Sequence record: MZ311861.1
Direction: 5' to 3' (one strand)
DNA from: Escherichia phage vB_EcoP_LNA5
Length of the DNA stretch: 39,091 nt
Shown piece after piece: positions 1 through 39,091 of this stretch (positions are counted from its first letter, which is position 1; every line of letters starts with the position of its first letter). The position numbers and the translations under genes were made by a program. The notes beneath the pieces were generated by a model. The model was not told the DNA's origin. It saw only the letters and a list, made by a program, of their open reading frames with translations, and did not search any database.

Positions 1-77
1 CAAGACCGGGAGTCGGTCGGTGCCAAGATGTGGTAGCCAGCATGTAGAGATACGCTACTGGTTGACCTGAGACATCG
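1..77. repeat. 77-bp terminal overlap, identical to 39015..39091 (circular-assembly redundancy)
   Basis: Direct comparison of the first and last 77 bases of the window shows identity; both copies lie inside the gp7 coding frame. Confidence 0.95.
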
Positions 78-193
78 TAGATTGTGTACTCTTCACCGTC
101 GAACTCGTCAGCAATACGGTAAGTATGAGCCTTGAAGTCCTCGAATGACTTGAAGTTAGACTGCCCGTCTTCCCAGAGGCGACAGGCGCACAT
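1..193 (-). CDS. gp7-like virion/host-range protein, N-terminal part (continues across the window junction into 38821..39014)
   Basis: ATG at 193 with AAGG 7 nt upstream; frame continues through position 1 (= 39015) into the ORF ending at 38821; C-terminal half recalled as T7 gp7-like (..ATTSWHRP..GLDL..YSRVKHVSGSVDI..). An in-frame ATG at 229 is an alternative start. Confidence 0.6.
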   Translation of the reverse strand, partial: MCACRLWEDGQSNFKSFEDFKAHTYRIADEFDGEEYTIYDVSGQPVAYLYMLATTSWHRPTPGL

Positions 194-233
194 GTGGCGA
201 CCTTCGCGTGAGTTGAGATATGGTAGCATTGTC

Positions 234-458
234 TTACCCCATGTTTACGCCAGAGGCTCGCATAGCGCGGCTCACTGACGATTTATCTTTAGGTGCAGAC
301 TCCTTCTTAACCTTAAGGTCTTTGATACCTTTGGTCTCGTTGGTGTCCACATCCGATTCAGCCCCGATGTCAACTGACGCAACTTCCTCACTCAGAGGTG
401 CTGGTTCAGGTGCTTGGACCGAAGGCTTCGGAGTGCTAATCTTTGGACTGAAACACAT
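234..458 (-). CDS. gp6.7-like head-associated protein
   Basis: 74-aa ORF beginning MCFSPKI.. as recalled for T7 gp6.7; AGGAGG 5 nt upstream of ATG; position between 6.5 and 7. Confidence 0.8.
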   Translation of the reverse strand: MCFSPKISTPKPSVQAPEPAPLSEEVASVDIGAESDVDTNETKGIKDLKVKKESAPKDKSSVSRAMRASGVNMG

Positions 459-472
459 AGTCCCTCCTACAG

Positions 473-745
473 TTAATCGAACTGAACGGTATCTTTCAGC
501 TCACGACGCATAGCAATCGCAGAGTCGAGAGTGTCAGAACAATACTGGAGACCCTTGATGAACCCGGCAATGAACGCATCGCTGTAGCCTTGCTGCTTGA
601 GGAGACTGATAGCTCCCATCTTCTCAGCGTAGCTTGCGTTGAACAATACGTGCAGGAACTGGATGGCAGACTGTGAGATGTTCGGTACATCAAGTCTTTC
701 TTCCTGTAATTGCTTAACAACGTTTTCAATAGCATTAAGCGCCAT
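473..745 (-). CDS. gp6.5-like hypothetical protein
   Basis: 90-aa ORF directly downstream of a phage promoter, GAGGAG upstream of ATG; assigned by synteny. Confidence 0.65.
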   Translation of the reverse strand: MALNAIENVVKQLQEERLDVPNISQSAIQFLHVLFNASYAEKMGAISLLKQQGYSDAFIAGFIKGLQYCSDTLDSAIAMRRELKDTVQFD

Positions 746-809
746 CTTGAATCTCCTCTTTAAGTTAAGACTAAAGTCTATCTTATAGTCATATCTTAGG
801 TCCTAAAGT

Positions 810-828
810 CCCTATAGTGATAGTTTAG
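810..828 (-). promoter_or_regulatory. phage RNAP promoter (phi6.5 position)
   Basis: Plus strand ccctatagtgatagtttag, i.e. minus-strand CTAAACTATCACTATAGGG; one of 11 near-identical copies; T7-promoter-like CACTATAGG core. Confidence 0.85.
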
Positions 829-955
829 TGTTTCACCTATGGATGACTGTTGGATTGATAGGATATGACTATCGGCTAGACTCAGTGTTTAGGACGGTTG
901 TTCGACCCGAACCACTTGTACATGCAGTAAAGGGCCAGAAGTCCGACCCAGTAAA

Positions 956-1828
956 TTACATGGATGGTGTCCATAGGATGACCTCCTTGGACTTAGGGTC
1001 GTAGTCGGAGGCTCGGCAAATACGAGCGACCTGAGCTTGGACCAGAAGTTCCTCCTCGGTCATCCCAGCTTTAGCAGCCAGAGTCACCATGCAGTCCCAC
1101 AGCGTCATGTCGTCACGCTTTGGATACTTCTTCCACTCAGTCTTAATCTGGCCTTTGTTCTTACCAGTCTTAAGCTCACGGCTCTCCTGTACGAAGTAGT
1201 ACGGCTCGTCAAGGAACGCGCGTGTGGTATCCTCACCCATCCCCGGAATGCCACCGTAGCCATCTGTGGTGTCACCCTTGATGGTTTGCTCCATGTGCCA
1301 GTAGTCTGCCTCAGCAGTCGTATGACTCAGGATTTCACCAGTGGTTAACCAGAAGAACTCACAGTTCGGGATGGTCTTGAAGTCCTTATCACAGGACACC
1401 AGAACAGCATGGTCACAGCCTACAATCTGAGGTCTGGTCCCGATGATACCCATACAATCATCGCCTTCAAGCGTAGGACGCAGGAAGCTGTTGAACCGTG
1501 GGTCAGCCATCACTTCGGCTACGAACTTCTTGTAACCTACAGGCTTGCGAGAACCTTTACGGTTGGCCTTATAGGTAGGCAGGACGTCCTTACGCCAGTT
1601 GTAATCGTCAGTGAAGCACATCACAATCTTAGCGTCTTTCCACGCCTTGCGCTTCTTAACGATTTCAGCGATGGTGTTCTCAAGGATGCGACGAGCCTTC
1701 TCATGGTCGCAGATAAGGGTCCAGATGTCATCGCCCCAGTCAGTCTCGTCCTCGGCAGCAGCCATAGATGAAAACACTAAGTAGTCACCATCTAACACAA
1801 GAGCTATTTTCTTTTCGCTCACAGGCAT
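956..1828 (-). CDS. 5'-3' exonuclease gp6
   Basis: Recalled similarity to T7 gene 6 exonuclease (..LVLDGDYLVF.., ..VSCDKDFKTIPNC.., ..WDCMVTLAAKAGMTEE..). Start uncertain: ATG at 1828 (chosen) or the track's GTG at 1876. Confidence 0.9.
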   Translation of the reverse strand: MPVSEKKIALVLDGDYLVFSSMAAAEDETDWGDDIWTLICDHEKARRILENTIAEIVKKRKAWKDAKIVMCFTDDYNWRKDVLPTYKANRKGSRKPVGYKKFVAEVMADPRFNSFLRPTLEGDDCMGIIGTRPQIVGCDHAVLVSCDKDFKTIPNCEFFWLTTGEILSHTTAEADYWHMEQTIKGDTTDGYGGIPGMGEDTTRAFLDEPYYFVQESRELKTGKNKGQIKTEWKKYPKRDDMTLWDCMVTLAAKAGMTEEELLVQAQVARICRASDYDPKSKEVILWTPSM

Positions 1829-2028
1829 CCTCCATGTTGGTTCAGGAACTTGGTGCCAGCAGCGGTAATCTCCCACGCACCGTTGTTACGCCCGTCCATA
1901 GACAGACAGCTCAGATGTCCACGACTCGCAGCCTCAGCCACCAGTGCTGCATTGTTGCGCACGTAGTTGGACTGGAAGGTCTTCGGGCAGGACTTAAGGG
2001 CCGCTAGGACCCGTAAGTATTCACTCAT
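1819..2028 (-). CDS. gp5.7-like protein
   Basis: 69-aa ORF recalled as near-identical in pattern to T7 gp5.7 (MSEYL..KSCPKTFQSNYVRNNA..VAEAASRGH.SCLSM); ATG overlaps the 5.5 stop (ATGA). Confidence 0.85.
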   Translation of the reverse strand: MSEYLRVLAALKSCPKTFQSNYVRNNAALVAEAASRGHLSCLSMDGRNNGAWEITAAGTKFLNQHGGCL

Positions 2029-2309
2029 TGCTTGACCTCGAATCGCAGGTTAGATACTCCGAACTGGTCATAACCAAAGTCGTCTACCAGCTCCTCCTTG
2101 ATGGTCTTCTTGAGGGCAATTTCAAGGGCAGACTCAGGGCCTGACTCGATTGCGGTTTTGACCAGAGCCAACTGAAGACCATCCAGCTTCTCACCCTCAG
2201 CGTAGGCTTTAGTCATCTCAGCCAGTTGGCGACACATGGTATCTTCTTCCTTTGAGTTAACAACCATCTTCAGGTCAAAACTCACACGAATACGTTTAGT
2301 AATAGCCAT
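2025..2309 (-). CDS. gp5.5-like protein
   Basis: Start moved to ATG at 2309 (MAITKRIRVSFDL.., compare T7 gp5.5 MAMTKKFKVSFDV..); AAGGAG upstream; TAATG overlap with the gene 5 stop. Confidence 0.8.
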   Translation of the reverse strand: MAITKRIRVSFDLKMVVNSKEEDTMCRQLAEMTKAYAEGEKLDGLQLALVKTAIESGPESALEIALKKTIKEELVDDFGYDQFGVSNLRFEVKQ

Positions 2310-4480
2310 TAGTGACACTCCTTCCACGTTGGTCCAATCTTACCTTCGGTATCAAGGACACATTTAAAATTATAGAACTCACCCACCTTACGCATAGCAA
2401 GTTGAGCAATCTTGACGACTTCTTCGGCAATCTCCTGAGTACGACACGCAATCTGCAATTCATCATGGACCCATGCCATGTACGCAAAGTCTCCTTCCCA
2501 GCCGTGGACATACCCGGCCTCTTCGAGCATACGTTCAGTCTCGACAATCCAGTGCTTACAGACTACCGCACCATCGCCTTGAAGTAATGCGTTCAGTGCT
2601 GAGTGTGGAGACCGGATGTGGATACGGCGACCATCAAGTCCACGCAACCAACGGCGTTTCCACTTAACGATGTTCTCACCATCTACCCACTTAGAGTCTG
2701 AGATTAACGTATTACTCACAGCTTCCCTGAGGTCCTTGATGGCTGGTGTACCCTCAATGAATTTCTTCATGAGAGCCGAACCTTCCTTCTTACCACCTCC
2801 GACTATCAGTCCAATCTTAGCGGCCCCTGCACCATACAGGAACGCATAGATGAACGTCTTAGCGTTGTTACGGAAAGCATCATGGTCGTGGTTCGACTTA
2901 TCGCGTTTGACGTTAGGTGCTAACCCAGCGTTGACTGCGTTGGCCCAGTGGATGTCACCTTCTACCACAGTCTTCGCATAGGCACCACCATCAAACGGAG
3001 CTGCTCGGTTCCCCAGACAACGAAGCTCAAGACCTGAAGCATCCACACCCACTTGAATCCAAGGGTCTGGCTTACCATCCGTCTTGTTCCAAGCTGCACC
3101 GAAAGCACCACGGCAAATCTCACCATACGGAGCACCGTTAGCAGGGACCTGAGCCATGTTTGGTGAACTATGGGTCGCACGTCCGGTTACTGCACCGCAT
3201 GGGTTGATTGAACCGTGCATACGTCCGTCTGGACCTACAAGTTTCAACCATGCGTTCTTACCTTCAGCCGCCTGACCGATGCGCTTCTGGACTACCAGAT
3301 ACTCACGTACCAGCTCTACGCAAGCCTGAGCCTCTGCGTCTGGTAACTTAACGTGTTCTAACGTCTCGTCATCGACTACAGGTTTCCCGGTTTCAGTGAA
3401 GTCCACAGGCTCCCAGCCACGCTCCATCAAGACTTTCGCTAAGTGGTCTCCGCTTCCCGGATTAAACTCAACGTAAGTGATAGGTGTGAACGGTGCTCCC
3501 TCCATCGTATCTCGCGTATCACGCTCACAAGGTTCAAGACCTAAGCGTTGAGCTTTGTTCTTCGGCTTCTTAAAGATGCCACCGACCTTAGGATACACGA
3601 CTCGTGGATACTTCGGAAGGTCCTTGCCTGTCCGTGGATGCCTGAAGAACTCCTTACCACCCTTCGGTGCATACCAGCTACCGAAAGTCGAACGCAGCTT
3701 GTCCAGCAGCTCTGCACGTTTGACGGTGAGTTCACGATATAAGCCTTCGACCATCTCGGTGTTCATCGGATAGCCGTTACGTTCCATCTTCGCACAGGTC
3801 CACGCAGCATCATGTTCCAGACGCAACGCATAAATCTGGTCGAAAGCGAACTGTTCAGACTGGAAGTAATACTTGTCAGTCAGGAACTTCTTGAACAACG
3901 CCAGTGTGACCACAACGTCTTGAACGTTATAGTCCAGCATCTCCTGAGACGGGAACAACCATTCGTCCCCAGTCTTATATTCGATACCTTCAGCCTTGCA
4001 TTTGGCAACATAATCGTGTTTGTATTCACCTTTCATCTCACCGAGACGATAGCCCCAAGCCTCAAGAGACTGTCGTCCCATCATCTGAGGTGGCAGACGA
4101 CCAGCTTTCACAGCGCCCATGTCTGAGAACTTAATGTTTGGATACATCAAGCGGCCCAGCACCAAGGTATCAATCATCTTGTGTTTCGGGAAGTTAAAAC
4201 GCTTCCCAAAGTACAGACGCTTCAGCTTGTCGATAGCCGGTACGTCATAGTTGATACCGTTGTGGAATACCAGCATACCATCAGGCGATGCGGCAATCTC
4301 TTCCACTTTATGAACATACTCTTTGAAGCCACCGACGATACCGACCATCGGAGCTACCCCATACTTAAGGGTCTCATTCGACTCGGCGTTAATCAGGACC
4401 CCACAGTGAAACTGGGAGACTGTATCAAGGAGACCGTTGGTCTCGATGTCAGAACCCCAGATACTCTTAAGGTCAAACAT
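2309..4480 (-). CDS. DNA polymerase gp5
   Basis: Recalled collinear similarity to T7 DNA polymerase (..DIETNGLL.., ..KTFIYAFLYGAG.., ..YMAWVHDE.., C-terminal ..CH); start set to ATG at 4480 with GGAGGA 8 nt upstream (track start 4516 is GTG). Confidence 0.97.
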   Translation of the reverse strand: MFDLKSIWGSDIETNGLLDTVSQFHCGVLINAESNETLKYGVAPMVGIVGGFKEYVHKVEEIAASPDGMLVFHNGINYDVPAIDKLKRLYFGKRFNFPKHKMIDTLVLGRLMYPNIKFSDMGAVKAGRLPPQMMGRQSLEAWGYRLGEMKGEYKHDYVAKCKAEGIEYKTGDEWLFPSQEMLDYNVQDVVVTLALFKKFLTDKYYFQSEQFAFDQIYALRLEHDAAWTCAKMERNGYPMNTEMVEGLYRELTVKRAELLDKLRSTFGSWYAPKGGKEFFRHPRTGKDLPKYPRVVYPKVGGIFKKPKNKAQRLGLEPCERDTRDTMEGAPFTPITYVEFNPGSGDHLAKVLMERGWEPVDFTETGKPVVDDETLEHVKLPDAEAQACVELVREYLVVQKRIGQAAEGKNAWLKLVGPDGRMHGSINPCGAVTGRATHSSPNMAQVPANGAPYGEICRGAFGAAWNKTDGKPDPWIQVGVDASGLELRCLGNRAAPFDGGAYAKTVVEGDIHWANAVNAGLAPNVKRDKSNHDHDAFRNNAKTFIYAFLYGAGAAKIGLIVGGGKKEGSALMKKFIEGTPAIKDLREAVSNTLISDSKWVDGENIVKWKRRWLRGLDGRRIHIRSPHSALNALLQGDGAVVCKHWIVETERMLEEAGYVHGWEGDFAYMAWVHDELQIACRTQEIAEEVVKIAQLAMRKVGEFYNFKCVLDTEGKIGPTWKECH

Positions 4481-4500
4481 GGTTAATCCTCCGTTTAGTC

Positions 4501-4540
4501 TAATCATAAAGGCCACTCGATGTGAATGACCTTGAGTCTA
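4501..4540 (-). promoter_or_regulatory. RNase III-like processing hairpin, class A
   Basis: Minus-strand TAGACTCAAGGTCA..(11-nt loop)..TGGCCTTTATGATTA; flanks match the recalled T7 R0.5 site; 7-bp stem AAGGUCA/UGGCCUU; three copies in the window. Confidence 0.6.
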
Positions 4541-4543
4541 GAC

Positions 4544-4708
4544 CTATAAGTCTGTACGCAAGAAGTGGTACATGAACTTCCGGTTAGCTTTCTTCCATGC
4601 CTTAGAGTCGAACCTCTGGTCTCCAAGAATGTTGGACAGACAGGTTGCTTCATCACTCCACCATTTGTACATGAACCGATGGTAGCGAGCTTTAAGTTTC
4701 TTTAACAC
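4544..4708 (-). CDS. small basic protein (gene 4.3/4.5 position)
   Basis: GTG start at 4708 preceded by GGAGGA with 8-nt spacing; 54 aa; lies between gp4 and gp5 as the small 4.x genes do in T7. Confidence 0.4.
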   Translation of the reverse strand: MLKKLKARYHRFMYKWWSDEATCLSNILGDQRFDSKAWKKANRKFMYHFLRTDL

Positions 4709-4759
4709 TAATGGTGTCCTCCGTATGGTGACTTCCAATCGCACTCAGGGCATTGACAT

Positions 4760-6463
<1,704 letters not shown>

Positions 6464-6474
6464 TCACTCCTTAG

Positions 6475-6553
6475 TGGCGTCTCCACGGGGATTCGAACCC
6501 TAATCGCAATAGGCCATCACGACCCGCCGCTCTACCGTTTGAGCTATGGAGAC
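6475..6553 (-). ncRNA. tRNA-like element (pseudo-tRNA?): canonical acceptor stem, D-arm, T-loop and encoded CCA, but no foldable anticodon arm
   Basis: Minus strand GTCTCCA-TA-GCTCAAACGGTAGAGC-..-TTCGAAT-..-TGGAGAC-G-CCA: perfect 7-bp acceptor stem, D-arm GCTC/GAGC with GG, T-loop TTCGAAT. The 26 nt between the D and T arms do not form a 5-bp stem with a U33/R37 loop by hand folding. Confidence 0.35.
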
Positions 6554-6601
6554 ATTTCTTAATCTCAAATGCGAACAAAGGGACAAGACTCGTGGTCTCA
6601 T

Positions 6602-6620
6602 CCCTACGGTGATAGTTTAG
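6602..6620 (-). promoter_or_regulatory. variant phage promoter (CACCGTAGG core; phi3.8/4 position)
   Basis: ccctacggtgatagtttag: two substitutions at -4/-3 relative to the window consensus; overlaps the lysozyme stop as other copies overlap upstream gene ends. Confidence 0.45.
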
Positions 6621-7075
6621 CCTCGGTCGGAAGTGACCAGTTCATTGGTAGACAGCCAGCGTTGCAAGTCGAAACTTGGACACGCCTTTGGTGCTACGTC
6701 ATGATGTGCTTTGATTTCTGCCTGAGGATACAAGTCCTTCAGGTCAGCCAGCTTGTTGCGCAGGGAGTTCATCTGGGCCGGAGTGAAGTTAGCTTCAAAC
6801 TTGCCCTTAGCGTCAATTCCACCTACAAGGCAGACGCCTACAGACCGTGAGTTCCAGTCCTTAACGTGTGACCCTACGACATTGACCGGGCGTCCCTCTT
6901 CCACAGTGCCATCGCGCTTGATGATAAAGTGGTAGCCTACGTCCAGCCAGCCTTGCTGCTTGTGCCACATACGGATGGTCTCTACCCCGATGTCCATCTC
7001 TGGCTTGGTAGCCGAACAGTGAACGAAGATAGCGTCGGTCCGGGACCGTGGATTGAACTGTACCTTACTTACCAT
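6617..7075 (-). CDS. N-acetylmuramoyl-L-alanine amidase / T7-type lysozyme gp3.5
   Basis: Recalled similarity to T7 lysozyme (..TDAIFVHCSATKP.., ..GWLDVGYHFIIKRDGTVE.., ..HHDVAPKACPSFD.., C-terminal NELVTSDRG). Confidence 0.95.
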   Translation of the reverse strand: MVSKVQFNPRSRTDAIFVHCSATKPEMDIGVETIRMWHKQQGWLDVGYHFIIKRDGTVEEGRPVNVVGSHVKDWNSRSVGVCLVGGIDAKGKFEANFTPAQMNSLRNKLADLKDLYPQAEIKAHHDVAPKACPSFDLQRWLSTNELVTSDRG

Positions 7076-7556
7076 TGTACACCACCAATTCTACGACCAC
7101 CAGATTCAGGTGCTGGGTGAAGCGTTGTGCGTCCGTGGTGTGCATCTGGAGATGCTTATGGTTGAAGACGTGTGAGTTGCTAATCTTCACGTAAACTTCT
7201 TCAGGCTTTCCATGGACGATGAAAGTCTGGCCTACACCAATCTTGTCGATGGTCAGGACTTCACGCTTCAAAGTCACAGGCGGTACGCTCGAAGCTGGCA
7301 GGACTTGAGTGGTTTGGACACCAGTGAGTTTCTCTTCCGGCTTGATTTCCTCAAGTTTCCAATTAAGGACCCATGCTCCCCACATACCCTCAGGCTGAGT
7401 ATTGCAGCCGTTAGACCCATGTTTGTATGCGCCTGGAATCTGGCACTCAACTAGGGTCATTCTTGAATCTGGTACGGGGTCATTCTCACACTTGGTAACT
7501 ATAGTCCCACTAGGCCAGCCATGCGCATCTACTAACAGTTTAAACTTCTTGCTCAT
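7065..7556 (-). CDS. hypothetical protein (163 aa) inserted between endonuclease I and lysozyme
   Basis: ATG at 7556 overlaps the gene 3 stop (ATGA) with AAGGAG 7 nt upstream; no counterpart recalled at this position in T7; no recognisable motif. Confidence 0.6.
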   Translation of the reverse strand: MSKKFKLLVDAHGWPSGTIVTKCENDPVPDSRMTLVECQIPGAYKHGSNGCNTQPEGMWGAWVLNWKLEEIKPEEKLTGVQTTQVLPASSVPPVTLKREVLTIDKIGVGQTFIVHGKPEEVYVKISNSHVFNHKHLQMHTTDAQRFTQHLNLVVVELVVYNGK

Positions 7557-8008
7557 CACTTAACTCCTTTCTTCTTGGGGATGAGTATACCTGAAGGCAG
7601 ACGTACAGTCGCCTCTCGAAGCCACTCAACCGGGATGAATTTATCGGCATACTTATAGCCGTTCTTTTCGCACCATGCGCCATACGTGGTTGGAGACCCT
7701 TTGTATAACTTGGAGCGTGAACTTGAGAACACGAACCGGATGTCTAACTCTGGGTGCTGTTCTCGTACCAGAAGGTGCTTCTTACGGTCATCACTATCGA
7801 AGATACCTTTGGTCTCCACGATGATACCGTTAGGAAGAATAAAATCTGGTGTGTACTTGTGGTCGGAAGCCGGAATCACATAGTTGATATAATGGCTTTC
7901 GTACTCCGCTTTGACGCCGTTCTGTTCCAGCCACTGCTGGTTCTTGGCTTCAAGTCCAGAGCGGTAGGCACCCACAGAGTGCCCCCGTTTTGCAGACCAT
8001 TTGGCCAT
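7556..8008 (-). CDS. endonuclease I (Holliday junction resolvase) gp3
   Basis: Recalled similarity to T7 gp3 (..YVIPAS.H.YTPDF.LPNGI.VETKG..DSDDRKKHLL.REQHPELDIR.VFSSS..KLYKGSPT.YG). Confidence 0.95.
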   Translation of the reverse strand: MAKWSAKRGHSVGAYRSGLEAKNQQWLEQNGVKAEYESHYINYVIPASDHKYTPDFILPNGIIVETKGIFDSDDRKKHLLVREQHPELDIRFVFSSSRSKLYKGSPTTYGAWCEKNGYKYADKFIPVEWLREATVRLPSGILIPKKKGVK

Positions 8009-8709
8009 TAGAAGTCGTAATCGCCACCAGAGTTGGAGTCGTCACCACCTTCGTAACCATCGTCAGACCCAAAGTCATCACCACCGAAGTCACCAACGGT
8101 TGACGCTTTGTAACCAGTACCAAGGTCTTCATCATCACCCCAGCCACCATCGCCACCAGCACCATCACCTTTCCATTCCTTCAGTTCTACCAGAAGGCAG
8201 GACTCAAGCTGGAGCTTAACGCTTGCACCAGTCGCAGCGTTCCACTTGAACGGCAGGACTTTAAACTTGACCTTCAGCTTAGACCCAGCGCAGATATTCG
8301 GGACGTCACGGATGAGTTTAGCATCGGTGTCGTAGAACCGTAATACGATAGGCTCGGACTTGCCGTCTTTCAGGTAAGACGCAAAGCATTTAAACTTAAG
8401 GGTAACAGTACCGTCACCATTCTCAATCCACGGCATGTCGCCTTCTCGTGGTTCAATAGGCTTCTTGCCACGCTGAACCTGAGGTGGGTTCTTCTCGTGG
8501 TCTGCGAGTGCTTTTGCATACGCATCGTCGTGAATCTTCTGTAAGACATCAATCATCTTACGGACCTTATGGTTGCTCAGGTCGAATGTCAGGTTAACCT
8601 TATGCTCACCACGCTCGTTAAACTTGGTGTCTGCTTTGTTCAGCCATGCGTAAGGCTCAACGATACCAGCTACCGGAGTGGTGAAAGTCTTCAGTTGCTC
8701 TTTAGCCAT
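8008..8709 (-). CDS. single-stranded DNA-binding protein gp2.5
   Basis: Recalled similarity to T7 gp2.5 (..GKKP..P.EGDMP...NGDGT.T.KFKC.AS.., ..GSKLKVK..., ..GASVKLQLES..LVEL..) with acidic C-terminal tail ending in F. Confidence 0.95.
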   Translation of the reverse strand: MAKEQLKTFTTPVAGIVEPYAWLNKADTKFNERGEHKVNLTFDLSNHKVRKMIDVLQKIHDDAYAKALADHEKNPPQVQRGKKPIEPREGDMPWIENGDGTVTLKFKCFASYLKDGKSEPIVLRFYDTDAKLIRDVPNICAGSKLKVKFKVLPFKWNAATGASVKLQLESCLLVELKEWKGDGAGGDGGWGDDEDLGTGYKASTVGDFGGDDFGSDDGYEGGDDSNSGGDYDF

Positions 8710-8753
8710 CGGTGTAAATCTCCTAATTTAAAAGTTACTAACTGGACGTCTGT

Positions 8754-8771
8754 CCTACAGTGATAGTTTAG
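8754..8771 (-). promoter_or_regulatory. phage RNAP promoter variant (phi2.5 position; CACTGTAGG core)
   Basis: cctacagtgatagtttag: single substitution at -3; directly upstream of the SSB gene. Confidence 0.7.
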
Positions 8772-8926
8772 GTCTCAGGGCGAATCCGTCCGACCACAAA
8801 CCCAGCGTCCTCATACTCTTGGGACTTCAGGGTAGCCTCTTCAAGAGACTTTGCGTACAACGGAACCTCGAAGGACTGGGTACGTCCCTCAAGTTCCACG
8901 ATGTATTTCTTCTCTACGTCAGTCAT
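8768..8926 (-). CDS. gp2-like host RNA polymerase inhibitor (52 aa)
   Basis: Hand-translated ORF below the 60-aa track cutoff: [43 protein letters not shown], compare recalled T7 gp2 ..SFEVPIYAETLDEA..AGFEVTRVRP; AAGGAG 8 nt upstream. Confidence 0.7.
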
Positions 8927-9004
8927 AGACCACGCTCCTTCCATAAGTTGTAGAGCTGAAGGTAATCGACGTTACCTGTCTCCTCAAATTTACGCTCGCA
9001 CCAC

Positions 9005-9478
9005 TCACTCGGAAGCATAGCACTTACCTTTATGTAGGTCGAACAGCTCCTGATAGAAGGCTGCTTTGTTCAGGTCCTTCTCCATAGTAGCCAGCTCGGA
9101 CTTCTTACCAGCCCGGAGTCGATACTTCAGGACGTTACCCATGCAGAACCCACGGAACTCGCTGACAGTCATGGACCGAGCGATAATCTCAATGGACTCC
9201 ACTCCGTCAAATACCTGATAGTGGGACGGCTTGCGGACAGCGTCGATTGACTCAGTGGAAGGTTGGTCATCTGTAGGAGTTACCTCTGGTTTCTCCAGTT
9301 TAGGCTTACGTATGTCCATCGCTCGGATTTCACCTAAGGTTATCTTTTCATTGATATTTACAGGGCAGAGGAAGCAAGGGACAGTATGGCAGAAAATACT
9401 GCAGCCATTCAAATCATCTGGGCGACCTTCGTTATTATCTACCAACTTAATGATAACCTCTTGTTCAAGTGCGTTCAT
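9005..9478 (-). CDS. gp1.7-like nucleotide kinase
   Basis: Recalled similarity to T7 gp1.7 (..IIKL.DNNEGRPDDLNGC..KITLGEIRAMD.RKP.L.KPEVTPTDDQPS.., ..ARSMTV..F.G.C.GN.LKYRLRAGKKSELA..EKDL.KA.FY.ELF..HK.KCYA); shorter at the N-terminus than recalled T7 protein; AAGGAG upstream. Confidence 0.8.
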   Translation of the reverse strand: MNALEQEVIIKLVDNNEGRPDDLNGCSIFCHTVPCFLCPVNINEKITLGEIRAMDIRKPKLEKPEVTPTDDQPSTESIDAVRKPSHYQVFDGVESIEIIARSMTVSEFRGFCMGNVLKYRLRAGKKSELATMEKDLNKAAFYQELFDLHKGKCYASE

Positions 9479-9548
9479 ATTGTTAACTCCTTTATTACAG
9501 GTGTGTGTGGATAACGGTCATCCTTCTCTAAGCAAGCTATACATCCCA

Positions 9549-9803
9549 TCAGAACACCTCCTTCACGAACTCAACGAACAGACGAAAGCGAGGCCACTTA
9601 GTGTAGACCACAGGCACACTTGTCTCCTGCTTCTGTCGAGCCTCTTCAGCTTTGCCAGGAGTAATCAGAGCGAAGACTGTAGGTGACAGCTTAACGGCCT
9701 TCCCGAAGTATCCCATCTTCTCGTTGCGCTTAATGCAAGCTAATGGGTTGTGAGACAGGTGGAATGTACTGGTATAACGATTGAACATTAAGTTCTTAAA
9801 CAT
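9549..9803 (-). CDS. hypothetical protein (gene 1.6 position)
   Basis: 84-aa ORF, AAGGAGG 7 nt upstream of ATG, immediately downstream of a phage promoter; assigned by position only. Confidence 0.55.
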   Translation of the reverse strand: MFKNLMFNRYTSTFHLSHNPLACIKRNEKMGYFGKAVKLSPTVFALITPGKAEEARQKQETSVPVVYTKWPRFRLFVEFVKEVF

Positions 9804-9833
9804 GTCGGCCTCCTTAGGTCGAGTTATGGTTGT

Positions 9834-9851
9834 CCTATAGTGATAGCTTAG
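9834..9851 (-). promoter_or_regulatory. phage RNAP promoter (phi1.5/1.6 position)
   Basis: cctatagtgatagcttag, one mismatch to the window consensus. Confidence 0.8.
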
Positions 9852-9887
9852 GGTCTAACTGGTGGCCCAGACGATAGCTTGCTAGCA

Positions 9888-9924
9888 CAAAGCAAAGAAA
9901 CCCAGCAGTCCGAAGACCACTGGG
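9888..9924 (-). terminator. intrinsic terminator after the ligase gene (T7 TE position)
   Basis: Minus strand CCCAGTGGTC-TTCG-GACTGCTGGG (10-bp stem with two G.U pairs, UUCG loop) followed by TTTCTTTGCTTTG; sits 12 bp past the ligase stop. Confidence 0.7.
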
Positions 9925-9935
9925 TTGACGTTTAG

Positions 9936-11012
9936 TTAACTCTTAACGGTTGGGTTATCTTCCGTTCCACGCCAGCACTTGAAGCTAGGGTGACGAAGGG
10001 ATCCATCTGGGAACCGCTCCATGAAGAGGACTTCACACTGCCATCCTTCGTACGGATTGATTCCACCGAGAATATATGTATCAGTGTTACAGGCTTCCGT
10101 AAACTCATCCTTCTGTTCTTCAGTCAGACCACAAGCATTAACCACCATGCCATCCTCAAGCAGAACCTCAAAGCCAATCACCTTACCTTCGTTAGCCTTG
10201 CCCGTAGTCCCCCACACGAGGCCACACACGGTCCCGTCGATGGTCTCCTCAGGCTTCATTTTCCACATGCCTGACTTCTTGCCGCGCTTGTATTTACCCA
10301 GTGGGTCCTTGACTACCAGACCCTCATGTCCTTCCAGACGCTTCTGTTCGTACAGGGAGTTGAGCGACTCAAGGTCATAGACCGTGTGTGACTCAGACAG
10401 AACCCAGTCGATTTCAGGGAAGTATTTCTGGAGGAGAGGGACGATAGCTTCGGCCTTCAGGCGGGTTACGCTATGGATAGGACCTTCTGCTTTCGGGTCA
10501 AGTATGACGTTAAGGTCCACGATACCGTAGACCACCACGCGGATGTGGTCGGTTGCCAGATGGAAAGGGACCTTATGCTTCTTCTTGGTGTCGATGTCAG
10601 CATCTGGGTTGCCATTCCAAGCGTAGTTCTTAGTGTCTGACCACATGGTACGGATTAGACCTGAGGAAGTGTTGAAGTCGGTTGCAGGAACCATTACCTC
10701 ACCGTCAATCATCAGGCCAGTGCCTTCGTAGCCAGCTTGCTTCAGGAACCACCGCCAGTCGCTAGCCCTCTGTTGATCTTCCACGATGTTGTCGATGTTG
10801 GTCAGGACTGATAGCCAGCTCAGTGCCGGAAGAGGTTTAGACTCCCGGCTCAACCATTTGGCCTCACCAGTAGGGAAGACCGGGATGTTTATACGCACAC
10901 CGTCATACTTCACTTCAGCTTCGAGCGACCCGGCAGCTGCCAGTGCTTTCGTAACTCCTGACTCAGAGTAATCTACAGCGCGGTGCGGGTTAGTTTTAAT
11001 AGTCGTAGTCAT
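9936..11012 (-). CDS. ATP-dependent DNA ligase gp1.3
   Basis: Recalled collinear similarity to T7 ligase (IKTNP..AV, EIKYDGVR, ..MIDGE.., ..EGHEGL.VKDP...YKRGKKSG.WKMKPE.., ..GSLRHPSF...RGTEDNP); TAATG overlap with 1.2. Confidence 0.95.
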   Translation of the reverse strand: MTTTIKTNPHRAVDYSESGVTKALAAAGSLEAEVKYDGVRINIPVFPTGEAKWLSRESKPLPALSWLSVLTNIDNIVEDQQRASDWRWFLKQAGYEGTGLMIDGEVMVPATDFNTSSGLIRTMWSDTKNYAWNGNPDADIDTKKKHKVPFHLATDHIRVVVYGIVDLNVILDPKAEGPIHSVTRLKAEAIVPLLQKYFPEIDWVLSESHTVYDLESLNSLYEQKRLEGHEGLVVKDPLGKYKRGKKSGMWKMKPEETIDGTVCGLVWGTTGKANEGKVIGFEVLLEDGMVVNACGLTEEQKDEFTEACNTDTYILGGINPYEGWQCEVLFMERFPDGSLRHPSFKCWRGTEDNPTVKS

Positions 11013-11263
11013 TATTTCCAGCTCCTATAATCGTTCAATTGTTGTAAGCACCATTGCTCACAGCTAAAGATTTCATCTTCGGTAAATTCTCTGGATACCA
11101 GAAGCCTCCCACCATCTGCTTCAATTACTCTGACCAGAGTTTTTCCGTGGCACGGCGAGTAATCCATTAGGACATCAAGTCCTGCCTCACTCATCTCGCG
11201 GTGAGTCCGGCCTAACGCTGACCACTGGCTCGTGGATGCGTCGAATAACCAACGTTTACTCAT
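11012..11263 (-). CDS. gp1.2-like protein (dGTPase inhibitor family by position)
   Basis: 83-aa ORF with C-terminal pattern ..CEQWCLQQLNDYRSWK resembling recalled T7 gp1.2 ..CTDWLNHMYDQLKDWK; AGGAG upstream. Confidence 0.6.
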   Translation of the reverse strand: MSKRWLFDASTSQWSALGRTHREMSEAGLDVLMDYSPCHGKTLVRVIEADGGRLLVSREFTEDEIFSCEQWCLQQLNDYRSWK

Positions 11264-11274
11264 GGCTTACGCTC

Positions 11275-11448
11275 CTATGAAATACTTCTCTCGGTTGACC
11301 AGAGAGAGTCTTTGCCCTCAGCGTTACGGAAAGCACCCTTGACACCACCGCCACGCTTGGTCTTGTTCAGCTTGCGGCCCTTCGGAATGTAGTCTTCAGT
11401 CTGCTGACGTTCACGGATTCGCTCGAAGTTGATAGTGTTCTGATACAT
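11275..11448 (-). CDS. gp1.1-like small basic protein (57 aa)
   Basis: Hand-translated: MYQNTINFERIRERQQTEDYIPKGRKLNKTKRGGG..; GRKLNKTKR matches recalled T7 gp1.1; AGGAG upstream; below the track cutoff. Confidence 0.65.
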   Translation of the reverse strand: MYQNTINFERIRERQQTEDYIPKGRKLNKTKRGGGVKGAFRNAEGKDSLWSTERSIS

Positions 11449-11478
11449 GGTGTAGCTCCTGATTGAATGAGTTAGGGT

Positions 11479-11520
11479 TAATCATGAAGGCCACGACTTT
11501 GAGTCATGACCTTGAGTCTA
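11479..11520 (-). promoter_or_regulatory. RNase III-like processing hairpin, class A (R1.1 position)
   Basis: TAGACTCAAGGTCATGACTCAAAGTCGTGGCCTTCATGATTAA on the minus strand; lies between the phi1.1-position promoter and gene 1.1, as recalled for T7. Confidence 0.6.
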
Positions 11521-11522
11521 AT

Positions 11523-11540
11523 CCTATAGTGATAGTTTAG
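11523..11540 (-). promoter_or_regulatory. phage RNAP promoter (phi1.1 position)
   Basis: cctatagtgatagtttag exact consensus. Confidence 0.85.
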
Positions 11541-11541
11541 G

Positions 11542-11619
11542 TTAACCTCTTCTGCGTGGGATTAAAGTGAATAATGCGAGTGCTCCCAGCCACAAGGCCA
11601 GTAACTGTAGGTCTGTCAT
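11542..11619 (-). CDS. possible 25-aa hydrophobic micropeptide
   Basis: ATG overlaps the stop of the upstream ORF (ATGA); MTDLQLLALWLGALALFTLIPRRRG is a single TM-like helix with a basic tail. Very short; could be chance. Confidence 0.25.
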   Translation of the reverse strand: MTDLQLLALWLGALALFTLIPRRRG

Positions 11620-11831
11620 TTGGTCTGCTCCAGCTTGGTCACTGCGTCTTTCAGGTATTTCTCGTGGCTGGATTCCACAAGATAGACGAGTGTCTTGAAT
11701 GGGACGTTAAGCTGCTTTGACATCTCTGTAGGGATGACCGTGGTCTTCACCAGACCCTTGCCGTTGTGTTCTGTTACGGTCACGATTTGAGTCCCGCCCT
11801 TAACGCCAGACTGCTTGTGTGCAAATTTCAT
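11616..11831 (-). CDS. hypothetical protein (71 aa)
   Basis: AAGGAG upstream of ATG; tightly packed after the upstream ORF; no counterpart recalled between gene 1 and phi1.1 in T7. Confidence 0.6.
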   Translation of the reverse strand: MKFAHKQSGVKGGTQIVTVTEHNGKGLVKTTVIPTEMSKQLNVPFKTLVYLVESSHEKYLKDAVTKLEQTK

Positions 11832-11841
11832 AACTCTCTCC

Positions 11842-12072
11842 TTATTTAATCATAGGGAATGATGGATACTGAGTGCGCTCGTCTTCCATCCACGCGTTAA
11901 GCACTTCATCAATCGAAGCTATAAGGTTGTACTCGTTAGGTTGAATCCACCCAGTCACACCCTCTTGTAATCTGTCTCGGAGAATGACTAAATCCCTATA
12001 AGTCAGCTCTACATGGCAACGTCCCGACCCATCGTTGTATGTCCTGTTGTGTGCTACAAGTTTCATTGACAT
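11842..12072 (-). CDS. hypothetical protein (76 aa)
   Basis: AGGAGGAG 7 nt upstream of ATG, starting 15 nt after the RNAP stop; no recognisable motif. Confidence 0.6.
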   Translation of the reverse strand: MSMKLVAHNRTYNDGSGRCHVELTYRDLVILRDRLQEGVTGWIQPNEYNLIASIDEVLNAWMEDERTQYPSFPMIK

Positions 12073-12087
12073 ATACTTCTCCTCCTG

Positions 12088-14769
12088 TTAAGCGAATGCA
12101 AAGTCTGAAGACAAGATGTCTTCGATATTTAGTTTACCTTTCTTCGGAAGCTCAGGCAACTTGTCGCGCTGACTTTCATGAAGCTGGTATTCAAACTGCT
12201 CGTAGAAGTCAAGCAGCACATCGTTATCGCGGTAAGTCTCTACCATCGTCTCACGGACTCCACGGAACAGATACTCAGCGTCAGCCGGGATGGTCCCGAA
12301 GCTATCGTGAATCACTGCGAATGACATCACGCCATACTTTCGGTTAGTGTGGACTACAGTCTTGCGGAGGTGGCTACCATCTTGTGAGTGGACGAAGTTC
12401 GGGCTAATGCCTGACTCCTGCTTGTGCTTGTCCAGCTCTTTCTTCGTGCCTTTGTTGACGGTAGGCTGAAGGTTGAATGACCCTAAGAACATCAGGTTCA
12501 GACGAGTGGTGTCCTTCTTGCGGTATTCCTGCCAGACAGGGAAACCATCAGGTGTGACCCAGTGTACCGGAAGGCAAGGCTTCAGGATTTCTCCAGTCTT
12601 CTTGTCCTTCACCTCAGCAGCCAGCAGCTTGGCAGCACCTTGAAGCCACTTCATCGCGTCAACCGCAGCAACTACTGTCACACTCACAGCTTCCCAAATC
12701 ATCTTTGCCATGAAGCGAGACGCTTGGCTTGGTTCAGTGAACATAGCGCCAGACCCTGAGTCAATCGCTGGCATCACGATGTCCTCGTAAACTTGGTCTG
12801 CGAAGCCGTACTCTTTCGACCCGTATGCCAGAGTCATGACTGAACGCTTAGTGACCTTGCGTGACATACCGTATGTCAGCCACTGACGGGCCAGCTCTCG
12901 TGTCCCCAGCTTGATACGTTCGGTAATCTCACCAGTTTTCTTATCCTCGTGAGTGACCATCTCGTTGTCAGTGCCGTTAATCAGCAGTACTTTAAGCTGC
13001 TCCTCAATGCGGTCAGACACAATGCGGTAGATGTCTTGTACCTTACCGGATGGCGTCAGGTTTACTGCATGTCCACCGATGTGGTCACGAAGCATAGCGC
13101 TGAAGTGCTGAATCCCAGAGCAGGACCCATCGAACGCTATCGGCAGCGAGCAGGAGTAAGACAAGCCGTGGTGCATTACGCCAGCATACTCGAAGCAGAA
13201 CGCTAGGAAGCAGAACGGAGAGTCTAACTTGCCCCACCACTCAATGCTATCCATCGGTGCCTTGGCAGCAGCCATGATGTTGTCGTGGTTATCTTCCACC
13301 CACTTGATACGCTCCTCGAAGGTGACTTTATCGACACCCGCGCAGTTTGCACCGTGGACCTTCAGCCATTTGAAACCATCAGCACCAATAGGCTTACCGA
13401 CTGCCAGAGTCAGAAGACCCTTTTGCATGTCGTTACCCTGAGGGTTGAACATCGGCACAGCGTAGACGCGACCGCGCCAGTCCATGTTATACGGGAACCA
13501 GATGGCCTTGAACTGAGAGAACTTGTTCGCTTGGTTGACGATAAAGCTCAGTGACAATCTTCGTGACTGTCTGGCCTTCTCGCGGCGATAGATACCAGCA
13601 GCAGCCTTCTTCCATGCCTTGAGTTCTTCTTCAGTCTCACCCGCATAGTCCTCAGGCTTCAGCGGTTCCATCTGAGGGAGGTCATCAATAGGCGTGTTGT
13701 TCAGCTTCTCGACCTTGTTCACCACGTCCAATACCTTCTTGTTCACTTTCCAAGGTGTATTCTGGATGATATTCACAGCGTCATAGACTTCAGGCATGTA
13801 TACGTCTTCATAACGTGCTACCGCAGACTTAGACCCTAAGCGAATCAATGGTAACGGTCTGCGACCTTTGGCCCAGTACCCACCACCTACGACACCAGTC
13901 CACGGCTTAGGTGGAACGACGCAAGGCTGGTAGACTGGGGCGATACCCGCAAGGCTGAATCCTCGTTGTGCCATCTTCTTGACCCAGAAGTCTGACAGGT
14001 GGACCATCTCTACGTCAGCCGCTGCATTACCAGCACCGTACCGCTTAAGCTCGACCAGTTGTGTTGACTGGATGACAATCTCGAGCATCTTGATGCCAAC
14101 GTGGACGGCCTCTGTAGGACTCCAAGTCCCCCACGCATCTTCCAGTTGGCCTTGCTCCAGCATGGACGCCTCGACCGCTTGCATGTAGGCTTTCTTGTAT
14201 GACGCCCCGGCCCGCTTATTCAGGTTATCAGCTATCGCCTTCTTGAAGTGCTCTTTCTCTTTGTCACGGATGCGACCGAAGCGGATTTCGTCCTCAAGTG
14301 TGCGACCTATCGCTGAGGCCATAGGTGTAATCGGGATCCCTTCAGGCTTGACCAGCTTGGAGAGTATGACCTTCAGTACGATAACCGCAGCAGACTCACA
14401 GGAGATGCGCAGAGATCGTTCCTTTACGGCCTTCTCTTCAGTGCTCAACATGGTGAACGCTACACTCGGACGAGAGGTTGACAGCTTCCCGTCTTGGCCT
14501 TCGTGCCACTCCCTGACGGCTTGCGCAATCTTAGGGACCAGAGTCTGCATCAAAGGCTTGGCGACCTGATTGTCTGCCAGTTCCCCGCGCTCGGTCTGGC
14601 GCTCAAGGTTCTTGATGAAACGTCGCTCGCCTTCTGTATATGCCTCATGCTCAAGCTGAAGCTGTTTGACTGCAAGGTCTTGCCCGTAGTGGTCGGCCAG
14701 CAGGTTAAACGGCTCAATGGCGTTCGACACATCAGAGAAGTCGTGTTTGTCAATAGAGATGACGCTCAT
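12088..14769 (-). CDS. single-subunit DNA-directed RNA polymerase gp1
   Basis: 893-aa ORF collinear with recalled T7 RNA polymerase (..IPFNTLADHYG.., ..WFPYNMDWRGRVYAV.MFNPQGNDM.KGLLTLA.GKPIG.., ..HDSFGTIPADA.., C-terminal ..SDFAFA). Specificity-loop region reads ..QPTVNKGTKKELDKHKQESG.. versus recalled T7 ..QPTINTNKDSEIDAHKQESG... Confidence 0.98.
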   Translation of the reverse strand: MSVISIDKHDFSDVSNAIEPFNLLADHYGQDLAVKQLQLEHEAYTEGERRFIKNLERQTERGELADNQVAKPLMQTLVPKIAQAVREWHEGQDGKLSTSRPSVAFTMLSTEEKAVKERSLRISCESAAVIVLKVILSKLVKPEGIPITPMASAIGRTLEDEIRFGRIRDKEKEHFKKAIADNLNKRAGASYKKAYMQAVEASMLEQGQLEDAWGTWSPTEAVHVGIKMLEIVIQSTQLVELKRYGAGNAAADVEMVHLSDFWVKKMAQRGFSLAGIAPVYQPCVVPPKPWTGVVGGGYWAKGRRPLPLIRLGSKSAVARYEDVYMPEVYDAVNIIQNTPWKVNKKVLDVVNKVEKLNNTPIDDLPQMEPLKPEDYAGETEEELKAWKKAAAGIYRREKARQSRRLSLSFIVNQANKFSQFKAIWFPYNMDWRGRVYAVPMFNPQGNDMQKGLLTLAVGKPIGADGFKWLKVHGANCAGVDKVTFEERIKWVEDNHDNIMAAAKAPMDSIEWWGKLDSPFCFLAFCFEYAGVMHHGLSYSCSLPIAFDGSCSGIQHFSAMLRDHIGGHAVNLTPSGKVQDIYRIVSDRIEEQLKVLLINGTDNEMVTHEDKKTGEITERIKLGTRELARQWLTYGMSRKVTKRSVMTLAYGSKEYGFADQVYEDIVMPAIDSGSGAMFTEPSQASRFMAKMIWEAVSVTVVAAVDAMKWLQGAAKLLAAEVKDKKTGEILKPCLPVHWVTPDGFPVWQEYRKKDTTRLNLMFLGSFNLQPTVNKGTKKELDKHKQESGISPNFVHSQDGSHLRKTVVHTNRKYGVMSFAVIHDSFGTIPADAEYLFRGVRETMVETYRDNDVLLDFYEQFEYQLHESQRDKLPELPKKGKLNIEDILSSDFAFA

Positions 14770-14789
14770 ACTTAAAGTCCTTGTTATTA

Positions 14790-14830
14790 GTCTTTCACTT
14801 AAAGTCTCTTTGGTCTTTCACTTGGAGTCT
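14790..14830 (-). repeat. two 18-bp direct repeats in the RNAP 5' leader
   Basis: gtctttcacttaaagtct (14790..14807) and gtctttcacttggagtct (14813..14830), 16/18 identical, between the upstream phage promoter and the RNAP start. Confidence 0.6.
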
Positions 14831-14842
14831 TAGACCTTTAGT

Positions 14843-14860
14843 CCTATAGTGATAGTTAAG
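14843..14860 (-). promoter_or_regulatory. phage RNAP promoter immediately upstream of the RNAP gene
   Basis: cctatagtgatagttaag; about 75 bp upstream of the gene 1 ATG. Confidence 0.8.
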
Positions 14861-14866
14861 TCAGAA

Positions 14867-15193
14867 TCACTTGCATATCAGTGGGTTAGCGTGAAGATGA
14901 CTGAAGTCACCATGAGTCGTGTGCTTGATGGTTGACCGTTGGTCTATCGCCTTCCAGCCTGAGACTAAAAGTTTACCATCGTCAGTGATTGGTCGTCCAC
15001 CATACACCAGACACATCAGCTCGGACTTATGTCCCTCAGCCCGGAGTCTTGCTTGCAGTACCCGGTCCCGCTCCTGCTGTTGACGTGCGGAGTGACTTGA
15101 CGTTCCGTGACGATACCCGGTAGCCAGTAGGCTTAACATTTGCATGTCTGCGTCCATAGAGTGTACCAGATTAATCCCGTATGACTTGTTCAT
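14867..15193 (-). CDS. hypothetical early protein (108 aa)
   Basis: ATG overlaps the upstream ORF stop (TAATG); GGGAG upstream; no motif recognised; occupies the position where T7 has gene 0.7, but is not kinase-like. Confidence 0.55.
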   Translation of the reverse strand: MNKSYGINLVHSMDADMQMLSLLATGYRHGTSSHSARQQQERDRVLQARLRAEGHKSELMCLVYGGRPITDDGKLLVSGWKAIDQRSTIKHTTHGDFSHLHANPLICK

Positions 15194-15396
15194 TACAGTT
15201 TGCTCCCAAGTGTTGCTATATCCCAGACGTTCGCTAAGTTACGCATGAATCGTCCGTTAGGTTGACGTACAGTCCAGCTACCCAGACGTACATATTTGAA
15301 TTTGTAGACTTTACGCGCTTTGTTGATGTCTCTCACCAGCACGTAGGCGATAAGTCCATAGCCTATGGCTATCAATAGTGTGATACTCATAGTCAT
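15193..15396 (-). CDS. small membrane protein (67 aa), start uncertain
   Basis: Track ORF begins at GTG 15567 without a ribosome-binding site; an internal ATG at 15396 overlaps the stop of an upstream micro-ORF (ATGA) and yields MTMSITLLIAIGYGLIAYVLV.. with one predicted TM helix. Confidence 0.35.
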   Translation of the reverse strand: MTMSITLLIAIGYGLIAYVLVRDINKARKVYKFKYVRLGSWTVRQPNGRFMRNLANVWDIATLGSKL

Positions 15397-15497
15397 AAGC
15401 CCCATAACAGTTGAGTAAGGACCGGTAGTTTGCAGACTAGAGTAAACATTCCCCACGCTACGAAGCCTGAGATAGTCCAGATGATTGCAGTGCTCAT
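15393..15497 (-). CDS. possible 34-aa hydrophobic micropeptide
   Basis: AGGAG 7-8 nt upstream of ATG; MSTAIIWTISGFVAWGMFTLVCKLPVLTQLLWGL; translationally coupled to the downstream ORF. Confidence 0.3.
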   Translation of the reverse strand: MSTAIIWTISGFVAWGMFTLVCKLPVLTQLLWGL

Positions 15498-15629
15498 AGT
15501 TAACTCCTATCAATGTAAGTGGTAATCTTTGAGGCCACCTATCAGTCGATGACCTCTCGTCTATCACTCAGTACCATCACGTCAGTGTTATGGTCAAGCT
15601 ATGATTTGGTTCTCTCCTGTTTATTTAGG

Positions 15630-15857
15630 TTACTCGCCGTCTCCTTCTGTAAGGCTATCGTCTATTAATTCAAATTTACCGTTTGAGTGTTGGATAGCCT
15701 CTTGTCCGCAATGGTCGCAAACCACCAGTTTATCGAACCCGTCAAACTCGTCACCTGCTACGCAAGAAAGTACGAATTTATGATTGGTGCATACTTCTTG
15801 CGTTTCACCGAAAATTGCTCGAAAACCTTTGGTTATGGCACCAGTGATTGTGTTCAT
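15630..15857 (-). CDS. Cys-rich small protein (75 aa), possible zinc ribbon
   Basis: GAGGG upstream of ATG; paired Cys motifs (C..C, then CDHC) and an acidic C-terminus; sits downstream of an RNase III-like hairpin. Confidence 0.55.
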   Translation of the reverse strand: MNTITGAITKGFRAIFGETQEVCTNHKFVLSCVAGDEFDGFDKLVVCDHCGQEAIQHSNGKFELIDDSLTEGDGE

Positions 15858-15871
15858 ATCTTCCCTCTCAG

Positions 15872-15928
15872 TTGTTAATGACTATCAGTCAGGCCACCAG
15901 CATTGATGACCTGTAGTCTGTCACTTAG
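15872..15928 (-). promoter_or_regulatory. RNase III-like processing hairpin, class B
   Basis: Shares the gttaGtgactatcagtcaggcc...cctgtagt motif with 16602..16660 and 16919..16983; forms a long imperfect hairpin, as recalled for T7 R1. Confidence 0.5.
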
Positions 15929-16070
15929 CGTGTAAACTGTCGTGTATACGCTTGCGTCTCCTGTAGACCACTTTCAAGAGACGCATAGCCCAATCGTGGT
16001 CTAACTGCCCGGTCTTGACCATAAGCCGGGCGTTAGTGACGTGGTGCTGGCAGAGGCCATAAGTTACCAT
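15921..16070 (-). CDS. gp0.4-like small protein (49 aa)
   Basis: ATG overlaps the Ocr stop (TGATG), as 0.4 does with 0.3 in T7; MVTYGLCQHHVTNARLMVKTGQLDHDWAMRLLKVVYRRRKRIHDSLHAK shares the YGL..W..AM..L pattern with recalled T7 gp0.4. Confidence 0.45.
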   Translation of the reverse strand: MVTYGLCQHHVTNARLMVKTGQLDHDWAMRLLKVVYRRRKRIHDSLHAK

Positions 16071-16573
16071 CACTCGCAGTCCTCAGCCGCAGGGTCGAAC
16101 ACTACGTTATCATTGATGTCTTCCACCTTCAGGTGGCGACCTGCCGCATAGTTAACATTGGCACATGCAGTAGCGACCTCAAGAGCTACAGCTTGCACAA
16201 TTATTGCGCCTGTTTTAGCGTCAACTACCCAATATTCATCCTCTTCGTCTGCCTCTTCATCCTCAAACCAGACTACATCCAAGCTATTAGACACGTCGTT
16301 ATAAAGTGCCTCATAGATGCGAGCTTGTAGGATACGCGTTACGTCCTTGGTTTCAGGTATCATCCCAGAGTCTTCGAACTCGTTGTCTATACCATCAGCA
16401 GCCATCACCGTAAAAATCTCGTGGTAATAGTGTGGAACCTGACCGTCTACGACCTCATGCAGCGCAGCGCTGTAGTCGTCATCTTGAGTCAGGTGGTCGT
16501 ACTGAATACGCTCGATAAATGCCTCAACGGTTGCAGCCAGCAACTCATAGTATGCGTTAGCATTACGTTCCAT
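16070..16573 (-). CDS. ocr: Ocr-like DNA-mimic anti-restriction protein (gene 0.3) with about 50-aa C-terminal extension
   Basis: Residues 1-115 match recalled T7 Ocr (..VPHYY..IF.VMA..GID.EFEDSG..P.TKDV.RILQARIYE..); the ORF then continues past the acidic tail (..DEEADEEDEY) for about 50 more residues; GAGG upstream of ATG. Confidence 0.85.
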   Translation of the reverse strand: MERNANAYYELLAATVEAFIERIQYDHLTQDDDYSAALHEVVDGQVPHYYHEIFTVMAADGIDNEFEDSGMIPETKDVTRILQARIYEALYNDVSNSLDVVWFEDEEADEEDEYWVVDAKTGAIIVQAVALEVATACANVNYAAGRHLKVEDINDNVVFDPAAEDCE

Positions 16574-16601
16574 AGTTATATCCTCTCAAAGTTAATTATG
16601 T

Positions 16602-16660
16602 GTTAGTGACTATCAGTCAGGCCGCTATCAGTCTAACGACCTGTAGTTAATCACTCTCAG
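16602..16660 (-). promoter_or_regulatory. RNase III-like processing hairpin, class B
   Basis: gttagtgactatcagtcaggcc..cctgtagttaatcac: 7-bp outer stem plus CAGG/CCUG inner stem with internal loop; lies between the first early ORF and ocr. Confidence 0.5.
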
Positions 16661-16902
16661 TTAGTGAAATAAGGAGCTGAGACGCCCACTGTAGGACTCA
16701 CGGTTATCTGCGAGTCTATCAGGTATGTCTCGTTGTCTATACGCACAGTATCGACGCTGTAGTTGCTGAACTGCTTGCTTGATACCTTGCGCACTACCAC
16801 ACGGTGACGCGCTCCTGTCATCTCTTTAAGCTGAATCCACGCATAACCTTTAGTGTTCACGAATACTTCATTGCGATTAGTGATTGTGCTTAAGTGTTTC
16901 AT
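16657..16902 (-). CDS. first early gene: hypothetical protein (81 aa)
   Basis: ATG at 16902 with AAGGA 9 nt upstream (track ATG at 16911 has no spacing); first ORF downstream of the host-type promoter and RNase III-like hairpin; no motif recognised. Confidence 0.5.
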   Translation of the reverse strand: MKHLSTITNRNEVFVNTKGYAWIQLKEMTGARHRVVVRKVSSKQFSNYSVDTVRIDNETYLIDSQITVSPTVGVSAPYFTN

Positions 16903-16918
16903 AGTGTCCATCCTTTAA

Positions 16919-16983
16919 GTTAGTGACTATCAGTCAGGGCCTTTGAGTCTACATCTGAAGGCCCTGTAGTTAGTCGCTATCGG
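16919..16983 (-). promoter_or_regulatory. RNase III-like processing hairpin, class B (R0.3 position)
   Basis: agtgactatcagtcagggcc-(18-nt loop)-ggccctgtagttagtcgct, a long imperfect inverted repeat. Confidence 0.5.
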
Positions 16984-17088
16984 CGCACATTAAGAGTTTA
17001 TCCAGATTGTTAAAGAGCATTCCCTTCAGTCAGAGGACTTCAGGTAGACCATTCAGTGTTGGTCATCACCGTTGTTTCGATGTGGTAC

Positions 17089-17118
17089 ATATTACTTTAA
17101 GTCGTTACTGCCTGTCAA
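17089..17118 (-). promoter_or_regulatory. host sigma70-type early promoter
   Basis: Minus strand TTGACA-GGCAGTAACGACTTAAAG-TAATAT (18-bp spacer); resembles the recalled T7 A3 promoter; first gene follows about 190 bp downstream. Confidence 0.6.
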
Positions 17119-17370
17119 CTACTTTCTGTCGGTTGCCTGTTGTTCGTATGTCTTACAGGCTGACTACTTAACCGGACCGGACCGGCGTCTTCACTATCCG
17201 GTTGTTGCCGTGTCGTGTTGACGGAAGCTATTAGGCCATAGTCTGGACCTATAGTCAATAGGTAATTTGAAATAATATTGATTAAGCTATCGTCGGCCCC
17301 ATGGTGTAAGAGGATATAGTCTTTGACTAACATGTCTTAGACCTTAAGTCTATAGCCTTGTGTCTATTAA

Positions 17371-17491
17371 CTGTAGGTCTATGACTGTAGGTGTTGGTGT
17401 CTTATGGTTGAGACTGTAGGTTAGTGAGACTGTAGGTTATGACTTATGGTTGTGAGAGGTAGGCTGTGACCTATGGTTGTGACTTATGGTT
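17371..17491. repeat. array of short direct repeats in the genome-terminal region
   Basis: Plus-strand (g)actgtaggt four times and (ga)cttatggtt four times; on the phage strand ACCTACAGT / AACCATAAG, resembling the recalled T7 CCTAAAG repeats near the terminal repetition. Confidence 0.6.
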
Positions 17492-17718
17492 ATACAGATA
17501 GAGACTCAAAGAAGACCCATAGTCCCAACCTATCGTCCTTCCCTAAGCCATAGCCTCAGCCTATCGTTGACCTTAAGTCTTGACCATCTGTCCAACCTTA
17601 TGATAGACTGGCACGGGTAGGGCCTTTGGTCTGGACTGAAAGAGGGCCTATGGGGAGACTTGAGGTTCTTGAAGTGTGAGATGTGGTCTCAAACTTTTGG
17701 TCCAAAACTCATCGTCAC

Positions 17719-17760
17719 TACTGTAGGCCACAGCCACTGTAGGTCAAGGACCGTAGGTCA
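17719..17760. repeat. second cluster of CTGTAGG-type short repeats
   Basis: actgtaggcc, actgtaggtc, ccgtaggtca within 42 bp. Confidence 0.5.
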
Positions 17761-17918
17761 GGCGACACTAGGATAGACCAATAAGTAGGATGACCCTAAG
17801 TGAGCTTCTATTAAGGTGTTACCTAAAGTCCTTGACTACAGTAGCTAAGGTCAGTAGAGTAGCGTCAGCTATGAACTGACCTTAGGTCTTGCTTTCGTTG
17901 ATTGTTACCATTACGGCG

Positions 17919-18077
17919 TTAATTACACTGAGAGACCAGAGAACATACGAGAGTCTCGACCCACCCGACCCACTGACTTCCAGCAGTAGCGCCAGCAGCA
18001 AGTAGAACAGCAGCAAGAAACCTGTATGTAGCTCGATTGGTCGCCAGAGCTTTAAGTACAGCTTTGGTCTTTGCCAT
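17919..18077 (-). CDS. gp19.5-like small protein (52 aa)
   Basis: AGGAGG about 10 nt upstream of ATG; downstream of the phi-OR-position promoter, as gene 19.5 is in T7; hydrophobic segment FLAAVLLAAGATAG. Confidence 0.4.
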   Translation of the reverse strand: MAKTKAVLKALATNRATYRFLAAVLLAAGATAGSQWVGWVETLVCSLVSQCN

Positions 18078-18260
18078 ATGCTACATACCTCCTGTATCTA
18101 TGGTCGGTGACTATCTGTATTGGAGGGATTATGATTAATATCACCCTCCTTCCATCGGTGCAAGCCTTAGGTAAGAACTCGAAGTCTTCCTCCTAAGGTC
18201 TTGCATAAAGTCTGCATATGTATATTCACTACAGTAATACTATAAGTAACCGGGGGTCTT

Positions 18261-18279
18261 CCCTATAGTGATAGTTAAG
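18261..18279 (-). promoter_or_regulatory. phage RNAP promoter (phi-OR position)
   Basis: ccctatagtgatagttaag, about 95 bp past the large terminase stop. Confidence 0.8.
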
Positions 18280-18374
18280 TCCAAACTCCTTGTAAAACAG
18301 TATGTTAGACTGGTAGTAACTATAGGTTACTAACTGCTTATTCATGCAGCTTTCACCTATAGTTATTCATTCAG

Positions 18375-20138
18375 CTAGTGGAACGTAACGTATGACCCTA
18401 GTCCCAGCTCGTCGTCCGTATCGTGAGTTACCCGGACCCCATTGTCCCAGAACTCAGTGTGGATGGACTCGAAGCCTTTCCGTGGGTTCTCCATCTGTTC
18501 CTCCAGCCACTCCTCAGTGACTTCACGTTCGCCTTTGTTGGCATCCTTAGCCATAGACTCAACGAAGAACTGTACACCGATAGCCAGCGCATCAAGTCGG
18601 TCATCGTGTGCCAAGGCTCCACGTTCGCGAGATATACGTGTCATCTGGTAGAAGAGAGAGTAGATAGGGTTACGAACACCATCCTTATCAGAGGCCGACT
18701 GGTAGTCTTGGACGATAGCAGCAGCGTTAACGATAAGTCGGTGAGACCCCATGATAGGCTCCAGAACGTCACAGATGCGGAGTTCCTTCTGACCCTTACT
18801 CTTCACTTCAGTTACAGCAGCAGGATGGATACGGGCCGCTACAGGCTTGAATAGCTCAAGGTACATACCATCGCCGAAGTTACCCTCAATGACGTATTCG
18901 TTGACCTTCCACTTACGACCAATCTTAGCCAGTGCTTCCATCGTTGAGTCCTCATACCCACCGCGCATACCACCAGCTTCCATCACGAAGATGTAGCCGT
19001 TGAGCTGGTACAGAACAGCGTAGCCAGTCTCATCCTTACCACGACCACTAGGGTCAATGACCAGAATCTTCTGAGTGTACGCGCTGAAGGCAGAGCCTAC
19101 AGTCTGATACGTATGGTAGGAATCACCCATGAGTCCAACGTTAGGAACGTCCTCACGCTTGTTCTGAGGGTTCGGCAACCATTGGTAGACCATTGGGCTT
19201 GACTCTGGGTCCAAGTCGGCTACGATAAGGTCACGGAGCTTAAGAGGGTACTTCTCGGCATCACTCAGGTTCGGGTTAAGCATGAACTGTAGAGCGAAGC
19301 CAGCTTTACCGTAGGACAGCTCACGTTCCTTCAGGTCCGTATCATCGAAGCGTACTTCATCAGTCGGACGCCAGTAGAAGGACTCAGGGTCCTCTTCCAG
19401 CTCTGCCTGAAGCATAGGAGCCAGACGGTCGCCGTAAGACTGCCAGTCCTTCCTGTCGCGTGGATAACGAGCGGGCCAGATAGTAGTGGTGTACCCACGA
19501 CCTTCCAGCTCACGGTACAGGGTCATCTCGTTCTGAGGAGTGCCCAGATAGATGATTGTACCTCCCGGCTTCAGGATAGCGTCGAACTCTTTTACAAGCT
19601 CTGACAGACGGTCTCTCGCAGCCTGAGTAGCAGAGTTGTTTGGAACCTCCACGTCATCGGCAATCAGGATGTCAGCACGACTACCAGTCAACTGACCAGT
19701 GATACCAACGGACTTAACCGAAGGTGAGTGGTCTGGCTTGGCTGGACCAACGTCGAAGCTGATAACCGCATCTCGCTGTCCCTGCTTAGGTTTGAGTTCC
19801 TGAAGCTGAGGCATGAGGTCGATGATTCGCTTGATGAATATGGAGTTAGCATCGGCTCGTTCCTTTGAGGCCGACACAATCATGAACTTCAAGTCTGGGT
19901 TGTTCCATAGTTTCCAGACCACGAAACCACAGGTCAGAAACGACTTGCCAATACCACGGAACGCCTGAAGGATGAAGCGGCGATTATCCCCAGCAGCCAG
20001 CTTCTTACACATATCTATCTGGCAGCGGGTTGGAACCGGAAGGCTAAGAGCTTTCCAGAGAACGAAGATGAAGAACACGAAGTCTTCCTTCATACGTGCA
20101 GTCATTAGCGCCTGACGCGCCACTAAGTCTTTACTCAA
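18375..20138 (-). CDS. terminase large subunit gp19
   Basis: Recalled collinear similarity to T7 gp19 (..[39 protein letters not shown].., ..[26 protein letters not shown].., ..[31 protein letters not shown]..). Start codon is TTG (AGGAGGT 6 nt upstream), overlapping the 18.5 stop. Confidence 0.97.
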
Positions 20139-20584
20139 TGCGTCACCTCCTTATCTTGCTGTAAGGCTCTCACAGTGTCCTGAAGGGCCTTAATCCACTT
20201 GTCTCCTTTCACTCCGATGGCGATAAGACGTTTAGCATCTCGTTCATCAAGTTCGGCGTAGTCATCAATGACGCATCGACCGTCACTTTGCGTGGTTCCA
20301 CTCGTGGGCTTGACTCGGATGCGCAGCCGCTTATTGTCAGACTGAAGATCAGCAATAATCCTATCAGTGCTGCCTTCCAGCGAGGACATTTCGTCCTGAA
20401 ACCGTTTGGACACTTTGTTGACTTCAGCTTGGACAGCAAGCCTTGTATCTTCCGATGCCTTAAGATTCGAGGTGTATTCTTCATTTACCTTAGCCTCCCA
20501 CTTATTGTTAGCGGTGTGGTAGCCACCAGCAAACATCACTGCTGCAAGTAACCACGGAGCCGCTCTCTTTAAAAATTCGAGCAT
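20135..20584 (-). CDS. gp18.5 i-spanin (Rz-like)
   Basis: Recalled similarity to T7 gp18.5 (MLEFL..., ..[21 protein letters not shown].., ..ELD.RDAKR..A...KGD.WI.ALQDT.R.LQ); N-terminal TM segment; GGGAGGG upstream. Confidence 0.9.
20209..20484 (-). CDS. gp18.7 o-spanin (Rz1-like) embedded in the +1 frame of 18.5; start uncertain
   Basis: Embedded ORF with hydrophobic signal and lipobox (..[14 protein letters not shown]..); the track start gives an implausibly long leader, so the true start is probably an internal or non-ATG codon. Confidence 0.5.
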   Translation of the reverse strand: MKNTPRILRHRKIQGLLSKLKSTKCPNGFRTKCPRWKAALIGLLLIFSLTISGCASESSPRVEPRKVTVDASLMTTPNLMNEMLNVLSPSE

Positions 20585-20640
20585 AGTTGCCCTCCCGGTT
20601 TATCAGATTGCACGTAGAGTCTCCTCCACTAGTTAGTGTT

Positions 20641-20680
20641 AACCATAAAGGCCACTACATACAGTAATGACCTTGAGTAT
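20641..20680 (-). promoter_or_regulatory. RNase III-like processing hairpin, class A (R18.5 position)
   Basis: ATACTCAAGGTCA-(13-nt loop)-TGGCCTTTATGGTT on the minus strand; same conserved stem as 4501..4540 and 11479..11520. Confidence 0.55.
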
Positions 20681-20685
20681 AACAC

Positions 20686-20949
20686 TTATTGAACGCCATA
20701 CCCGGTGTCATTATCCTCAGTCGCTGAAAGCACCTTATCGTACTCTGCGTTCAGGGCCTCCATATCAGCCAGCGTCTTCTCGTCAACAGACACCTTGCTT
20801 ATCACAAAGTTGTGACGAGCAAGCAGCTTCTCAATGGCGTTGTAGAGCTGAGGTGAACGCTTAGTGTCATCCCGCAAGTCTTGCAGCATAAGTCGAGCAC
20901 GCTCAGTATCAAGCATCAAGAGGAACTTCTCTAAGTCCATCTGCGTCAT
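20686..20949 (-). CDS. terminase small subunit gp18
   Basis: 87-aa ORF with ..F..MLDT.....ML.DL.D...RSPQLYNAIEKLL.RH.F.ISK.. as recalled for T7 gp18; AAGGAGG upstream; ATGA overlap with the holin stop. Confidence 0.85.
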   Translation of the reverse strand: MTQMDLEKFLLMLDTERARLMLQDLRDDTKRSPQLYNAIEKLLARHNFVISKVSVDEKTLADMEALNAEYDKVLSATEDNDTGYGVQ

Positions 20950-21140
20950 GTTTTACCACCTCCTTTAATCGTTTTATAGACTAGCACACCAATCTGGACA
21001 ACGGTGTACGCGATAGCTGCAACGTAGAACCATTCGTTCAGTGTAAGTCCGAAGAAGAACCGACTGGCACCATCAGCCGCAGCGGTCCCGACGATAGGAG
21101 AGGCTTTAAGGACCTCATTCTTGAAGTCTAACTCAATCAT
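20946..21140 (-). CDS. holin gp17.5
   Basis: 64-aa ORF; ..DF.NE..KA.PIVGT..AD...R.FFGL.LNEWFYVAAIAYTVVQIG matches recalled T7 gp17.5; one TM segment; GGAGG upstream. Confidence 0.9.
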   Translation of the reverse strand: MIELDFKNEVLKASPIVGTAAADGASRFFFGLTLNEWFYVAAIAYTVVQIGVLVYKTIKGGGKT

Positions 21141-21284
21141 AAAACCTCCAGTTTAAAGCGGGTCGTCCGTGACCCAAAGTTGTTATCATACGTTGGTCAA
21201 CGTGTAGTTAGCCTCTACCTCCACAACCTTCGATGATTCAATACCGTTCTGATGATAAATAACCCGCTTCGGCTGAGGTTGTTT

Positions 21285-23465
21285 TTATGATAACGACATC
21301 CTTGAATTGGCGAAAGATAAAGCCTGAGCTTGCGTCGTAAACTCAGCGATGAAAAAGTCACTGAATCTGACCGTAGCTCCCGAACCTCCTCCTGTGGAAA
21401 CGTATAGCGCTACAGTGCCAGTGGTAGATGCCTTTCCTACACCGAAAGTGCTAATCCACTCCCCCTGCTTTGTGTAAACACTACCCATGGTAATACCTGA
21501 CGTTATACTAATATCCGCCGAGCCAGATTGTAGGCGTGAGTTAACTCCCCACACGTACCATCTACCGGATGTAATGGTTGTTCTTGTCGATACCATTTCA
21601 TATAAACCGGCTCCGGGGAATGAAAATTCTGTACATGTAGCGGCATGAAGTCCGTCAGATACAGTCGAACCGTTAACGGTGCCGCTGCCAGAAAAATTAT
21701 AGCTACCTGAGTCAAATGTGATAGCCATTAATTTATTCCCTGTCGGCGTATTAAATACTCTCCCTCTTGTTAAGTTGCCCCTCAGAGATAAGTTTGTGGT
21801 AGCTATCGTTGCAGATTGCGATGCGACGGACTCCACAATAACGTCCTTTCCAGAACTGCCGTTTAAATACACGTCATGGGCTACAATGGTGCTTTGTGCA
21901 TCCACGACAATATCCTGATTGCCATCAGCGTTGTCAAAACGGCAACCATAAGTTACTAAGTTGGAGTTGGATAGCTCGATGTTGTTGAGATAAGAATACT
22001 CAGCAAAGAATATCGCTGTGTCTACCAACTTGAGAACTCGCGGTTTTTGCGCCACGCCGTCTACCTGAACAGCCGGTGATGTTGCGATCGCTTCCATCCA
22101 TATATTGGATACCCCGCATGGAGATGTAGGACAGTCGCCCGATTTACTTTTTAAGTATATCCCGCCACCTCCGGAAGCCTCAATAATGGAGTCTTTAAGC
22201 CACCATGCGCCCCCCCCGCCATTATCGACAGTGCCGTCCAGATAGACTGCATAGGTGGAGATGCCATCGAAGTGGATATTGTAGAGGGTATCGGCCCCGC
22301 AATGCATCTCTGAGCCACTAATCGCGTAATACCCCCAATCACACGTAGATATCCCAATATTTCTCCAAGTATTGCCGATGTTCCCGGAAGGCTTCTGAAT
22401 GGCCTTGTTGATGTTGTGGATGTATACATCACTAAAATTATGACGTCCGGAATATTGGTCTGACGGGTCAAAACTAATACCTACGGCCCCGGTTGTCCCG
22501 GAACCATCTATAGCAAAACCACCACTATGGCGGAATTGCCAATGAGGTGTAGCTAAATTAACCTGAACAGTGTTTGTAAAGTCTGCCGGAGTTTTTAGTA
22601 CCGTGGCCCCGCCAACACCTTTTAACTGCGCGTTTCCAATAGTAACTTTTTCAGTATAATTGCCAGGAGACACCAGTAGATCATTTTTTTGCAAAGATGC
22701 ATCTATAGCTGCCTGCAGTGTTGGAAAGTCTTTTGAGTGCAAAACATCATTGTTGTGCTCAAGTAATGTCCTTTCTCCACTGCCTATGTATTTAGCGCCA
22801 TCGCTATCAGACAGGTTTGCTCTAAGTGACGCATCACCAACACTAACCCACGCACTCATCCCAATACCACCAGATGATTCAGGAGTTGAACCAGCGGGAA
22901 CGTTCTTTGGAAGCATACCATCCCAGCGGTAATAATCACCATCCTCTTCCCATAGCAGGACCTCGTTCCATGTTGTAACGTTGAAGCCTTTCTCGAAGGA
23001 GCTACGGGTAATATAGCCAATTTTACCAGCTGCCTTGATACTCGCAGCGATTCGGCGTGCTTCGTCCTCGCTATCCTTAGCGTTGCCAGCAGAGCTACCA
23101 GCAGCATCGGCATATTCCTTCGCTAAGTCAACCGTTTGGTCTCGACCTTCTTCTGCAATATGGATAGCCTGAAGCTCTGAATTGGTAAGGTCACTAGCTG
23201 TCAACACTGAGCCATTCCTGAAGTCTACCACTAAGTCAGTTCCAGTCTGACGGTGAATACGAACGATGTCGAAACCTGATTGGTCAGCCAACATCTCAAT
23301 CATCGTTGGATTAAGGAATCGGTAATCTCGACCAACTTCCAGTACACGGTTCAGGGTAGGGTTAGAGCTATTCACCAGCGTAACAACAACAAACGTTCTG
23401 GCTAGGTAGTCGAACTCTATCCTGTACTGAGTGTTTCCTGAAGGGAATTGTGTAATCGTGGACAT
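21285..23465 (-). CDS. tail fibre / tailspike gp17: T7-like N-terminal adaptor plus divergent beta-helix-like C-terminal domain
   Basis: N-terminal about 150 aa recalled as T7 gp17-like (..FEYLAR.FVVVTL.., ..DGS.L.A.DLN..Q..H.AEE.RD); remainder is Gly/Ser/Thr/Asn-rich with repetitive strands, typical of right-handed beta-helix tailspikes; AAGGAGG upstream; more AT-rich than flanking genes by eye. Confidence 0.85.
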   Translation of the reverse strand: MSTITQFPSGNTQYRIEFDYLARTFVVVTLVNSSNPTLNRVLEVGRDYRFLNPTMIEMLADQSGFDIVRIHRQTGTDLVVDFRNGSVLTASDLTNSELQAIHIAEEGRDQTVDLAKEYADAAGSSAGNAKDSEDEARRIAASIKAAGKIGYITRSSFEKGFNVTTWNEVLLWEEDGDYYRWDGMLPKNVPAGSTPESSGGIGMSAWVSVGDASLRANLSDSDGAKYIGSGERTLLEHNNDVLHSKDFPTLQAAIDASLQKNDLLVSPGNYTEKVTIGNAQLKGVGGATVLKTPADFTNTVQVNLATPHWQFRHSGGFAIDGSGTTGAVGISFDPSDQYSGRHNFSDVYIHNINKAIQKPSGNIGNTWRNIGISTCDWGYYAISGSEMHCGADTLYNIHFDGISTYAVYLDGTVDNGGGGAWWLKDSIIEASGGGGIYLKSKSGDCPTSPCGVSNIWMEAIATSPAVQVDGVAQKPRVLKLVDTAIFFAEYSYLNNIELSNSNLVTYGCRFDNADGNQDIVVDAQSTIVAHDVYLNGSSGKDVIVESVASQSATIATTNLSLRGNLTRGRVFNTPTGNKLMAITFDSGSYNFSGSGTVNGSTVSDGLHAATCTEFSFPGAGLYEMVSTRTTITSGRWYVWGVNSRLQSGSADISITSGITMGSVYTKQGEWISTFGVGKASTTGTVALYVSTGGGSGATVRFSDFFIAEFTTQAQALSFANSRMSLS

Positions 23466-23515
23466 TATGCCTCCTTTGTGATTTAAACGGAGACCTATGG
23501 TAGCGCCTCCAGTTT

Positions 23516-23533
23516 CCTATAGTGATAGTTTAG
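23516..23533 (-). promoter_or_regulatory. phage RNAP promoter (phi17 position)
   Basis: cctatagtgatagtttag, overlapping the gp16 stop and about 50 bp upstream of the gene 17 ATG. Confidence 0.85.
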
Positions 23534-26500
23534 TCCTTGATGTGGATGCCCTGCTCCTCAAACGTTCCAAGCAGCAACTTCTGGGTAATCGGGTCATTCG
23601 GTACAAGTTCACGGAACGTGTTATACATCCCGGTCATGTAGTCTCGCTCGTTGACACGGGTATCAGCCTTGAGGTATCCCGCCAAGTTGTAAGCCGTCGC
23701 ACCAACGTTAGCAGCATAGCCGAAAGCCGGGACCTGCTCAAGGAAGTTGCCGACAACATTCATTACCGGACCACTGGAAGCAGCACCAAAGGCGATTGGC
23801 TTCTCCGTCTTCTCGGTAGGTGATCGCGGAAGGATTGACGAGCGGAGCATCTTAGTGTCCTCATATCCAGCGATGCCTCCCAGAATGTTGGCGACCCCAA
23901 GAGGACCACCTAAGTGGGAGCTACGGGACAGCGCCGCATAGCCAATCATTGTTGGGTTAAGGGCTTGCTTCAGATACTCTCGGTCACGACCGTCCTGCAT
24001 AGCGTAAGCCTTTATGTGCGCCTGAGCCATGTAGTACATTCCAGCCAGACCCATAGACATAACCGTTGATAGCGCAGCGTCCATAGCTCGGTTGTTCTTG
24101 GTGGCATTGTAGAAGGTACGCATGGTTCGACCGTTGATAGACTTGATAACGAAGTTCTTAAACTGCAAGACAGTCTTCGCTATCGGACCATAAGCCTTGG
24201 CGTCCATGTTGCTCAGCTTGTGGGGGCGGAGCAGGGTCTCATCAGCGATGGTGTCACCCATACGCCAGAGGTCCATAGCCCTTGGGTCCTGACTGAACGC
24301 CTTCTTATCCTTGATGGTGTACTTCCCGTCTGGACCACGAGTCACTGACTCACGGATTAGGGACTTAATGCCCTTCCACTGCTCGTCAGAGATACCAGCG
24401 GTCTTCAGCCAGCGGTCATCGAACTTACGCTTACTACCAGTCAGGCTATGCTCCACGATGTCAGACAGGAAGCCCTGACGTCCAGCATCTAACAGGTAGT
24501 TGGTCGTACCGTTGAGGACTTTAGTGAACGGAGAGCGTACTGCAAGTTCGCCAGTGTAATACTTGGCAGTCCCCAGAGCTGTAGCTGTACCACGACCGAG
24601 GTCACTGTAAGATCGCAGACGGTCAATGACATCCTGTTTAGACGGACGGATTGAGTCATCCAGTTCCTTACCGAAGATAACATTGTGCAGGTCCTTAATC
24701 TCTGAGGCCCCAACCTTCTTGTTACGGAAGGCTAGGTCACGGAAAATTGGGACTCCATGAAGCATTGCACGAACGTTACCACGAGCCAGCATACCACCAA
24801 TCTCCGTTAAGTTCTGAACACCCATGTAGGCATTCTTAGCGAAGAACGATAGGTCTGTCATTGTGCGCATCACGGTAGCGAAGGCCGCATCATCAGCACC
24901 ATCACGTCGAGCACGACCAGTTAGAATCTTCAAAGTGTCACGTAAGGTAGATACTTCACCTTTCAACTTACCGTCATCCCCAGCCTTGTTCATCAGGGTC
25001 TCAACCAAGTCCTTCATGTCCTTCGTGGTCTTGCCTGTACCAGCCATGATAGCAATATCGCCATTAACTCGACGGTTGTAGGCCGGGACAATCTTGTCCA
25101 TGTCCCACTCACGCAGGTTGTTGACACTGAAGGTCTGACCGTTAGGTAGGACGATTGACATATCGCTATCGAACAGGTTACGAGCCTCAAGGAAGCTGTT
25201 GTTCTCCAGACCCACCAGACCATTGATGTTCTCTTCCATTACGGATGAACGCTCGAACTGCTCGGTGTGAGAGATACCATAAGCCTTATCGTTGGCGTAC
25301 TTATCAACCGCAGCCGCAAGTCCTTCTGGAGTCAACGTAGGGTCAGCCTCTAAGAGTGCCTCGTCCACACGTTTCTTGACTTCAGGTCGAGACGCATAGC
25401 TGGTCAACCATGACTTCTTGATGGCCTCCTGTAGTGCCTCTGGACTCCCAAGCTCCTTGATGTACAGCTCCTTCATCTGGTTGCTATACACATGCGGGAC
25501 GTATGTTCCCTTGAAGCGGCTACCCGGAAAGATAGACTGAGCGTCTGGGCGACCAAACATCGCCGGGTTCTCCATCATCTCACGCTTGGCGTCAAACTGG
25601 TTCTTCAGCAGGTCATAGACTTTCAGTTCTCCCGGAGTCAATTCAGCCTTCAGGTTTCCGCTACCATCTTCGATAGCCATAGACACGCGCTGATAGATGT
25701 CTTGACGGAATGCGCCAGAGTCTCGCCAGAATGCTGTCTGGAAGTACGGGTCCTTTAGTGCCTCAGTAACCGCATCGTCGATGTCATTGTAGAACCGATG
25801 GTCCACAGCACGAAGTCTCTCGAATACGTCTGACGCAGTTGTCCCTATTTTACCTGAGGCCCCAGACTGCATACCAGTCGGTGAACGTACTAAGTCAGCA
25901 GCTACTCCACGAATCTCAGGGTTCTCGGACCGAAGCAGCTTCAGGCCAATCTCAGTCAGCCCACCAAGGTTCACACCAGCAGCGGCACGTTCAGGCTCAA
26001 TCACTTCGTCAAAGACTTTACGTGTCTTAGGGTTCAGAGGATTCTCACCAATCAGGATTGAACCATCTTCCAGTCGTACACTACCCGGCTCGTTCGGAAC
26101 GTCTGCGAACTTAACACCTTGATGACTAAAGGTCTCCTCTCCTTCACGGATTGGCATACGCGACAGGTCCTGACCATCAACATTACGTGCAGTCTCACGG
26201 GCTTCCAGACGTGTGGCTGGTCCGGCGAACTCGTTGGTTGACTTGCCTAAGGCCTTGCCGATAGCGTCCCCGATAGCTGTCATTCCCCCACCGAAGAGAG
26301 CACCGCCCATAATTGCCTCAGCCACATGAGCGTCCCCACCAGCAACTGAGGTTCGAGCAATCTCGGATGCCCCAGCCATAGCACCAGACTGAGCAGCCAC
26401 AGTGAACATCTTGTTGACTAGCTTCCCACCTTTACCTACCTGCCCAGCAATAGGAACGTAGGTCAGAGGGTCCACGCCAGCACCAATCACACCAGCCGCC

Positions 26501-27417
26501 AGTTGAGCACCAGTCCCGGCCTTGGCCTTCTCTTGGTCCAACTTCTGGTTCTCAAGCGCCAAGTTAATCAGCTCAGTCAGGTTCTGAGGGGAACCACCAG
26601 TGATGACTCCGTAATACTGAGGCAGAACCCCAGCGTTACGAATCTGGTCCAGCTCCTCACGAGACCACTTATGGTTATTCCATCGGGTTGGGTTGAACAC
26701 ATCGCCAATGACATCCAGTGAGTCCTCAGTCTGACCAGCTCTGATAGCCACGCCGACCATAGAGTTCTTCACTTCAGCTTCTGTAGCCGCACCGAAACCG
26801 AACCACGTAGAGCGATCCTCTCGTTCCTGCATGGTCTCGCCAGTAGCCTTATAGAACATCTCACCGAACGATTCGTTGGGAGCTTCAGGTGCTTGACCCT
26901 CAATGTTTAGACCAGCAGCGGTCGGAAGGTTCTCACCCAGAGCTACTTTAGGTTTAGCCTTGAGTCCTTCCGTGAGTGCGTCAAATACGTTAGCGCTTAC
27001 TGGTGGAGTCTTTGGGCTAATGCCATTGAGTGCTCGTGCGACTCCCTTCTGATAGACTTCAGGGTCGTACCGTGAGCCTGTCTCATGGTAGCCGATAGCC
27101 TCAGACAGAGAGGCGAGGACATCAGGGTTCGTCAGGTCGATACTTTGTGTTGCCGGGATGCCCGTAGCCGAAGCCACTGACTGAATGTACGCCTGAGTGT
27201 CGTTCTCGTTAGGCGGTGCCCAGCGGGTGATAATCTTCTCGATAGAGTCATAACCTTGGCGACCATAGCTTTGAAGGTTTTTAGCTAAGGCTCGGACCCC
27301 AGATTCAGGACTATCGAAGATAACGAACGCACCATCATCACCTATAGCACCTTCCCATTGGTCTTTGGACTTACGGAGGTTCCCGGGGTTTGAGTTCCTT
27401 ACTCCACGTGTTGCCAT
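23530..27417 (-). CDS. internal virion protein D gp16 with non-T7 N-terminal domain
   Basis: 1295 aa; from about residue 200 onward collinear with recalled T7 gp16 (..TWFGF..A.EAE..NS.., ..GVDPL.YVP..G.., ..RLEARETARN.., ..DLVRSPTGMQSGASGK.., ..AMDLWR.., C-terminal ..NDP.TQ.L.L..); N-terminal about 130 aa (MATRGVRNSNPGNLRKSKDQWEGA..WAPPNENDT..) differ from the recalled T7 transglycosylase domain; GAGGAG upstream. Confidence 0.93.
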   Translation of the reverse strand: MATRGVRNSNPGNLRKSKDQWEGAIGDDGAFVIFDSPESGVRALAKNLQSYGRQGYDSIEKIITRWAPPNENDTQAYIQSVASATGIPATQSIDLTNPDVLASLSEAIGYHETGSRYDPEVYQKGVARALNGISPKTPPVSANVFDALTEGLKAKPKVALGENLPTAAGLNIEGQAPEAPNESFGEMFYKATGETMQEREDRSTWFGFGAATEAEVKNSMVGVAIRAGQTEDSLDVIGDVFNPTRWNNHKWSREELDQIRNAGVLPQYYGVITGGSPQNLTELINLALENQKLDQEKAKAGTGAQLAAGVIGAGVDPLTYVPIAGQVGKGGKLVNKMFTVAAQSGAMAGASEIARTSVAGGDAHVAEAIMGGALFGGGMTAIGDAIGKALGKSTNEFAGPATRLEARETARNVDGQDLSRMPIREGEETFSHQGVKFADVPNEPGSVRLEDGSILIGENPLNPKTRKVFDEVIEPERAAAGVNLGGLTEIGLKLLRSENPEIRGVAADLVRSPTGMQSGASGKIGTTASDVFERLRAVDHRFYNDIDDAVTEALKDPYFQTAFWRDSGAFRQDIYQRVSMAIEDGSGNLKAELTPGELKVYDLLKNQFDAKREMMENPAMFGRPDAQSIFPGSRFKGTYVPHVYSNQMKELYIKELGSPEALQEAIKKSWLTSYASRPEVKKRVDEALLEADPTLTPEGLAAAVDKYANDKAYGISHTEQFERSSVMEENINGLVGLENNSFLEARNLFDSDMSIVLPNGQTFSVNNLREWDMDKIVPAYNRRVNGDIAIMAGTGKTTKDMKDLVETLMNKAGDDGKLKGEVSTLRDTLKILTGRARRDGADDAAFATVMRTMTDLSFFAKNAYMGVQNLTEIGGMLARGNVRAMLHGVPIFRDLAFRNKKVGASEIKDLHNVIFGKELDDSIRPSKQDVIDRLRSYSDLGRGTATALGTAKYYTGELAVRSPFTKVLNGTTNYLLDAGRQGFLSDIVEHSLTGSKRKFDDRWLKTAGISDEQWKGIKSLIRESVTRGPDGKYTIKDKKAFSQDPRAMDLWRMGDTIADETLLRPHKLSNMDAKAYGPIAKTVLQFKNFVIKSINGRTMRTFYNATKNNRAMDAALSTVMSMGLAGMYYMAQAHIKAYAMQDGRDREYLKQALNPTMIGYAALSRSSHLGGPLGVANILGGIAGYEDTKMLRSSILPRSPTEKTEKPIAFGAASSGPVMNVVGNFLEQVPAFGYAANVGATAYNLAGYLKADTRVNERDYMTGMYNTFRELVPNDPITQKLLLGTFEEQGIHIKD

Positions 27418-27848
27418 GTCTTTCTCCTCAAGATATTTCTAATAGAAACCGTACTCACTCCATAGCGTTCCGCCAAGAGTGAAACCTTTAGGCCGCTGGA
27501 CCTTATGTCTCTCACAGTTTCCTCAGTGAGCTTAGACACTCCTATGGAGCATCCTGACGCTTGGCGACCTCTATTCACCTTATCCTTTATGTTATCGGCT
27601 TGGGTGCCGACTTCAAGGTGTCTGGGGTTTATACAGGACGGGTTGTCACACTTGTGGCGGACAACGTACCCATCGGGTATAGGACCGTTAGCAAGCTCGT
27701 AAGCAAGTCTGTGCGCTCCATACTTTACCCTATTAATCATTATCCTTCCATAGCCGGACTTCTCAATGCTTCCGGTGAAGCGGATACAGCCAGACTCTTC
27801 TGTTACTGACAGTTCTGCCAGTCTCTCACTGGCTGTCCCGTTCTTCAT
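27399..27848 (-). CDS. HNH homing-type endonuclease
   Basis: 149-aa ORF with HNH signature ..GYVVRHKCDNPSCINPRHLEVGTQADN.. and helix-turn-helix-like C-terminal region; AAGGAG 6 nt upstream; starts 2 nt after the gp15 stop and overlaps the gp16 start by 19 nt. Confidence 0.85.
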   Translation of the reverse strand: MKNGTASERLAELSVTEESGCIRFTGSIEKSGYGRIMINRVKYGAHRLAYELANGPIPDGYVVRHKCDNPSCINPRHLEVGTQADNIKDKVNRGRQASGCSIGVSKLTEETVRDIRSSGLKVSLLAERYGVSTVSIRNILRRKTWQHVE

Positions 27849-27850
27849 GT

Positions 27851-30133
27851 TTACTCCTTACCTATTAAGGTGTTTGCGATACCTTCCAGTGAGACATCAG
27901 AGTACAGGCCTCCACGATTCTGGATGTTGCCCTCGCGTTCAGCTCGACGCTTATCGCCAGCCGCTTTAGTCTCGACAATGCGAGCGCGGGTGTTGGCTTT
28001 ACGTTCTGCCTCAGCGTATGCTTTATCCTCAGCCTGTTTCTGCTGTTCACGGTACAGTTTGCCTACCACGTCCTTATCGTACTTGATACGAATAGTCCCC
28101 GTAGCGTCTTGGAGGAAGATAGAGCCGTTCTGTTCAACGACGGACAACTGAGAGTTCACTACCCAAGGGTTGGCCTTAATGAGCTGCTGACGAGCGGTGT
28201 CGATAATGTCTCTACCCACCTGCCACGACTCTGGGTTATCCCCGACCATAAGCTGGTGTTTGGAAACCATGCCGATGGACTTACCGTCAGAACCTTCAGA
28301 CTGGAACGTTACGGTGTTCTCATTCAGCCAGCGTTGAGTCTGCTGCGTTGCAGCGTCAGCGTTACCTGTACGATAGTACCATGAGTCCCAGACCTTACGA
28401 GCACTTGAGTCTAGAGACGTAGGAAGACGCGAAAGGTCCTTATTCCGAGAGTCGTTCTTCAACTCCTGCCACGCCTTGTCTGACTCCATGCGCATCTCAC
28501 GGCTTTGACTTGCAGCTTGCTTATCAGCTTCAATCATCGTCTGAGGGTCCAGGCCCATCTTGTCCATCTGGTCGAACGTAGAGAACAACTGAGCTTGGTC
28601 AGGATACAGAGCAGCGAAACTTGAAGGGTCCTGAGTGTAGGCACGACGAAGAGACTCGAAGCGTTTCATCTTGTCTGGGTCGTACTGTCCACGGATGACA
28701 GCAGCTTGCCACTCACCAGCAGCGTCCTGAGTAAGCGTCTGGAAGGCATTACGGAACGGACCGTTGTTAGTGTCAGCTCTTAACAATGCCACCTTCTGGG
28801 CGTCCTTAGCAGCCTCAGGGATGTCCATCTGGTCAATCTGCTGTAGCTTAGAAGACGCATAGTTGTTCATGTCTGAACGCTTGAACTCTCCTGTGGATTC
28901 AGAGACCGGAAGGTCCTCATAGTTGGTGGACACGTTGTCTCCAGCCAGACGTCGCTGATAAACTTGGTCAATGACCAGTTGCTTGTTCTGGGTCTGGATT
29001 AACTTCGTGTTCTCCTTCGCCTGTTCAGCAGACTTACGCTTGACCGCTTCCAGTAAGCTGGCTTCGGCATTAATAAGCATCTGACGCTGAGGCGTAAGTT
29101 CTTCACCCGGCTGAAGCAGGTTGTTCTGCTCCTTGAGTTTCTGAATCTGGGCAAGACCGATGGTTGGGTCGTCCTGAAGAATCGCAGACTGAACTCCTAA
29201 CGCTAAGTCTTCCTGATACTTAGCAACCAGCTTGTACTCAGTTCCTTGTGCCTCAACAATAGCAGCGTTGAAGACATCAGGTCCTACAATCTCTTCGACT
29301 GTAGCGTCCACGCCGTTAAGGGTGATTCTCTCGCCTCGTACTTGCTGTAGGAAGTTTGAGCCGCCGGACTTCTGGATTGCGTCACGGACCGTCTGGGTAA
29401 TGACCTCCCGTGCTCTCTGGTCCGAAGGTATAGCAGCAGTCGTCAATCCATCCCGAAGGTAGGCCATGAATGTCTTGCCAGACTCAGGTGAACGCATCAG
29501 GTCGCCATCGTTCAGGAATGAGTTCATCTCAATACGAGTGTTCAACATTGCTGTCTCTTCAGACTGCTTGCTGAAATACTTATTGAAAGACCCATAGATA
29601 GCGATGTTTCTGTCCGTGATGTTATCGTTGAAGCCACGCTGGAAGAACTCGTCGGTAGGGTTAATACCTGCCTCTTCAGCATAGGACTTAGCGGCATCCT
29701 GAAGTCGCTGGTGGCGATACTCTTCCATGTCCTGACGTGTACGGAACTCACCGTTCTGAATCTTAACGTTAATCTCGTCGTCTACAGCAAAGGCAGCATT
29801 ACGACCAGTCTTGACTCGAAGTGCTTCCATAGCGTAAGGGTCATCCTGATACAGCAATGTACCATTCTGGATAGCCTCACGTCTTTGCTGAGGTGTCAGC
29901 TTACGGATAATCTCGTTAGACCTATCGTCGGCCCGTGTCTTTTCATCGTCCTTGAACTGCTTGTACAATCCTGTCCCAGACTCAACGAAGTTGGTTAACG
30001 CACGAGCCAGACCGGAGTCACCAGTCGGAGCCTGAACGCTGGCTGCTTGATAGTTGACGGCGATAGTTTTACCCGGCGCTCTGCCGCGACCCATAGTCCG
30101 ATTAGCCAGAGCTGATTCAATATTACTAGCCAT
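27851..30133 (-). CDS. internal virion protein C gp15
   Basis: Recalled collinear similarity to T7 gp15 (..ERSNEIIRKLTP.QRREA..NGTLLYQDDPYAMEALRVKTGRNAA.., ..EEYRH.RLQ.., ..NPW..N.QL..). Confidence 0.95.
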   Translation of the reverse strand: MASNIESALANRTMGRGRAPGKTIAVNYQAASVQAPTGDSGLARALTNFVESGTGLYKQFKDDEKTRADDRSNEIIRKLTPQQRREAIQNGTLLYQDDPYAMEALRVKTGRNAAFAVDDEINVKIQNGEFRTRQDMEEYRHQRLQDAAKSYAEEAGINPTDEFFQRGFNDNITDRNIAIYGSFNKYFSKQSEETAMLNTRIEMNSFLNDGDLMRSPESGKTFMAYLRDGLTTAAIPSDQRAREVITQTVRDAIQKSGGSNFLQQVRGERITLNGVDATVEEIVGPDVFNAAIVEAQGTEYKLVAKYQEDLALGVQSAILQDDPTIGLAQIQKLKEQNNLLQPGEELTPQRQMLINAEASLLEAVKRKSAEQAKENTKLIQTQNKQLVIDQVYQRRLAGDNVSTNYEDLPVSESTGEFKRSDMNNYASSKLQQIDQMDIPEAAKDAQKVALLRADTNNGPFRNAFQTLTQDAAGEWQAAVIRGQYDPDKMKRFESLRRAYTQDPSSFAALYPDQAQLFSTFDQMDKMGLDPQTMIEADKQAASQSREMRMESDKAWQELKNDSRNKDLSRLPTSLDSSARKVWDSWYYRTGNADAATQQTQRWLNENTVTFQSEGSDGKSIGMVSKHQLMVGDNPESWQVGRDIIDTARQQLIKANPWVVNSQLSVVEQNGSIFLQDATGTIRIKYDKDVVGKLYREQQKQAEDKAYAEAERKANTRARIVETKAAGDKRRAEREGNIQNRGGLYSDVSLEGIANTLIGKE

Positions 30134-30144
30134 TAGTCCTCCTC

Positions 30145-30732
30145 TTAGCTATGACCTGTAGGTGTGCCTTTAGCAGCACTAATTGGTGCAGCACCACCAG
30201 AGCTTGACGCTCCAGAGATTGACTTACCAGCGGCGTAACCTTGCATCCCTGCTGTAGCAACATTAAGTGCATGAGCCAGTGGGCTGGTCTTGATGATTTT
30301 ACCTTGACCACGGATAGCAGACTTTGTGTTCTCAATGTTGGCGATACGGTTCCCGAAGATAGCCGCATAGTCGCGGTTGTAACTTTCGGTAATCCCTGCT
30401 CGCTCCTTGACTGTATCTCCTGCGACCTGACGTTCAATCCTGTCCATAGAGTTACCTTCCAGACCGGACTCAGCCACCGCAGCTCGGACCATACCCTGAT
30501 TGCGGATACCGTTGAGCGTGGTCTCTGTCAGTTCAGCCATCTGCTGCTCCTTCAGGTCTCGCTCCTGCATCCTCAGGTTGGCGTCAGAGTAGTTCATCTG
30601 CTTAACCATTTCCTGAGCCTGTCGGTTCTGAGCGTCAATTGCTGCACCTTCGGCCTTGGCCTGTTGGGATGCGGACATAGTGGCCCCGGCTACAGACAGT
30701 ACACCCATGCCTATGCTAATTGGCTCGCACAT
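30145..30732 (-). CDS. internal virion protein B gp14
   Basis: 195-aa ORF; recalled T7 gp14-like features (N-terminal MC.., ..LEG.SMDRI.R.., ..NYRRDY.AIF..); synteny between gp13 and gp15. Confidence 0.85.
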   Translation of the reverse strand: MCEPISIGMGVLSVAGATMSASQQAKAEGAAIDAQNRQAQEMVKQMNYSDANLRMQERDLKEQQMAELTETTLNGIRNQGMVRAAVAESGLEGNSMDRIERQVAGDTVKERAGITESYNRDYAAIFGNRIANIENTKSAIRGQGKIIKTSPLAHALNVATAGMQGYAAGKSISGASSSGGAAPISAAKGTPTGHS

Positions 30733-31187
30733 ACGTCCTCCTTAGAGATAGTGAATAATTGAAAACGCTCACCAGTTACCGGGCTTACAGCCCAATCATC
30801 ATGGAATTTAGCGCCAAGCAACTTCAAGAATTTAATGTGAGACTTATTGCCTGACCACACGTAGTTCCAGATGGTCCCGTATTGGTCTAACATTAAGTCC
30901 CTGTACTCAGAGATACACTTTATGAACTCTCTCTTCTCTTTAGGCACCAGCTTGTAGACCAGACCAGAAGTCAAGAACCATACGTTATCCCCTTGGTTTC
31001 CACCATAGGCAAACACTTCACCTACACCGTTCGTTAAAACCACAGATGATGGAGATAGGTGCTTAAGCAGTCTCTCTGAGAGACCCACGGTTGACCCGTA
31101 GTTTGCTTTGCATTCATTAACATCATCTGCTGAAAGATGCCACAGAAAGTAGTGGACATCTGGTTCCGTAGCCTTGCGAATATACAT
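30711..31187 (-). CDS. internal virion protein gp13 (by synteny)
   Basis: 158-aa ORF directly downstream of the phi13-position promoter with AAGGAG upstream; overlaps the gp14 start; assigned by position. Confidence 0.7.
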   Translation of the reverse strand: MYIRKATEPDVHYFLWHLSADDVNECKANYGSTVGLSERLLKHLSPSSVVLTNGVGEVFAYGGNQGDNVWFLTSGLVYKLVPKEKREFIKCISEYRDLMLDQYGTIWNYVWSGNKSHIKFLKLLGAKFHDDWAVSPVTGERFQLFTISKEDVCASQLA

Positions 31188-31219
31188 AAAGTCTCCTTAT
31201 AACCTTAAGGGCCTATAGT

Positions 31220-31238
31220 CCCTATAGTGATAGTTAAG
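31220..31238 (-). promoter_or_regulatory. phage RNAP promoter (phi13 position), flanked by a 12-bp inverted repeat
   Basis: ccctatagtgatagttaag; flanked by aagggcctatag (31207..31218) and ctataggccctt (31245..31256). Confidence 0.85.
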
Positions 31239-31263
31239 GTAAATCTATAGGCCCTTCAATAAG

Positions 31264-33621
31264 TTAGACGGAACGAGCTTTCTTAGCGTATGACGCCTCC
31301 CAGCCACACCCAACGATGGACACCGGGGTAGGATAGTCGGACTCTAAGGTTAGACTCGTGGTTAATGCGTTACCATTCATAGCGAAGCGATACTGACCGT
31401 CACCAATGTTGGTAGTCCCAATGGTCTGCTGACCAAGGGTGTACCCATTAAAGGTATTCACGAACTCCCGCTCACCGTTTCTGACAATGAGTCTAAGAGC
31501 GCCAGTGTCCTTGTAGTTGACCCAAGCCCGACGAAGTTGTAGACGACCAGTGTCTTCAGACTGAGTGCCACTCTCGTCTTCAATCTTAATCAGGAACCGT
31601 GAGAACTTGTAGGACATCAGATAAGACCGTCCGATGAACACTGTACGTCCTGACCAATCACCATTGAGTACAGCCACAGTTGAGATGTCGGTCAATTCAC
31701 CAAGGTCCACGTAGGCACCCTGACTGTCAATCAGATAGTACCTACCGGGAGACGGAGCGTTTCCACCATAAGCAGAACCAATGTCAACCGTAGTCTTATA
31801 GGTGTCAGCGTTGTATGAGCCAATTGGGATTACCATAGACACCTTGGAGTCAACGTGGAGTCTATATGGCTCTAACGGAAAGTCAGTTGCCTCCTTGATG
31901 AACTTAAGGTGCTCAAGGTCCACGCCGCCTTGGTGCTGACGAACAATGAACATGGTAGAGCCAATCGACGCAGACGCCAGAATCTTATCAGCTTTAGGGA
32001 ACTCCCAGTGCGACCAAGAGGCTTGAAGCTGTACGCCGTCCTTAAACAAGAACTTGTAGAGGTAGATTCGGTTGTATGCACCTGTAGAGTTGACGCAGAT
32101 GTAGTTCTCAGTCCCTGTCCCCTGAATGTCAAACACCCCGTTAGGGATATAGGACAGTACGTGACCAGTGGTATCATCGGCATCCTTCACGTCAGACACA
32201 TCTGCTACAGCGAAGTATCGCTTAATGCTGGTGAATGACCCACGAGGCGCTGAGAAGAAGACTGAGCGTCCTACAGCGAACGGTCTGGCATTATCTCCTA
32301 AAGCAAACTCTGAGCCTACATCAAGCTGGATAGACTTCGAGGTAAGGACCCCAGAGCTTGTCATCACGAACTGCACCTCATCCGACCAAAGTAGTAGCTG
32401 CTCGCTAAACGGAACGGCATACTTAAGGATTGAGATTCTAGGATGACTTACAGCTACGTCAATAGGATCATCATCACTCAGTGTAGCCACACTCTTAGGG
32501 AAGAACGCAAAGTAGCTGGCTGAACGGCTCATGATTACGTTCTCGCCTGACAAGAACCCCAGCCTATTCCTGTAGAAGAACACATCGTTAATCGTAGCAT
32601 CCACGAAGCTAGGCATAGGGTTTGTGTCATCATTACCAGCACCACGATTAGACCAGTCCAGAGTCTTGAACTCAAAGGAGCCGTCAGATTGTCTCACCAG
32701 AGCATGAGGCATTGTGGTGTTATCGAACCCAGTGACCACTCCCGGCTCTACTGTCTCCTTCCACGTCTTAGTGTTGGAGTCATACATCACGTAATATTCA
32801 TCGGCGCTACTGTTGGTCTCACCTTGAATCTTAATGATGTACCCATTTGGAGCTGCAAGAGGCAACTTAGAGATTGTTTGCACCGTGTCGAGTACTGGGC
32901 TGATTAGCTGGTTAGCATAGCCATCCTCCGTCTCCACTGAGTTAATGTCAGTCCCTGAAGGGGCAGTGATTAACAGGAATCCAGACCCAAGGTCGAACGT
33001 GAAGGTAGGGTAAGCAGCAACAAGAAGGTCTCTCAGAGCTGCACCGATTGCTTGAGCGTCCACCTTAGGTGGGTCATTCTCGGCATCATTACCTGCTGGT
33101 AGCTTATGCGAGACCTTAACGCCACCGTTGATTCCCACCTTAAGGGTTCGACCATACTGTCCGCCACGCAGGTTAATTAAAGCTCGTGCTTTGCGGTTAT
33201 AACCAGAGTGTGACTTCTCGCTTCCACCTTTAACGACAACCTTACGGTTCACGATGAACGTATAGTCTGCAACAGTAACGACACGGATGTCATCTCGCGG
33301 GTTGGACGACTTAACGTAATCTACCGCACCGGAAACTGAGTATTGATTACCACTCAAGTCAACTACCTGAATGTTTGACCCGTTGAACACGATGTAATAC
33401 TGCTCATGCTCGTCACGGTTAATCAGGTGGAACTTAGGGTTGCTCCCAACGTCGATGTTAAGACGTCTCTTGAAGACTGTAGGTGGACGCTTCTGTAGGC
33501 CATCACTCTCTGATGACCAGCAGTTTACCTGTTCCTCGCCTTGGTCCGAGAACCTCAGGATGTCTGGCTGCTGGCTAATGCCACCTTTAAGGTTCTTGAT
33601 TGATTGAGTAATTAGTGGCAT
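31264..33621 (-). CDS. tail tubular protein B gp12
   Basis: Recalled collinear similarity to T7 gp12 (M.LI.QSIKNLKGGISQQPDILR.., ..HLINRDEHEQYY.VF.GS.I.V.DLSGN.., ..RLQLRRAWVNY.., ..IIGCGWE..Y); AAGGAGGG upstream. Confidence 0.95.
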   Translation of the reverse strand: MPLITQSIKNLKGGISQQPDILRFSDQGEEQVNCWSSESDGLQKRPPTVFKRRLNIDVGSNPKFHLINRDEHEQYYIVFNGSNIQVVDLSGNQYSVSGAVDYVKSSNPRDDIRVVTVADYTFIVNRKVVVKGGSEKSHSGYNRKARALINLRGGQYGRTLKVGINGGVKVSHKLPAGNDAENDPPKVDAQAIGAALRDLLVAAYPTFTFDLGSGFLLITAPSGTDINSVETEDGYANQLISPVLDTVQTISKLPLAAPNGYIIKIQGETNSSADEYYVMYDSNTKTWKETVEPGVVTGFDNTTMPHALVRQSDGSFEFKTLDWSNRGAGNDDTNPMPSFVDATINDVFFYRNRLGFLSGENVIMSRSASYFAFFPKSVATLSDDDPIDVAVSHPRISILKYAVPFSEQLLLWSDEVQFVMTSSGVLTSKSIQLDVGSEFALGDNARPFAVGRSVFFSAPRGSFTSIKRYFAVADVSDVKDADDTTGHVLSYIPNGVFDIQGTGTENYICVNSTGAYNRIYLYKFLFKDGVQLQASWSHWEFPKADKILASASIGSTMFIVRQHQGGVDLEHLKFIKEATDFPLEPYRLHVDSKVSMVIPIGSYNADTYKTTVDIGSAYGGNAPSPGRYYLIDSQGAYVDLGELTDISTVAVLNGDWSGRTVFIGRSYLMSYKFSRFLIKIEDESGTQSEDTGRLQLRRAWVNYKDTGALRLIVRNGEREFVNTFNGYTLGQQTIGTTNIGDGQYRFAMNGNALTTSLTLESDYPTPVSIVGCGWEASYAKKARSV

Positions 33622-33630
33622 AGGCCCTCC

Positions 33631-33858
33631 TTAAATCATACTCATTAGGACGTATCCCTCAGCGATGTCACCAACGTCAGCAATGTGGACAACCTTACGT
33701 GCTACCTGTTGTCCAGTATACCCGTTGTCCCACTCATTCAGGATAAGCCAGTCGCCAACCTTAAAGTCCCGGTCGTTAAGTCTCAGCTCTGCTGTCTTTA
33801 GACCCAGTTGTACCGGACCAAAGTGCTGGCGGTGAATCTTCAGGTTGTGACTAGCCAT
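33631..33858 (-). CDS. DUF3850/ASCH-like small protein inserted between tail tubular genes A and B
   Basis: 75-aa ORF (MASHNLKIHRQHFGPVQLGLKTAELRLNDRDFKVGDWLILNEWD..YTGQQV..V) fits the recalled DUF3850 pattern; GGGAGGG upstream; TAATG overlap with the gp11 stop. Confidence 0.7.
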   Translation of the reverse strand: MASHNLKIHRQHFGPVQLGLKTAELRLNDRDFKVGDWLILNEWDNGYTGQQVARKVVHIADVGDIAEGYVLMSMI

Positions 33859-34424
33859 TAGTCCCTCCCGATGTCGGACATCATGTTGTAGCGACCAGTG
33901 TCCATCTCGTACTCCATCACCTGCTGGTAGAGTTCTGCTTCCTGCTCACGAAGGTACAGTTCAGACTCTGGGCTACCGAAGAACTTAGCGTTGAACTCAC
34001 GGCTAGCCTTGGTAACGATGTAGTCACGGAATACTACAGGCATCTCAGCGAACGGTTTCATCTCCACCAGTTCGACTGTAATTGGTCCAGTGAAGGTCGT
34101 GGACTGAGTGGACAGGTCATAGAGATAGCCCCCCATGTTGCTGTAGTAACTGGTAGCACCAGCAGTCATGACCCGAAGGTAAGACGGCAGGAATCGAATC
34201 CTGTTGTCTTGGACATCAGGCGTCAGGACAGCAGCTTCGTTGATGTTAAAGTTCCAGCCTTTAGCTTGGACCTGACGATTAACACGATGCAGGATACGTT
34301 GAGCGTTCGAGACGTCAGCGTTACCTTCGTCAAGCTGTAGGACTGCTGGTTCACCAATAGCAGCTAACATATCGTTGATGGCATCTAAGTCATCGTTAGC
34401 ATTAAGTGGAATGTATTGAGACAT
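33858..34424 (-). CDS. tail tubular protein A gp11
   Basis: Recalled similarity to T7 gp11 (..L.A.NDILA.IGEP.V..L.., ..A.RIL...NRQ.Q..GW.FNI.E.., ..IVTKASR.FN..FFG.PE.., ..MEYEMD.G.YNM); AAGGAG upstream. Confidence 0.93.
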   Translation of the reverse strand: MSQYIPLNANDDLDAINDMLAAIGEPAVLQLDEGNADVSNAQRILHRVNRQVQAKGWNFNINEAAVLTPDVQDNRIRFLPSYLRVMTAGATSYYSNMGGYLYDLSTQSTTFTGPITVELVEMKPFAEMPVVFRDYIVTKASREFNAKFFGSPESELYLREQEAELYQQVMEYEMDTGRYNMMSDIGRD

Positions 34425-34435
34425 AGGTTTACTCC

Positions 34436-34525
34436 TTAGCGGTCATAGGGGCTAGACGGTGAGCTGGGCAGCAGGTACGCACAGAATAAGACGAATAGTG
34501 CTAACCCTGTGTAAATAAGGAACAT
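34436..34525 (-). CDS. possible 29-aa hydrophobic leader peptide between the T-phi-like terminator and gene 11
   Basis: AAGGAGGG 4 nt upstream of ATG; MFLIYTGLALFVLFCAYLLPSSPSSPYDR; its stop overlaps the gene 11 ribosome-binding site. Confidence 0.3.
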   Translation of the reverse strand: MFLIYTGLALFVLFCAYLLPSSPSSPYDR

Positions 34526-34540
34526 AGTCCCTCCTTAAGC

Positions 34541-34577
34541 AAAAAAACCCCTCAAGCACCCGAAGGCACCCAAGGGG
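34541..34577 (-). terminator. T-phi-like late terminator after the capsid gene
   Basis: Minus strand CCCCTTGGGTGCC-TTCG-GGTGCTTGAGGGG followed by TTTTTTT; closely resembles the recalled T7 T-phi sequence; 7 bp past the 10B stop. Confidence 0.85.
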
Positions 34578-34583
34578 TTTCAA

Positions 34584-34874
34584 TTAGTTTGTGAAAGATA
34601 CGTTGAAGGAACGCACAGGCGTACCGTCATACCCAACAATCACCAGACCTTCCACGCCAGAGGTGGCCTTGAAGTAGAGACTGTTGGTTCTACGGGAGTA
34701 GCTAACACCATCAGGCGTAGTCACCTCAAGCAGCGACCAATCGGTCACATCTGAAAGCTCAGGGAAGTCAACCTTCAGGCTGGTTCCCACCGTAGAACTA
34801 TACGTCTCTAAGGTAGGACCCTCTGTAGAGAGGGCCTTAAAGGTCGTTAACCCGCTGACGCCGCTGTGAAAACC
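34584..34874 (-). CDS. capsid 10B C-terminal extension reached by -1 frameshift from 10A
   Basis: The -1 frame is open from the GGTTTTC heptamer (34868..34874), 19 nt before the 10A stop, to a TAA at 34584; T7 makes 10B by a -1 shift at a comparable site near the end of 10A. Confidence 0.6.
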   Translation of the reverse strand, partial: GFHSGVSGLTTFKALSTEGPTLETYSSTVGTSLKVDFPELSDVTDWSLLEVTTPDGVSYSRRTNSLYFKATSGVEGLVIVGYDGTPVRSFNVSFTN

Positions 34875-35896
34875 AGTGCGCCTGCTGCTTCTGGACGCAG
34901 ACCACCGTGACCCATAGCGTACTTACCAACAATCAGGTCGCCCTGAGCATCGACGTCACGGTCACGTTCCAGCGCCAAGTCACGCAGCTTAACAGTACCT
35001 ACAGCAGAACGGTGAGAGAACAGGCCCACAACGTTGTCCAGAGCAACTTTAACATCACCAGTAGCAGTAGCTGGGAAGGCGTGCTTCTGACCAGTCGCAA
35101 TAGTGATACCATCGGCACCACGAGTTTCCCCAGCACCACCCTGAGTCAAGTGTGGAACTTCAACAACCACGAAGCCCATTACGTTACGGATGTTACCAGT
35201 CTCTGGGTCAATCAGCGCAGCATAGTTAGCAGCGTTCGGCATCAGAGCCGCGAGGATTGCAGAGTAGTTGTCCGGCGTGGTGTAGAAGTAACGGTCGCCA
35301 GCAGGAACGTAGTTGGATGTCAGCTTCGCACGAGCAATGGTCAGTTGACCGATGATTGCTTCACCCAGCTTAGCCGGAGTGTTCAGGTCTGCTTTAGTAC
35401 CAACTTCCAGCACAGACGCTTTGCCAAGACCAGCGATGTTTTCATCAGATGCAGCCGGTAGGTTACACAGAATAGCCATCTCAGCCAGTACCGCACCATC
35501 GGCAGCGATAGCCAGAGCTTCGCCCAACTGGTTGGAGTACTCGCCAGCCACGTCATAGTGGTTCATCGCGTCTTCAATGTCGAAAATCATCACATCGGCA
35601 GTCAGCAGACCATCAATGGTAATCACTTTCTCGGTATGTTTGATACCTTTACGCTTATCGGACAGTCGCTCACCCGGAGCCAGATACACCCCAGAGGTGC
35701 GTCCCATGACCGGGAACTGAGCAGACTTACCGTTCTGAATGGTACGGACAATATGCTTGTCAGCAGTTACAGAGCGGCGAGTGAATGCGGTCAGGACTTC
35801 ACCAGCAAAGACCTTCAGGAACAACGCCAGAGCGTCGGAACCAGATTTGCCTTTACCTTGGTCTGTACCAACTTTCTGACCCGGAACGTTTGCCAT
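34847..35896 (-). CDS. major capsid protein gp10A
   Basis: Recalled collinear similarity to T7 gp10A (..GTDQGKG.., ..LALFLKVF.GEVLTAF.R.SVT.., ..KSAQFPV.GRT...YLAPGE.L.DKRK.IKHTEKVITIDGLLTADV.I.DIEDAMNHYDV.., ..KYAMGHGGLRPEAAGA.VF); AGGAG 9 nt upstream. Confidence 0.97.
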   Translation of the reverse strand: MANVPGQKVGTDQGKGKSGSDALALFLKVFAGEVLTAFTRRSVTADKHIVRTIQNGKSAQFPVMGRTSGVYLAPGERLSDKRKGIKHTEKVITIDGLLTADVMIFDIEDAMNHYDVAGEYSNQLGEALAIAADGAVLAEMAILCNLPAASDENIAGLGKASVLEVGTKADLNTPAKLGEAIIGQLTIARAKLTSNYVPAGDRYFYTTPDNYSAILAALMPNAANYAALIDPETGNIRNVMGFVVVEVPHLTQGGAGETRGADGITIATGQKHAFPATATGDVKVALDNVVGLFSHRSAVGTVKLRDLALERDRDVDAQGDLIVGKYAMGHGGLRPEAAGALVFTAASAG

Positions 35897-36001
35897 ATGA
35901 TAATTCTCCTATTCAATTGAAAGATAAAGTTTATTACTTACTGTACGCCCAATCCGTATGGACTGAAGTAATAGGGAAACCTTGAGTCTTTCTCTTGGTC
36001 T

Positions 36002-36020
36002 CCCTATAGTGATAGTTTAG
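36002..36020 (-). promoter_or_regulatory. phage RNAP promoter (phi10 position)
   Basis: ccctatagtgatagtttag, about 105 bp upstream of the capsid ATG. Confidence 0.85.
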
Positions 36021-36022
36021 TC

Positions 36023-36910
36023 CTACAGGCTTGAGGCAGCTACCTTAGCGCGAACTTCCATCGTGTATTTAGCGTCACGCAGGTATCGCGGGTCACTCAT
36101 AGCCTTAATCATGTCATCCTTGGAGCTGAATGCTTCGGTCTGAGGAGCCTTAGGTGCGACCACAGGTTTAGCCTGAGTGGTGATGGTACGCTGAGGTTTA
36201 ACACCCACAGCTTTACCCAGAGTCTTGCCAGCCAGATTCAGCAGAGCTTTGGTAGTCGCAATGTCCTTACGAACGATGGCAGCTTCCAATGCTTCACGAG
36301 TTGACGGGTCGTTGGACTCAAGGTGTGACAGGATGCGATTAAACTGTTCAGCACCACCAGCGTAGCGAACCACACCAGCGGCATACTGTTCAGCCAGAGC
36401 TTCCTGACCACGGACAAACGAATCTACGAAGCGCTTGGTGTAACCTGCTTCCTGCAACTTAGCGTAGGATGCGTCAGACAGCTTACCGTCCTTGGCGTAT
36501 TCAGCCTTGATAGCGGTAATTTCATCAGCAGTGACCTTGCCAGCTTCTACAGCAGAAGACACCATGTCGTCAAATGCAGCTTCGTTTTCATCCAGAGCGG
36601 TGACACTTTCGGTCAGCTCTTTCGGTGCATCACCCAGTTCAATGAACTCAGGCTGCTCACCATCGGTCTCAGACTCTTCATCGTCATCGGACTCGTTGTC
36701 TTCAGCACCCTCCGTCTCTTCGACGTTCTCGTCTTCTTCGGTCGCCTCTTCGTTTTCGGCTTCCAGTTGCTTGAAGGTAATAGCGTCATCGCCATCACGA
36801 ACAGCTACGTCCTGTTCAAGCATAGACTTCTGGTGTTCGTTCAGGTCCTCAACGGAACCAGTGATTGCATTAGAGCTAACGCCGAACTCGGCATAAACTG
36901 ATTGAGACAT
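36023..36910 (-). CDS. scaffolding protein gp9
   Basis: Acidic ORF recalled as T7 gp9-like (..VYA.FGV.S.., ..ARDGDDAI.., ..SYAKL.E.GYTK.F.DS..RGQEAL.EQY.., ..MIKAMSDPRY..DA.Y); start set to ATG at 36910 with AAGGAG 9 nt upstream (track start is TTG at 36946). Confidence 0.9.
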   Translation of the reverse strand: MSQSVYAEFGVSSNAITGSVEDLNEHQKSMLEQDVAVRDGDDAITFKQLEAENEEATEEDENVEETEGAEDNESDDDEESETDGEQPEFIELGDAPKELTESVTALDENEAAFDDMVSSAVEAGKVTADEITAIKAEYAKDGKLSDASYAKLQEAGYTKRFVDSFVRGQEALAEQYAAGVVRYAGGAEQFNRILSHLESNDPSTREALEAAIVRKDIATTKALLNLAGKTLGKAVGVKPQRTITTQAKPVVAPKAPQTEAFSSKDDMIKAMSDPRYLRDAKYTMEVRAKVAASSL

Positions 36911-36985
36911 TGAGTCATTCTCCTTTGATTGAAATGGTAGGAACAACTGGACTAGAAACCTACAAATTGTAGACCAGACGTTGTT

Positions 36986-37003
36986 CCTATAGTGATAGTT
37001 TAG
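36986..37003 (-). promoter_or_regulatory. phage RNAP promoter (phi9 position)
   Basis: cctatagtgatagtttag, overlapping the portal stop. Confidence 0.85.
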
Positions 37004-38568
37004 GCTTGAGCCATGTCCTCACCAGCTCCCTGACCCACAGCAGCACCCATGTTAGCACCAGCAGCAGACGCACCATTGACCACAGCTCCTTGAGCGGATT
37101 GTTCAGCCATGCGTTGCAACTTCTCGTCCTGAGTCAGTAGCAGACCAGCGGTGTCAATGCCTAAGGCATTCAGCAGTCGCAGCTTCAGTGTAGGCAAGTT
37201 AATGTCTGGGTCCTGTTGTAGAGGCTGTAGCCCGGTCATCATGTTGACTGCCTGAGTCAGCTTCTCTAAGTCCTGACCACGACCTAACGCTTCCAGACCA
37301 GTGGAGACCGTAGGCTCTACCGCTTCTTTCGGAAGGTCTGGAATCATGCCAGCAGACTGAAGTTGGTTCATCAGCACACGGACGATAGGCAACTGAAGCT
37401 CTTGTGACTGTACTGAGTACACGCCACCTAAGGTCGCCTCCAGTTCGCCAGCAACATAACGAATCTCTTCAGCAGTGACACGCTCGGCATTACGCTGAAC
37501 AGCACTATTAAGAAGGAAGGCCCAGCCTAAACGTTGCTCGATAGCGTCAGCCACCGACTTAGCAATCGTAAAGTCCTGACCTTTCGTCAGTTGCAGGAAG
37601 TTGATGTCCTCAACTCGACCAGCCACGAACTCACCTGTAGCCGCCTTGTTCAGACGTCTAGGTTGCGTGATACCGTTCGGGTTAACGAGGCCCACCACCT
37701 TGGAGGCTACCTTAGCCATTTTTGTGATAGCTTCTGTAATCGTCTCCAGCGAGTTGAGGTCGCCCAGATACTCCTCGCAGTAAGAACGACCGTAGTCTTC
37801 ACCATCCAGTCGAACCATTCGTACCGGGATGTATGGACATGCAGTCAGCGGGTAGGAACCATCGGTCCCTGTTACCTCAATTCCTTCCACTTCCTCGTAG
37901 CGCAGATACTCGTCGTCCTGACGGTAGATGTGCGTATACACTTCCAGCTCGGTGTCAGGCTCATAGTCGTCTGCATTGAGTTGAGACTTCACGTCTTCCG
38001 GTAGAGCACTGAAAGCTACCTTGTCGAGAGTCACAATCTGCAAGATGTTACCGAACGCATCACGTTGAACAACGTAAGACACTAATCGGTACATCCGCAT
38101 CGGACTGTAAGTACCCTGTTCAGGCTCTGGAATGTAAAGCAGACAGTTACCGGAGACGATAAGCTGCTTCAGAGCTTCGAACAATGGCACACGGAAACTG
38201 TTAGTCTCCATGTAGGCCATCAACACACGCTCGACCATAGCAAGCCCTTCGTCAACACGAGCAGCAGCCTCTGAGTCCTGACTCAAGGTCTTGGCCTCAT
38301 ATTCGGAGACTGTCAGTCGCATCCACGGTGACTGAGGGAATAACGCCAACATCAGCTTTGCAGCCAAGTTGTTCAAGCAGCGAGCACCTACAGCTTGCCA
38401 CGGAGTGGTATATTCAGTAGACGAGTTGTCTGATTCCTTAGGAAACAGTGACGGGATAGTGACAGCAGCACAGTTCTGAGCGCGTGTCTCATATGGCTGT
38501 CTACCGTTCTTCAGTCGGTCATAGACCGCTTTGGCTCCTTCAGCAGCGAACCCTTCACGTTCAGCCAT
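37000..38568 (-). CDS. portal (head-tail connector) protein gp8
   Basis: Recalled collinear similarity to T7 gp8 (MAE.., ..YETRAQNCA..TIPSLFPK.SDN.ST.Y.TPWQAVGAR.LNNLA.KLMLALFP.., ..YRLVSYVVQRDAFGN.LQ.VT.., ..ACPYIP.RMVRLDGE.YGRSY.EEYLGDL.SLE..); AAGGAGG upstream. Confidence 0.97.
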   Translation of the reverse strand: MAEREGFAAEGAKAVYDRLKNGRQPYETRAQNCAAVTIPSLFPKESDNSSTEYTTPWQAVGARCLNNLAAKLMLALFPQSPWMRLTVSEYEAKTLSQDSEAAARVDEGLAMVERVLMAYMETNSFRVPLFEALKQLIVSGNCLLYIPEPEQGTYSPMRMYRLVSYVVQRDAFGNILQIVTLDKVAFSALPEDVKSQLNADDYEPDTELEVYTHIYRQDDEYLRYEEVEGIEVTGTDGSYPLTACPYIPVRMVRLDGEDYGRSYCEEYLGDLNSLETITEAITKMAKVASKVVGLVNPNGITQPRRLNKAATGEFVAGRVEDINFLQLTKGQDFTIAKSVADAIEQRLGWAFLLNSAVQRNAERVTAEEIRYVAGELEATLGGVYSVQSQELQLPIVRVLMNQLQSAGMIPDLPKEAVEPTVSTGLEALGRGQDLEKLTQAVNMMTGLQPLQQDPDINLPTLKLRLLNALGIDTAGLLLTQDEKLQRMAEQSAQGAVVNGASAAGANMGAAVGQGAGEDMAQA

Positions 38569-38579
38569 TCGTCACCTCC

Positions 38580-38828
38580 TTAAATAGAAATACCGCCACC
38601 AGAGGTACGAGAGACCTGAAGGCTACGCTTACCTGAACGCTTCACTTTCTTCTCATCAGATGCGGTTGTTTCAGTATTCACATCCTCCACTTTGTCGTTC
38701 GGTACTTCCACTGGTGCTGCTGGGGTCTGAGCCTCAACAACCTTAGGTGCATCGTTAGAACCAAGACCAACGGTCCCTAAAGCACCTTTTACTACTTTAC
38801 TGAAGGCCTTACTGATTGATTTACCCAC
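38580..38828 (-). CDS. gp7.3-like tail protein
   Basis: 82-aa ORF with ..SGKRSL.VSRTSGGGI.I C-terminus as recalled for T7 gp7.3; GTG start with AAGGAG 8 nt upstream. Confidence 0.8.
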   Translation of the reverse strand: MGKSISKAFSKVVKGALGTVGLGSNDAPKVVEAQTPAAPVEVPNDKVEDVNTETTASDEKKVKRSGKRSLQVSRTSGGGISI

Positions 38829-39014
38829 GGTTAATCTCCTTGTTCGTGCTAACGCACTTGGTTGTTACGATGTCTACCGACCCGGAAACATGCTTGACAC
38901 GAGAATACCAGCCAAGACCCCAACGCTTGCACTCTTCGTCTATGATGTACCTGACAGTCTCAAGAACCTTGCGGGAGGACTGCGAGTCACGACGAATAGC
39001 GACGATTGAAAGGT
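38821..39014 (-). CDS. gp7-like virion/host-range protein, C-terminal part (5' part is 1..193; 39015..39091 duplicates 1..77)
   Basis: Same reading frame as 1..193 across the junction; ..LATTSWHRPTPGLDLSIVAIRRD..RYIIDEEC.R.G..WYSRVKHVSGSVDIVTTK resembles recalled T7 gp7. Confidence 0.65.
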
Positions 39015-39091
39015 CAAGACCGGGAGTCGGTCGGTGCCAAGATGTGGTAGCCAGCATGTAGAGATACGCTACTGGTTGACCTGAGACATCG

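Follow-up and report, generated by a model that had tools for sequence, protein, structure and literature searches.

Within the window (the whole stretch of 39,091 nt of Escherichia phage vB_EcoP_LNA5 that was analysed; MZ311861.1), an HNH open reading frame of 149 aa lies on the minus strand at 27399..27848, running from an ATG at 27846-27848 to a TAA at 27399-27401, between the internal virion protein genes 15 and 16. A preliminary description had placed the gene there, leaving the strand unstated, and had it overlapping both neighbours. The overlap holds on the gene 16 side, where the two frames share 19 nt (27399-27417; gene 16 starts at 27417), and gives way on the gene 15 side to a 2-nt spacer (AC) between the gene 15 stop codon (TAA, 27851-27853) and the HNH ATG. 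The features around the junction are:

27399..27848, minus strand: probable free-standing HNH homing endonuclease gene (HEG) of the T7 gp7.7 family, 149 aa (from the ORF, Pfam, PHROG and homologue identities)
27851..30133, minus strand: gene 15, internal virion protein C, 760 aa, upstream neighbour of the HEG
23530..27417, minus strand: gene 16, internal virion protein D with a peptidoglycan-hydrolase domain, 1295 aa, downstream neighbour and proposed target
27854..27859, minus strand: Shine-Dalgarno sequence AAGGAG within the final gene 15 codons (from the junction comparison)
27424..27429, minus strand: replacement Shine-Dalgarno sequence GAGGAG for gene 16, from the HEG 3' end (in 19 of 19 distinct HEG alleles)
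31221..31235, minus strand: core of a phage RNA-polymerase promoter ahead of gene 13; going upstream from the HEG, the first promoter met

In genomes that lack the HEG, the AAGGAG in the final codons of gene 15 is the Shine-Dalgarno sequence of gene 16; in vB_EcoP_LNA5 it works for the HEG instead. As read from the aligned junctions, the HEG ATG takes the position held by the gene 16 ATG in HEG-less genomes, and the last 19 nt of the HEG evidently provide gene 16 with a substitute Shine-Dalgarno sequence and start context; AGGAGA...ACATGGC is invariant across all 19 distinct HEG alleles. After the promoter ahead of gene 13, the next one lies before gene 17 (23516-23530), with none between the two, so the transcription unit is 13-14-15-HEG-16 and the HEG, having no promoter of its own, is expressed late with the virion-core genes. 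A scan for sigma-70 promoters and terminators around the HEG returned fewer sites than shuffled sequence and is uninformative. A group I intron-encoded endonuclease was considered and rejected, as the ORF is intergenic, genes 15 and 16 are both uninterrupted, and a whole-window Rfam scan at gathering thresholds found no intron (its sole match was one tRNA-like).

The protein has strong homology to HNH endonucleases, well beyond chance, with matches to Pfam HNH_3 (E 7.2e-17, residues 43-86, 61.2 bits, cut-off 24.8) and to PHROG 59 'HNH endonuclease' (E 6.7e-39), which bears out the clear HNH motif on which the preliminary description had made its reading depend. Two regions can be delimited in it:

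27591..27722, minus strand: HNH_3 / His-Me finger catalytic core, residues 43-86 (from Pfam, a 50-sequence alignment and alignment to I-HmuI)
27414..27533, minus strand: C-terminal three-helix helix-turn-helix, predicted DNA-binding region, residues ~106-145

Residues H65, C67, D68, C72, H77 and N86 of the core are invariant in the 50-sequence alignment and present in the LNA5 protein, as is the whole zinc-ligand set C21/C67/C72/H77. H65 and N86, the catalytic histidine and metal-binding asparagine, align to the catalytic DH...N region of I-HmuI, and a beta-beta-alpha arrangement is predicted, with strands at 62-65 and 78-81 and then a helix at 83-92. A PDB search with the single sequence returned nothing significant; I-HmuI (1U3E) was reached only via the 50-sequence profile and a fold search, the 50-homologue profile matching it at E 6e-4 over both the nuclease and the C-terminal region, as in an I-HmuI-like architecture of nuclease core followed by helix-turn-helix. 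This agrees with the C-terminal DNA-binding region that the preliminary description had singled out for checking. The product is thus in all likelihood a His-Me finger enzyme like I-HmuI, with a C-terminal helix-turn-helix, belonging to the T7 gp7.7 family: its amino-acid identity is 97% to the EFA-1 HNH protein, 88% to CR44b 7.7C, 49% to T7 gp7.7 (E 8e-40) and 37% to gp2.8. The closest T7 homologue is gp7.7, followed by gp2.8, and not 3.8 or 5.3. The preliminary description had placed HNH genes of T7 at 3.8 and 5.3; this is correct for 3.8, which is HNH_3 by Pfam together with 2.8 and 7.7, and incorrect for gp5.3, a PD-(D/E)XK protein (PF11645). The match of T7 gp3.8 to the LNA5 protein covers the catalytic core only. 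Its statement that the 3.8 and 5.3 positions are empty in LNA5 agrees with our searches, as a phmmer (--max) search of every ORF of 40 aa or more found no second HNH_3-type ORF in the window and a Pfam scan of ten small ORFs found no HNH domain among them.

Gene 15/16 junctions of Kayfunavirus relatives, taken by anchored extraction, show that the gene is not a fixed part of this locus. In K1F, 21 of 24 IMG/VR relatives and most flank-matching INPHARED records, genes 15 and 16 are separated by just 2-5 nt, which disposes of the possibility, raised in the preliminary description, of a gene universally present at this position. Carriers make up ~20 of the ~219 flank-matching INPHARED records (~10%) and 3 of the 24 IMG/VR loci, a count that is a lower bound because the nucleotide 'distant' HEG search missed allele clade D (Ro103C3lw), which was found only by a query with the gene 16 5' end. 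Over window nt 1-24900 the nearest relative is MZ234009 (96% identity), whose site is empty; there and in K1F the two genes are 3-5 nt apart. Relatives of 95% identity carry allele A in some cases and allele B in others. HEG carriers interleave with non-carriers on trees of both flanks (neighbour-joining, without bootstrap support, from loci sampled partly for HEG carriage). The HEGs fall into four deeply diverged allele clades that share one site, their interiors being only 40-65% identical, and dN/dS among alleles is 0.08-0.30, with most copies intact at 149 aa. The upstream spacers of carriers (AC, CATA, TAATA, TAACA) are mostly equal to empty-site spacer types, which points to several recipient backgrounds; AC is the only one with no exact empty-site counterpart, the nearest being ACATA in locus L009. 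At least 24 contigs have, at this site, a copy with a 1-nt frameshift, and HC13 and Esher7 have empty sites yet a resistant-type start of gene 16. Sporadic presence at one precise site among close relatives is the behaviour of a mobile element, and the comparative pattern fits the cycle of invasion, degeneration and loss usual for homing elements. The mobile, homing-type insertion proposed in the preliminary description is therefore supported by the patchy distribution on the flank trees and the frameshifted copies, as well as by a block of gene 16 linked to the HEG:

27269..27417, minus strand: recoded block linked to the HEG, gene 16 nt 1-149 (50 codons) (from mismatch density, dS/dN and group divergence)
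27395..27417, minus strand: proposed resistant homing site, LNA5 ATGGCAACACGTGGAGTAAGGAA versus HEG-less ATGGCGACTCGTGGTATTCGCAA (from linked polymorphism)

In the three closest carrier/empty pairs (Ro103C3lw/L017, ZH4/L027 and EFA-1/L006), mismatch density against the nearest HEG-less relative is 22-42% within the block and 0-4% from nt 150; for LNA5/K1F it is still 10-27% up to gene 16 nt 300. Synonymous divergence in the block is saturated (dN 0.14-0.22), compared with a dS of 0.03-0.21 over codons 51-466, and divergence between HEG-bearing and HEG-less genomes exceeds that within groups only in this block. Carriers and non-carriers are undifferentiated in gene 15 right up to its stop codon, so co-conversion, if real, would be one-sided. 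The block ends constantly at about nt 149, which is more easily explained by a single old event than by recurrent repair, whose tracts would vary in length.

Comparison with HEG-less relatives, which the preliminary description had recommended for defining the homing site, yielded both the 2-5-nt empty sites and a candidate site at the start of gene 16. Four positions of gene 16 (nt 9, 18, 19 and 21) set each of the four HEG clades apart from the common empty allele. At nt 9 and 18 the carriers differ from all empty sites except HC13/Esher7; at nt 19 and 21 one empty locus, L026, reads AGA. The empty-type 23-mer (ATGGCGACTCGTGGTATTCGCAA) is absent from the window even at 3 mismatches. There is thus a target-site difference together with linked flanking polymorphism, evidence that is correlative, and it is from this linked polymorphism alone that we infer a cleavage site at the gene 16 start. 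The same pattern would be expected if the HEG and an old allele of gene 16 had descended together and ordinary homologous recombination had later acted outside the block.

Our data suggests that the ORF is very probably a free-standing HNH homing endonuclease gene placed exactly at the gene 15/16 junction, with intronless homing aimed at the gene 16 start of HEG-less genomes as its likely mechanism. When a carrier and a non-carrier co-infect one cell, the enzyme would nick or cut the non-carrier DNA within the first ~25 nt of gene 16, and the phage's own recombination machinery would mend the break using the carrier genome as template, so copying the HEG along with a gene 16 start (~150 nt) that is recoded and resists cleavage; this would be intronless homing accompanied by co-conversion. 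Immunity of the carrier genome would follow from the 7 differences that its version of the 23-nt site shows. In the full-text literature we found no cleavage, nicking or gene-conversion experiment on this HEG protein or any of its alleles, and no paper on the gene 15/16 site or testing any gp7.7-family protein; the Ro45lw paper leaves the HEG copy of that phage unmentioned.

The 5' end of the HEG holds one further feature shared by all carriers:

27816..27836, minus strand: 21-nt ACAGCCAGTGAGAGACTGGCA in HEG codons 5-11, identical across all allele clades

This element contains the inverted repeat GCCAGT-N5-ACTGGC, and its alternative pairing with GUCUCACUGG in gene 15 would enclose the ribosome-binding site and start codon of the HEG. 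The hairpin around the HEG start gives a modest signal (z -2.2), and the fold at the gene 16 start is no better than shuffled sequence (z -0.3). Translational control or service as a recombination anchor are possible roles. A more elaborate proposal is that HEG, recoded 50-codon gene 16 start and palindromic element together form a four-allele cassette, a late co-infection weapon that cuts rivals' gene 16, with the element acting as a low-expression translational switch; we regard this as unlikely. Exclusion of co-infecting relatives by the HEG, which the preliminary description had also put forward, is in itself plausible.

It is unlikely that benefit to the phage is the main reason for the protein's retention, through crippling the essential gene 16 of rivals or blunting host defence, with homing secondary or absent. 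The low dN/dS, the near-constant length of 149 aa and the intactness of most copies amount to strong purifying selection, which could mean benefit, and there are precedents for both kinds of advantage. The intron-encoded endonuclease of PhiPA3 reportedly gives a competitive advantage under co-infection (PMC11620839), and T7 gp3.8 and another I-HmuI-like HNH protein weaken GAPS4 defence independently of catalysis (bioRxiv 10.1101/2025.09.07.674715), so that a comparable DNA-binding role against host defences may be envisaged for the HEG protein. Against a primary benefit to the phage, the gene occurs in only ~10% of relatives and is missing from the nearest one over nt 1-24900, frameshifted copies circulate widely, and a recoded block of the target gene linked to the HEG is what a selfish homing element predicts. 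Benefit to the phage and homing are nevertheless compatible, the one not excluding the other.

Less likely still, the HEG would be a relic of a single ancestral insertion, its patchiness produced by modular recombination and deletions with no current endonuclease-driven spread. The constant end of the recoded block at ~nt 149 in independent pairs would suit such a history, as would the frameshifted copies, the empty sites with a resistant-type block, and the HEG ends, which are invariant at the nucleotide level and could be plain recombination anchors. A relic is hard to reconcile, however, with purifying selection maintained over four allele clades of such divergent interiors, with catalytic and zinc-binding residues that are all intact, and with near-identical backbones that differ both in HEG presence and in allele. 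Finally, that the HEG is a packaging-associated HNH protein aiding terminase, of the HK97 gp74 type, is hardly credible: the effect on packaging proposed in the preliminary description is its sole support, the idea having been discussed for a different, terminase-adjacent HNH gene of a related phage (PMC8861465), and the LNA5 gene sits between ejectosome genes 15 and 16, ~7 kb from terminase gene 19 (18375..20138), encodes a member of the HNH_3/I-HmuI-like group with a helix-turn-helix domain, and is dispensed with by the ~90% of relatives that package DNA without it. Membership of the terminase-associated HNH class was rejected, as the gene is not adjacent to terminase or portal genes.

The homing endonuclease gene of LNA5 is not a new insertion, because the GenBank record of CR44b already names '7.7C predicted homing endonuclease', with a helix-turn-helix, and a minority of other related phages, EFA-1 among them, also have the gene annotated. 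CR44b 7.7C (CDM21574.1) and the genes of EFA-1, PH1061, U8, HC12 and EPr2 are the same gene at the same junction, with the same 149 aa and 19-nt overlap with gene 16 and only allelic differences from LNA5. CR44b has four more endonuclease genes (7.7B, 7.7, 3.8A and 3.8B), all four of whose sites are empty in LNA5. The identification is right but already known, and what it describes is in all likelihood a commonplace selfish homing endonuclease gene carried by a K1F-like coliphage of the T7 family, which leaves knowledge of such elements unchanged. Its practical value is modest: a T7-family phage provides what is probably a clean case of intronless homing in nature, in which the insertion has exact limits, the candidate target is short (gene 16 nt 1 to ~23) and four alleles compete for one site alongside empty, resistant-empty and frameshifted natural states. 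Together with a phage pair from the same source (HC12/HC13), these features make homing or exclusion of rivals directly testable in an easy system, and where K1F-like therapeutic phages are engineered or mixed, the HEG leads one to expect that co-infections will pass on the gene 15/16 region in a biased way.

Related elements occur elsewhere in T7 and beyond. T7 gp7.7 and gp2.8, uncharacterised HNH_3 proteins, resemble the LNA5 protein in family, size and zinc-binding loop region but are encoded at other positions, gene 7.7 lying between 7.3 and 8 and gene 2.8 between 2.5 and 3, and the T7 15/16 junction has no gene, only a 26-nt spacer. I-HmuI (PDB 1U3E), the HNH nicking endonuclease of Bacillus phage SPO1, is encoded inside a group I intron, whereas the LNA5 gene is free-standing and intergenic; the two proteins are 21% identical, and C21/C67/C72/H77 are not aligned to I-HmuI residues. 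The free-standing endonuclease genes of T4-like phages (mobE, segB, segG and others) likewise lie between or beside essential genes. Their intronless homing is reported to involve a target in the neighbouring gene, co-converted flanking polymorphisms and sporadic distribution (PMC2790892, PMC2330249, PMC2988022). The T4-like cases were shown by experiment, whereas in LNA5 the cleavage site and gene conversion are deduced from comparative sequence only. Nuclease genes at boundaries of genetic exchange have also been described (PMC10448857). Hafnia phage Ca, a member of Kayfunavirus like LNA5, has no gene between gp15 and gp16 and carries a polymorphic HNH gene that also overlaps both its neighbours; that gene lies between genes 18.5 and 19 (the equivalent of CR44b 3.8A), belongs to a different subfamily from the LNA5 HEG, and appears as a 397-bp presence/absence difference inside one stock (PMC8861465).

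The window is a complete K1F-like genome (Kayfunavirus, Studiervirinae) with its genes on the minus strand. The homing endonuclease gene (HEG), reported in the preliminary description as lying 2 nt after gene 15 and overlapping gene 16 by 19 nt, was confirmed as an open reading frame, and its coordinates agreed exactly. The features of this region are:

31221-31235, nearest phage promoter, upstream of gene 13
27851..30133, minus strand, gene 15, its stop 2 nt ahead of the HEG ATG
27399..27848, minus strand, HEG, 450 nt, 149 aa
23530..27417, minus strand, gene 16, its start 19 nt before the HEG stop codon
23516-23530, nearest phage promoter, upstream of gene 17

The HEG product is an HNH protein, as had been proposed, matching Pfam HNH_3 (E 7e-17; 61 bits, cut-off 24.8) and PHROG 59 'HNH endonuclease' (E 7e-39), and no further HNH-type open reading frame was found within the window. 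Seven residues invariant in an alignment of 50 homologues (C21, H65, C67, D68, C72, H77 and N86), comprising the catalytic His, the metal-binding Asn and a Cys3His set, are all present in the window protein. The 50-homologue profile also matched the intron-encoded nicking endonuclease I-HmuI (1U3E; E 6e-4), with the likeness extending from the nuclease core into the C-terminal region. Of the T7 proteins, gp7.7 is nearest (49% identity, E 8e-40) and gp2.8 next (37%), while gp3.8 has only the catalytic core in common. These three are the HNH_3 proteins of T7, so the placing of T7 HNH genes at 3.8 and 5.3 holds for the first; gp5.3 (T7 locus L047, 16483-16839) matches Pfam PDDEXK_5 (PF11645, E 1e-10) and is by that match PD-(D/E)XK, not HNH.

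In all carriers the HEG ATG occupies the position of the gene 16 ATG in genomes lacking the insert. HEG is served by an AAGGAG within the end of gene 15, and the HEG 3' end provides gene 16 with a new GAGGAG and start context. As the nearest promoters precede genes 13 and 17, HEG lies in a late 13-14-15-HEG-16 transcript. A 21-nt stretch at HEG codons 5-11 (ACAGCCAGTGAGAGACTGGCA, 27816-27836, minus strand) is invariant in 19/19 alleles and holds the inverted repeat GCCAGT-N5-ACTGGC; an alternative 9-bp pairing with GUCUCACUGG in gene 15 would place the ribosome-binding site and start codon inside the paired structure (z -2.2). The stretch may control translation, or it may anchor recombination.

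The insertion is polymorphic and far from universal at this position. Among 24 IMG/VR loci recovered via the gp15 C-terminus, 21 have just 2-5 nt between genes 15 and 16 and three carry HEG; the K1F junction reads gene 15 TAA, CATA, gene 16 ATG. Most of the approximately 219 INPHARED records matching the HEG flanks likewise lack the gene, with a full-length close copy in 16 and a diverged copy in six more rows (four phages, two listed twice); a further diverged allele, that of Ro103C3lw, was recovered only indirectly. The 19 distinct alleles, every one of 149 aa, fall into four clades:

clade A, the window, EFA-1, CR44b
clade B, CHRF_10022, ST20, SD6 (~80% aa identity to the window)
clade C, GA2A, Pipis, TM1, Ro45lw (~58%)
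clade D, Ro103C3lw (56%)

The closest relative over window nt 1-24900, Escherichia phage vB_EcoP-22664BS1 (MZ234009; 96% identity, 94% of 24.9 kb), has an empty site, and among relatives at ~95% identity MZ234021 has allele A and MZ234011 has allele B. When gene 15 (last 760 nt) and gene 16 (nt 201-1400) were each used for a neighbour-joining tree, carriers were interspersed with non-carriers, and HEG allele types were out of step with their flanks. Carrier spacers are AC, CATA, TAATA and TAACA; the last three recur at empty sites, AC being without exact counterpart there, and this largely shared set of spacers suggests several recipient backgrounds.

The opening ~150 nt of gene 16 are the only part in which carriers differ from non-carriers more than members of either group differ among themselves; gene 15 showed no such excess. 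In three pairs with near-identical flanks (Ro103C3lw/L017, ZH4/L027 and EFA-1/L006), mismatch density is 22-42% over gene 16 nt 1-149 and 0-4% from nt 150; dS is saturated in codons 1-50 (dN 0.14-0.22) and 0.03-0.21 in codons 51-466 (dN 0.002-0.02). The common empty allele starts ATG GCG ACT CGT GGT ATT CGC, and nt 9, 18, 19 and 21 are changed in all carriers of the four clades (e.g., ATG GCA ACA CGT GGA GTA AGG); no match to the empty-type 23-mer occurs in the window at up to 3 mismatches. HC13 (L042) and Esher7 (L043) have an empty site (junction ~1195-1201), yet their gene 16 opens with 150 nt of the carrier type, putatively resistant, and their spacer is TAATA, as in HC12 and EPr2; HC13 and the carrier HC12 come from one sewage source and differ by ~2% in gene 15. 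This state reflects either precise HEG loss or a resistant allele predating the insertion.

The sporadic carriers, interleaved trees and linked gene 16 block fit the mobile homing-type insertion first proposed, and these features are what would be expected if HEG, as is probable, is a free-standing homing endonuclease gene that spreads by intronless homing. Judging from the sequence comparisons, the enzyme would cut or nick a sensitive gene 16 start in a co-infecting genome without HEG, and repair by recombination with the carrier genome would copy in HEG and the adjacent resistant block by gene conversion. That the gene 16 start is the specific target we rate at even odds, lower than the overall reading, because the constant block end at ~nt 149 and the undifferentiated gene 15 could just as well result from a single old import with later crossovers beyond the diverged block.

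Pairwise dN/dS among alleles is 0.08-0.30. Allele interiors share just 40-65% nucleotide identity between a near-invariant first ~33 nt and last ~30 nt. The purifying selection that these dN/dS values indicate is also compatible with a benefit to the phage, through interference competition (precedent in PMC11620839) or a DNA-binding anti-defence activity of the kind reported for T7 gp3.8; benefit and homing are not mutually exclusive. At least 24 assembled contigs of ~39 kb (e.g., L049-L051, 1501-1930; ENA contigs of ~39.1 kb) have a frameshifted HEG at this junction, in which a 1-nt deletion in GATAAGGTG cuts the protein to 90 aa and leaves the HTH part readable in another frame. With its catalytic residues intact and selection seen in all four clades, HEG is less likely to be a non-mobile relic. 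The suggested effect on packaging was rejected on position, family and distribution, and an intron-encoded gene because the frame lies between genes and an Rfam scan of the window detected no intron.

Free-standing HNH endonuclease genes beside essential phage genes, with co-conversion, are described in T4-like and other phages (PMC2790892, PMC2988022, PMC10448857); no paper analysing this gene 15/16 site was found in the literature searched. In Citrobacter phage CR44b this 450-nt gene likewise overlaps gene 16 by 19 nt; it is entered there as '7.7C, predicted homing endonuclease', an HTH being predicted too, and the protein is 88% identical. Equivalents in EFA-1, PH1061, U8, HC12, EPr2, ZH4 and others go by 'HNH endonuclease' or 'hypothetical protein'. 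Public annotation has covered the gene, where it lies and what it probably is ever since the CR44b record. The HEG call is correct but ordinary; the recoded-block boundary, four alleles and candidate target add a little to it and do not amount to a new kind of system. The closest protein match (97% aa identity) is in EFA-1 (L028, MT350292.1), titled 'Enterococcus phage EFA-1' and flagged UNVERIFIED_ORG by GenBank; its stated host is doubtful because the sequence is that of a typical Kayfunavirus of enterobacteria. Whereas CR44b has five predicted endonuclease genes, the window has HEG alone, and the other four equivalent sites are empty:

~4517-4760, upstream of gene 5, 7.7B
~18375, 3.8B
~20138, 3.8A
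between 38568 and 38580, 7.7

Endonuclease content therefore varies site by site within the genus. The position of T7 gene 3.8 is occupied in the window by a tRNA-like gene (6475-6553, minus strand), between a phage promoter (6603-6617) and the gene 4 start, which scores 36.7 bits against Rfam tRNA (gathering threshold 29) and is called tRNA-Thr(CGU) by ARAGORN. The surrounding 140 nt are 100% identical in LM33_P1, U8, HC12, IME278 and others, where the gene is annotated as tRNA-Thr, tRNA-OTHER, pseudo or not at all.

Follow-up and report, generated by a model that had tools for sequence, protein, structure and literature searches.

The internal virion protein gp16 of Escherichia phage vB_EcoP_LNA5 begins with a domain of the Enc34/PHA02564 family, which is unrelated in sequence to the lytic transglycosylase (SLT) domain heading gp16 of phage T7. 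Residues 1 to ~124 very probably constitute an Enc34-type peptidoglycan glycosidase domain that displaced the SLT domain in an ancestor of the K1F-like phages, with its role unchanged. The predicted muralytic domain is encoded at positions 27046..27417 (minus strand) of the window, i.e. the whole stretch of 39,091 nucleotides (record MZ311861.1) analyzed in this study.

The record represents a complete, circularly permuted T7-like genome with every gene on the minus strand. DNA similarity (about 250 related records) places it within Kayfunavirus, the K1F-like genus of the Studiervirinae, and in the gp16 region the top DNA match is Escherichia phage HC12 (94.5%). The genes are ordered as follows: portal, scaffold, capsid, gp11, gp12, gp13, gp14, gp15, HNH, gp16, tail spike, and the lysis and terminase genes. 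The order 12-13-14-15-(HNH)-16-17 is kept and is identical to that of K1F except for the inserted HNH gene; matches to Pfam Phage_T7_Gp13 and Phage_T7_tail in the ORF map support the gp13 to gp17 order. The gp16 ORF (23530..27417, minus strand) encodes a T7-type gp16 of 1295 aa; it starts with ATG, and a GAGGAG Shine-Dalgarno sequence lies ~6 nt 5' of the start. Positions 27030..27417 correspond to its codons 1-129, and both peptide strings cited in an earlier note on this DNA (MATRGVRNSNPGNLRKS..., IITRWAPPNENDT) are found exactly in its translation. Upstream lies the gene of the ejectosome partner gp15 (internal virion protein C; 27851..30133, minus strand), a 760-aa ORF collinear with gene 15 of K1F, CR44b and HC12. 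A gp3.5-type amidase endolysin (Pfam Amidase_2) is encoded separately at 6617..7075, which indicates that the gp16 domain is not the lysis enzyme of this phage.

The larger part of gp16 is clearly T7-like. The earlier note had described its C-terminal part as collinear with T7 gp16, and BLASTP confirmed this: residues 125-1295 align with residues 152-1315 of T7 gp16 (NC_001604) at 53% identity (E=0, 1171 residues), identity being low from residue 125 and strong from near residue 185. The body (internal virion protein D, a DNA-ejectosome component), comprising residues ~200-1295 and the stop codon, is encoded at 23530..26817 (minus strand) and matches the PDB chains 7eyb_I and 6yt5_G at E=0; PHROG 342 also matches gp16. 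Between the body and the N-terminal domain lies a linker of roughly residues 125-200 (26818..27045, minus strand), which is predicted to be flexible, shows weak similarity to the T7 gp16 linker and is where the swapped module meets the T7-like body. In the AlphaFold2 model, pLDDT drops to about 57 at residues 131-150, marking a low-confidence linker. A PDB chain named 'Gp29' (9vvp_L of entry 9VVP, 1295 aa) is near-identical to gp16 over residues 1-1295; no publication for this entry was found in the literature searched. The gp16 record of phage CR44b carries the remark 'matches in mass spectrometry analysis', i.e. that protein is annotated as virion-detected. By analogy with T7, LNA5 gp16 would likewise be present in the virion and be ejected into the cell envelope.

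The first ~125 residues differ from those of T7 gp16, and judging from the sequence comparisons the difference is real and not an effect of chance. In BLASTP nothing N-terminal of residue 125 aligned with T7 gp16, a phmmer comparison with 7eyb_I placed the boundary at the identical residue, and the two N-termini compared alone by BLASTP gave E=0.38. The Pfam SLT model (PF01464) was unmatched at E<=1, both in residues 1-150 and in the full protein; as a positive control, residues 1-160 of T7 gp16 match it at 2.6e-31. Alignment of the 28-homologue family alignment with the same T7 residues by hhalign yielded a probability of 0.1%. The order of motifs also differs. In the gp16 domain the conserved Glu is at residue 112, after the helices bearing Trp and Tyr, whereas the SLT Glu (E-S) precedes the GLMQ and AYNxG motifs, and so the collinear motif order typical of SLT was not found in the gp16 N-terminus by hhalign or BLASTP. 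The observation of the earlier note that the first ~130 residues do not resemble the T7 transglycosylase is thus upheld.

Sequence similarity and predicted structure identify the domain as a member of the Enc34/PHA02564 family. [quoted passage not shown] PHROG 873, annotated as 'endolysin', matches the domain at E=5e-52, and tblastn of the domain reaches the endolysins and 'lysis protein A' genes of Chi-like phages. Neither the domain nor full gp16 was assigned to a family when scanned against Pfam-A and NCBIfam; a sub-threshold hit to Pfam HCNGP (E=0.038) was dismissed as noise. The AlphaFold2 model of residues 1-150, built from the 28-sequence alignment, is of high confidence (pLDDT 91.3, pTM 0.82) and contains helices at residues 37-53, 59-66, 74-85, 98-113 and 119-130. 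Foldseek found 7Q47 to be its sole significant match in the PDB (E=6.5e-9, TM 0.78). The predicted fold is Enc34-like, and the model shares the all-helical architecture of 7Q47 (alpha1-alpha6, no beta-lobe).

The proposed active-site residues of the Enc34 endolysin are conserved as well. In the HMMER alignment the query HETGS lies over HENGS of Enc34 (chain residue 132 being residue Glu131 of the paper), and Glu131, Tyr95 and Trp79 align with E112 (HETG), Y77 and W66 (RWAPP), respectively. The E112 codon, at 27082..27084 (minus strand), hence corresponds to the proposed catalytic Glu131. The domain keeps the motifs R7-N8-x-N10-P11-G12-N13, W66-A-P-P, E71-N-D-T, Y77 and H111-E112-T-G. In the family alignment, which consists of 28 short stand-alone homologues and served for alignment and not for distribution counts, N8, N10, P11, N13, R15, F34, G40, A43, A67, P68, E71, N72, T74 and Y77 are invariant, and E112 is among the residues that are at least 90% conserved. 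Column 9 is not invariant: most homologues have N there and the LNA5 domain has S9. All six Kayfunavirus gp16 alleles compared (including K1F, 6925, HC12, CR44b and HC13) retain E112, Y77 and W66.

The reference member of the family is the ORF39 endolysin of the Hafnia phage Enc34, whose catalytic domain (PDB 7Q47) falls into CDD PHA02564, 'V virion protein'. According to its description (Cernooka et al. 2022, PMC8943055), its dC construct lyses E. coli, P. aeruginosa and H. alvei cells whose outer membrane has been permeabilised, and the active site is proposed to comprise Glu131, Tyr95 and Trp79, the catalytic Glu having been inferred from superposition. [quoted passage not shown] GH73 N-acetylglucosaminidases (domain 8YXK of Ecd09610 of C. 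difficile, TM0633 of T. maritima, FlgJ) and the T6SS effector Tge2 (4KT3) are also counted among the nearest known counterparts. The Enc34 protein is an endolysin, while the LNA5 domain heads a 1295-aa capsid-core/ejectosome protein and would attack the cell wall from the outside during entry.

Peptidoglycan degradation within the family has been demonstrated for two constructs only, ORF39dC of Enc34 and M4LysdTMD. Muropeptide products have been analyzed for a single member, M4Lys of Salmonella phage BSPM4, which also has a PHA02564 domain. It degrades purified peptidoglycan and strips GlcNAc from mutanolysin-made muropeptides, and its HPLC-MS products suggest N-acetylglucosaminidase and not lytic-transglycosylase chemistry; the assay employed mutanolysin-predigested muropeptides, and endopeptidase activity was also hinted at (PMC7143992). 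The bond specificity of the family, as this one study suggests it, comes from a protein that differs from gp16 in being a holin-independent endolysin with a transmembrane domain and that is about 36% identical to the gp16 domain at best, judging from the tblastn matches in Chi-like phages. Use of an Enc34-like lysin as a virion protein has a precedent in structural protein P5 of the corticovirus PM2, an Enc34-like homologue for which the W/Y/E triad has been highlighted (Yutin et al. 2022 preprint), and in its Vinavirales homologues; these are, however, tailless, membrane-containing viruses and P5 is small and stand-alone. A domain of a Stenotrophomonas T6SS effector is also Enc34-like.

Two other readings of the domain itself have to be weighed. 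The N-terminus could be a highly divergent but still collinear SLT/GH23 lytic transglycosylase, as its position (the same as that of the T7 SLT domain), its similar size and the label 'peptidoglycan lytic exotransglycosylase' on many GenBank Kayfunavirus gp16 entries would suggest, together with the deep fold ancestry which, according to PMC8943055, the Enc34 family has in common with GH23 and GH73. The missing PF01464 match, the BLASTP value and the hhalign probability given above rule out collinear homology and make this reading so improbable that it is effectively refuted. A divergent transglycosylase with its catalytic Glu conserved, which for the earlier note would have spoken against a domain swap, was thus found neither as a collinear alignment nor by family, and is echoed only in that ancient fold relationship. 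It is also conceivable, though very unlikely, that the Enc34-type fold has lost catalysis and that this head of gp16 has no more than a structural or peptidoglycan-binding function. T7 reportedly tolerates loss of its transglycosylase activity under standard conditions, so selection on such a head could be weak; but all residues regarded as family-invariant (N8, N10, P11, N13, R15, E71, N72, T74, Y77 and E112) are kept, and the low dN/dS described below, despite dS of up to 1.7, points to long-term constraint on the whole domain.

Comparison of alleles within Kayfunavirus revealed that the domain has a history of its own. Relative to K1F and 6925, codons 1-124 of gene 16 differ at 21-26% of nucleotides, whereas codons 125-1000 differ at about 1-6%; the drop, to 1-3% at codon ~125, is abrupt and coincides with the domain/linker boundary. 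Among six Kayfunavirus alleles (Nei-Gojobori), dS is 0.2-1.7 in the domain and 0.08-0.38 in the body, and dN/dS of the domain is 0.07-0.17. Strong purifying selection thus acts on the domain, in keeping with a functional enzyme. Positive selection as the cause of its divergence was ruled out (dN/dS <=0.17, with the elevation only in dS). Since dS lies far above that of the body, the domain alleles are much older than the surrounding gene, which makes the domain a recombination mosaic.

The divergent tract extends from ~28133 (taking in the terminal ~280 nt of gene 15) to ~27037 and is centred on the gene of an HNH homing endonuclease (27399..27848, minus strand; 149 aa; Pfam HNH_3 at 7e-17, PADLOC 'homing endonuclease' at 1.7e-11). 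This gene has been inserted between genes 15 and 16, and its 3' end overlaps the gp16 start by 19 nt; it is a neighbour and does not belong to the putative enzyme. HC12 and CR44b carry an HNH gene at this site, and K1F, 6925 and HC13 lack one. A strict linkage of the domain allele to the HNH gene was ruled out, as HC13, which lacks the latter, has the most similar allele.

The earlier note had offered, as explanations of the swap, a different peptidoglycan-hydrolase chemistry or an adaptation to the host cell wall, and these fared differently. The former is supported by the Enc34 homology and the M4Lys data, as far as these go. The latter, in which the exchange was not neutral but answered a particular wall chemistry of the host or a host-encoded inhibitor of lytic transglycosylases, is unlikely. 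Lytic transglycosylases are lyases that need a free MurNAc C6-OH. An adaptive swap might have freed the ejectosome from this need and from sensitivity to periplasmic inhibitors of transglycosylases or lysozyme, with host cell-wall defences driving allelic diversity by continuing selection or by a shuffling of cassettes and the adjacent HNH endonuclease moving the alleles from phage to phage, although such a scenario, taken as a whole, is hardly to be expected. The probably different, hydrolytic or glucosaminidase-like chemistry (M4Lys, PMC7143992) would fit it, and so would the unusually deep divergence of the domain alleles in the genus, with dS above that of the body; yet mosaic recombination around the HNH insertion site explains this divergence equally well, and dN/dS bears no sign of positive selection. 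Moreover, the host ranges of phages with SLT-type and Enc34-type heads overlap heavily in the Enterobacteriaceae, both types occurring in phages of E. coli, Salmonella, Citrobacter, Klebsiella and Enterobacter. This overlap favours the simpler reading that one equivalent module displaced another.

The displacement of an SLT head by an Enc34-type head also accords with the distribution of both. The domain was found by tblastn in 814 of 50,697 phage records, about 220 of which (>=60% identity) represent gp16 of K1F, CR44b and other K1F-like phages; the hosts of phages with a gp16-borne Enc34-type domain are Escherichia, Salmonella, Citrobacter, Shigella, Klebsiella and Enterobacter. Other matches are in epsilon15-like podoviruses, D3112/MP22-like Pseudomonas phages, Chi-like and Seuratvirus-like siphoviruses, PM2-like and autolykivirus-like Vibrio/Pseudoalteromonas phages and microviruses, some of them labelled 'structural protein P5'. 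Among PHROG profiles the domain occurs within 'head protein', 'tape measure', 'tail injection' and 'endolysin' families. The T7-type SLT head was detected in 1139 phage records from several Studiervirinae genera (T7-like, Klebsiella Przondovirus, BA14/Berlin-like, Yersinia, Dickeya and Pseudomonas gh-1-like phages). Set against about 220 records with an Enc34-type domain on gp16, this count favours SLT as the ancestral head; most likely, then, SLT was replaced by the Enc34-type domain and not the reverse, the argument being one of parsimony from record counts only.

In the phage collection, the closest relative of the domain outside the Studiervirinae is gp15 of Salmonella phage epsilon15, an 842-aa 'head protein' (PHROG 992 kin), residues 247-378 of which share 48% identity with it (E=3e-39). 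In both cases the domain is part of a large podovirus internal virion protein, but in epsilon15 gp15 it lies within the chain and not at its start, and the protein that carries it is not related to gp16. Pfam did not find SLT in this protein, contrary to the HHpred note in its record. Among 1.84 billion cluster representatives, a profile search retrieved 19,740 at the threshold E<=1e-3, while 4,136 pass E<=1e-30; in length the members extend from ~140-230 aa, for stand-alone proteins, up to 2462 aa. Large as it is, the family is not represented by a model in the copies of Pfam-A and NCBIfam that were scanned.

In T7, gp16 is part of the internal core of the capsid and is ejected together with gp14 and gp15; the muralytic head at its N-terminus opens the murein sacculus locally. 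This activity is important chiefly where the murein is more highly cross-linked, e.g. at low temperature or in stationary phase, and the T7 transglycosylase is reportedly dispensable under optimal growth conditions, a result credited to Moak and Molineux in 2000. By analogy, the contribution of the LNA5 domain to infection may be conditional as well. The T7 protein (PDB 7EYB, 7K5C, 6YT5) and that of LNA5 have the same position after gp14/gp15 and the same layout, i.e. an N-terminal muralytic module of ~130-150 aa, a linker and an ejectosome body; they differ in that the T7 module is an SLT/GH23 lytic transglycosylase, to which the LNA5 module is unrelated in sequence and in the order of helices. 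Modelled on T7, LNA5 gp16 would be carried in the capsid core until infection and then ejected, and its N-terminal enzyme, joined by the flexible linker to the T7-like body, would locally open the murein sacculus so that the gp14/15/16 ejectosome could span the periplasm. The putative enzyme would be an all-helical, circularly permuted lysozyme alpha-lobe in which E112 (HETG) acts as general acid and Y77 and W66 line the groove. It occupies the place of the T7 SLT module, most likely as the result of a non-orthologous domain displacement in the ancestor of the K1F-like genus. The bond chemistry would thereby probably have shifted from that of a lyase to that of a hydrolase, possibly an N-acetylglucosaminidase, with the biological role unchanged.

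The family to which the domain belongs has already been described, as have its fold, its muralytic activity and its use as part of virion proteins. The fusion of an Enc34-type domain to gp16 is genus-wide (K1F, CR44b, about 220 records) and has been present in sequence databases since K1F. In the literature searched, which did not extend to the K1F genome paper (Scholl and Merril 2005), no publication links K1F-like gp16 with the Enc34 family. The swap is an ordinary module exchange, and current understanding is not overturned by it. The main practical value of the assignment lies in correcting a widespread 'lytic exotransglycosylase' annotation: the label 'peptidoglycan lytic exotransglycosylase (EC 4.2.2.n1)' carried by many Kayfunavirus entries in GenBank has been inherited from T7 and is probably wrong. 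Virion-associated lysins are mined as antibacterials, and the module is compact (~125 aa), has relatives active on Gram-negative murein and offers, in its natural alleles, a ready-made set. It also provides a case of modular evolution, in which non-orthologous wall-cutting heads are joined to one ejectosome scaffold at a flexible linker, and within Kayfunavirus this head/linker junction is still a recombination breakpoint.

Genes 15 and 16 of the window are separated by an inserted gene (27399..27848, minus strand) coding for a 149-aa HNH homing endonuclease (Pfam HNH_3, 7e-17; PADLOC 'homing endonuclease'). The final 19 nt of this gene overlap the start of gp16, and the gp16 ribosome-binding site lies within it. 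The HNH gene is also present in phages HC12 and CR44b, where it is annotated as 7.7C, and is missing between genes 15 and 16 of K1F, 6925 and HC13, in which only 4-5 nt lie between the end of gene 15 and the start of gene 16.

Comparison with these five relatives revealed that the gp16 N-terminal domain (window 27046..27417, minus strand) is a Kayfunavirus-wide diversity hot-spot, with pairwise dS values (window and relatives) of 0.2-1.7 versus 0.08-0.38 for the T7-like body of the protein. The domain is mosaic even at the sub-domain scale: in codons 1-62 of gene 16 the window groups with HC12, CR44b and HC13, while in codons 63-124 it groups with HC13 only. At the nucleotide level, a tract of approx. 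1.1 kb (window ~27037..28133), with the HNH gene at its centre, shows 75-90% identity to relatives, versus 96-100% in the flanking DNA. This tract reaches into gene 15 (27851..30133, minus strand), the final ~280 nt of which share 80-82% identity with those of HC12, CR44b, HC13 and K1F, versus 96-98% among these four phages themselves. These identities suggest that the tract is a patch acquired by co-conversion or recombination, the donor of which would be unsampled.

Two GenBank labels are widespread for Kayfunavirus gp16, 'peptidoglycan lytic exotransglycosylase (EC 4.2.2.n1)' and 'peptidoglycan transglycosylase' (OL362275, OL362276, ON637250, OQ860980, OK210074 and others); such labels appear to have been carried over from T7, despite the missing SLT domain. 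The Enc34/PHA02564-type domain family comprises ~19,700 representatives (clustered at 50% identity); no model of it was found among the Pfam-A and NCBIfam copies searched, and none of 34 metagenomic homologues had a precomputed Pfam domain. In the 842-aa gp15 ('head protein') of phage epsilon15 (L003:3263-5791), a domain of this type is located at residues 247-378. The record of this protein notes an HHpred match to soluble lytic transglycosylase; in contrast, searching the protein against Pfam yielded no SLT domain.

A record named 'Enterococcus phage EFA-1' (MT350292.1) shares 91% identity with the window across gene 16 and the HNH gene. Its listed host is Enterococcus faecalis, an assignment that looks doubtful for a phage so close to an enterobacterial Kayfunavirus.

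The 726-aa product of gene 17 (window 21285..23465, minus strand) carries both the N-terminal adaptor of the T7 tail fibre and a Tail_spike_N (TSP1/Gp66) domain. This tailspike differs in type from the K1F endosialidase, which implies that the two phages would recognize different surface receptors. The window also encodes an Ocr-like DNA-mimic anti-restriction protein (16070..16573, minus strand; Pfam ocr, 5e-28), in line with what is expected of a T7-like phage's early genes.

Follow-up and report, generated by a model that had tools for sequence, protein, structure and literature searches.

An optional DUF3850/ASCH gene between tail genes 11 and 12 of Kayfunavirus phages, encoding a predicted minimal PUA-like protein with a possible link to modified bases

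Among the described proteins that come closest to the phage protein considered here are several ASCH-type enzymes. YqfB of E. coli, which has an octapeptide of the GKTR type, is an ac4C amidohydrolase with Lys21, Thr24, Arg26 and Glu74 as catalytic residues, and proteins of its type showed no RNA binding (PMC9599836), so that not every member of the superfamily can be taken as a binder of nucleic acid. ASCH proteins with a GKER octapeptide, namely TthASCH, EOLA1, the ASCH domain of TRIP4 and others, are reported to remove ac4C from tRNA, both the Lys and the Glu being essential for this activity (preprint 10.64898/2026.02.27.708502). The text of this preprint, which covers 19 tested proteins, includes no DUF3850 member and no phage protein, and the words "phage", "Enterococcus" and "3IUW" are absent from it. 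Regarding DUF3850 itself, the only solved structure is 3IUW, an 83-aa "activating signal cointegrator" of the EF_1602 type from Enterococcus faecalis that was produced by structural genomics. Our search of the literature on DUF3850 found no functional study, and the sole relevant item was a report of ParB-CTPase-DUF3850 fusions, which show an enrichment in prophages and a link to parA, and for which an anti-defence role has been suggested (PMC12704722).

The gene itself is already known in phages, from the "unknown product" of EcoDS1 (AS9_0040) onward, and more than 150 published phage genomes annotate it. It is named 11.05 in Citrobacter phage CR44b and "RNA-binding protein" or "DUF3850 domain-containing protein" in vB_EcoP-U8 (QOI58481), LM33_P1, ST31 and vB_EcoP_F; in EcoDS1 and the last four phages it is the same gene at the same junction, with no material difference from the one described here. 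It lies between genes 11 and 12, which in T7 are neighbours separated by a 23-nt gap, as the initial annotation of this DNA had stated, and in K1F overlap by TAATG with nothing between them.

The window, i.e., the whole stretch of 39,091 nucleotides analysed here (Escherichia phage vB_EcoP_LNA5, MZ311861.1), belongs to the genus Kayfunavirus (Studiervirinae) and is 100% identical to Escherichia phage vB_EcoP-U8 over a 701-bp query (33400-34100), a region matched by more than 200 phage records. Around this region, the minus strand of the window encodes every gene. The upstream neighbour is gp11, tail tubular protein A (33858-34424; Pfam Tube, E 6e-46), and the downstream one is gp12, tail tubular protein B or nozzle (31264-33621; Pfam Phage_nozzle, 1096 bits, E 0). 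Between them, the open reading frame list gives a 75-aa frame at 33631-33858 with an ATG start and a TAA stop, the stop codon being counted, overlapped by a 56-aa antisense frame. The initial annotation had described a 75-aa frame with a strong ribosome-binding site and TAATG coupling to gp11, and all three elements are present, on the minus strand, which that annotation had left unstated. As read from the sequence and the frame list, the stop codon of gp11 (33858-33860) and the ATG of the DUF3850 gene (33856-33858) have one base in common, which forms the TAATG at 33856-33860 and would couple the two genes translationally. The ribosome-binding site GGGAGGG (33863-33869) is located 5 nt before this ATG, within the final codons of gp11 (...DIGRD*), while that of gp12, GGAGGG (33625-33630), occupies the 9-nt gap between the DUF3850 stop and the gp12 start. 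We are close to certain of the identity of the gene and of this genomic arrangement.

The gp11-DUF3850-gp12 block has no promoter of its own. When the annotated elements of EcoDS1 were used as probes, the nearest upstream promoter was found to be phi10 (35999-36021), a Tphi-type terminator with the same sequence as the one annotated in EcoDS1 was placed upstream of gp11 (34545-34580), and phi13 (31217-31239), downstream of gp12, marked the end of the block, all on the minus strand. Transcripts from phi10 must therefore read through Tphi to reach the DUF3850 gene. Genes 11 and 12 of T7 are likewise transcribed by terminator read-through. A literature search for Kayfunavirus transcriptomics, for "CR44b 11.05" and for proteomics of the gene found nothing usable, and it is from the position and layout of the gene that we infer its late expression and its coupling to gp11.

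Within the genus, the gene is an optional accessory. A 601-bp probe built on the K1F junction matched 214 records and aligned either in one piece, without the insert, or in two pieces spanning 838 bp, with an insert of 237 bp; among 60 evenly spaced records sampled from these, the insert was present in about 48 (~80%) and absent in 11. Records without it include K1F, pO2, YZ1, ZG49, Dev2, GW1, SFPH2 and IME278. T7 also lacks a DUF3850 gene at this junction, as does SH3, whose genes 11 and 12 are separated by 11 nt, and, judging from its ORF numbering and coordinates, so in all probability does SH4. Its absence from K1F, Dev2 and T7 makes the gene dispensable. Where it occurs it is well kept: by tblastn, the protein is 96-100% identical in about 143 phage GenBank records, the frame is retained in more than 150 genomes, and the placement between gp11 and gp12 holds in homologues down to 67% identity.

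The initial annotation had also recognised a DUF3850/ASCH pattern in the protein and had named a Pfam search as a way of checking it; database matches now bear this out. DUF3850 (PF12961) is matched with 70.1 bits against a gathering cut-off of 22.9 (E 1.9e-19), residues 4-73 covering positions 2-76 of the 77 in the profile, and ASCH (PF04266) with 26.2 bits against a cut-off of 21.2 (E 1.4e-5), matches much too strong to be accidental. Moreover, PHROG 986, labelled "RNA-binding protein", is matched with 123 bits (E 2.8e-35), and the sequence of PDB 3IUW with E 1.2e-10, or 3.7e-19 when a profile is used. The words "RNA-binding" are a label inherited from the superfamily. NCBIfam and PADLOC gave no meaningful match, the sole PADLOC match being insignificant at 14 bits, and Pfam found no nuclease or mobility domain in the protein.

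Across 54 diverse DUF3850 members, 17 positions are at least 90% conserved (H4, L6, K7, K21, E24, R26, N28-D36, L40 and E42), and the window protein retains all 17, following the pattern HxLK ... KxxExRxNDRDFKVGD ... LxE. Two elements stand out in its translation. The first is GLKTAELR (residues 19-26; 33781-33804, minus strand), which has the form GxKxxExR and agrees with the ASCH octapeptide GxKxx[E/T/S]xR (PF04266; Iyer et al. 2006); its K21, E24 and R26 are invariant in the 54 members. The second is the DUF3850 signature block NDRDFKVGD (residues 28-36; 33751-33777, minus strand), each position of which is 94-100% conserved in the same set. The occurrence of so many invariant charged residues in only 75 aa suggests that they serve ligand binding or catalysis and not a scaffold.

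Comparison of the window with 16 related loci shows that the frame is a protein-coding gene under purifying selection, with dN/dS values of 0-0.19. In the three most divergent pairs (dS 0.9-1.3) the values are 0.12-0.19, close to the 0.11-0.13 of gp12, and in distant lineages the divergence of the gene follows that of gp12. Two alleles depart from the pattern, with length and position kept. That of CR44b (11.05; locus L093, 1796-2020) is 44% identical to the window protein, scores 26.6 bits on DUF3850 and has lost NDRDF, having SIPEI instead, and that of Pectobacterium phage LET1 (locus L094, 1801-2019) has YDEGY where the motif is expected. This decay suggests a relaxed or altered function in both phages, i.e., a function that may be lost or changed.

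The predicted model of the protein has the fold of 3IUW and a PUA-like beta-barrel, although it is least confident at residues 26-28 (pLDDT <50), inside the conserved motif. Fold matching placed 3IUW first (11.9), followed by PH0355 (8.1), YqfB (7.7), PF0470 (6.9), ZmASCH (6.6), YTH domains (about 6.4), and EVE and McrB-N domains (4.4-4.7). Each of the described relatives differs from the phage protein in some respect. 3IUW is a bacterial or prophage chromosomal protein and has a Tyr in place of His58 of the phage protein. ZmASCH, an ssRNA-specific ribonuclease of Zymomonas mobilis (PDB 5GUQ), is about 9% identical and has 143 aa with extra helices. The YqfB and ASCH ac4C erasers are about 19% identical and have 103-121 aa or more, compared with 75 aa; DUF3850 is thus about 30-45 residues shorter than YqfB (103 aa) and TthASCH (121 aa), and it lacks the helical insert that carries Glu74 of YqfB. 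Conversely, compared with these erasers the phage protein has the additional invariant NDRDFKVGD block, which lies outside the ASCH definition.

In a profile alignment, GLKTAELR falls in register with GRKTITIR of YqfB, so that Lys21 and Arg26 are kept and Glu24 replaces the YqfB Thr. A YqfB-type ac4C amidohydrolase is ruled out by the Glu instead of Thr at position 24 and by the lack of a segment equivalent to that with Glu74, the alignment ending at YqfB residue 49. The Lys/Glu dyad of the GKER-type proteins, on the other hand, is present as K21 and E24, both family-invariant, and the phage protein falls into this GKER octapeptide class.

Other phages place the family in a different setting. 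Among 80 IMG/VR loci, 12 homologues, all at least 85% identical, lie between gp11 and gp12 and no others do; the remaining 68, at most 60% identical, have neither gp11 nor gp12 nearby. The homologue of the lambdoid Erwinia phage Midgardsormr38 (65% identity) is in the nin region after the replicative helicase, that of Shigella phage DS8 (60% identity) lies between helicase and primase, a T1-like phage has one among its early genes, and a Listeria phage has one in a replication/recombination module. A scan of 149 neighbouring ORFs from 48 non-redundant loci gave replication initiators, primase/helicase domains, SSB, NinB, Gam and HNH, together with five DNA-modification enzymes (two D12-class adenine methylases, Dam, a C5 methylase and Mom). 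Of the 25 families listed, only a small terminase subunit, matched once, represents late (packaging) functions, and no single conserved partner gene emerged from these 149 ORFs, the common element being a replication, recombination or DNA-modification setting. About half of the homologues carry extensions, in which Pfam found nothing apart from one DnaA C-terminal HTH (DnaA_C). Judging from these neighbourhoods, the usual setting of the family is DNA replication and maintenance, and the position in a tail operon is atypical. The initial annotation had called the placement inside the late operon unusual, which stands for the family and does not for the genus, since the synteny survey finds it in ~80% of Kayfunavirus-like GenBank genomes. 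In addition, T7-like late operons often hold non-structural inserts, such as the endonuclease genes of CR44b and yong1.

These elements can be assembled into a proposed function. The protein would be made late, in amounts tied to gp11, and would act in the cytoplasm rather than in the virion. There, the cleft formed by the K21/E24/R26 octapeptide and the invariant NDRDFKVGD loop would bind a base flipped out of RNA or DNA, for which an N4-modified cytosine is the most plausible candidate, and might hydrolyse it, as the Lys/Glu GKER-type ASCH ac4C deacetylases do. That the protein binds or acts on modified bases of nucleic acids is a possibility, which we advance tentatively, and ac4C as the specific target is unlikely. 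The most detailed version, in which a late minimal ASCH enzyme present in tail-protein-like amounts removes or binds an N4-modified cytosine mark, be it ac4C in the wobble position of host elongator tRNA-Met or a modified base in DNA, and thereby retunes translation or evades a modification-sensing or abortive-infection defence, is speculative and has little probability. Taken as a whole, the account of an accessory gene for a minimal, 75-aa DUF3850 protein with an ASCH/PUA-like beta-barrel and a role of this general kind is somewhat probable.

Another reading is a function in anti-defence proper, in which a late ASCH decoy or enzyme would blunt host immunity, for example if it hid or removed a modified base or acted as a competitor of PUA/ASCH-type sensors. 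The gene is accessory and patchily distributed, as is typical for counter-defence genes; PUA-superfamily domains, ASCH among them, are modification sensors in type IV restriction (PMC12191111), the ASCH-like BapA is a 5hmC DNA glycosylase, and the prophage-enriched ParB-DUF3850 fusions have themselves been proposed to act in anti-defence (PMC12704722). However, PADLOC returned only the insignificant 14-bit match, T7-like anti-defence genes are usually early (0.3, 1.2, 5.5) and not downstream of Tphi, and the strong conservation of the protein contrasts with the diversification of many anti-defence genes. We consider this function rather improbable.

Relative to K1F, the window carries a 237-bp insert (33622-33858, minus strand; delimited by alignment with the K1F junction probe) exactly at the gp12 start, comprising the DUF3850 gene and a new ribosome-binding site and ATG for gp12. 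Its 5' border, GGGAGGGACTAATG, is exactly the ribosome-binding site and start of K1F gp12, and the GGGAGGG of the DUF3850 gene is the same string as the K1F gp12 ribosome-binding site; the inserted gene has thus taken over the translation signals of gp12, gp11 and gp12 themselves being unaltered. The 3' border supplies gp12 with a near-copy, GGAGGGCCTATG, and the flanking repeat GGAGGG(A/C)CT(A)ATG makes the precise position of both borders ambiguous. Such a near-repeat permits either insertion or precise deletion, and the patchy distribution decides neither direction. We infer that the gene may have come from another enterobacterial phage through illegitimate recombination, with ribosome-binding-site/ATG sequences providing the microhomology; its closest relatives outside the group, at 57-65% identity, are found in replication or nin regions. 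Its GC content of 0.496 equals that of the flanks, with no sign of recent foreign origin.

Other small genes have entered the same place. In Hafnia phage yong1, a second gene follows DUF3850 (locus L086, 2040-2480), encoding a 146-aa protein of the Endonuclease_7 family, and its ribosome-binding site and ATG (GGAGGTGATATG) are those of the gp12 start of Dev2; in Enterobacter phage B1, a 158-aa frame, ORF41, follows DUF3850 at the gp11/gp12 junction. As far as these genomes indicate, the junction is a recurrent landing site. The 7.7C gene of CR44b and the yong1 endonuclease gene resemble the DUF3850 gene in being non-structural frames wedged between late genes, in using the ribosome-binding site and ATG of the downstream gene, and in being present or absent among close relatives; Pfam recognises no nuclease or mobility motif in DUF3850, which distinguishes it from free-standing endonucleases. 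Regarding more recent exchange, third-codon-position diversity among 13 close relatives (window 31264-34424 against loci L002-L012 and L086) is 0.070 in the DUF3850 gene, compared with 0.10-0.24 in the flanking 189-bp bins of gp11 and gp12, all of which are higher; this fits spread by recombination. The gp11 allele of the window is unusually divergent from most relatives (dS about 0.5). Together, the low diversity and the divergent allele point to mosaic recombination around the junction.

The gene could be a selfish passenger without benefit to the phage, for instance a remnant or cargo of a mobile cassette of the homing-endonuclease type that targets the gp11/gp12 junction. The additional genes found there in yong1 and B1, the takeover of a gp12 ribosome-binding site and ATG by both the DUF3850 gene and the yong1 endonuclease gene, the low third-position diversity, expected under recent recombinational spread, and the motif decay in CR44b and LET1 would all agree with such an origin. 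Against it, the dN/dS of 0.12-0.19 at dS 0.9-1.3 and a divergence that follows gp12 argue for long co-residence under selection, the GC content is that of the flanks, the protein itself carries neither a nuclease nor a mobility domain, and all family-invariant residues are retained. A passenger of this kind is a doubtful explanation.

The position between gp11 and gp12 might instead reflect a structural role, the protein being a virion or tail-assembly component such as a small tail accessory or an ejected protein. The location of all more distant homologues examined in replication, recombination or DNA-modification modules argues against a role in the tail, as do the homologues of 57-65% identity in the replication or nin modules of unrelated siphoviruses, and K1F, Dev2, SH3 and other phages lacking the gene assemble the same tail. 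The GenBank record of CR44b flags mass-spectrometry matches for gp7.3 (82 aa), 8, 9, 10A, 11, 12, 14, 15, 16, 17 and 17.01, and flags none for 11.05, a weak negative given the divergence of this allele (44% identity); in a virion study of phage B1 of low sensitivity, the protein was not among the six proteins identified from eight gel bands. Fold matches at the Z-5 level are generic small barrels, compared with 6.6-11.9 for the ASCH proteins. We conclude that a virion component is very unlikely, and that the role of the DUF3850 protein is probably non-structural. A chance ORF or mis-annotation, to which the short frame (75 aa) and the overlapping 56-aa antisense ORF might lend some colour, is excluded by the Pfam match (E 1.9e-19) and the excess of synonymous change in the DUF3850 frame, and it is further contradicted by the retention of this frame in more than 150 genomes, the strong ribosome-binding site and the tight packing between the neighbours.

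As a sequence feature, the gene is ordinary: it belongs to an existing Pfam family and is annotated in well over 100 Kayfunavirus genomes. What it offers is a natural experiment, because close relatives differ by exactly a 237-bp cassette at a defined junction (K1F without it, EcoDS1 and U8 with it), and phage pairs differing only in the insert would be easy to build and could yield the first functional assignment for DUF3850. The family is widespread in phage replication modules and occurs in ParB and DnaA-HTH fusions, and recent work connects the wider ASCH superfamily with the erasure of ac4C and the recognition of modified bases. If the most detailed version of the proposed function were true, it would be the first for DUF3850 and would provide the first phage-encoded nucleic-acid-modification "eraser" in the superfamily. 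Moreover, the junction is an example of the entry of small genes into densely packed late operons, in which they take over the ribosome-binding site and start codon of the downstream gene.

Some other features of the window were observed along the way. The 23-nt Kayfunavirus promoter consensus (...AACTATCACTATAGG...) has ten matches, all ten on the minus strand, at 807-829, 6599-6621, 9830-9852, 11519-11541, 14839-14861, 18258-18280, 23512-23534, 31217-31239, 35999-36021 and 36982-37004; from this uniform orientation and the gene order, the window can be recognised as a Kayfunavirus genome in circularly permuted, reverse-complement form. Between capsid gene 10 and the Tphi terminator there is a 68-aa ORF with a GTG start (34584-34790, minus strand), which matches PHROG 7473 (unknown function; E 4e-35) and no Pfam or NCBIfam family, and which has a counterpart in only some close relatives. 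EcoDS1 labels the equivalent stretch "region of similarity to gp10B", so that the ORF may either extend the capsid protein by frameshifting or be a small gene in its own right. Finally, a scan of the whole window with Rfam found no match in or near the DUF3850 gene and only a tRNA-like element elsewhere (6475-6553, minus strand; 36.7 bits against a cut-off of 29), which ARAGORN reads as tRNA-Thr (CGT). The promoter-like site at 6599-6621 lies just upstream of this element, and the primase/helicase gene (4760-6460, minus strand) follows directly downstream. tRNA genes are uncommon in T7-like phages, and the tRNA-like element is kept in 142 phage records, mostly unannotated and in a few cases entered as tRNA-Thr, tRNA-OTHER or pseudo.

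Follow-up and report, generated by a model that had tools for sequence, protein, structure and literature searches.

The DNA analyzed here, referred to below as the window, is a 39,091-nucleotide stretch from Escherichia phage vB_EcoP_LNA5 (LNA5; sequence record MZ311861.1), a K1F-like Kayfunavirus of the T7 subfamily Studiervirinae whose genes lie on the minus strand. The order on that strand is scaffolding protein, major capsid protein, an extension region, a terminator, a tiny open reading frame (ORF), tail tubular protein A, a small ASCH-like gene and tail tubular protein B. The region has 99.9% identity with its counterpart in Escherichia phage vB_EcoP-101120B2 and 99% with those in LM33_P1 and further members of Kayfunavirus; record MZ234023, also 99.9% identical, lists the tail discussed below as a separate hypothetical protein. 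The features with which we are concerned are the following:

34847..35896, minus strand: gene 10A, major capsid protein, 349 aa and 36.3 kDa (from the ORF list)
34849..34847, minus strand: TAA stop codon of 10A
34868..34874, minus strand: slip site G_GUU_UUC, Val342-Phe343 in the 10A frame and GGU UUU in the -1 frame
34584..34868, minus strand: -1 frame extension of the predicted 10B, 94 codons (HSGVSG...SFTN) plus TAA (from translation)
34809..34867, minus strand: linker, extension residues 1-20, predicted to be disordered (AlphaFold2 pLDDT about 48-50)
34587..34808, minus strand: predicted Ig-like beta-sandwich domain of seven strands, residues 21-94
34818..34835, minus strand: small hairpin GCCCUCU-CUAC-AGAGGGU of 6-7 bp (single-sequence and alignment folds)
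34544..34581, minus strand: T-phi-like intrinsic terminator, a 17-pair hairpin followed by a T run (terminator scan)

Gene 10A is preceded by an AGGAG Shine-Dalgarno sequence, and its product matches the Pfam family PF21703 (Gp10A-like, E 1e-104), is approximately 70% identical to the T7 capsid protein by tblastn, and finds its structural relatives in the PDB in entries 9vvq (4e-215) and 2xvr (T7 gp10A, 9e-146). The 347-aa chain of 9vvq, which has the length of a 10A, is called ‘Minor capsid protein’, and in phage U8 (MT862763) a 349-aa 10A ORF is labelled ‘Minor capsid protein 10B’ and the tail hypothetical, both of which seem to be naming slips.

Two small ORFs lie downstream. The first (34436..34525, minus strand) encodes 29 hydrophobic residues (MFLIYTGLALFVLFCAYLLPSSPSSPYDR) between the terminator and gene 11 behind a strong AAGGAGG Shine-Dalgarno sequence; it is annotated as hypothetical in some relatives, is absent from phages Peacock and K1F, has no PHROG match, and may be a small membrane protein. 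The second (33631..33858, minus strand), located between tail tubular proteins A and B, encodes a 75-aa protein that matches PHROG 986 (‘RNA-binding protein’, E 3e-35) and which we read as ASCH-like; T7 has no gene at that position.

In frame, the 3' end of gene 10A reads GCA CTG GTT TTC ACA GCG GCG TCA GCG GGT TAA. An earlier note on this DNA had placed a GGTTTTC heptamer just ahead of the 10A stop, and it is indeed found at 34874..34868 on the minus strand, seven codons ahead of the stop at 34849..34847 with 18 nt lying between heptamer and stop. The -1 frame is open from about position 34925 to a TAA at 34586..34584, and thus for 94 codons past the Phe codon, in good agreement with the approximately 95 codons first proposed; the extension peptide quoted at that time is likewise the true translation. 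The expected chance of an open frame of 88 codons is roughly 1-2% by our own estimate from 3/64 stop codons. The predicted full-length product, join(35896..34868, 34868..34584), has 437 aa and a mass of 45.9 kDa, as compared with 36.3 kDa for 10A. For a slip on the Phe codon the predicted read-through is ...GALVF-HSGVSGLTTFKALSTEGPTLETYSSTVGTSLKVDF...NVSFTN, and the predicted junction peptide is ...GGLRPEAAGALVFHSGVSGLTTFK, which can also be written ...GGLRPEAAGALVF-HSGVSGLTTFK.

We consider it very probable that a T7-like -1 slip at this heptamer yields a longer minor form of the capsid protein, in the manner of the gene 10A/10B arrangement. Under such a model the majority of ribosomes would stop at the TAA at 34849..34847 to give the 349-aa 10A, while a minority would move back one base on G_GUU_UUC (34874..34868), chiefly through re-pairing of tRNA-Phe from UUC to UUU, and would go on to read 94 further codons in the -1 frame. 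The resulting 437-aa minor capsid protein would then co-assemble with 10A and bear a 74-residue Ig-like beta-sandwich on a linker of about 20 residues.

To examine the conservation of the site we compared 14 annotated genomes and then a total of 72 loci from GenBank phages and IMG/VR. Locus L010 (OP272493, Enterobacter phage 04_vB_Eclo_IJM) was left out of the comparisons; its capsid gene and extension are interrupted by several shifts of frame and appear in the record as many small ORFs, and it is probably a low-quality assembly. We found the hexamer GTTTTC in frame at 72 of 72 loci, with the heptamer starting in G at 69 of them, in C at 2 and in A at 1. The C_GUU_UUC variant belongs to two Przondovirus loci, and the A_GUU_UUC variant to a single IMG/VR locus (IMGVR_UViG_2974609768_000001) whose linker is also approximately 25 residues longer. 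Since the first base can vary, re-pairing of the P-site tRNA seems to be of little weight, and the UUC-to-UUU slip is the conserved element. The part of 10A that follows the Phe codon differs among the compared loci both in length (3-7 codons) and in sequence, which makes the slip hexamer the fixed point of this otherwise changeable gene end. GGTTTTC is not found in the window more often than chance would predict (2 observed versus 3.8 expected), and G_GUU_UUC differs from the canonical X_XXY_YYZ heptamer; what places the feature beyond chance is its conservation, in that the in-frame hexamer and an open -1 frame occur together in all 72 related loci. We initially considered the invariance of the GTT and TTC codons as evidence in its own right, and dropped this argument because many gene 10 codons are invariant across the same genomes and the gene is highly codon-biased.

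The zone in which both frames are open spans 25 codons, and in principle other positions within it could give a product of nearly the same size, either by ribosomal slippage elsewhere (e.g. on A_GCG_GGU at 34856) or by slippage of the phage RNA polymerase on the T run. We regard this reading as highly improbable. GGTTTTC is the sole U-rich slip candidate in the zone, no other site there is U- or A-rich or conserved, and only GTTTTC is invariant in the 72 loci, the sequence from there to the stop varying in length and content. Slippage of polymerases is known on runs far longer than four T, and transcriptional slippage was set aside because the four-T run is far shorter than these. In addition, in the T7-like phage Kvp1, for which frameshifting at TTTTC has been shown by mass spectrometry, the spectra put the shift at TTTTCA (PMC2579914).

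Downstream of the slip site the -1 frame behaves as a coding sequence. Matches to the extension were found by tblastn in 454 phage records. Beyond the overlap with 10A, the extension differs from that of phage EcpYZU01 at 10, 2 and 29 sites in codon positions 1, 2 and 3, with a dN/dS of 0.076/0.63 (approximately 0.12), and from that of ZCEC02 at 12, 10 and 36, with a dN/dS of 0.15/0.84 (approximately 0.18). This third-position bias, together with dN/dS values of 0.12-0.18, argues that the extension is translated and under purifying selection. The position of the -1 stop is also well kept, lying 3-15 nt ahead of a T-phi-like terminator in 14 out of 14 annotated genomes and likewise just ahead of it in the IMG/VR loci inspected at this end, with the exception of one locus that has lost its terminator (L029, IMGVR_UViG_2974604219_000001). 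A natural deletion in this genome, at about positions 700-980, has brought the sequence ...EVTTPE, midway through the Ig-like domain, up against the terminator's T tail. The C-terminal half of the domain is missing, as is the terminator hairpin, and the -1 frame is fused to the small hydrophobic ORF. The deletion suggests that such phages can do without the domain and T-phi, unless the genome comes from a defective or laboratory variant.

The L029 deletion, which runs through both domain and terminator, is also the kind of event expected if the open frame were no more than a relic of evolution or a side effect of constraints acting at the RNA level, with no useful translation, and such a reading would sit well with the fact that 10B is dispensable in T7. 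It is nevertheless the least probable of the readings that we weighed, as dN/dS values of 0.12-0.18 are kept across genera at dS greater than 0.6, and the extension is confidently predicted to adopt a compact fold, which was independently modelled also for a 50%-identical homologue in BFVD.

Many database records follow a different gene model, in which the extension is an independent protein of 54-87 aa called hypothetical or ‘minor capsid protein’. For LNA5 this would correspond to a separate 68-aa gene that begins at GTG 34790, the only start-type codon in the -1 frame past the 10A stop, and whose product would be unfused to the capsid protein. No Shine-Dalgarno sequence precedes this GTG, however, although AGGAG or GGAGG stands at the usual distance ahead of genes 10, 11 and 12 and of both small neighbors, and the annotated starts vary by lineage and are unconserved. 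Furthermore, amino-acid conservation and synonymous-only change run 5' of the GTG up to the 10A stop, the alignment to the PHROG 7473 profile already begins at extension residue 15, well ahead of the residue that the GTG encodes (residue 27), and tblastn alignments against Przondovirus genomes cover residues 1-94, beginning at residue 1 even at 43% identity. A product initiated at the GTG would also be missing predicted strand 1 (residues 22-26). On the grounds that there is no Shine-Dalgarno sequence, that the starts are unconserved, and that both conservation and fold reach further upstream, independent initiation at GTG 34790 was rejected, and we hold a free-standing gene to be very unlikely.

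The joined, frameshifted product is by contrast an arrangement that is already known. The -1 programmed ribosomal frameshift of T7 gene 10A/10B was reportedly worked out by Condron et al. in 1991. The T7 site has been described with X_XX = G_GU (Atkins et al. 2016, PMC5009743), and turns about 10% of translations into 10B (PMC1635266; PMC5009743). When LNA5 was set against the mapped T7 site, the slip sequence, its register and its position before the 10A stop were all found to match: the capsid proteins are homologous, and G_GUU_UUC is read in one and the same register, with only a few codons left to the 10A stop. In both phages the -1 stop also lies directly ahead of a T-phi terminator that carries CCCC in its 5' arm. 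Site and register are likewise shared by K1F, CR8, KP32, K11 and more than 60 other loci. By analogy with T7, slipping would be expected to take place in LNA5 at a frequency like the roughly 10% of T7, and the 10B product would be expected in its virions.

The parallel with T7 does not extend to the tail itself. That of T7 has 56 residues, is charged and rich in alanine and glutamate, and is not Ig-like, whereas that of LNA5 has 94 residues and is predicted to be Ig-like; no alignment and no sequence similarity could be found between the LNA5 tail and those of T7 and K1F. The proposal of the earlier note that the locus mirrors T7 10A/10B was thus borne out for the slip sequence, register, position and the terminator after the -1 stop, but not for the tail, which has no homology to the T7 10B tail. 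K1F, the type species of Kayfunavirus, illustrates the same point within the genus. Its slip site is that of LNA5, the 3' end of its capsid gene is almost identical and its terminator nearly so, yet its tail is of the short T7 type, charged and alanine-rich (48 residues by our own translation, ‘44 triplets’ in PMC6277420), and is homologous to the tail of T7. The K1F gene 10b is in experimental use as a frameshift-dependent display site (PMC6277420, PMC13370021).

Closer counterparts of the LNA5 product are available in two annotated records. Peacock (MK903279) is 98.5% identical to LNA5 over the region and has the same 94-residue extension with 4 substitutions, and its record already annotates a joined minor-capsid CDS formed by a -1 frameshift. 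In gene 10B of the Citrobacter phage CR8 (HG818824) the slip site is unchanged and the homologous tail is 50% identical, and the CR8 record marks 10B as a joined CDS with a ‘tttt’ feature and notes mass-spectrometry matches in which no peptides are named; the CR8 genome announcement makes no mention of frameshifting or mass spectrometry. A more distant variant is found in T3 and T7M, where the slip site is C_CCA_AAG (lysine; CCCAAAG in T7M) as opposed to GGTTTTC in LNA5, and no C_CCA_AAG-like motif is present in the LNA5 overlap zone. The T3 10B tail has been described as Ig-like (PMC5009743). We read the T7M tail from its sequence as a Big_2-type domain, which is not similar in sequence to that of LNA5; the -1 stop of T7M lies about 160 nt ahead of the terminator.

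To shed light on what the extension might encode, we modelled it with AlphaFold2 using an alignment of 12 sequences, which gave approximately 20 disordered residues followed by a seven-strand beta-sandwich with a pLDDT near 89. The length and sequence of the linker differ among lineages. Foldseek gave as its best match in the PDB (E 1.3e-3) the Ig-like domain at the C-terminus of the tail tube protein of lambda. In BFVD the ‘minor capsid protein’ of Pectobacterium phage PP81, itself an independent model, ranked first (TM 0.87), and various Ig-like phage proteins came after it. At the sequence level, residues 15-94 match positions 2-82 of the 82-position profile of PHROG 7473, whose function is unassigned (E 6.7e-37). 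Pfam returned no family for the tail, with just a chance match at E 0.14, and gave it no membership in the recognized Ig sequence families (Big_2, I-set, FN3, BACON), nor was any sequence relative of the tail found among solved structures. A profile search of 1.84 billion representative proteins recovered the domain only as short ORFs of the same locus, apart from a weak match to BACON repeats, and a word-index protein search returned nothing but short mis-called ORFs from that locus. The BACON link was discarded, as its HMMER E value of 1e-9 is summed over repeated partial matches and hhalign gave a probability of just 29%; further matches among long representative proteins reflected only a short ‘LYF’ repeat motif and were spurious.

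The tail is thus predicted to be an Ig-like beta-sandwich of its own, unnamed family, and the domain seems to be essentially confined to the end of this capsid gene. Tails of this kind are shared by CR8, Przondovirus (KP32, K11) and many members of Kayfunavirus. It is reasonable to expect that the domain sits on the capsid surface, because the C-terminus of T7-type capsid proteins faces outward, a property on which T7 and K1F display is based (PMC6277420). The C-terminal domain of lambda gpV and Hoc of T4 are Ig-like decoration domains of tailed phages with which the LNA5 tail shares its predicted fold. From such parallels the domain may bind something outside the capsid, glycans being a guess by analogy with phage Ig-like domains.

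We also searched the RNA downstream of the slip site for elements that might stimulate frameshifting. The T-phi-like terminator, which had been placed just after the -1 TAA, is present there as a 17-pair hairpin and T run (34581..34544), beginning 3 nt past the -1 stop and with its CCCC at 34577..34574; the -1 stop of K1F is followed by a near-identical hairpin and that of T7 by a similar one. In T7 the CCCC of the terminator has been reported to affect frameshifting from more than 200 nt away (PMC5009743), and the distance from slip site to terminator is about 290 nt in LNA5 versus more than 200 nt in T7. As for a downstream stimulatory structure of the canonical type, which the earlier note had raised, neither single-sequence nor alignment folds gave a hairpin or pseudoknot at the usual spacing of 5-9 nt, and what was found are lineage-specific hairpins 20-32 nt downstream. 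Rfam returned no family match in the region and only two sub-threshold chance matches.

In LNA5 the nearest stable hairpin (34835..34818) starts 11 nt past the 10A stop and 32 nt past the slip site, and is followed by a larger second stem-loop. It shows no covariation within the LNA5 lineage, where its sequence hardly varies, while the 101-nt region as a whole folds better than shuffled sequence (z -3.1). Other lineages carry different hairpins at the equivalent place, some with compensatory changes; that of EV136_1 and CR8 is capped by a UUCG loop. In Przondovirus (loci L006, L007, L014, L015 and L035-L076) an 18-bp hairpin begins 20 nt past the slip site, just after the 10A stop, and occupies positions 20-62 nt past the slip site. 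Across 28 distinct, closely related sequences 98.8% of its cells are paired, versus 35-53% in shifted controls, and two pairs switch from AU to GC and from CG to UA via GU intermediates. As these sequences are so closely related, the compensatory count reflects few independent events. The compensatory changes cost amino-acid substitutions in the linker. Hairpins of this kind might act on frameshifting, on termination at the 10A stop or on the stability of the mRNA.

A different structure appears in the minimum-free-energy fold of the 101-nt region, in which the slip-site sequence CUGGUUUUCAC (34874..34864) pairs over approximately 11 bp with GUGGGAACCAG (34791..34780), some 85 nt downstream. 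Only four of these pairs are retained in the alignment consensus and none covaries, and we did not adopt this long stem because a stem that holds the slip site would be melted before the ribosome decodes it.

These results, when taken alongside T7 and its relatives, reveal a locus whose ends are fixed and whose content changes. Within Kayfunavirus the tail type varies while the slip site and terminator stay the same, and in Studiervirinae there are at least three unrelated payloads: the charged tail of T7 and K1F, the Big_2 domain of T3, and the Ig-like family of LNA5. The comparison suggests that two conserved elements, the slip site where the capsid gene ends and the T-phi terminator, may flank a cassette. 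We tentatively put forward, as a combined proposal that is possible though rather doubtful as a whole, that the 10B tail is an exchangeable payload cassette, that its Ig-like payload is a low-copy adhesin, and that the downstream hairpins form a long-spacer stimulator of frameshifting. By analogy the Ig-like payload might serve as a surface adhesin for host or mucosal glycans, and the hairpins 20-32 nt downstream might act as a non-canonical frameshift stimulator, which, if true, would bear on the unexplained long-range effects in T7.

T7-like 10A/10B recoding is well established, a gene model of this kind is already deposited for Peacock, and nothing here alters the accepted mechanism of frameshifting. 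What our analysis adds is an Ig-like tail, as predicted, of an unnamed family, a change of tail within a single genus, conserved hairpins at a non-canonical distance, and the recognition of a widespread mis-annotation. Most GenBank records of the group, those of the closest relatives included, give the tail as a free-standing hypothetical protein, while the gene should correctly be modelled as a CDS joined by a -1 frameshift and encoding a protein of 437 aa. A natural low-copy display of a predicted Ig-like domain on the capsid would be relevant to those who use K1F-type 10B display, as well as to ideas on the adherence of phages to glycans. With its fixed slip site and terminator and its changing tail, the locus also illustrates neatly how modules can be exchanged at a recoding site.
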